From Fonticula alba ATCC 38817 (Eukaryota > Protista > Nucleariida), in assembly GCA_000388065.2 (NCBI GenBank), contig KB932215.1: a stretch of DNA of 39,998 nt; one strand, given 5' to 3'. Positions 1-39,998 of this stretch are shown one piece after another. The notes under the pieces were generated by a model. It saw only the letters and a program-made list of their open reading frames with translations, ran no database searches and was not told the DNA's origin. Numbering within the stretch: position 1 is the first letter of the stretch; the number at the start of each line of letters is the position of its first letter. Position numbers and translations under genes: made by a program.

Positions 1-129
1 ACACACACACACACATGCGAAACGAGGGCGCCGGTCCCATCAACCACACTGCTCGCACCATTCTGATGCCGGACATCCTCCCCCGCGCTCCCCCTCTCCT
101 TCCCTCGCGCCCCTGCGGACCTCCGGCAG

Positions 130-1655
130 AGTCCCCATCCCCCGGCTGGAGACCGGCAATCCCAACATCATGCGACCGCTCCTGTACCAGAAGCTGCAAA
201 TGCTGAACCACTGCATGAAGCGCTTCCATGACCGCCAGCACCTGCTGGCGCAGTATCACCAGGAGACCGGGCCGGTGGGTGGCCCATCGTCGCCGGCCGC
301 GGGGCAGTCGCCGCCGATGCCGCGGCCGATGTCACCGGCGCCGCCGATGTCCGCCCCCCTGAGCCCGGGTCCCCATGGCGAGGGCACCCTGGCCATCCTG
401 CCGGCTGATGATGCGGTCCTCGACTCGTACGACGCCCGAGACTGGGATGACTGCTTTGCCGAGAGCCTGCCCCCTGGCGGCACGGTCGGTCCTCCCCTTG
501 CCGCCAGGGGGGCCAAGACCATGTCCCCCGGTCCGGGGCTCGGCCAGGCGTCGCCGGCGCCGGGTGGCGGCCCCCCGGCCGACCGGGCCTCCTGGCGGCC
601 CACCTCCGCCGAAATGGCCAACAAGCAGGCGGATCCCCCGGCGGCCGGGGCCGGGCGTCGGCCACATTCGGCCGGGGCCGGGCTCCCCCCGCAGCCGGGG
701 CTCCCCTGGCCGGCGCCGGCGTCCCCGGTGGCGGCTTTGATCGTGGCCCCGGCCATCCGGCCGACGGCGGTGTTTTCCTCCGAGGCCGAGGCCGAGGCCG
801 AGGTCGGTGCGCGGCCGCTTGGCCGCCACCGGGCCCACCCCTCGCTGCGCCTGCTCCTGCACCCGGACCGGCCGGTCTTCGTGCCCTTCACCCAGGAGGT
901 GGAGGCTCTGACCGAGGACCAGCTGGCCAGTCAGCAGATGGACTTCGAGCAGCTGGGGTCCTCGTCCGACGCCTCGGCCCAGCGTGCCCAGATGCAGTCG
1001 CGCTGGCTGCTGTCCGACATGCAGGCATTCAAGGCCGCCAATCCGGGCTGCCGGCTGGAGGACTTCATCCGGTGGCACTCGCCGGCCGACTGGGCCGCCA
1101 CCCCGGAGGGAGTCGGCCTGACGCCGGCCGAGGCGACGGGCACCGGGCCTTCGCCGACGCCGTCCTCGGCCTCCTCGCCGACTGTCGCCTCTCCCGCTCC
1201 TCCCCATGCGTCCGCCTCTCCTCCTCTTTCTCCTCCTGCCCCCCCTCCTCGCCAACCCGCCCGGTCCCCCGGGACCCGGCCATCACACGCCGAGCACCAT
1301 CCCGAGCCCGAGCCCGGGCCCGGGCCCGGCCCGGTGCCCAATGCCCTGGGCTACCTGTCCCGGCGCTTCCGCGGCCCGAACAACTTCTGGTGCCGGCTGT
1401 GGTCCGAGGCCCGGCCGGTGCCGGTGGCCGAGCAGGAGCCCCTCTTCGATGTGGACCACCATGCCGGCGTGGTCTTCGCCTATCTCGAGGGAATCAGCGA
1501 GATTGATCTTCTGTCCGAGTGCGTGCCCTGCCTCTCCGTGCTGCCTTTCCGTTGTTTGCCCGGGGGGGGGCAAGGCCCATGCCCTCCTCGCATGATGATC
1601 GCCATTCCCCTGCTCCGGGCGCTTGCGCATGCATTTGCTCACATGTTTCGTGCAT

Positions 1656-1701
<46 letters not shown>

Positions 1702-2149
1702 CCCAGACTCCTGCCCTATGTCTTCTTGTCGTGTGCACACTCCCTGCGCCTGGCCGCCCAGCGCATGGGCATCCCCTCGGTATCGAGTGCGGTGGACTCC
1801 CTCTCTTCGGCGCTGGCTGCCCTCTCCTGGCAACAATACGCCGAGTGCGTGCTCGCCCCGGCCGCGCCGCCTGCACACAGCAGGGCGGACCTCTCGCCGA
1901 AGCCACCTGTGCCATACTGCCGGCCCCCNNNNNNNNNNNNNNNNNNNNNNNNNNNNNNNNNNNNNNNNNNNNNNNNNNNNNNNNNNNNNNNNNNNNNNNN
2001 NNNNNNNNNNNNNNNNNNNNNNNNNNNNNNNNNNNNNNNNNNNNNNNNNNNNNNNNNNNNNNNNNNNNNNNNNNNNNNNNNNNNNNNNNNNNNNNNNNNN
2101 NNNNNNNNNNNNNNNNNNNNNNNNNNNNNNNNNNNNNNNTTGACTGACA

Positions 2150-2232
<83 letters not shown>

Positions 2233-2920
2233 CCCCCCCCCTTCCCCCCCCCCCCCCCCCTGGCGTTCTATATCTATGCATTTGTGCATACATGTGTGTC
2301 TGTGCACACGCTAACGGAGCTGCCCTCCTCCCGCGCGCGCGACAGATCGGCAACAATGCCCCGTTGACCGAGCAGCTCCTGGCCACGGCCATGCCGCCAC
2401 TTGCGGACCTGCCGGACTACCATGCACCAGCGCCACTGGTGGTCATGCGCCCGGTCGGGGGCGCGCCTCCCCGGCGCCCGACACCCGACGCCCTTGGCAC
2501 CTCCATCGACGGCACCCTCGAACGCCAGCGTGTCATGGAGTTCCTCCGACAGAACAGTGCGCCGCCCTTTCTTGGTTGGTTGGTTGGTTGGTTGGATGGA
2601 TGGGGGAGGGAGGGAGAAAGAGGCGAGCGGCTTTTGGTGCCCATGCGGAAACCGGCTCGCGTGCCCGCAAAATGCTCACGCACCAGTGCCTGCTGCCACG
2701 CCGGCTGACATCCCCACGCCCCCTGGCACAATCACACGCGAAAACAGGCCCACAAGGTCAGCTCGTCCCCAACAGCCGGCACTTCGTGCTGCATTGCTCG
2801 GCCCCATGGCCCAGCATCTCCAGCTCGCGGGTCACCCCGCACCGGCTGTACGTCGGCCTGGCCGGCGAGACCATGGTCCTGGCGGAGATCATCACCTCCG
2901 ACACCATTCACTTCCTGTAG
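130..2920 (+). CDS. RAB3GAP1: Rab3 GTPase-activating protein catalytic subunit (Rab3GAP1-like), 3' part; 5' exons lie outside the window
   Basis: Exons 130-1518, 1707-1844, [exon inferred inside N gap 1929-2139 because phase 2 must become phase 0], 2346-2556, 2748-2920 (TAG). Family motifs: LLYQKLQMLNHC, PFTQE..TED, MQS..LLSDMQAFKAANPGC.LEDFIRW.SP.DW, W..A.P.P...Q..LFD, and C-terminal F.L....P.P......P.RLY......LA....SDT. Confidence 0.9.
2152..2260. repeat. Poly-C tract in a Rab3GAP intron
   Basis: About 110 nt of nearly pure C next to an N gap; the length is unreliable. Confidence 0.8.
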
Positions 2921-3960
2921 CTGCGAGCACGCCCATGCATGCGCCACTCCCCCCCCNNNNNNNNNNNNNNNNNNNNNNNNNNNNNNNNNNNNNNNNNNNN
3001 NNNNNNNNNNNNNNNNNNNNNNNNNNNNNNNNNNNNNNNNNNNNNNNNNNNNNNNNNNNNNNNNNNNNNNNNNNNNNNNNNNNNNNNNNNNNNNNNNNNN
3101 NNNNNNNNNNNNNNNNNNNNNNNNNNNNNNNNNNNNNNNNNNNNNNNNNNNNNNNNNNNNNNNNNNNNNNNNNNNNNNNNNNNNNNNNNNNNNNNNNNNN
3201 NNNNNNNNNNNNNNNNNNNNNNNNNNNNNNNNNNNNNNNNNNNNNNNNNNNNNNNNNNNNNNNNNNNNNNNNNNNNNNNNNNNNNNNNNNNNNNNNNNNN
3301 NNNNNNNNNNNNNNNNNNNNNNNNNNNNNNNNNNNNNNNNNNNNNNNNNNNNNNNNNNNNNNNNNNNNNNNNNNNNNNNNNNNNNNNNNNNNNNNNNNNN
3401 NNNNNNNNNNNNNNNNNNNNNNNNNNNNNNNNNNNNNNNNNNNNNNNNNNNNNNNNNNNNNNNNNNNNNNNNNNNNNNNNNNNNNNNNNNNNNNNNNNNN
3501 NNNNNNNNNNNNNNNNNNNNNNNNNNNNNNNNNNNNNNNNNNNNNNNNNNNNNNNNNNNNNNNNNNNNNNNNNNNNNNNNNNNNNNNNNNNNNNNNNNNN
3601 NNNNNNNNNNNNNNNNNNNNNNNNNNCCCTGTGCGGAAGGGCCGAACGCCCTCCCGAGTACGGTCGATCCAAGATCGGGCCCCATCTCCACCCTCGTCCT
3701 TGCGCCGGTTCCTTGCTTGTGCCCCCCCCCCCCCCCGGCCATTGGCGTGGTCTTTTTCCGCGACCCCGGCGGACGATCGAGAGGCGATCCTCTCGTTCGG
3801 TGGCCATTCGACAGCCTCTTCCCTCCCTCGTTCTGTGTCTTCCTCCGCCGCTGCCCCTCCCCTCCCCTCCACCTGTCGTCCCCTGCTCGCGTCTCCCCTT
3901 GCCCCTGCCTCTTTCTTCCTGCCGTCCTTTCGGAACTGCCCCAGCCCCTTTGCTCCGACA

Positions 3961-6900
3961 ATGCTCTCCTCGGCCGGGATTTTCCCCCGGAGGCTCGTCG
4001 CAATGTCGGCCCGGCCGGCATGGCGAGTTGTCCCCTCGATACCGCACGGCCAGCCTGCGCTGGCGCGCGCCGCCCCCTATGCCACCTTGCCCTTTCCGGA
4101 GACCAGCCCGGCGGCCGGGCCGCCCGGGTCCTCGACCGGGGATGTCTATGATGTGATTGTCATTGGCGGTGGGCATGCCGGGACGGAGGCGGCTGCGGCG
4201 TCGGCGCGTGCCGGGGCCCGTACTCTCCTCCTGACGCAGCAGCTCAGCACCCTCGGTGAGATGTCCTGCAACCCGTCCTTCGGCGGTGTCGGCAAAGGGA
4301 CCCTCGTCCGGGAGGTGGATGCCATGGGCGGCGTGTGCGGCCTCGGTGTCGACGCGGCTGGCATTCAATTCCGCGTGCTCAATCGGTCCCGCGGCCCGGC
4401 TGTCTGGGTGCGCTGCCAATCCCCACTACGACGTCTTCCCCTGCCTCCTCTCTCTCTCTCTCTCTCTCTCTCCCCCCCCCCCCCTTCCCCGCTGTTCCCC
4501 TTCCAGCCGGCGGGCTGGTCTATACCACATACTCACCCTCTTCTCCGTCTGGTCCCCTGGGCTCCTTTCCTCCAGGGTCCCCGTGCCCAGGTTGACCGGA
4601 AGCTGTACAAGCGCTTTGTCCAGCCCTACCTGGCCCAGTACCCGGGGTTGGAGCTGCGCGAGGCCAGCGTCGAGGATCTGATCGTGTCGCAGCACACGGC
4701 CGAGACCGACGCCGCCCGGCGTGAGTACCACGCCCGGACGGGGGCCTCCTTCGAGCCCGGCTCGTTGGATGCCGCCAATGCCGAAGCCCGGCCGCCGATG
4801 TCCGTGACTGGTGTCGTCCTCGGTATGCCATGCGCCCCGCCTGCTCCCGCCCCTGTCTCCGTCTCTCCCGCAGCTCAAGTGGCCTGGTCCTCTGTCCTCC
4901 TCTTCGCCCTCCCCTTCCCTCCTCTCGCGATTCTAACACGTTCCCTGCCCGACCTGCTGTCCGGGACCAGGTGATGGCTCGGTGGTCCGGTCCAAGTCTG
5001 TGATCATCACCACGGGCACCTTCCTGCGTGCCAACATCTTCATCGGTGCGTGACGCCATGCGCGTGTGTGTGTGTGCGCGCACTCGCGTGTGTACATGCA
5101 TGTGCGCGCGCGCGTGTGTGTGTGTGTGTGTGTGTATATTTATATATCCAGCTACATGGCCCTCAGGGGCGAGCACGACAACTAACCTGGCACGCGGCCC
5201 CCTCCGGCGGCAGGCATGGAAACCTGGCCGGCCGGGCGCATGGGCTCCGCCCCGTCCATCGGCCTGGCCGAGACCATGCAGAGCCTTGGCTTCCGAGTGG
5301 ATCGTCTCCGTACTGGCACCCCGCCGCGCATCCGCAAGTCCTCCATCAACTTCGAGGGTTTGCTGGCCCAGCCTTCCGACGAGGTGATCATGCCGCTCTC
5401 CTACATGACTGACACTGTGCCGCAGAAGGTGCGTGCATGGTCCTGTTTGTGGGCCTTCTCTCTCTCTCTCTCTCTCTCTCTTTGTCGCTGCCTGTTCCTC
5501 ACCGCCATAACACCATGCACCTCTAACTCTCCCTCCCCCTCCCATTCTCCTATCGCCCCGTGCGGCGCACGCGCGCACACACACATACACACACACACAG
5601 GACAATCTTGTGTCATGCTTCCAGACCCGAACCAATGCCGCGACACAGGCCATCATCTTCCCGCGCATCCAGGACTCCCTGCACATCAAGGAGGAGGTCA
5701 CCGGGCCGCGGTACTGTCCCTCCTTCGAGGCCAAGCTCATTCGCTTCCCCGAGCGCCCGGGGCACATTGTCTGGCTCGAGCCGGAGGGTATGCCGTCCGC
5801 TGTCTGTTGCTCGTCACTTCTGCCTTCAGCATGTGTGCCTGCATGCGAGCGGGGGGGGGGGGGATCTCCCTGTCCCTCGCCTCCCCCCTTCTGCTGTTAC
5901 TAACACCCACCCTCTCCCCCTGCCCCTCTCCCCCTTGGTCCCTTCGAAAAAAGGCCTCGACTCTGATGTCGTCTATCCGAATGGGTACTCCCTGTCGGTG
6001 CCGGTCGACGCCCAGCTGGCCGGGCTCCGCACCATGCCCGGGCTCGAGAACGCCGAGATCATTCAGCCCGGCTACGGCGTGCAGTACGACTACATGGACC
6101 CGCGGGACTTGAAGCGCACCTTGGAATCCAAGCTCGTGGACAACCTCTTCCTGGCCGGGCAGATCAACGGCACCACCGGGTACGCGGTGCCCGTCCGGGC
6201 TCTTTCGTTTGCTCCCGGGGGCCCCCTATGTCATGTCGCGGTCTCATTGTCTGGGGGAAGCTGACCGGGCTCACTCACTAATGGGTTGCCTTGCGCCCCC
6301 GTTCTGTCTGTTCATTGTCTCTATCTCTCTCTTCCCCCCTCGTCCTGGCCAGTTACGAGGAGGCGGCCGCGCAGGGTCTCATTGCGGGTGTCAATGCAGC
6401 GCGCCTGTCACACGGCCTGTCGCCCTTCATCGTCGATCGGGCGGATGCTTTCATCGGAGTTCTCATTGACGACCTCACCACCAAGGGCACCAGCGAGCCC
6501 TACCGCATGTTCACAAGGTCCGCCCTATGTGTGACTGCACATACACACACACACACACACACGCACACGCACACGTACACGCACACACAAACACATGCAC
6601 ACTTCGTGACATGCTCTTTTCTCCCCTCCCCGCCCCCCATGTGGCTGACCCCCTCTCCATGCCTGCCGGCGCCACAGCCGCTCGGAGTTCCGGATCACCG
6701 TCCGCGCGGACAACGCCGACGAGCGTCTCACACCCAAGGCTTTCGAGGCGGGCATCGTCCCGCCCGAGCGTTGGGCCCGGTATCAGTCCTTCCATGCCGA
6801 TGTGGCGGAAATCATCCGACTCATGGAGGCCAAGGAGCTGAGCCCCCAGGAATGGGCCACTCACGGCATCACCGTGCGCATGGATGGCGCCCGGCGCAAG

Positions 6901-7627
6901 TGCGTTTCCTGCCGCATCCCGGCCTGTCCGGCCATCCACCTGCTTCGCTCCCCCTCCGCCGCCCCTCCGCCGCCCCTCCGTCCCTGACTGAAGCTCCTCC
7001 CGGCGAATCGTTCGGCCTCCCATGCACGACAGTGCCTTCAAGCTCCTGGAATATCCCACCGCGTCGATGGAGACGCTGATGGAGAGCGCCTTGCCGGAGC
7101 TGCGGAACTTCTCACACGCTGCCCTTGAGCGGGTTCTCGTGCGGGGCCGCTACAGCGGATACATCCAGCGTCAGGAGCTCGACGTGGAGATCTACCGGCG
7201 CGAGGAGTTCCTTCGCATCCCGGAGGACATCGATTACTCCAGGTTCGTGGCACACCTTCTTGTTTTTTTTTTTTGGCCTCCGGTGGGCCCGCGTGCTTTT
7301 CCCCTAACCCCCTGAATCTTCTGTGCATGTCCATCTGGGTTCTCTCTCCTCCTCTCCCCTCTGCTTCCCTCCCCTCTCATTCCCACTCTCACGCGCGCGA
7401 TCAACAGCATCGTCCTGTCAGCCGAGACGGTCGATTGCCTTCAGCGGCATCGGCCGGCGACCATCGCCGAAGCGGCCAAACTCCAGGGGGTGACCCCGGG
7501 GAATCTGCTCCAGCTGGTCAAGCACCTCCGCAGCGTCGAGCGCAAGCAAAAGGTTCAGGGGCGCAAGGATCGCGAAGAGGCCCGAGTCACTGCTGCTGAG
7601 GCCGAGGTGAGCGCCCTCGCCGGCTAG
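3961..7627 (+). CDS. MTO1: Mitochondrial tRNA U34 carboxymethylaminomethyl modification enzyme MTO1 (GidA/MnmG family), about 737 aa
   Basis: 10 exons: 3961-4407, 4576-4822, 4971-5045, 5214-5428, 5601-5787, 5954-6179, 6353-6517, 6678-6899, 7033-7242, 7408-7627; all phases close. Motifs: [107 protein letters not shown]. The Arg-rich N-terminus with few acidic residues resembles a mitochondrial presequence. Confidence 0.96.
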
Positions 7628-9543
7628 CCGGGCTCTGTCCCCCACGCTATGCGCCCTGCTCTGCGGGGGGCATTCTTCCACGCCCGATCGGCGGGCGGGG
7701 GGGGATGAGCATCAGGGGCGCCCGCGGGTGTTGAGCCCGCTCCCCGGCTCGCGGTGCCCAGATGCCACCGGAAGGCGCACACGCATCTCAGGCCCCAACG
7801 GTCGGAGTGTCATTTTGGATACCCGGGCGAGGCCGAGAAAAAAAAATAGAATTTCTCAAAAGTCGTCGTGGATCACTGAGCTTCCGCGCCTGTGAGGTGC
7901 GCGCGCGCGCGCGCGGCGGGGAGCAGCCCGCGGACTCCCCGCGGGCCAGCAGGCGGAAAAAGTAGGTCAGCCGCGCGGGCCAGGCGCAGGGGGGCCCAGG
8001 GTCTCCTGGTGGGGGCGGGGGGAGCGATCGAGGGCGCCCCGTGCGCCCCCCAAGGGGGGGGGGGGGGTCAGGTCCAGGTGCAGCGGCTCTCCCTTCCGGC
8101 CGGCCTGTTCGGCGGCGACAGGTCCGATCGGCCCCTGCCCCGGCCGCCCGGCAGGCGGAGGGCAGCCCCAGCCGGGCGCCTGAGCAGCGCTCGCCGACTT
8201 TTGGGGTCACCACCGTCATCCGGCGTGCTCTCGGTTGCCTTCGGACGCGGTTTGGTCCGGTGTGCGGCCCAGGCGGCCGCCGCGGCTGCCACGCCGTGTC
8301 ACTGCCGCCGGAGCCCGCCCTGATGCGTCCGGGCCCGGGACCCTGTGGTCCCGCCGCCTCCCCAGGGGCGGGTGTGAAAATGCTCCGGGGCAAAAAGTCC
8401 GCTCCGCGCGGTCCCCCCCCCCCCGCAGACTGCGGCAGGCTGCGACAGGGGGGGGGGCGGTGGGCGCCTCGATTGACCATTCCTGCCCCCGGGTCGAGGC
8501 CGGGGCTATTCTGGCCCGGGCGCGGGGCGCGGCGGGAGAATGCCCGCCGCGCTCTCACGACCGGTGTGAACGGGCCCCGTGGCCGGCGCGCGTTACATGA
8601 CGCCCACGGGCCAAGGGTCCTCCCATGCTAATGCGGATTTCACACGCGACGCCGGTGCCGCCGCTTGCGCAAGGGAGGGACACGACAGGCCGAGGCCCCG
8701 CCCCCCCCCCCTCTCGGTAAACAACGGTCCCCTGCAGTGGGGCCGCGTGGTGGGGCCGGCGGCCGCGCTCGCGCGGAGACGTCTCCGGCGCCTGCTCCCA
8801 GGTCCCAGCCCTCTCCGGTGCTTGGCCGCCTCGGGCCGGGGGCGGCGGGGAAGGAGGGCGGCAACGGTGTTTGTGGGTCCGGGCACAATACAGCCGGCCC
8901 CCGCCCGGAGTGTGACTTGAATTCACACCACGTCACAAGGGGCGACCCTAAAGTGTGCGTTTCTCTGCCCACCCCCATTGGCCCCAGGCCAGGGGGACGG
9001 GCGGGCGGGCCTGCCGGGCCGAGGGCACATGGCATGAAATAATAACAAACACCAACGAGTCGCGCCCCCAACCAGGGTTCCCCGAGTCCCCAGGTGTGGG
9101 GTGGCGGTGCTGCGCGCACCGGCCCGAGTATGCTTGCGCGCTCACGCCGCCCGGACCGGTGGGCCGATTGCTCCGGGGCCCGGCATTCTTTGTTTCGAGC
9201 ACGCATACGCGGGGGTGTGGCGGTTCCCGCCCCCCTCCGGGCGTGGGGATGGGCCGAAGTCTCCGGCAGGCTGCTTGTGGCCGACCCCAAACACCCCTTC
9301 CGAGGGGGGGGGGGGGGGGGTACGCGACCGGTGCCCGCGGGCGGATGTGCTGTGCGATGTCCCAGATGTGTGCGGCTTGATCCTGACCGGGTCCGCCGGC
9401 CGCGAGGGTCCGTGGACGGTTCAAAAAGTCCCCTCTTCGCGACTTCCTCCCCCCCAAGTCCCTTTCTCACTATTCTCTCTTTCCCCCCTCTCAGATCCCT
9501 TTTGCCAGGACGATAGAGTGAATCGCCGCACCACCACCACCGC

Positions 9544-9807
9544 GTGCGCGCCAGGGTACATCTCCGCTCGCTCCCGGCCCCCTTGCCCTCTACTTGTTAC
9601 TGTCCCCTCTCTTCTTGCCTTTTGCTTTCTCCAGTCCCGCCCCCCCTCCCCCTTCTTTCCCCTCCCCCACCCTCGCCCTCCCATGCTTCTTCTCCTTTGT
9701 GCCACGCTGGCCCTGCTCGGTCGTCCTCAGGCCCGGATGCCTCGTCCGGCCTCCGTCCCTCTGTTTTTTTTTCTGACCGTTGCCGCTGCTCGGCCACTGC
9801 CCTTTAG
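9544..9807 (+). other. Probable 5' UTR intron of the PQ-loop gene
   Basis: Candidate donor GTGCGC at 9544 (or GTACAT at 9556), pyrimidine-rich body, CTGAC at about 9773 and TAG acceptor at 9805-9807, 14 nt before the ATG at 9822. The donor position is uncertain. Confidence 0.5.
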
Positions 9808-9821
9808 AATCCCCACACACC

Positions 9822-10145
9822 ATGTCCGCACTCGCTGCAGACCTGCTCGTTTATACGCTGAATTCATTGGTCGCCTCGGCGTCCGGGAGTGATGTCGAGG
9901 AGAAGACGCCCATCCAGATTGCCAGTCAGGTCATCGGTGTGTGCCCGATTGTTTTCTCCCCTTGCCACGGGGTATCCTCTCCTGCTAACCCCCCCTCCCC
10001 CCTCCCACCCCAGGTTTGATGTCCATCCTGGCATGGCTCTTTGCCCAGCTCCCGTACGCTCTACCGCCCCCGGGCGCGCCGCTCGCCGCCTTCACCTCCG
10101 TCCCGCGCGCGCACCCATTGCCCTCGGTGGCTGCGGTTGACTGAT

Positions 10146-10183
<38 letters not shown>

Positions 10184-11541
10184 CCGCTGCCCCTCGTCAC
10201 ACAGTCAGCTGTATGCCNNNNNNNNNNCCCCCCCCCCCCCCCCCCCTGGCCGCTGCCCCTCGTCACACAGTCAGCTGTATGCCAACTACAAGAACAAGGA
10301 TACCACTGCCCTCTCAGTAGGCTTCCTCTTCCTCTGGCTGTTGGGAGACATCTCCAACCTCGTTGGGTGTATCCTCACGGATCAGCTCGTCACCCAAACC
10401 ATCACGGCCATCTACTTCTGTCTGGTGGACGCCTGCCTCTGGTCCCAATTCTTCTATTACCGCTGGTACAACTCTCGCCGCAACACCACGGCCCCTCAGC
10501 CGGTTCCGTCGATGACCGACCAGCTCGGTGACAATGATGACCTGTACGTCCCCCCCTCCCCCCCCCTCCCTGGCTCTCTATGTGCTGTCTCCCCCCTTCT
10601 TTCTTGCTCTCTCTCCCCCACTGCGTGTGTCCTTGTGCACATCGCGCGCTGGTTGCGCCACGCGAGGCTCCAAAGCCGAATGCGACATCTCCCTCAGGGT
10701 CATTGACAGCGTCGCAATCGTTCTCCCCCACCCCAAGGATCAGCAGCAGCAACTCCTCCTACCAGGAGAACACCACCTCGGCTGCCGGTTCCCCCGGCGC
10801 TGTCCCCTTCTATTCGGCCGCGCTCATGACCTCGGGTCTGCTTGGTGTCGGCGCCGTGGCCTCCATTGCCTCCTTGAGCGCCGGGGCTGGGCTCATCCCG
10901 GGCGGCGCGTCCGCCCCCACGTCCGAGGTTCTCGCGTCGGCTGGCCTGGCCGGTGTCTCGGAGTTCCTGACCGCCGCCGCCGAGACCGCCAGCGGCTCCA
11001 CCGACCCCACCTACATCATTGGCCTTGTGATTGCCTGGCTCTGTACCTCGCTCTATCTTGGCTCGCGCGTCCCGCAGATCTTCCACAACGTGCGTCCTGC
11101 GCCGCCTGCTCTCGATGGCGTTCCCCGTTCTCCGCGCGCGCGCGCGCGTGTACACACGCTCTCTCTTCACGCCTCTCTCTCTCTCTCTCTCTCCCTCCCT
11201 CCCTCTCTTCCTCCTCCATGGCCCCATCATCTCGAATCGGCTAACATTTCCCCAACCGGCCCCTCCCCTCCCCACACTTGACCCCCCAGTTCAAGCGCCA
11301 GAGTGTCGAGGGCCTTAGTCTCCAGCTGTTCATCTGCGCGGCTCTCGGTAACCTCTTCTACTCGGTCTCCATCTTCCTGTACTCGGTCGATCCGGACTAC
11401 CTGCTGGAGCGCCTGCCCTACCTGCTTGGCAGTGCCGGTGTGCTGGTCTTCGACTTCATCATCACCATCCAGTTCTGGTATTACAACCACTACCGTTCCC
11501 GGAGCAACTACACCTCCCTCAACCAGCCCGCCGCGGCCTAG
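9822..11541 (+). CDS. PQ-loop repeat lysosomal/vacuolar basic amino acid transporter (PQLC2/Ypq1-like), about 343 aa
   Basis: Exons 9822-9936, 10014-10053, 10271-10543, 10738-11089, 11290-11541; phases close. Two PQ motifs (AQLPQLYANYKNK..ALS..FL..W..GD..NL.G; SRVPQIFHNFKRQSVEGLS..LF....GN..Y) and hydrophobic helices. The exon 3 acceptor is duplicated across a 10-N gap. Confidence 0.9.
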
Positions 11542-14329
11542 GTCCGGTGCCGTGTTCATATGCCGGATGCCGGTGAGCGAGCGCAGCATCAGCGGGCTTT
11601 CCCTGCTCCCCACCCTCCCTCCCTCCCCTAGGAGAGGCGGAGGGGGGAGGCGCACCTGTTGCGGCGCTCGGCCACTTCGTGTTCTCTTGTTCTTCAGGGG
11701 GCGCCTTTTGCGCGCACGTGCGCCCTCTACGTTCTCGTGCATCCGGCCCTCCTTTCGCTGCCGGTCTTGCGCCGGCATGCCTCCTTCCTCCTTGTCCTTC
11801 TGCGACTACGTGTTGTCCCCCTCCTCGCCTTGTCACGCACGTGTACATCCACACACCGAGGCAAAATGCGTAGGCGCCCCACCGCCCTCCCTTGGCCCGC
11901 GCGCCGGCACACACTCCCCAAGCGGAGCTGCGCCGCATCGCCCACCTCCCCCCAATAGAGAGAGTACAATGCGGTTGTGCTCCCCCCTCCCCCAACAGCA
12001 ATTTTGTCCCCCCCCCCTCCCCCCCTCTGTTGTTTCACTCGCTTGCCGTGCACCTTTCCCGCCCCTGCGTGTCTTCACCCTTGCTTGTCCAGAGGCCGGG
12101 CGACGGCCCGGATGGGGTACTGACGGGCGAAAGAGCGGAGGGCGTTTCTTCTTGTGCCGGACTTCCCTCCCACGGGACCCCTCTTCCAGGGGACACACTG
12201 GCCGGCTGTTCTCTCGTCACCCGACAGGGGGCGGGGTGCGAGCAGGAAATCAAAAGAAGATTGCGCGAGACCCCACCACCGCATGCGAGGGCTCCCCCTC
12301 CCGGTGCCGGCCCCTGGTCTTGGGTTGGGCGGACATGGGGCAAACGTCCGAAGCGGGATCCGGCGCTCGGGTGTGGGGGTCTTCCCGTCCGAGCGAAGTT
12401 CCCCGGCCAGCATAGGTCCAGCTCCAGCCCCTCGCGCCTGTGGCCGCATCTCTGCCCGGCGGCGGCAGCAGCAGACCCACCGACGCACACGAGCGAGCAC
12501 CTCGCTCACCAGGGTCTTGTCGACCGCGGGGCCTCTCGGGCCGGACCCCGGGGTCCGGCCCTTGATCGCCAGGCCTGCGTGCTGAAGGGAGGTGCCTCGA
12601 TATCTGGTTACCAGCGTCGAGGATCTCCATCAGCATGGTGATCGCTCTTCCTTCGGGGGTAATGTGTATGATCTGGTGACGACTTCGCCGTGAACGCCAG
12701 CCGGCCGAGGGCTGCTGGAAGGCACACTGGGCGGCACGGCCGGCGCCTGTGGGTGTCCATTCGCGCGGAGTCGTCTCTGCCAAGCACCCCCCATCGACGA
12801 AGCCAGGCCTGTCGGTCCCCCGGTCCTTGAGCCAGAGCGAGGAGCTGCCCTCCACGGAACACACCGATGTCCCGGGGGCAAGGGATGTGCCTTTGCTCGG
12901 GTTGGATGCCACTCGGATGCCTGGCCAGGCTGCGGGACAATCGCCCTCGCCGACTGGGGGAGGCCGCAGGTAGGCTGGCCCCGCCACACGCCTGCCACCA
13001 GGAAAGGCCCATCTCTTCCCCGGGCTGTGGGCCGGACCTGTGAGGGAAAATACCACCCTCAGCTCTCTCCGGAGGAAATGCATGCGTCCCGTGCACCGAG
13101 GCACAGGAGACCCGTGGCAATCTCGGAAAGCAGGATGGGGATGGCCAGGCAGGCGCGAGGCCCGGAGCCATGGCGGTTGCTCCCGCCCAAAGAGGCCTGG
13201 CAAATGTCTTGCCAACCAGCCAGCCACCGACCCCGGCCTCGCCCCACCAAATCGGAGACCCCTGCGTTTTCCCCCGGGCGGAGCTCAATCCTGCCCCATC
13301 GACCGGCAGGGAGGGAACCTGGGCCTCGGCAGGCGCGGGGTGGGCGCTAGCACTCGCCCTGCCGCTTGGTGCCCCTCCCACGGCAAGAGCCCGCTGTGGG
13401 AGTTCCCAAGGTGCGCGACGAGCACTTCCTCCCGAGAGATGCCGAAGAGTGTTCACAATGTCGGACACCCAGGTGGTACGCCAGTCGAGAGGCATGCCCC
13501 GAAGACCCCGGCACCGGCCAAGTCCCTCCCCCGCCCGGGGAGGCACCTCCCGGATTCCCGATCGCCTACCGCCAGTCGCCTGCGCCACCTTTCTGGAAAA
13601 GAGTGATCGCGGGAATCGGCAAGGCAGGAGGCAATGGTCGAAATGTATCGCAAGCACCGTGCCAGAACTTGGCTCGAGCAAATACAAGCCTCGGGCACCC
13701 CATGGGGGGACGGAAATGGCCTCCGCCTCCATGCCGAGAGGAGGACAAGGAGAGGGGCGGGGGAAGAGGAGGACACGGGGGGTCCACTTGGGGTGCCCGG
13801 CAGCTGGACACGGAGCGTGCACACACTCGTGAGGCATGGCTTCTCACCGAGGGTCAGAGAACCAAAGCGGGCCACCTAAGGGCTGCATGCAGGCCAAGAG
13901 CAGCAAGCAAGCAATCGAGACCCGGACCCATGGTGGGGGGGGGNNNNNNNNNNNNNNNNNNNNNNNNNNNNNNNNNNNNNNNNNNNNNNNNNNGGGCGGA
14001 GTCCGGCGTGTGGGACATGGACAAGATCGACCCGGGCAGTGTTCAGCCAGGGAGCCCGATGGGAAAGGGACGCGCGAAGAAGAGAGAACGGGCATCCCCG
14101 ACCGTCCTCCGGTCATCAGTGACATGTAGACGCCCCCGATCGGAGGGACCGGAGACGGCAAAGAAAATGGACAGACGACTGAAACGGCCTGGACTATCCC
14201 CAAGCCGTGTGCCGAGCGAAATACCTGTCTGTTGGGGCGGGCCGGGGCGGCGTTGTAAACAATGGCCAACACCCATCGCGTGGATGGGGGGAAACGATGA
14301 TGGGCAAGTACGAGCGCCAAAACGACCAC

Positions 14330-14610
14330 ATAGGACCATACTATTATCTGGATGTACGCAAATACTCATGATAAGGACGCAGTTTGCACATATTTTTGCG
14401 GAAATAGGAGCGATATTATGTCCAGAAAGTGGTGTATTTTCTGATATATTATTGTATTTTTCTCTTTTTTATTTTTTATAATAGGCATCACTATAGTTTT
14501 TCATCTGTCAATACAAAATAAGCCGTGTTGCCTGTTCGCCCGATGGTTGACACCTTTCAACCTCTCCAGATCGGTTGGTTCGCCCGTGCTGAGATTTCCG
14601 CCTATTTAAG
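14330..14610 (+). promoter_or_regulatory. AT-rich island and TATA-like element upstream of PMM
   Basis: Sharp switch to A/T-rich sequence with T tracts at about 14330-14525 in a GC-rich background; TATTTAA at 14603-14609, about 150 nt upstream of the ATG. Confidence 0.5.
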
Positions 14611-14759
14611 AGGGGTCTCCGCCGGTGTGTGTGTGAAGGACTTTTCGGCCAGCCGTCGTCCTCGTCACCGCGTTCGATGCCCTCTCCCTTTGTCGACTTT
14701 CGACTTCTCCTCTTCCGGCCCCCCTCTCCCCTCCTGCCCTTCGCCCTTCACCCGCCACC

Positions 14760-16336
14760 ATGACCAACACCACTGAGAAGGTCCTGTCTAGCGCCGAGAT
14801 CTCGGCTCGTGCCAACCCCTTCGACCTCAATGGCCCGGTGGATGCCAAGCTCCGCACCGATTGGGCTGATCGCAAGCACGGCGACACCATCATCCTCTTC
14901 GACGTCGACGGCACCCTGACCGTGCCTCGTCTGGTGCGCCGCCCTTCTCCGCATACCGCCCCGGCTGGGCGGCGCTGTCCTTCTGCCCCGGCTACTGACT
15001 CCCCCTCTCATCGGCATCCTGCCCGCTCGGGGCTGCCTGTGCATGGTGCCCCACCTGTCCTCGGTGTAGCTTGTCAATGAGGACATGCTCCAGGTTTTGA
15101 AGGACCTTCGTAAGAACTATGTCATCGGCTTTGTCGGTGGCTCGGACCTCGTCAAGCAGAAGGAGCAGCTCGGCAGCAACAGTACGTAGCATGCCGCCCC
15201 GGAGCCGGGAGAGAGCCGGCACATCGCCTACCTGCCTGTCCTCGCCTCGGCCACGGTCCCCTTTCGTTACCCTCCTCCATCCCCCCGGGGGTGGGCACTG
15301 CGCTGGGGTGGTTTTCTGCCTGGATTCTGACCGCGAGCGTGTCCTGCCTCGTGCGCGTGCGCGCGCTCTTTCCCAGTCCTCGAGCTGTTTGACTTCGCCT
15401 TCCCCGAGAATGGCCTCACCTCCTACCGCCTTGAGAAGTGCACCGGCGAGCAGGTGCGCATTTCGCATCGCTCCTCCCCCCCCCTGCGACGACCCTTTGG
15501 CCGTGCCCTCGGCCGAGCCGAGCCCCTGCATGTCTCTCCTGCTGACCCTCTGCTCTCCGGCCTCTCAGAAATTCCTGGACTACCTCGGTGAGGAGCGCTA
15601 CCAGGAGCTGGTCAACTTCATCCTGCGCTACATCGCCGATCTGAAGATCCCCAAGAAGCGGTGCGCGCCTTGCCCCCAATGCATTTGGCCGCCCGGGCCA
15701 TCCTCCTCCTCCTTTTGTCCCCCGCCTCCCAAGCCTTGACTCTGACATGGGCCCTTGTCGCCCCTGGTGAATCCCCATATGATGCCTCCTGCGAGCAGTG
15801 GCACTTTCCTCGAGTACCGCAATGGCATGATCAACGTCTCGCCGATTGGCCGGAACTGCAGCCAGGCCGAGCGCATCGAATTCGAGCAGTATGACCTTGT
15901 ACGTGGCCTTCGCTCGTGGCGTGTGAGCCGCTTCCCCTTGGCCCTCTCCCCTCCTGCAGCCCTGCCGCCATGGTTGGCGCCATCCACTGACGTCGCGCGC
16001 TCGCTCGCTCGCTCGCTCCTGCACATGCGCTGCCCACAGGCCCACAAGATCCGCGAGACCATGGTCGCCGAGCTGGTCAAGGCCTTCCCCGACTTCAACA
16101 TGACCTACTCCATCGGCGGGCAGATCTCCTTCGATGTCTTCCCCACCGGCTGGGACAAGACCTTCTGCCTGCGCCACCTCGCGGGCGAGGGCTTCCGCAC
16201 GGTCCACTTCTTCGGCGACAAGACCTTCCAGGGCGGCAATGACTTTGAGATCTACAACCACCCGTCGGTCAAGGGGCACCACGTCAACTCGCCCACCGAC
16301 ACCATCTCCATCCTCAAGGCCGAGTTTGACTTCTAA
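14760..16336 (+). CDS. PMM: Phosphomannomutase (HAD IIB, PMM2/Sec53 family), about 283 aa
   Basis: Exons 14760-14933, 15070-15181, 15377-15453, 15569-15660, 15799-15898, 16040-16336; phases close. Motifs: [74 protein letters not shown]. Confidence 0.97.
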
Positions 16337-16869
16337 GCCGAAAAAAAGAAAAGAGCACGCGGACCATCGCCCGCAGGGGATATCTCCCGCGCTCTTTCGC
16401 ATCCCATGTCCACGGCGCGATCGGAGTCGCTGGTCTGCCCTTAGTTTTCTGTCCCCCCCCCCCCCCCCCTTTCGGCGGCGTATGCCCGCCCCCGCGCGCG
16501 GAGACACGACCCTCCCCATCGGCGACAATACACGCCCACATGTCCACTCTGTTCCCTCCGGGCGGTTCTGAATGTCCAGCCTGGCCCTTGTCCCCGCCGC
16601 CCTTTTGCAGCCCCTGCCATACATGTGCACTTCTCGGTCCCCGGCGGAGAGAGGCAACTCCAGCAGGGCGGGTCCCGCGCGTCGATGCCACACACACACA
16701 CACACACACACGCAGCGGCCAGAGATTGTCTATATTGTCACCCGCGCGAGATGGGCACGCGGGGGAGCAGGGCATCATGGTTCGCACTTGCACAGGGGGT
16801 CTCTTCAGCGCGCCCGGGCGCATGCGCATGTCTCCACAAGGGAGGGAAGACATGTGCGCATGCGCACGG

Positions 16870-19759
16870 TCACCGCTTCTTGGCTTCCTTCTCGCGGCGT
16901 TTCTTCAGATGCTTCGGGGTCTTGGTTTGGCGCTTTTCCCGGTTGGCCTCCTTGACGGCCTTCTTGTGGGCCTTGCGCTGGGCCTTCTTGTCAGTGGGAT
17001 CGACGGCGTCATCGTCGCTGTCGCCATCCTCGTCGTCGCTGTCAGGCCCGGCAGCCTCATCGTCGTCCTCCTCCTCACTGTCATCCCCATCGGGACCACC
17101 CTCGGAGGGGACCTGCTCGAGGATGGCCGGTTCCTCGCCGGAGGCCGACACCACCGACCCATCGGTCTCAGTCTGCAGGCCGGTGAGATTCCGGTAAATG
17201 AGCCCATCACCATCACCGCGGAGGACCTTGCCAACGTCTCGCTCAACGTCAATGACCTCGAACAGGTTGCGCGGAATGTAGGCATTCATGAAGACCTCCT
17301 CGGCCACCTCGGCCGCGGCGGCGCTCGCCTCGTCCAGGACCTCCTCCTCGCGCACGGCAATCCGCGCCAGGTACGCATCCACCTGGTCGTCCTCCAGATC
17401 GCGTCCGGTGATGAAATCGAAGAGCTCCCGCCGGGACATGATGCCGGTGGTCATGTGGCCACGCTTCTTGAAAAACTCCGTGACATTCTCGATGTCCTTG
17501 CGCAGGAAGTCCAGCGCATACGGGTGATCGTGCTCGACCGATTGCGACACATCAATGATGTACAGGATGCCCTTGTAGTAGCTGGGGTGCGCCGGGAGGG
17601 AGGGGGGGAGGGGTGAGAAAGACCACGGCAAGGACAGACCGGCGTCGGGAAAGAGGAATGGCCGCGGGGAAGGGGGATCCGGGGGAGGGGAGGAGACGAG
17701 GCGCACATGATGTTGTACTCGGAGAGATCCGCATGCACAAGCCGGCACACGCGGTACATGGTCCGCATGCAGCGGACCAGCTGCATGTACAGCTCGGGGA
17801 AGGCCTTCTCCGGGAGCTGGGCGTCCTTCAACCGGGGACCAGGCCTGGGAAGGGGGAAATACCGAGGATGCCATGTCAGAAGCGAAGAAGACCACAAGGC
17901 AACAGGTGGGGGGAGGGGGGGACACATGGGAGAGAGCCCGGGGGAGAAAAGAGGAAAAAAAGAAAGGAGGAGGCGCGTACCAGCCATTCTTCCCGATGAA
18001 GGTCATCACCAGGACATGGTTACGCAGCTTCACCGGGTCCGGGCAGGGAATGCCAGCAGCCACGAGACTGGGAGGTGTGTTTGTGCACGCCGGCGCCATG
18101 TTAGTGCTGTGTGTGTGTGTGTGCGTCTTGGTGGTGGCCGCCGAGCAAAGCATGCATGGCCATGGGGGCCAGCAGAGGAGAGCAAAAGCACGCACCGCTT
18201 CAGGTTTCGCATTTCCTTCTCGGCCCACGTCTTGACCATTTGCCGGGGGTTGTTCTTCCCGTAGCCATGACGGAAGCGATACTCGCCGGTGACATACTTG
18301 TCGCGGTCCTTGAAGACCAGGATCGAGGTCTTATACACCTTGACCGCATACTCCACGCCCTCGCCGGTCAGGGCATGGTACACGTTGGCTTCCTTACCGG
18401 TGGACACACAGCCGTTGATCTCGTAGAAAATCCCCTGGGAAAGCATCTTGAAGAGAATCATGCGCGTGCGCGGGTCCAGGACCTGCTCGGTGGTGGCGCG
18501 ATTGGCCTTGTCCGCATGGCGAGTCCTGTGAGCGCAGAGTCAGCCCCTGAGAAGGAAGGACAAAGGGGGAAACAGCCAAGGTCATGGCGTGACTGGAAAG
18601 GGGGAATGAGGGGCAGCGGAGGAGCGACGCACTTAGAGCCCTCGGCCTTGCGTGACCCCTGGGAGCCGGCGCTGAAGTCCTGAATCATGTCTGGTGACAG
18701 GGAGAGGCAGATGGTTAGCAGCGGCAACACGAGAGAATGAAAAGGAGGAGGGGGAGGAGGAAAGAAAGAGCCGGAAAGAAGTGAAGGAGATTGAGAAGCA
18801 GGCGAGAGAGAGAGAGAGACCGGGAAGGAGGGGCGAGAGGGAGGCCAGGCGCCGATGCAGGAGGTGGCGAACGCACTTTCATTGATGCGCTCCTGCAGGG
18901 CAGCCAGCTTGACGCCAAAAAGCCCGGACTTGCTGTCGGCAGCACCGGCCGCGCCGCCAACACCGGCCCCCTCCGAGGCCTCGTCCGAGTCGCTGTCGGT
19001 TTCGGCCAGGAGGGAGGCAGCCGCCTGAGCGGCTTCAGCAGCCGCCTGGGCCAGGTCCGCCGACTCGGCACAGCCGGAGTCGCGGGCCCGGTCGGCGGCC
19101 GCCTGCGCCGCGGCCGCGGTCTCCTGCGCAAGGCGCTCCCGCTCGGCGCGCTGCTCGTCGCGCTTCTTCTGCTGCAGGGCACGCTGCTTGTTCTCCTCGT
19201 TCAATGCCCGGGCCGTTGCCGTGACGATCTTGGCCCGGCGCTGGACGGCGGCCGAATTCATGGCCCCGGCCACGCCGACACCGGCGCCGGTGGCGTTCAC
19301 CGCCCGGAGGTAGCGCTTGGTCATGTCTAAGCGGCGAGGTGCAGGGAGGGAGAGGGGAGATGGAAGAGGCGAGCGAACGAGCGCATCGCAAGGGAGCCAA
19401 AGGAATGTCAGGGGGGTGGGAGGGGGGGCCAGAAGCACAGCGAGGGAACATCGCGGGGGCACCCAAGGAGGGCGGGAGAAGAGGGACGCACCGCCCGTGG
19501 TGGATGCCTCGAAGAAGGCAATGTCATCGGGGTCGCCACCATGCCCGCCGAAGGGCGAGTCGCCATACAGCTCATCATCCGACAGCTCGGCGCCCGGGGC
19601 GTAGAGCTTTCGGCCCTCCAGCTCGGAGAAGGTGTCCACACAGGGGATCTGGAAGAAGTCCGACAGGGCAGGCGTGGACACCTCCGTCGGGGGCATTTGG
19701 GGCAGGTCGGCGCTCCGCTGCGGGGAGCCCGTCTGCGAGTTGCTCTCGGTGCTGCTCAT
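16870..19759 (-). CDS. RIO1: Atypical Ser/Thr kinase/ATPase RIO1 (40S maturation), about 680 aa
   Basis: Exons (minus) 19759-19492, 19326-18877, 18690-18633, 18525-18196, 18067-17981, 17844-17707, 17581-16870; phases close. Motifs: [85 protein letters not shown], and a RIO1-type basic C-terminus ([18 protein letters not shown]). Confidence 0.95.
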
Positions 19760-20353
19760 CCGAGAGGGCGAAGAAAGGCGACGGGAGGGCGGGAAATGGG
19801 AAGGGAGGAAAAAGAGGGGGCGGAGGGGGGGGGGGGGGAAGAGAGACAGGGAAACGGTGGATTGCACAAAATATGCGGGGAGCGGGAGGGAGGGGGATGG
19901 ATCGCTCGCCCGGGTCCACGCCGCGGGCCACGCTTGCCGAGAAATGGCCCACCCCCGGGCACCAAGCCTGCGATGGTAGTACAAGCACGTGACGATCCAT
20001 CGTTGGCAAAGGAGCAGCTGTGTTCGTTGGTGGATCAACAGCCAACGGTGTTCCCGCCGAACACCATTCGCCGGGGGGGGGGGGAGAGGGCGCACGCGAA
20101 CGGGCGCATACACACGCATCGAGATTGGGGGGTATTATTTTTTGCAAATGCAGAACACAAGGACAGGGGGGGGNNNNNNNNNNNNNNNNNNNNNNNNNNN
20201 NNNNNNNNNNNNNNNNNNNNNNNNNNNNNNNNNNNNNNNNNNNNNNNNNNNNNNNNNNTCTCTGCTGTCTAACGCGCGCAACAGTGAGTGTGTGGAGTGT
20301 AGAGGGAGGGAGGGGGGGGGGGAGGGCCAACGGCACCACCGGAGCCCGAGGGT

Positions 20354-21965
20354 CTAGAGGGTGTTGCCCAAGTCGAACACATACGTGCCGCTGACCGGCA
20401 GGCGCTGGACCAGGAAGAGGAGGCCGTTCTTCATCATGATGTTGCACACACCCAACAAGTTCCTCCGATCATACTGTTGCGGTGGAGTGCGGGGGATGCG
20501 CATGTGCGCGGGTGCACGTGAGGGGAGGGGAGGGGAAGGAACAGTCAGCAAGAGGGCGTGCACGCGCATGGGGAGTGTTTGCGCGTGTGTGTGTGGGGGG
20601 GGGGGGGGGGGAGGGGAGCGCCAGATGCATAATTGAGTGTGTAGGGATGGCCTTTCTGGGCCACGTCCACACACACACATATATAAAAAAGAGAGAACAG
20701 ATCGACACAGAGGGTCCCCGTCGGCCGATCTTCGAAAGGCCGGGCGCAGGAGCCACAGCAGACAACGAGGACAGATCGCCGGAGACATGCTCGCTCGACG
20801 TACCCCAGGCTCGCTGGACGGGTGGTGGCTGATATATCGCTGGAACCAGGCGCACAGCTTCAGCCGGGCCACCGGCTGGCTGAGGATGTTGATCAGGCCA
20901 TGGGAAATGAGAAAGCGCAGCTCCTGATAGAGGACCTTTGTCAGGCGAGAATTCAGCCGCAATAGCTCCTCCTCCCCGGCCGACAGGGGCGCATCCTTGG
21001 CATACACGCAAGGGGCCCAAATGAGCGAAGGCAAGTCCGCCAGCTGCCCCAGGTCGAAGTTGTCCGGCAGAATGGTCGGCTCCGTGGGGTAGGTAGTGTC
21101 GCCATTCGTGGGGACCGGGCGCCAGGGCCGGTTGGGATCTAGGTTCAATGAGCGGACCCCGGGGTTGTGTACGGCGCTTGTGTGTGGGACTGCCGGTGTC
21201 GCCATTGCCGCTGTGGTGGCGTCGGTGGAGGTGCTGGCAGTGGGAGCAGCATCAGCAGCGGGGGCCGCAGCATCGGCACCACTCCCGCTACTGCTGCTGC
21301 TGCTGCTGGTGGGCTCGTCAGACGATGGGCGGGCGGCCGCCGGAGTCTGCATGTCTCCAGACGCCGGGGCCGATGGTGCATGGGTAGCAACAGCCGCGGC
21401 CGCTGGGCCGGCAATCGCCGGGTCACGGGCCCCCTTCCTGGCGACCGTCTGGCTGCCAGCGCCGGCGCCGGTGCCGGTCCCGCCGTCGGGCGGGGCGTCC
21501 TCCGCCATCGGCGAAGGGTGCGCCACGCCCGCAGTCTCGGCTCCATCAGCGACCGACCCGGTGGTCGGGGCGGTGTCAGCCACCGGAGGGGAGGCCCTCG
21601 GCGGCGATGGCGAGCGGGAGACCTGCACCGGGGAAGGAGGAGAAGAAGAAGAAGAAGACCGCGTGGTGGCAGGCTGGCTGTCGCTGGGTTCCGACCTTGG
21701 TGTCGATGCCGGTGTCGTCAGAGGAGAGGGCACCGGCGCAGCCGCCGCGACAGGGTCCGGGGTGGCCGAACGACGAGTGACACGCCGTGACAGGGACTCC
21801 AGGGACAGGGTCGGCGGGGGGGACCCTCGTGGGCGAGACTGCCGCGTCAGTCGCGTACTGCGTGGGGGCAGCGAAGTTATCGACCGCGCGGGATTGGAAG
21901 CTGGGCTGGGGCTCCGCCGGGAGGCCGCGGATCCGGACCGCGTGACGACCACCGTCGCCTTGGCA

Positions 21966-22001
<36 letters not shown>

Positions 22002-24171
22002 GCAGTGCGCGTGACCACTCGGCCCGACGGCACCAGGGCGGGATTCGTGCTGGCATTGAGGCTTTCCCGCGCAAAGGACCGGGCCATGCCCTTGGCATCG
22101 CGGCCGCGAACTTTGGCCTCCGGAATGCCGGCCTCGATGGGGTCCGTGTCGAGCAAGAAATCCTTGGCCATCGTCTCGTAGTACAGCTTCCCGGAGGAAC
22201 AGGCCACCGGGAGGACCGAGGACCCGGCGGGGCGGGGGGGGGGAAGGGGGTGACCACACCTGTCAGAGGTCTGGCCGGGGGGGGGGGGGGGCCCGAGACA
22301 AAGTACCAAAGACAAAGAGGAAGGAGCACCCCGCGAGGACATACCATCCGCTCGGTGGCCGACATGTGCGCGTAAAGGATGTGATCATGCAGGTAATACT
22401 CCCCCGGGACACTGATGGAGCAGCCGTGCCACTGGCACTTGATCGGTGTGTCGAAATTGGCCACCATGCCGGGCGGGCGATTGAAGTAGAACTTCAGCGA
22501 GGCCTCCATCACCTCGGAGGCGGCCCGCATGCCGGAAATGAAGGCCCCATGCACGGTGGCCGGATAGTCGGCGGAGGTGCATTCGCCGGCGAAGAAAATC
22601 CTGAATCCCACCCGCAGCAATGCCCAGGATGAGGGGAGGACAGAGGGGGGGAGAAAGAGAGAAGAAGAAGAAGAAGAAGAAGAAGAAGAAGAAGAAGAAG
22701 AAGAAGAAGAAGAAGAAAGAGAGGGAGGGCAAGGAGAGTCAGCCGACCGGCGGGGCCACAGCCAGGAACACCATGCAGGAGAAGGCCGACTCCGGGGATG
22801 GGAGGAAAGCACGCACCGGCCACCATGCGACGTGCTGAGGGTCGCATAGTCCGCACCCGAAGAGGTGGGCGCGATCGAGGAGTAGGACCCAAGGAAGTTG
22901 GCTGCCAAACCATGAGAGGAGGCCGAAGGGGGGATGGGGGGGGNNNNNNNNNNNNNNNNNNNNNNNNNNNNNNNNNNNNNNNNNNNNNNNNNNNNNNNNN
23001 NNNNNNNNNNNNNNGAGGGGGGGCGGGAGACAATCGCCAAAATCCCCACCCAAGACAGCACACGAGCGAGAGGGGGGAGGGGGGCCGGGGGACACGCACG
23101 ATCTGAGCCCCAGCGCGTGATGACGAAACTCCGCGGCCGGGGGATCTCCACATCTGCCATGGTCACACGCAGGGTGTCCAGCACCATGCCGAGGATGGCG
23201 TCGTCCTCGTCGGCCTCCAGCTGCTGGGCCGCCTCGCCGGAGATGAAAGCCACCAGCACCGGCGCCCCGCCCAGAGCCTTTTCCAGGCTGCAAAAGAGGA
23301 AGGCCTTCCCCCGGTCGGCGGATCGCGCCGACAGGAAGGCCCCAAACATGTCCAAGTGCCCCGGCCAAAACCGGTGATCGAAAACCATGATTACCTTATT
23401 CAACACGCCGAAGCCCAGTCGGCAAATGGCCAGCTGCTTCTCCTCGCTCAATGGCGGGTCGAAGAGGGCCGTCGCCGGGGCCGCCTTGGCCAGGCCCTGG
23501 AAACGCCGAGAGTACCGCAGCCGCGCGGTCAGCCCCGGATCCACGGCCCGGTACTTGAGCACCCCAAGGGGCAGGGCGCTGATGAGGTACCGACAGCGGA
23601 AGGTCCGCCCGTCCTCGGTCTCCACCACGATGGGGAAGGCCTCCTCCTCTTCCTCCTTGGTGCCCATGTCACTGATGCCCATGTGTGCGGCTGGGTGGCT
23701 GAAGCCGGTCGACGATCCGTTGGCCGGCTCGGACCCATGACCTGTCCCGGTGCCGGGGGTCCCCCCCTTGCCGCTGTCCGGGTAGGTGATCCGCCGGACC
23801 GGGCAATTCAGCAGGACATTCAGCCCCTGGGCCATGCCATCCACCACTTGGGAATACCCGCCGACGATGATGCAGTGCGGCCCGGCGAAGGTGTGGTCAT
23901 CGTCTTGATCCCACTCGTTGATGGACACCTCGGACAGGGGGGCCGAGTTGGCGAACTCCAGGTTGGCCAGGTGCCAGCCGATCGACGGGTGTCGGAAGAG
24001 CTTGCGCGCCAGGCCGGCATCATTGAGGGCCTCCTCGATGGACCGGTCATTCGCCGGGTCGCGCTTTTGGGTGGCCTCTGTGTGTGTGTGGGAGGGGGAG
24101 GTGTTGATGATGCGGTTGATAATGTCGTTTGGTTTCCCGGGACAACATTATTCGGTGCGCATCAGTTGTTC

Positions 24172-24225
<54 letters not shown>

Positions 24226-25610
24226 GCGTGTACGTGGATGTGGACGTGGGCGTGGACGTGGACGTGGACGTGGACGTGGACGTGGACGTGGACGCGTACA
24301 TGATTCGCCACACGCGCACACGTGTGCACATGCACGTGGAGAACATGCCCAGGCGCATAGGGACACCCATAACCATAACCGGGAAGAGGAGGAGATCGCG
24401 TTGACGAGCCCATGCGTTGGAGGGGGGGGGGGGGGGGGGGGGGAGCACAAGACAAGCGCACACCGACGCACACCGACGCACATCCACACATGCACATTTG
24501 CGGACGTTCGACAGACCAGGCAGCGAGAGGAAGAAGGAAGCAACCGACACACCGTTAGACACCGACACACTTGGCAAAAGGAAACCAAAAAGAGGCCGGC
24601 CGGGGGGCGAAGAGCTGCGCACCGTCCAGAAGCTCATTGTATGCGCGCTGGCCGGCCTCATCCAGATCCTCGGGCAGGATGCCACACGCGTCGAAAATGG
24701 GGCATCCATCACGGATCTCATGGAGCTGGAGATTCATCTGCTTGGCAAGGACCTGGTCGGAGAGATGCGAGGATCGCGACGGCACGAGGGAAAGACAACG
24801 CATGAGGAGACAGAGGCAGAGGCGCAGGGGCGGGCCCGGGCGCGGGCGCGGGCAGGGAGAACGACAAAAAAAAGAGCACAGGCCACTCCCCCAACACACC
24901 TGCAGCGGGTTGCCATTCTTCAGGCCGGTGACAATCATGGCCCCGGTGTCGGCGCCGTAGATCGGCTGCCCGGAGTCGGGCGACGTGGTGCCGGGGATGC
25001 CGCTGAGCATGCGCGAATCGATGCGCCCGCCCAGGTGCCCGCGCGATTCCAGCACCAACGTGCGGAAGCCATTATGCGTCAGGTGCCGTGCGGCCGCCAG
25101 CCCGGAGATGCCGCCCCCGACCACCACCACCGGGTAGCAATGCTGCCGCGAGGAGGAGCCGCTCTCGGCCTCCGACAAGGGGGGCCCCGGTGCCGCCGGC
25201 AGCGGCATCACCCCGAAGTTGATGAACCCATAGAACTCCAGGTAGTGGATGGCATTGTCGGCGATGTCCGGGTCGAAGGGAGTCCCGGAAGGCAGCTGTG
25301 CCCGGATGGACTCCTCGGCGGTGTCCACCGTCAGGCCATCATGCGAGGCGGACAGCTTGCGAATGCGCTGCAGCGGCGAGTCCAGCCACACACGCAGCAC
25401 CGCATTCCGATGGGCGATGTACACCTGCTCGCACAGCAGGTAGAAGGGGAGGACCATGCGCTCGTGCAGTGACATCCGATCCGGGGGCATGCGCGAGTCA
25501 CGTGCCGCATCGGCTGGTGTCTCCGGCTCCGGCGGCGGTGGCTGGCAAAACTGCTGCCGGAGCTGCTGACGGCGTGTGGCCACCCTTGGGCGGGCCTTGG
25601 CCGTGGACAT
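20354..25610 (-). CDS. Lysine-specific histone demethylase, LSD1/KDM1 family: SWIRM + FAD amine oxidase + C2H2 finger + low-complexity linker + probable second SWIRM, about 1220 aa
   Basis: Exons (minus) 25610-24900, 24752-24623, 24077-23100, 22901-22817, 22600-22345, 22186-20804, 20473-20354; phases close. SWIRM end HYLEFYGFINFG, FAD motif VVGGGISGLAAA, LGGRI, GAMIVTG, WHLANLEFAN, WDQDD, catalytic-Lys motif GFGVLNKV, TRWGSDP..GSYS, FFAGE....YPATVHGA..SG.RAA. The start codon is uncertain because the frame is open upstream. Confidence 0.9.
22661..22717. repeat. (GAA)n microsatellite in a KDM1 intron
   Basis: About 19 tandem GAA units, read as TTC on the coding strand. Confidence 0.95.
24175..24293. 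repeat. Compound (GT)n plus (GTGGAC)n repeat in KDM1 intron 2
   Basis: (GT)n at about 24175-24220 followed by about 10 GTGGAC-type hexamers at 24234-24293. Confidence 0.95.
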
Positions 25611-27052
25611 GGCTCTCGGGGGAGGGGGCGGGGAAGGAGGGAGAGAAAAAAAGAGGGAGAGAGCGAGACCGGGTTGGAGGAGGGGCGAGTGCGCGAGCCC
25701 AGGGAGGGGAGGTGGTCGGACTCCTGTCAAGTCGGAGGGGAGGAGGTCAGGAGGAGGAAGGGCGGGGGGAGAGGGAGGGGGAAGGAACGAGGGCCGGGGC
25801 AAACACACCTTACAACTGGCTACGGTTGAATTTGCGAGGGGGGGGGGGGGGATGGAGCACGCGGAAAGGTGCGTCCAGATGTTGCAGCTCGGGTGAGGGG
25901 GAAAGGGAAGGGAAAAAAGGGGGGGCGGGCGGAGGGGGCGGGTGAAAAAGGGAGGGAGCGTGACTCGGATGCCCGGCATGGCCTGGACAAACGTCCCGAA
26001 AAAGGACGGGCCTGGGCCGACAGAGATTGCCCCTTTTTCCCCTCCTCCTCCCTCGCCAGGCCGTCCCCACCCCCCGTGCCGCCGCCCACCGGGATGGGGA
26101 AGACGGCGGGGGGAGAGGACATAACCGAGTCCGACGACTGGCGCACGGACACCCGGAGGCCGATCACAGGCCGATACCCTGGGCCCCGGCGCGCGCGCGC
26201 GCGCGCGCACTCGGACGGGGGAAACACACACACACACACACACACACGCAGAGATACCTGGCTCGAGCGACGGGGCAACCGCCGCCGGGGAACAGGGCGA
26301 AGAAGCGTTGGCACATGCCACAAAAGCGTCCGAGGTGTTGTGGCCGGCTGCGACTCGCCCGGGCTCGCCCTTCTGGCCTACTTCACCCTGCCCCCGGCCG
26401 AGGAGGGGAGGAATGGGAATGAGGGGCGCGGAGCCTGGTGGCCGCAGGCGGGGGACCCGGTCGTTGGACCCCGGTCGTTGGACCCCGGTCATTAGACCCC
26501 TGTCCTGTCTCAACGGCCTGTGGCCCGCCCGCCCGCCCGCCCGCCACATGTCCTCGGCCCTCGGCCCTCGGCCCTCCCTCTCGCGCCCGAGGCCGGGGGG
26601 GGGGGGGGGGTCTGCCGAAGGTGCTTCTTTTTTCCCGGGCAGGACTCGCCGCCTGCTGGGGACGAGGAGCCACGCCCTCACCTCTCCCGGGCCGAACCTC
26701 GGCCCTGGGGAGGGGGGTTATTTTGCCCGCAGGACAATGGGTCGGGTGTGGGCGCTGTTGTCTGCCAGGGGGGGCTTCTGGGCCCGGCATCTCCCGGCCG
26801 GCGTGTGACCTTGCTCGCTTTTTTTCTCCCCTTCCTGGCGCGGTGTGCGGCAGGCCATCGGCTGATTCTTGCCCTGCATTTTCCCCGTGGCCACCGTCGC
26901 CAGTGGCGTCCCCCTCCCGCTCCCTCCCCCGCCCCCTGCTTGTGAGCTCCTTCCGTCTCAGGGTGCTCCAGGCCAAGACTGGGTCCACCGCTTCCCCTGC
27001 GTCCTTCGTAGGACTCCCTTCCTTCGGGGAAACCCGGCCCATATACACACGT

Positions 27053-27453
27053 AGATACATACATAGATACATGCACACATACAGACATACAGGAATACAG
27101 GAATACAGTCATACGGGAATACAGACATACAGACATACAGACATACAGACATACAGACATACAGGGATACAGAAATACAGTAATACAGGAATACAGAAAT
27201 ACAGAATACATAGATACAGACATACAGTAATACAGTCATACAGGGNNNNNNNNNNAAATACAGAATACATAGATACAGACATACAGTAATACAGTCATAC
27301 AGGGATACAGAAATACAGACATACAGGGATACAGAAATACAGTAATACAGACATACACACATACGGTAATACAGACATACAGGGATACAGAAATACAGAA
27401 GTACAGAAGTACAGAAGTACAGAAGTACAGAATACAGAGATACAGAGATACAG

Positions 27454-27512
<59 letters not shown>
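27053..27512. repeat. 8-bp variant-repeat minisatellite (ATACAG-NN)n merging into (CA)n
   Basis: Roughly 45 units of constant ATACAG plus a variable dinucleotide (AC, GA, TC, GG, AA, TA, AG), then (CA)n to about 27512. Contains a 10-N gap at 27246-27255. Confidence 0.95.
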
Positions 27513-27516
<4 letters not shown>

Positions 27517-27787
27517 GCCATCTGGATTTGGAAAAGATTCTCCCACCACTGCGGCTGGAGCGCGATCTTCACCCCGACCACACAGCGCACCCTCGTCGGA
27601 GGAAGGACGTTCGCGCATGCGTCCCCGTGGCCATCGGTACTCCAACCACACTTATAGGCTTCCCCGCACCATTGGCCGAGCGGCCAACACGAGAGGGAGG
27701 CCGAAGAGGGGGATGTGTGTGCCTGCTTGATCGTCTCCCTCCCTCTCGCTCGCCTCTTCCGTGGCAGCTTCCTTCCATTCCTCTCGG

Positions 27788-27842
<55 letters not shown>

Positions 27843-29174
27843 TGTGTGTTACAATACACCGCAGATGCCTATATCAGAGCCGGCCTCCACACATGTGCAC
27901 TTTTTAGAGGGGGCATACATATGCCTGCACGTCTCCCTGAAGAGGGCGGCGCGGGGGGAAGATGACGATGCCCCGGGCGGCCAGGCAGAGGAGGCTAAAG
28001 TCGTTGGGGAAGCCTGGCCAGTGGCCAGGGTGTCAGGCGTGCCAAAAGTGCGGACATGCCTGGGGCCGCCCCGGCAGTCAACTGGAAGGCCGGCCGTTTG
28101 CGGTCCTACGCCACAGCCATGGGGCCGCCGCACCCGGTCGAGGGAAAAGGATTACATGCAAACTGGCAGGACATGGCGCACGACGTGTCGGTTAATTGCT
28201 CCACTGAGTTCACCTAAATGAGGCTAATGCGCTACGTGATTTTCGCTATGGGACGCTATTGTCGGTGGCTCCTGTGCTCGAATGCCAGCGCCGATTGAAT
28301 GGCCCACAATCACTCCCGGGTGGCCGGCCGCCACGCCGGCTCCGTTCTTCCTCAGTAGCACGCAGGGGATGCACCCGCCCTGCATGAGAACAAGTCCCGG
28401 GCCCCGCGCCCGCCCCGGGTGTTCACCCGAAGTGGGCGACAAAAGCATGACCCCCAGACAAACGCGCACACACACCCACCACACCAGCACATACCCACAC
28501 GCATCCACACCTACACAGGGGGAGCAGCCCCTCACTCTCTGCCTTGGACTGACACAACACCGAGGCGCCAGCGGGCAGGGGAGGGGGGGAGCCCTCCGGG
28601 ACAGGAAAAACACAGGCAAGCCGGGAACCCGGGAGCGAGAAGAAGAGAGACAGACAAGGACAGGTGTAGTGGTGTGCCGAGCGAGAGGGGCCTCCTCGTG
28701 CCTGTCCCTCCTCTGCTGCTGTCTTGTGCACGGACACACGGGCACGCAGACACACACAGACAGGGCCACGCACGCACGGGCCCCCTCGCGCTGCTGGCGC
28801 GCGCGCACCGGTGCACGGAGCGGATGCACGAGTCGGGGGAAGACAGGGATGGATGGACAAAAAAAGCGGCACGCAGGCGACACACAAGCCGGCGCCTTTC
28901 TCGCGCGCGAGCGCGCGCACTACTGGTGCGCGCGCGCCACGGGGGGCCAGCGAGGGGCGGGGAGGGGGAGGGGGGGGGGGAGAACAAAGAGAGAAGGGCG
29001 CCTGGCGGGTCCGCCCCCCCTCCCCCTCCCCCTCTCCCTGGCGGGGAGGAAGGAGCCACGATGCTCCACCGGAAAAAAAGTAAGCCAGGCCCCTCCCGCC
29101 CATGGGAAAGGGAGAAAAGGGGGCGAGGGGCGCGCAGGGGGGGGCCGGAAGAAGGCGCCCTCGCTCGCGGCCCG

Positions 29175-32099
29175 TTAGCCCCCGCGGCTGAGCTGCGCAA
29201 GCACCTCAACCTCATTGTCCAGGAGCGCGTGCCGGCGGAAGAGGGGCAGCCACTCGCGGATGACCGCGCGGTCGGACGGCCGAAGGATGAGCGTGGCCGA
29301 GGCGGCCGATGCCCCGGCCCCCCGGGGGATGGCCCCGGCGATGGCCGCCCGCAGGGCCGTCGAGCTGACCGACTGCGGGGTGGAGATATTCCGCGGCCCG
29401 GATGAGGACGAGGAGGAGGAGGAGGAGGAGGAGGAGGAGGAGGAAGACCCCCCGCCGACGGCAGGGGAGAAGGCCCCGCCGAGGGCCGACGAAGTGGACG
29501 CACTGCTGGCGTGCGACGGGACGACCGTGACCACGGATGCGCCGCCGCCGCCGCCGCCGCCTGGCGCATCGATCGACGCCGGGGCCCCAGACACATAGAG
29601 CACCAGCTGGTCGAGGGCCGCCTTGGCCGACACCGTGGGCAGGAGCCCCGCCGTGGCCCCGGGGTCCCCGCCGATCAGCGGGCTGGCCAGGCCCCCGGCC
29701 CCGGCCCCGGCCGGCTCCAGTAGATATGTGATGGCGATGAGGTCGCGGCAGGCCGTCGCCGCCGCCGCCGCCGCCCCGGCCGCCGCCGGCGTGGCGGCCG
29801 ACGAAGCCAGCAGGGACTCCCCGTCGACCGGGGCCCCTGCCCGGGGAGCCGCAATCTCAATGGCCACATAGGCCACCGCATAGATGGGAATCGACAGGAT
29901 GGGCAGGCGCCGGCCGAGGAAGGCCTGCTCGCAGGCGTAGATGTTGATTTGCCCCCGCTCATACAGCACATAGCGCGAGTGCCAGTGGTCCAGGGTGGCG
30001 GTGCCGACGCCGCGCAAGGGCACCGACGCCGGCCCGGGCCCGGCCGACGGGGCGTGGGCCCCGGGGCCGGTGGTAGCGCCGCCGCCGCCGGCCAGAGCCA
30101 GACGCGCACTCGCCCCGGCACACAACTTGGTCTGGATGCAGGACACGGCACAGCCACAGTGCGCCGGCGCGGTGCAGGGCGCCACCATGGCACCAGCGGG
30201 GCCGGCGGCCGGCCGGCCGGCCGCCGGCACCGGGCTGCCGGGGCCGGCCCCATCGTCCGCTCGATCGCCGGCCTTGCCACCGGGCGAGGCGCCGCTCAGC
30301 GAGAAAGACCGAAGGGTCCGGACCGGGGTCGATGGGGGCGGCGCATCGGCCGGGGGGGCGGGTCCCCCGGCGCCCGGCGGTGACCCCGGCATCGGCCCGG
30401 CTGCGCCGGCCGCCGCGGTCGCCGCCGGCAGCTGCGGCGACGAGGCCCCACTCGAGTCGGCCGAATTCGGCCCCGATGCCAGGGGCAACAGCAGCTGGGC
30501 CAGGGAGGCCAGCATGAAGCTGCTCCCGCGCCAGGAACCCCCGGCAGACGCCAGCCCCGGGGCCGCAGAGGAAGAAGACACCGATGACGCCGACGAGGGG
30601 GAGGGCGAGGAAGACCCCCCCCCGGCCGGCTCCGGGGGAGGCGGCGCCTCGCCCCCGAACAGGCTCGTGGCAAAGGGCAGGCACAGGTGGTCCGAGTGGA
30701 ACTTCAGCACGGCCGCCGGGCGGAAGCCCAATTCCCGGAAGAGGGTCACATCGCGGAATTTGGTGTAGGCACAGGCCAGCTCGCGTGCGATGACATACTG
30801 CAGCAGGCGGCCCAGCTGGCCGAAGAAGGAGAAAATCGTGCACAGGTCCCCGACCACCATGTCCACGGTGGCGGCCTTGGTCACCTCGCACAGGGCCCCC
30901 ACAATCAGCGTGTCATACTGCAGCATGAGCTTGACAAACTCGATGGACTGCGGGCTCAGCAGCGGGTCGGCCACCTCCAGCAGGTAGGAGTCCGACACCC
31001 CGACCACCGACAGCGGCCGGTTGGGCGGCTGCGACAGCGAGGACGTCGAGGCGCTCTTCAGCCGGCTCAGCGTGCCGTACCGGCCCCCGAGCGAGGCGCC
31101 CCCGCCGCCGAGGAGGGCCCGCGCCCGCGAGGGCGAGGCGGTGGCCGCCGGGGCCGCCGCTGCCGGCTCCGCCGCCGGCCGTGCGAGCGGGACACTGGGG
31201 CTGGATTCCAGGGGTGGCTGCTCGTGCAGGTCCACATTGCTGGTGGCCAGCGATTGGCACAGGGCGCCGGCGAGGTCCCGGCGGAGCATCTGCCACCGTC
31301 GGGACATGGGGGGGGGGGGGAGAAGGGGGAAGGGCGAGCGGGCATTTCACAGGCCGCGTGGTCACGGGCGGCCGCAGAGGGCGCGAACATCCACCAGGTT
31401 AGCCAAGGGCCCCAGGGAGGGGGGGGGAGGGGGCGGGGGACAGCAAAGCCAGAAGGAAGGCAGGGCCGGCAGGCGCAAGGGGAAGGGGGGCGGGGAGGGC
31501 GGGCGAGGGAGGGACACAGAGGAAGAAGGAAAAAAAAAAAGGGCAGCGGCGAGCCAGCCCCAAGTCGCTGGTCGACACGCACCAGCAGCTCCGCGGCTCG
31601 GAGCTCCGAGTCGGACAGGGCCGAGGAGGCGGGGGCCCGCAGGCGGGGCGTGGTCGCGGCATAGGCCGATGCCCGGCGCAGGGGAACGGCCAGCTGGCGC
31701 ACCAGGCGCCGGACGGACTTGCGCACCGCGGAGCTCGGGGCCGGGGTGTCCACATGCCCGGCGGAGGGGCTGATGGGCGACGAGGCGCCGCCGGCCCCGG
31801 CGCCCGACGCGGCTGACAGACGGTCCGGGCTGGACGCGGCCCCGGGCCCGGTCGACGGGGAGGACGAATGCATCAGCAGACTGTCGTAGGTTGTCCGGTA
31901 GGAGGAGGCCGGGCTGGTCCGGTCATTCAGGTGAACCAGCCTCTCATTCAGCTCGGCCGTCGACAGGGGAGGCGGCGCCCGGTCCAGATCCGGCGGCGGG
32001 GGGGGGATAGCCTGGCCCGGGGGCAGCGGCGCCCCGGCCACCAGGACCAGCGGCTCGGCCGTGATCTCCGTGGCGATGTGCGTGACGACATTGCTGCCA

Positions 32100-32134
<35 letters not shown>

Positions 32135-34349
32135 CGTAACCGCTGCCGGAGTGGCTGGGCTGGCGCTGCGGGCAGCCGCAGCCACCGGAGCAGGCGGCGC
32201 CGCGATGGTGGTGTCGATGGCCGACGCCGGCCCGGCCGGGGTGGTGGCCGGGCTCGGGGCAGGGCTGGCCACCGACATGGAAACCGCGTCGGCCTCCGGC
32301 CCCCGGGGGCCCGGCTGCTGGCCCGAGGGGAGGGGCGCCGCCTTGCCGGCCGACGGCGGAACCGGCGGCCGCCCGGGCGGCGGCTGGCTGGTCACCGTCT
32401 CGCTCTGGCCGAGGATCTCGATCAGGGCCACCGAGCGCCGCCGGGCATTGTTGCCGGCCGCCGCCGGGACACCGCACAGGATGGAGTCCGGCCCGGGGGG
32501 CGGATGCCCCAAGTGATAGAGGCCCTGGTTGGTGAGGACCAGCGCGTCGCCGGCCAGGCCCAACGGCGACACCGAGTACAGCAGGTCCGAGTGGGGGCTG
32601 GTCGAGGAGGAGGTGGACGAGGAGGAGGAGGTGGACGAGGAGGACCCGGGCGCCAGGGCGGCCATCATGCCGCCGACGGTCGGGAGCGACGCCCCGCGGT
32701 GATGGTGGGCCCCGGTCGGGGGCAACATCGATGTCGGCGATGGGGGGACCACCGCGGCCGCGCCGTCAGCCCCCCCTGGGACCCCGGCCGCCCGGCCCGG
32801 GACCTGCATCAGGGGCATGGAGGCCGACATGCCGGCCGTCCGCAGGGACGACAGGGACCCATACTCCCGGAGGGTGCCCTCTTCGTGGGGGGCCGGGCTG
32901 TCGGCAGGCTCGGCCATCAGTGAGTCCAGCGACGAGCCGGGCGACGCGGTTTCCAGGGCCGCCGCATAGGACGGCGGGGTGCCGGTCCCGGCGCTGGCGG
33001 GGCGCGCCCCGAGCGGGGTGTCCGGCGGCGAGAGAGGGGCCACCGGCGCCGGCCCGGGGGCGGTGCCTGGGACGGAGGCAATGCCGTCAGGACCGGCGGC
33101 AGGCTCGGCAGCCCGGGAGGCGGGCACGGCGCCGGGCCGAGAGACGACATGCTATGCGAGAGCAGCCGGCCGGGCGCGGGGAGGAGGGGCGTGGGAGCGG
33201 TTAGTGGAGATGGATGGGGGGCGGGGAACACACATGGGGGAACAAACACCAGGGGAGGTGTGGGGGGGGNNNNNNNNNNNNNNNNNNNNNNNNNNNNNNN
33301 NNNNNNNNNNNNNNNNNNNNCCCCCGCACCCACATGCATATGCACACATGGCGGGGGAGACCGCGGCGCGGCAGCCGAGGCACCGAGGGAAAGGGGGGGG
33401 GGGGGAGAAAAGAGAGATCGAGACACACGTTAAACAAAAATAGGTCGTAGAAGTCCGAAATCCGGGGCTCCAGCTCCTCCAGCAGCGGGTTCAGCGACAG
33501 CTGGTGGAGCTGCTCCTTGGCCAGGGGCCCGGTGCTGCCCGGGGCCGGGGGGGAGAAGCGCGAGCCATTGGCCATCATCTGGATGACCTTGACCACGGCC
33601 ACCAGATCGTCCACCCGCTCGGGGCTGATGAGCCCGGCCGGCACGGCGGACGGCAGGTCGTCCTCGCCGTCCTCGGAATCCGAGTCGTCGTCGAACTGCA
33701 TGATGCCGACCGTGTGCGGCCGAGCGATGGCCGGCCCGAAGAACCGGAGGAAGAGAGTGGCCCGCGTGGTGGCGAGGGCGGCACTCTCGCCGAAGGTCTT
33801 GGCCATCTGAGGGGGGCGGAAGCGGGGGGGGGGGGGGGGACCAAGCAGGTTAGAAACCACCGAGGGGAGGGGGTGAGAGAGCCAACAGAAAGGGAGGGCG
33901 CATTTTTCGGGCATGCAAACAGGGGGGCCCCCCCCGAGGCTGCGCACCTCCGAGTAGTACAGGCGGAAGAGGTCCCGGAAGCCCGGTGGGGCGAGCTCCG
34001 GCGACTGGAGAATCGGATCCAGCAGCAGCCGGACCGCGGCCGTCAAATGCCTGACCGCGGCTTCGGGATCCCCGGACGACTGCCGGGGCCAGGGGGGGGG
34101 GACGGGACAAACGTTGGCAGAACGAGACCCGGGTCAGTGATCGGAAAGGGCTGGGAGGGGAGGGGAGGGGAGGGGAGGGGAGGGAATAGAGAGAAGAAGA
34201 GAAAGAGAAGAAGAGGAGAAGAGGAGAAAGAGAGAAAGAGAGAAAGAGAGAAAGAGAGAAAGAGAGAAAGAGAGAAAGAGAGAAAGAGAGAAAGAGAGAA
34301 AGAGAGAAAGAGAGAAAGAGAGAACAAGAGAACAAGAGAACAAGAGAAC

Positions 34350-34386
<37 letters not shown>

Positions 34387-35292
34387 CAGACGAAGGCACA
34401 GCCATAAGACACATACCCGGAGGGAGAGACGCGGCGCGCGGCGGCGGATGATGGCGCTGACACCCGGGCGCAGAACCTGCGCCAAGTACGTGCGGGCCAG
34501 CTCGAGCCCCCGCTTGGCCAGCAGGGCCGACGCCACGGTGGACCCCCGGAGCAGGGTGGTCAGCTCGTGCTGCGGGAAGCGGAAGGGCTGGATGCCGCCC
34601 GGCGGAGGCTGCATGCCGTCGGAGGTGGCCGCGGCGACGGCCGTGGCGATGGCCACCGCCGAGGGGGTGGCATTGGAAGAGAGCCCGGCCGCGGCGGCGG
34701 CCTCCTCGACCGTGGCGGCGGGGGGGCCGCCGGCGCCCGCCGGCGCCGGAGGCACCGGGCTGACCGGGCCATCAGCCAGCACGGCCTGCGAGTAGAAGGA
34801 CGCCACCGTGGCATCCAGGCTGGCCGATCGCGAGAGGGACACCCCGCCGGAGAGGGGCCGGCTGCCGGCCGGCGCGCCGCCACGACGCCGGGGACTGGCC
34901 ATGCGCACCAGGTCCGACTCGCAGGGGGACACCACGGTCAGCCGCGGCAGGACCCCGGGCGCCGGGGGCTCCGGCGTGAAGGGGACCACGATGGCCGGCG
35001 GGGCACGCGATGACTCCGCCCGCCAGCCGGCCGACGAGCAGGACATCCCGGAGGAGGACCGGCTGATGGACGGGGATCCGGACCCGGCCCCGGCCGACGA
35101 GGAAGAGGAGGACATGGAAACCGAGCGCGAGTGGTAGCCACTGGAGGGGGGCTGCTGCTGCTGCTGTTGTTGTTGCTGTTGTTGCTGTTGTTGCTGCTGT
35201 TGTTGTTGTGGGGAGGGCGGGTGCTCGGTCCCGGTGGCATCCGCCGGCCCGGGAAGCCCGGCGGTCGGGAGGGTGGCTCCGAAGACGGACAT
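29175..35292 (-). CDS. Large RasGAP-family protein with polyQ, split RasGAP segments, low-complexity linkers and a C-terminal PH-like domain, about 1690 aa
   Basis: Exons (minus) 35292-34417, 34079-33948, 33806-33429, 33151-31583, 31289-29175; all four introns phase 0. RasGAP signatures TTLLRGS, YL...L.P, FLRFFGPAI..P, KVIQMMAN, KE; Q19 at 35152-35208; PH-like W..RYVLY..GQINIY...LILRPSD..V..EWL. The start codon is inferred. Confidence 0.82.
34150..34385. repeat. Polypurine tract with (AGAGAAAG)n, (AGAACAAG)n and (GA)n in RasGAP intron 1
   Basis: About a dozen AGAGAAAG octamers (about 34225-34320), a few AGAACAAG units, then (GA)n. Confidence 0.95.
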
Positions 35293-36661
35293 CACGGGCA
35301 GCAGAGCTGCTCGGGAGGCGGTGGCGACGGCGGTGGCGGCGACGACGGCAGGTGGCGGGGGGTGGGGCGCCTGATGGCCCAGATCATCGGCAGGCGCGGG
35401 GAGGACACGCGCGCGAGAGGGAGGGAGGAGGGGGCCGGGAGCGGGGCAGAGGGGGAGGGCGGAGAGCAAAAGGGCGACGAAGAGAGGGGGAGAGAGAGAG
35501 AGAGAGCAGGGAGGAGGCAGGGGGAGGGAGGGGGGACCGATGCGCCAGGGGAGGGGGGCTGGTCGAGAAAGGGGTGCCTTCGCCTCGGGGAGGGGGCCCG
35601 GTCGCGGGGGGGCAATTTTGAGCACCGCCCGCCGAGGCCGCCCCTCCCCCCCCCCCGCCCCGGGCTCCAAGGCGGAAACAAAAACAACGGCCCTTTCGCG
35701 GGGACGGAAAGGGGGGCAGGGGTGGTGCAGTGTGTATTCCCTCCCGGCCTTCCCCGGGGGGGGGGGGGGAAGCCGGGGTGTTGGGGAGCATCCATATCCA
35801 ACCCGCCGGCAGCCGCCGCCGCCTGTGCCCGGCCGCGGCGGGCGCGGTCGCGAGGACCCCCGCCAGACGGGCAGCGCATGCCAGAGGGGGGAGGGGGATG
35901 CGGTATGTGGGGCCAAGCTGGGGCGCCCTGGCGCGCCGGCGCCTCCCCCCCCCCGCCTCGCCGGGGGTGGCCTCGGTCAATGTCGGGCGTTGGGTCTGGC
36001 TGCGCTTGTTGCTCCGCCCGCCGCCCCCTCCTCTGAGAGGGGCGGCGTCCGCCCCGAAGGGCACCGGCTGGCCGTTGCTGGCACGGGGGCGCGCAAGCCC
36101 GTGGCATTTTCCGGCGGCTATGGCCCCGGCCAGCCTGCCGGGCTGCCCCCCTCCCCCCGGGGGGGGGGGGGGGACGGGGCCCCCGAACCCCGCCGCGCAC
36201 CAGCCAATAATACGCCCCTGGTGGCGGCCGGGCCGCCTGGGTATGGGGGCTGGGAAACGAGCCCGGGGGCACGCGCGCGCGCGCACCGTCGGCGGCGGCA
36301 CGGCAAATGCCCCGGGGCCCGCCGGCCGGGCGCACCCCCCCCCCCCCCCGGCACCGAAGGAGATGCCGCCCGGCCGGTCGACGCCGGCGATCTCTCGGCC
36401 AAGGAAAGCCCGCGCACCGAGGAGAGAGATGCGCGCGTGTCGCGACCGGGGCGCGGGGAAAACGGCCGGCCCCGGGTGCGGGGCACGCACGCGGCCCGGT
36501 GGGGCGGCTTTGGGCCGGAAAGGGGGGAGGGAGGGGGCTCGTTTCTGGGGAAGGGGCCGGAGGGGGGGGGGGGGGACACCAGCGCAGGGGCCGGGGCTTG
36601 TTTTTTTGCCTTGCCCACATTAATTTCCACCCCGCCGGGCACGCATGCGAAGGGGCGCGCC

Positions 36662-36697
<36 letters not shown>

Positions 36698-36785
36698 TAC
36701 GCGCCCGGGTGTCGCACGCAGACTCCCCCGCCGCCCCTCGGCCGGCCTCCCCTTGCGGGCCGCAATGATCACCCAGAAAACCGGC

Positions 36786-36832
36786 ATTATTATAATCGCC
36801 AGTACACACCGGCAGATATATACATAAAAAAT
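36786..36832. promoter_or_regulatory. Short AT-rich, TATA-like patch upstream of the RasGAP gene (possibly bidirectional)
   Basis: ATTATTATAAT (36786-36796) and ATATATACATAAAAAAT (36816-36832) inside very GC-rich DNA, about 1.5 kb 5' of the RasGAP ATG. Confidence 0.35.
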
Positions 36833-37409
36833 CCCCCTCTCGCACCCCCCCCCGAGCCCTGCTCCTTATTTTCCGCGACGCCCGCGCATCTGTGCGCACG
36901 CCCACCCAATGCCCGGACTATGCCGGCGCGCTCTTCCCACACGGCCCCCCGCGCCCGAAGGAGCGCCCCCCCGGCCCGCGGCGAGAGCCCCCCGGCCCGG
37001 GGTGCGCAAGACACATTCGCGGCCCCGGGGGAACCCGCAGCACGGCCTGCGCGTGCACGCTCCGACGGCCAGGGGGCGGGGGGGCATCTCTCGGGTACAC
37101 ACACGCGCGCACACAGGCACCTCTCTCTCGAGCTCGTCCTGGAATGCACGGCGGCGCCGGCCCCGACGCCGCTGGCGTTTGCACGCGGCACTCCTTCGGT
37201 GCGTTGACCACCGATCCGGCCGGCGAGGCTCCCGCACACCAGCCGGACTCGCCGGCACCGCCGCACCCGGCCGCACATTCCACCACACGCCGGCGGTGGG
37301 GTTGTTGCCCTCGCCCGCGCACAGCCGGGCCCTCTCTGACAGCGCGCGCGCGCGCGCGATCTGCACGGCGATCTCCCCCGCTCGCCAGTCCCTTTCCTCG
37401 TCCGCCATT

Positions 37410-37411
<2 letters not shown>

Positions 37412-37468
<57 letters not shown>

Positions 37469-37487
37469 CCCCCCCCCCCCCCCCCCC
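37412..37487. repeat. Poly-C tract, intergenic
   Basis: About 75 nt of nearly pure C. Confidence 0.85.
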
Positions 37488-39998
37488 GCTCCCCGGCCCG
37501 GCGCGTGGGACAACAACACGCGGAGTGTGGCGGCCCTCCTCGCCCGGTCGTGTGTTGTGCGTCTCTCCACCGCGGCGCGTTGGGACCGGGCCCTCCGCAG
37601 GAATGCCGGGGTCGCCGCCGCTGATAGCTCCTAAAATGGCCTTCCCGGGTCACGCACACCACGTGCACGTGCGCGCCCCTCCAAGCGAGTCGCGGCGTTT
37701 GAGGGCACTCGCCGGCCGTCGATGGAGAACAAACCGGAGAATGCGCGAACGAGCGAGCCTCAAGGGCGTCACAAAAGGTCCCCCCCCCCCCCCAGACCGA
37801 TGGCCCGCGTTCCTCTTGGACGCGTTTGAGAGGCAAACCCAGGGAGCTCCCCGAGGCGGCCAAGCCCACAGAGCAGGCTCCAGGCCGGCCCATCCGCGGA
37901 GAGGGGGGGCCTGTCGGTCCCGCCTCCTGGCGCACCCTGAGTTTTTCCGGTTCGCGGCCCGTCCCGCCCCCCCCCGCCCCCCGGCCCACGCCACGGCTGT
38001 CTCGCGCCCACGCCGCTGGGCTGCGTGCCCTGCGGCATTCCGCGACCGCGCCCTGTCCCGCATTCTGTCCGCGCGGGAATGGCACCCGGCGCGGCGGGCC
38101 GCCACCCCGGCCTGCCGTAACTCAGAGGGCATCTCAGTTTACGTGGCGCGGCCCCGGCCCCGGTGTGCGTTTCCCGGATGCGCTTGTCCCCGAGGTGGGG
38201 CGCCCCTTCGCTCGCCCCTTTGCTCGCCTGCTTGTGCCGGCTCTTCTCGCCTCGCGCATCGGGATGCCCCTCGGGCTGGCTTTGGACGCGCCCCCCCCCC
38301 CCCCTGCCCTGGCTGCCTCCGCCTGCCGGGGCTTGGGTCGGTAATCCCCTGCCCGCTTCTCGGCCATGTGCCACCCAGGCCTTGGCTGGCCGCGGCTCCA
38401 GGTGTGAGTGCAGCCTGGCCGGGCGGCAGCATGGCGGCGCGGTGATGTCTGCCTTGACGGCACCCGGGCCGGCCCGTGGCCCGGGCCGGTCTTCTTGTCC
38501 AATCTGCGTGATGATGGTCGCGCCATGCGTGCGAGGCCCTGGCTGGCCGAGCGCCGGTCCTGGGTGCAAGTCCCCCCCCCCCCTCACCCGGTGGCGAGCC
38601 GGCCGCCCGGTGCCTCCACCCTCGCGCCGCCATGTCGCCCCGGGTCCGGCTGCTCATGAGTGCGACCTCCGGGCCCATGGTGCGGCGCTGCCAACCGAGG
38701 CCAAGCGTGCCCGCTGGGGCGGGCCCAGCCCTGGAGCCCGGCGTAAGAGCCCCCACGGTTGGCCTGGTCTCCTCGCGTGGCTGTCTCCGGAGATGCCTCG
38801 CCACGCCGTGGTGCCCCGACCATGAGCAAGCATCTCACCGGGCCGCCCAGGCGGCCGCAACGTGTGGGTTGCCATCGCGGGGGCCTCCTTCTGCCGCGGT
38901 CGACCCGGGGCCCGGCACAATGGCCAATGGTCCTGCATGCCTCCCGGATATGCAGCCCACCGGCCCCCGGGGCTTGCTGCCGGCCCACTGGTCCTCGACG
39001 CGGTGTCAACACCCAGCCAGGACCGGGGGGCAGAAGAGACCGCCTGGGCGGCCGACGTCGCGCCACAGCCACTGGGCCTGAGCCATGCTCTCCGGGGCAG
39101 CCCACGCCGGCCAATAAAGAAGGACCGGTGCCGGGCCCCTCCTCGTGTGATCCATGCGCCCGGGGGCACCCTCGCCGCCGACCCCGCGCCAGTGTCATGC
39201 TGCCCGCAGCAGGCTACGGGGGGAGCTTCTGCGCCGGGACGGGGCGCTGTCAGGGGGCGGAATCCGCCGCAGCACCAGCCTCCACCTGCTCAGATTGTCC
39301 GCATGCCGCGTGCTCCCCCTTCGCCGGAGCGTGGCCGGCGGCCCTTGACGCCCGGTCCTCCGCGCCACCGGCGCCTCCCATCGGCCAGGCACATGGCTTC
39401 CCCGGTCCCCTGCCTCGCCCGGCGCCTCGCTCTACCGCTGCCTGTTTCCCACCCCGCTGCCCCTCGGCCGGCACTTTCTTCGCCTCTCCGCGGGTCGGCA
39501 TGCGTCCGAAAGCGGCCCTGGCATGCAGCGAGCCCGGGCCATCCCTTGTTCGGCCCGGCGCCACGCTCCCGGTCTCGGTAGAACCTGCGGAGACCCGCTG
39601 CAGGGGCACTTGCTGCGTCCATCCCGACAGGGACCGGCCTCCTCGCCCCGCTCGCCCCTTGGCACATCTTCCGGCCGCTGCCACTGTGGCGATCGGGTGC
39701 CGCCCAGGCCCGGCCGTCCGATGCGGTGCGGCCCGCCGAAGGGTCGGCGGAGCACATGCCACCGCGGTCGGCGTTGCCCTGGATGCGTGGCCAAATGTGC
39801 CCGGCAGGCACGGCCCTCCTCCGCCTCCCCGGGGCGGGGCCTCAGCTGGCCGGATTCACCCGGCCGCATGCCCCGCCGGAGTGTCCCACCCGGGGAGACT
39901 CGCATGGGGCGCGTCCCTGTGCCGAGGCATCGGCCACCGACCCTGGCTTGGTGTCCGGTGGGGGCCGGCCCGGCGCAGGGGGGGGGGGGGGGGGGGGG

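Follow-up and report, generated by a model that had tools for sequence, protein, structure and literature searches.

The window analysed here, a 39,998-nucleotide stretch of Fonticula alba DNA, carries on its minus strand a single gene whose product is a 1,689-residue, largely disordered protein that contains the canonical N-terminal and C-terminal parts of a RasGAP domain in swapped order. Judged from their motifs, residues ~236-465 are a RasGAP catalytic core that opens with the arginine-finger loop and has none of the helices usually found ahead of it, while residues ~1080-1170 by profile similarity encode exactly the helices missing from that core and end in TLFR. The overall interpretation, that a single gene specifies a permuted RasGAP that would be completed by its own downstream helices and that would have originated by duplication and loss, is put forward with about even confidence. 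The original prediction for this DNA is thereby upheld in part: the complementarity of the two parts, their reversed order and their placement in a single coding sequence all stand, whereas their assembly into one working domain is retained here as a conditional proposal. The gene model is as follows.

Whole coding sequence, 29175..35292, minus strand: ATG at 35292-35290, stop at 29177-29175, five exons, 1,689 codons.
Exon 1 (coding part), 34417..35292, minus strand: RNA contig colinear over 34900-34417, GC3 periodicity from ~35,200.
Intron 1, 34080..34416, minus strand: 337 nt, GT..AG, junction in X1 and X2 contigs.
Exon 2, 33948..34079, minus strand: RasGAP alpha4c-5c segment with PPGFR at the PPxLR position.
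Intron 2, 33807..33947, minus strand: 141 nt, GT..AG, junction in X1 and X2 contigs.
Exon 3, 33429..33806, minus strand: FLRFFGPAI, an acidic insert, KVIQMMAN, then the final helices of the core as far as ..FYDLFLFN.
Intron 3, 33152..33428, minus strand: 277 nt as assembled, GT..AG, junction of 33429 with 33151 in X1 and X2 contigs.
Exon 4, 31583..33151, minus strand: 523 residues, mostly low-complexity linker, with overlapping RNA contigs along its length apart from two short repeats.
Intron 4, 31290..31582, minus strand: 293 nt, GT..AG, junction in X1 and X2 contigs.

The four GT-AG introns were defined by RNA contigs from the organism's own runs (X1, X2), and the spliced translation runs without interruption between the first ATG (35292) and the stop codon (29175-29177). 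One RNA contig of 1,338 nt spans 34900 to 32808 and crosses three introns, record 6 of X2 spans 32091 to 29805 across intron 4, and together the RNA contigs tile 34900 to 29805 except for 42 and 53 nt at two short repeats; transcript coverage extends to ~35,300-35,500. In-frame GC3 is 0.82-0.96 over the whole coding sequence (0.84-0.95 in exon 4), with coding-type periodicity from ~35,200 to the stop, compared with ~0.68-0.76 in the upstream DNA, the 3' flank and three of the four introns. An assembly gap at 33270-33320 lies inside intron 3, which is bridged by record 9 of X2 and across whose junction the reading frame is preserved; since this intron is spliced out, the gap does not affect the coding sequence. 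Intron 1 is packed with GA/CT microsatellite. The RNA contigs, the open spliced frame and the continuous GC3 signal thus place both RasGAP-like blocks in one 1,689-codon coding sequence, bearing out the expectation of a single transcript. Two further RNA-seq runs with the same species label (X12 and X17) gave homopolymer matches only, and either they derive from another organism or the gene is silent in them.

The motifs on which the two blocks were first recognized are present on the minus strand where they had been placed, with the first-finger arginine at residue 248 where about 249 had been estimated.

First arginine-finger loop, HELTTLLRGSTVAS, 34528..34569, minus strand: Arg at 34548-34546, residue 248 counted from the ATG at 35292.
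FLRFFGPAI, 33752-33726, minus strand: exon 3.
KVIQMMAN, 33590-33567, minus strand: exon 3.
Second block, 30774..30944, minus strand: putative pre-finger RasGAP helices (alpha-ex and alpha1c equivalents), from hhalign, shuffles, Atlas neighbours and composition.
LIVGALCEV, starting at 30908, minus strand: within the second block.
Second finger-like motif VTLFRE, 30732..30749, minus strand: Arg at 30737-30735, residue 1170, read directly.

Both blocks carry the TL(F/L)R(G/A/E) pattern of the RasGAP finger loop. For comparison beyond motifs, profiles were built from the solved RasGAPs p120GAP, NF1 and SynGAP, with p120GAP query segments that are 100% identical to the PDB chains. Exon 1 encodes 235 low-complexity residues (polyQ, Ser- and Ala-rich) followed by the first finger and alpha2c, and HELTTLLRGSTVAS aligned with the p120GAP/NF1 finger columns at 57% identity (hhalign, P=0.0036). 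Exon 2 matched the p120/NF1 alpha4c-5c (PPxLR) profile over 39 columns (hhalign, P=1.9e-4), and the FLR..KxxQxxAN region of exon 3 matched the p120/SynGAP/NF1 profile with probability 95 (hhalign, P=4.5e-8). These three segments are consecutive and colinear, and the order of finger, PPxLR, FLR..PAI and K..Q..AN is the same as in p120GAP/RASA1 (1WER), the neurofibromin GRD (1NF1) and SynGAP (3BXJ). Among the motifs examined, the core retains the secondary arginine of FLR, PAI and K..Q..AN. When exons were scanned singly against Pfam PF00616, the best score was 13.9 bits, below the gathering threshold of 28.3, with exon 3 matching at E=0.05 over profile positions 163-184. The top phmmer matches of exon 3 in the PDB were weak and included SynGAP and NF1 (3bxj best, 6ob2 third), and among its language-model neighbours (Atlas score 0.94) all of the 10 best family matches were RasGAP. 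A 20-residue acidic insert separates FLRFFGPAI from KVIQMMAN.

The first block does not have the pre-finger helices (alpha-ex, alpha1c) that lie directly N-terminal to the finger in RasGAPs. The 241 residues before the first finger gave no match to pre-finger profile columns 1-64 (hhalign), exon 1 being matched at columns 65-78 only, and the 4 kb upstream of the gene contain no exon of coding-like character. The abrupt start of the core at its finger, as originally described, therefore holds for the colinear transcript by profile comparison and over those 4 kb.

The counterpart of the missing helices is found in the second block. Its residues 39-95 aligned with pre-finger profile columns 7-62 over 56 columns with one gap (hhalign, P=0.011), a score attained by 2 of 300 shuffles, and the exact TLFR lies ~3 residues from the position that this alignment predicts. 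Semi-global alignment gave z=2.9-4.3, and when the finger was left out, 80 of 100 named Atlas neighbours of the block were RasGAPs or plexins. Control segments from the linker exon gave P=0.66 and 0.76, and the exon 4 linker as a whole had no Pfam family and was negative in all RasGAP profile tests. Taken alone, the RasGAP similarity of the second block is modest (P ~0.01); the alignment, the shuffles and the Atlas neighbours nonetheless support the original assignment of this block as specifically RasGAP-like. Pairwise BLASTP of the block against p120GAP or NF1 gave no meaningful match, phmmer against the PDB gave none, and a single-sequence AlphaFold model of the block alone, made with no alignment, had a pLDDT of 42. 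Following the second finger, the FLR/KxxQ and PPxLR profiles gave P=0.55 and Pfam gave no match; the second core that a tandem double RasGAP would have after its second finger is not seen there.

Composition sets the second block apart from its surroundings. It is the protein's peak in hydrophobic fraction (0.5) and in sequence complexity, its helices are spaced as in canonical RasGAPs with no low-complexity inserts, and its GC2 (0.43) equals that of exon 3 (0.43), compared with 0.58 in exon 1, 0.48 in exon 2 and 0.65-0.8 in the linkers. These compositional features are signs that the block may still be under constraint. Among 1.84 billion representative proteins no orthologue of the second block was found with HMMER, the sole match being a bacterial GA-module repeat protein that was dismissed as spurious. 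Word-indexed searches were blank for the first exon, for the read-through of exons 2-3 and for the second block. Comparison of the first-finger exon with the second block by BLASTP was negative and no DNA-level repeat is shared between them, so any duplication that gave rise to the two blocks would be old.

The profiles that match the two blocks cover separate parts of the RasGAP domain and overlap at the finger loop only, in agreement with the earlier view that the blocks are complementary and reversed. In canonical RasGAPs the pre-finger helices that are recognizable in the second block stand directly before the finger, whereas here they follow it by ~900-920 residues; the two finger motifs and the ~610 low-complexity residues between the parts also distinguish this protein from canonical RasGAPs. 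A parallel for an interrupted domain is the plexin GAP, the sequence of which is broken by an inserted Rho-GTPase-binding domain, indicating that the fold tolerates splitting; plexin clusters also occur among the Atlas neighbours of the blocks described here. In plexins, however, the GAP segments keep their normal order around a folded insert, while this protein has them the other way round with a disordered stretch between them. With reversed segments, 610 low-complexity residues and no Pfam family between them, the arrangement is not that of a plexin-type split GAP. The cytoplasmic GAP of plexins has a RasGAP fold that acts on Rap, and it uses a primary finger arginine together with a second, stabilizing arginine equivalent to p120GAP Arg903 (PMC3787391).

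The layout can be accounted for by a tandem RasGAP duplication in which the first copy would have lost its N-terminal part and the second copy everything after its finger. Such duplication with reciprocal loss, which had been suggested for this gene, agrees with the layout in that each side has kept a finger loop. The permutation-by-duplication model, for which saposin/swaposin and the DNA methyltransferases are known cases, predicts partly truncated intermediates (PMC3320104). As in those cases, a tandem repeat that lost material from both of its ends would leave a c-a-b order, and the finger loop kept on both sides here is what would be seen in a truncated permutation intermediate. The comparison has limits, as for saposin/swaposin and the DNA methyltransferases a common fold is structurally proven and the joins are short, whereas here the fold is inferred and the join runs to hundreds of residues. 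To our knowledge, a tether of ~610 residues far exceeds that of any known permuted domain.

In the proposed arrangement, the downstream helices would pack against the core so as to make up a single RasGAP fold, giving a circular permutation with new ends in the finger loop and a long flexible tether between the parts. The 'extra' domain of p120GAP is where its N- and C-terminal helices lie against each other; such closeness of the native ends, together with an exposed finger loop, would favour permutation. Of the two fingers, the first is more likely to be the putative catalytic one, given that it is contiguous with alpha2c and nearer to the consensus. A more specific version is offered tentatively: a natural circular permutation of RasGAP cut in the finger loop, with a finger at both ends, in which assembly and the choice of finger could be regulated and intramolecular complementation would turn GAP activity on. 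The literature searched contains no permuted RasGAP, and we know of no RasGAP described with its segments in permuted order; this gene may be the first case in nature of a circularly permuted RasGAP fold.

That the layout is an artefact of misassembly at an N gap, of two separate genes, or of chance motifs in GC-rich open reading frames might be suspected from a draft assembly with eight N gaps in the window, from a GC content of 74% at which spurious long open reading frames are common, and from the lack of any single RNA contig spanning the whole gene. Yet the RNA contigs are colinear with the assembly over both the gap-bearing intron and the junction between linker and second block, only two repeat-associated pieces (42 and 53 nt) are uncovered, neither the frame nor the GC3 signal is broken, and the profile matches are specific with negative controls. 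Such an artefact is thus highly improbable and has been largely refuted. It is also improbable, though less so, that an alternative 5' exon from outside the window, joined at an acceptor at 34609/34608, supplies the pre-finger helices, which would make the first domain canonical and the downstream block a relic. This reading stems from one X2 contig that departs from the window sequence at 34611, at a canonical acceptor and in frame: its loose letters, on the coding strand, encode ..SQELIDIEHV, then CAG shared with a ..tgcag acceptor, and the acceptor is in frame with PPPGGIQPF..HELTTLLRG. However, the 30 letters of this loose end are absent from the 40-kb window, including 5.4 kb upstream, and from metagenome contigs. 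The other loose ends within exons all lie on GC-rich low-complexity stretches and resemble partial matches of unrelated transcripts, 11 of the 14-17 RNA contigs have only partial placement on the window, and the depth gain in the 34611 bin is small. Moreover, the stretch that such an isoform would skip (34609-35250) has an in-frame GC3 of 0.85-0.98 and colinear contigs, which mark it as a coding exon; the loose end could represent an alternative or minor isoform with a different 5' exon.

It is possible, if on the doubtful side, that the downstream block is instead the stub of a second tandem RasGAP and leaves the first core incomplete; it may since have been co-opted as a small, independent helical bundle or a binding module, and the first core would either tolerate the loss of its pre-finger helices or be an inactive pseudo-GAP. 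Duplication and decay predict the identical layout equally well, the sequence after the second finger is non-consensus and then of low complexity, and the blocks stand very far apart. A useless stub would nevertheless be expected to erode to low complexity, as most of this protein did, whereas no other island of it is as well preserved or as hydrophobic as the second block, in which the helices are canonically spaced and TLFR is intact. The retention of every catalytic motif in the first core argues against a dead domain, and minimal active RasGAP fragments in the NF1 and p120GAP literature contain the helix preceding the finger, which argues against a core that works without it. A permuted RasGAP that would be completed by its downstream helices is the reading preferred here.

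Beyond the two blocks, one further region of the protein shows likeness to a known domain.

C-terminal PH-like region, 29178..29987, minus strand: pattern seen by eye, with a strand-like N-terminal part and a ..REWLPLF.. terminal helix.

By eye this region looks like a PH domain, and long low-complexity inserts interrupt it. It had no Pfam match at E<=10, and a PDB search gave no relevant match. In GAP1-family RasGAPs (RASA2/3/4, RASAL1) a RasGAP domain is likewise followed by a PH domain; the C2 domains that might be looked for by comparison with that family were not detected here. A candidate C-terminal 'extra-domain' helix near 31289 was rejected after BLAST against the p120GAP C-terminus was negative, a region that is unconserved even between solved RasGAPs.

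Few signalling modules have been studied as thoroughly as RasGAP domains. If the two halves described here do not assemble, the gene would still document clearly how a domain decays once it has been duplicated in tandem, in a proteome that evolves fast and is rich in low complexity. If they do, the RasGAP fold can be cut at its catalytic finger loop, and the gene would provide a natural example of the duplicated, half-trimmed intermediate that permutation by duplication predicts. Assembly of the halves would also point to a simple route to GAP activity that is conditional on tether-controlled complementation, and one of interest for split-GAP engineering.

The minus strand of the window (GC 65-77%) carries a gene with two RasGAP blocks: a first block, encoded by exons 1-3, that begins at an arginine finger (finger 1, Arg248), and a second block, about 900 residues later, of pre-finger helices ending in finger 2 (TLFR, Arg1170). 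Logan contigs of two RNA runs from the organism of the window (X1 and X2), both of which contain the gene sequence, were aligned to 29700-35699 and revealed four spliced junctions, all with CT..AC dinucleotides on the plus strand, that is, GT..AG for a minus-strand gene:

34416-34080, minus strand: intron 1, spliced out in RNA contigs
33947-33807, minus strand: intron 2, spliced out in RNA contigs
33428-33152, minus strand: intron 3, spliced out in RNA contigs; contains the assembly gap (33270-33320)
31582-31290, minus strand: intron 4, spliced out in RNA contigs

A single 1,338-nt RNA contig (34900 to 32808) crosses introns 1-3, a 2,073-nt contig (32091 to 29805) crosses intron 4, and smaller RNA contigs tile the rest, leaving two pieces of 42 nt and 53 nt uncovered at repeats, where reads are cut. 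Once spliced, the exons stay open in a single frame between 35916 and the stop codon (29175-29177), giving a coding sequence (CDS) of 1,689 codons from the first ATG at 35292. In this frame, all 100-codon windows between about 35,200 and the stop have a GC3 of 0.82-0.96. It is 0.68-0.76, with no periodicity, in introns 2-4, in the sequence 5' of about 35,300 and in the 3' flank; in the microsatellite-rich intron 1 it is about 0.5. RNA coverage stops between 35,300 and 35,500. Taken together, the junctions, contig tiling, open frame, and GC3 place both RasGAP blocks in one CDS, on which the assembly gap has no effect; the single transcript assumed in the original prediction of a split, circularly permuted RasGAP domain is thus borne out.

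Long arrays of GA/CT microsatellites (an 8-nt period, GAGAGAAA, followed by GA repeats) fill intron 1 (34080-34416), which explains why RNA depth falls to zero at 34100-34299; arrays of the same type recur in the 5' region at 35454-35526. Two large polyA RNA-seq runs with the same species label (X12 and X17) yielded only G- or C-homopolymer reads on 29700-35699; probably their label is not that of the organism of the window, or else the gene is not expressed in them. The open reading frame (ORF) at 24558-26681 (minus) encodes a SWIRM domain and the beginning of a flavin amine-oxidase domain, so that the neighbouring gene downstream, on the strand of the RasGAP gene, is of the KDM1/LSD1 type. 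In a further minus-strand ORF (16873-18228), Pfam identifies a RIO kinase domain (E=1e-19).

Counted from the ATG, the encoded protein is organized as follows:

Residues 1-235: low complexity, with a polyQ run of 20 residues
Residues about 236-465: RasGAP core, starting at finger 1 (Arg248) and reaching the last core helices
Residues 466 to about 1075: linker, mostly low complexity
Residues about 1080-1170: pre-finger helices ending in finger 2 (Arg1170)
Residues about 1190-1400: low complexity
Residues about 1410-1689 (29178-29987, minus strand): PH-like by eye

This last region has strand-like hydrophobic stretches followed, close to its end, by ..REWLPLFRRH.., and it carries long inserts of poly-Ala/Gly/Ser; neither Pfam nor a PDB search supported its assignment as a PH domain.

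The sole Pfam RasGAP match was sub-threshold (FLRFFGPAI, E=0.05), plain phmmer gave weak matches to SynGAP and NF1, and large protein libraries contained no relatives. Small profiles were therefore built from solved RasGAPs, with sequences verified against, or taken from, the PDB: A1 (p120GAP and NF1, first 'extra-domain' helix to finger), A2 (p120GAP, SynGAP, and NF1, FLR to K..Q..AN), and A3 (p120GAP and NF1, alpha4c-5c). A2 matched exon 3 (probability 95, P=4.5e-8) and A3 matched exon 2 over 39 columns (P=1.9e-4), while exon 1 (292 aa) matched A1 only in columns 65-78, at HELTTLLRGSTVAS (P=0.0036); the linker exon, exon 4, served as a control (A1 P=0.66, A2 P=0.76). In the exon 3 alignment, FLR..PAI is separated from K..Q..AN by a 20-residue acidic insert; this insert (DDDSDSEDGEDD.., 33650-33710 minus, residues ~372-392) lies at the variable-loop position of solved RasGAPs. 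In the ESM Atlas, exons 2-3 scored 0.94 with 197/256 features shared, and the ten best named matches were all RasGAP.

For the second block, A1 columns 7-62 aligned to block residues 39-95 with one gap and 29% identity (P=0.011), the exact TLFR lying about three residues off the position predicted by this alignment. The hhalign score was reached by 2 of 300 shuffles, the reversed sequence gave P=0.18, and semi-global BLOSUM62 alignment gave z=2.9 versus p120GAP and 4.3 versus NF1 in identical register. The pre-finger region is weakly conserved even among true RasGAPs (p120GAP versus NF1 only E=0.13 in a PDB search), and A1 fails to find SynGAP or IQGAP. About 74 of 100 ESM Atlas neighbours of the block were RasGAP or plexin families, as were 80 of 100 named neighbours of only the 80 residues before finger 2, so that the Atlas independently agrees with the profile assignments of both blocks. 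The RasGAP similarity originally proposed for the second block is therefore upheld by profile match, shuffle test, and Atlas neighbours. Neither A2 nor A3 matched the 239 residues after finger 2 (P=0.55 each). In hydrophobicity (0.5 VILMFWYC) the block exceeds every other part of the protein, and it is also the least repetitive; its GC2 (0.43) equals that of exon 3 and is lower than that of exons 1-2.

In line with the original prediction, upstream exons of the colinear transcript do not supply pre-finger helices to finger 1, since in-frame coding low complexity precedes it; no coding-like segment was found in the 4 kb further upstream of its coding sequence. A minor alternative 5' exon from outside the window could supply them: an X2 contig diverges at 34611, where its loose letters read ..SQELIDIEHV in frame on the coding strand, followed by a CAG that fits a canonical acceptor (tgcag|) at 34609/34608 (minus strand). 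However, a 30-mer from this loose end is absent from the window and from metagenome contigs, extra RNA depth near 34611 is small, and the other loose ends within exons, all on GC-rich low-complexity stretches, appear to come from unrelated transcripts that match in part. Such an exon is accordingly rather unlikely; otherwise, the divergence is a chance partial match.

Canonical RasGAP domains share their motifs with this protein but differ in segment order. The plexin GAP, with which it has the fold and two-arginine machinery in common, is split, yet its segments are in normal order. A full-text literature search for RasGAP and circular permutation returned nothing relevant. Classical permutation-by-duplication families are also among the closest known systems, and the two-block layout fits their scheme, in which a tandem duplication is trimmed at both ends (PMC3320104). 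Here, a duplicated RasGAP would have lost its N-terminal part in the first copy and its post-finger part in the second; the finger loop is retained on both sides. The two finger regions have no residual similarity at the protein or DNA level, indicating that any such duplication would be old.

The main alternative to joint folding is that the second block is a relic of a second RasGAP domain that does not complement the first core. The single-sequence predicted model of the block, which has no homologues for alignment, was too poor to use (pLDDT 42). Three observations speak for continuing structural constraint on the second block: low complexity pervades the rest of the protein, the block retains both the helix spacing of canonical RasGAPs and an unbroken TLFR, and the first core retains every catalytic motif. 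The structure of p120GAP has an exposed finger loop and brings the helices of the native N- and C-termini next to each other. The simplest reason for the constraint would be that the second block packs against the first core as in a normal RasGAP.
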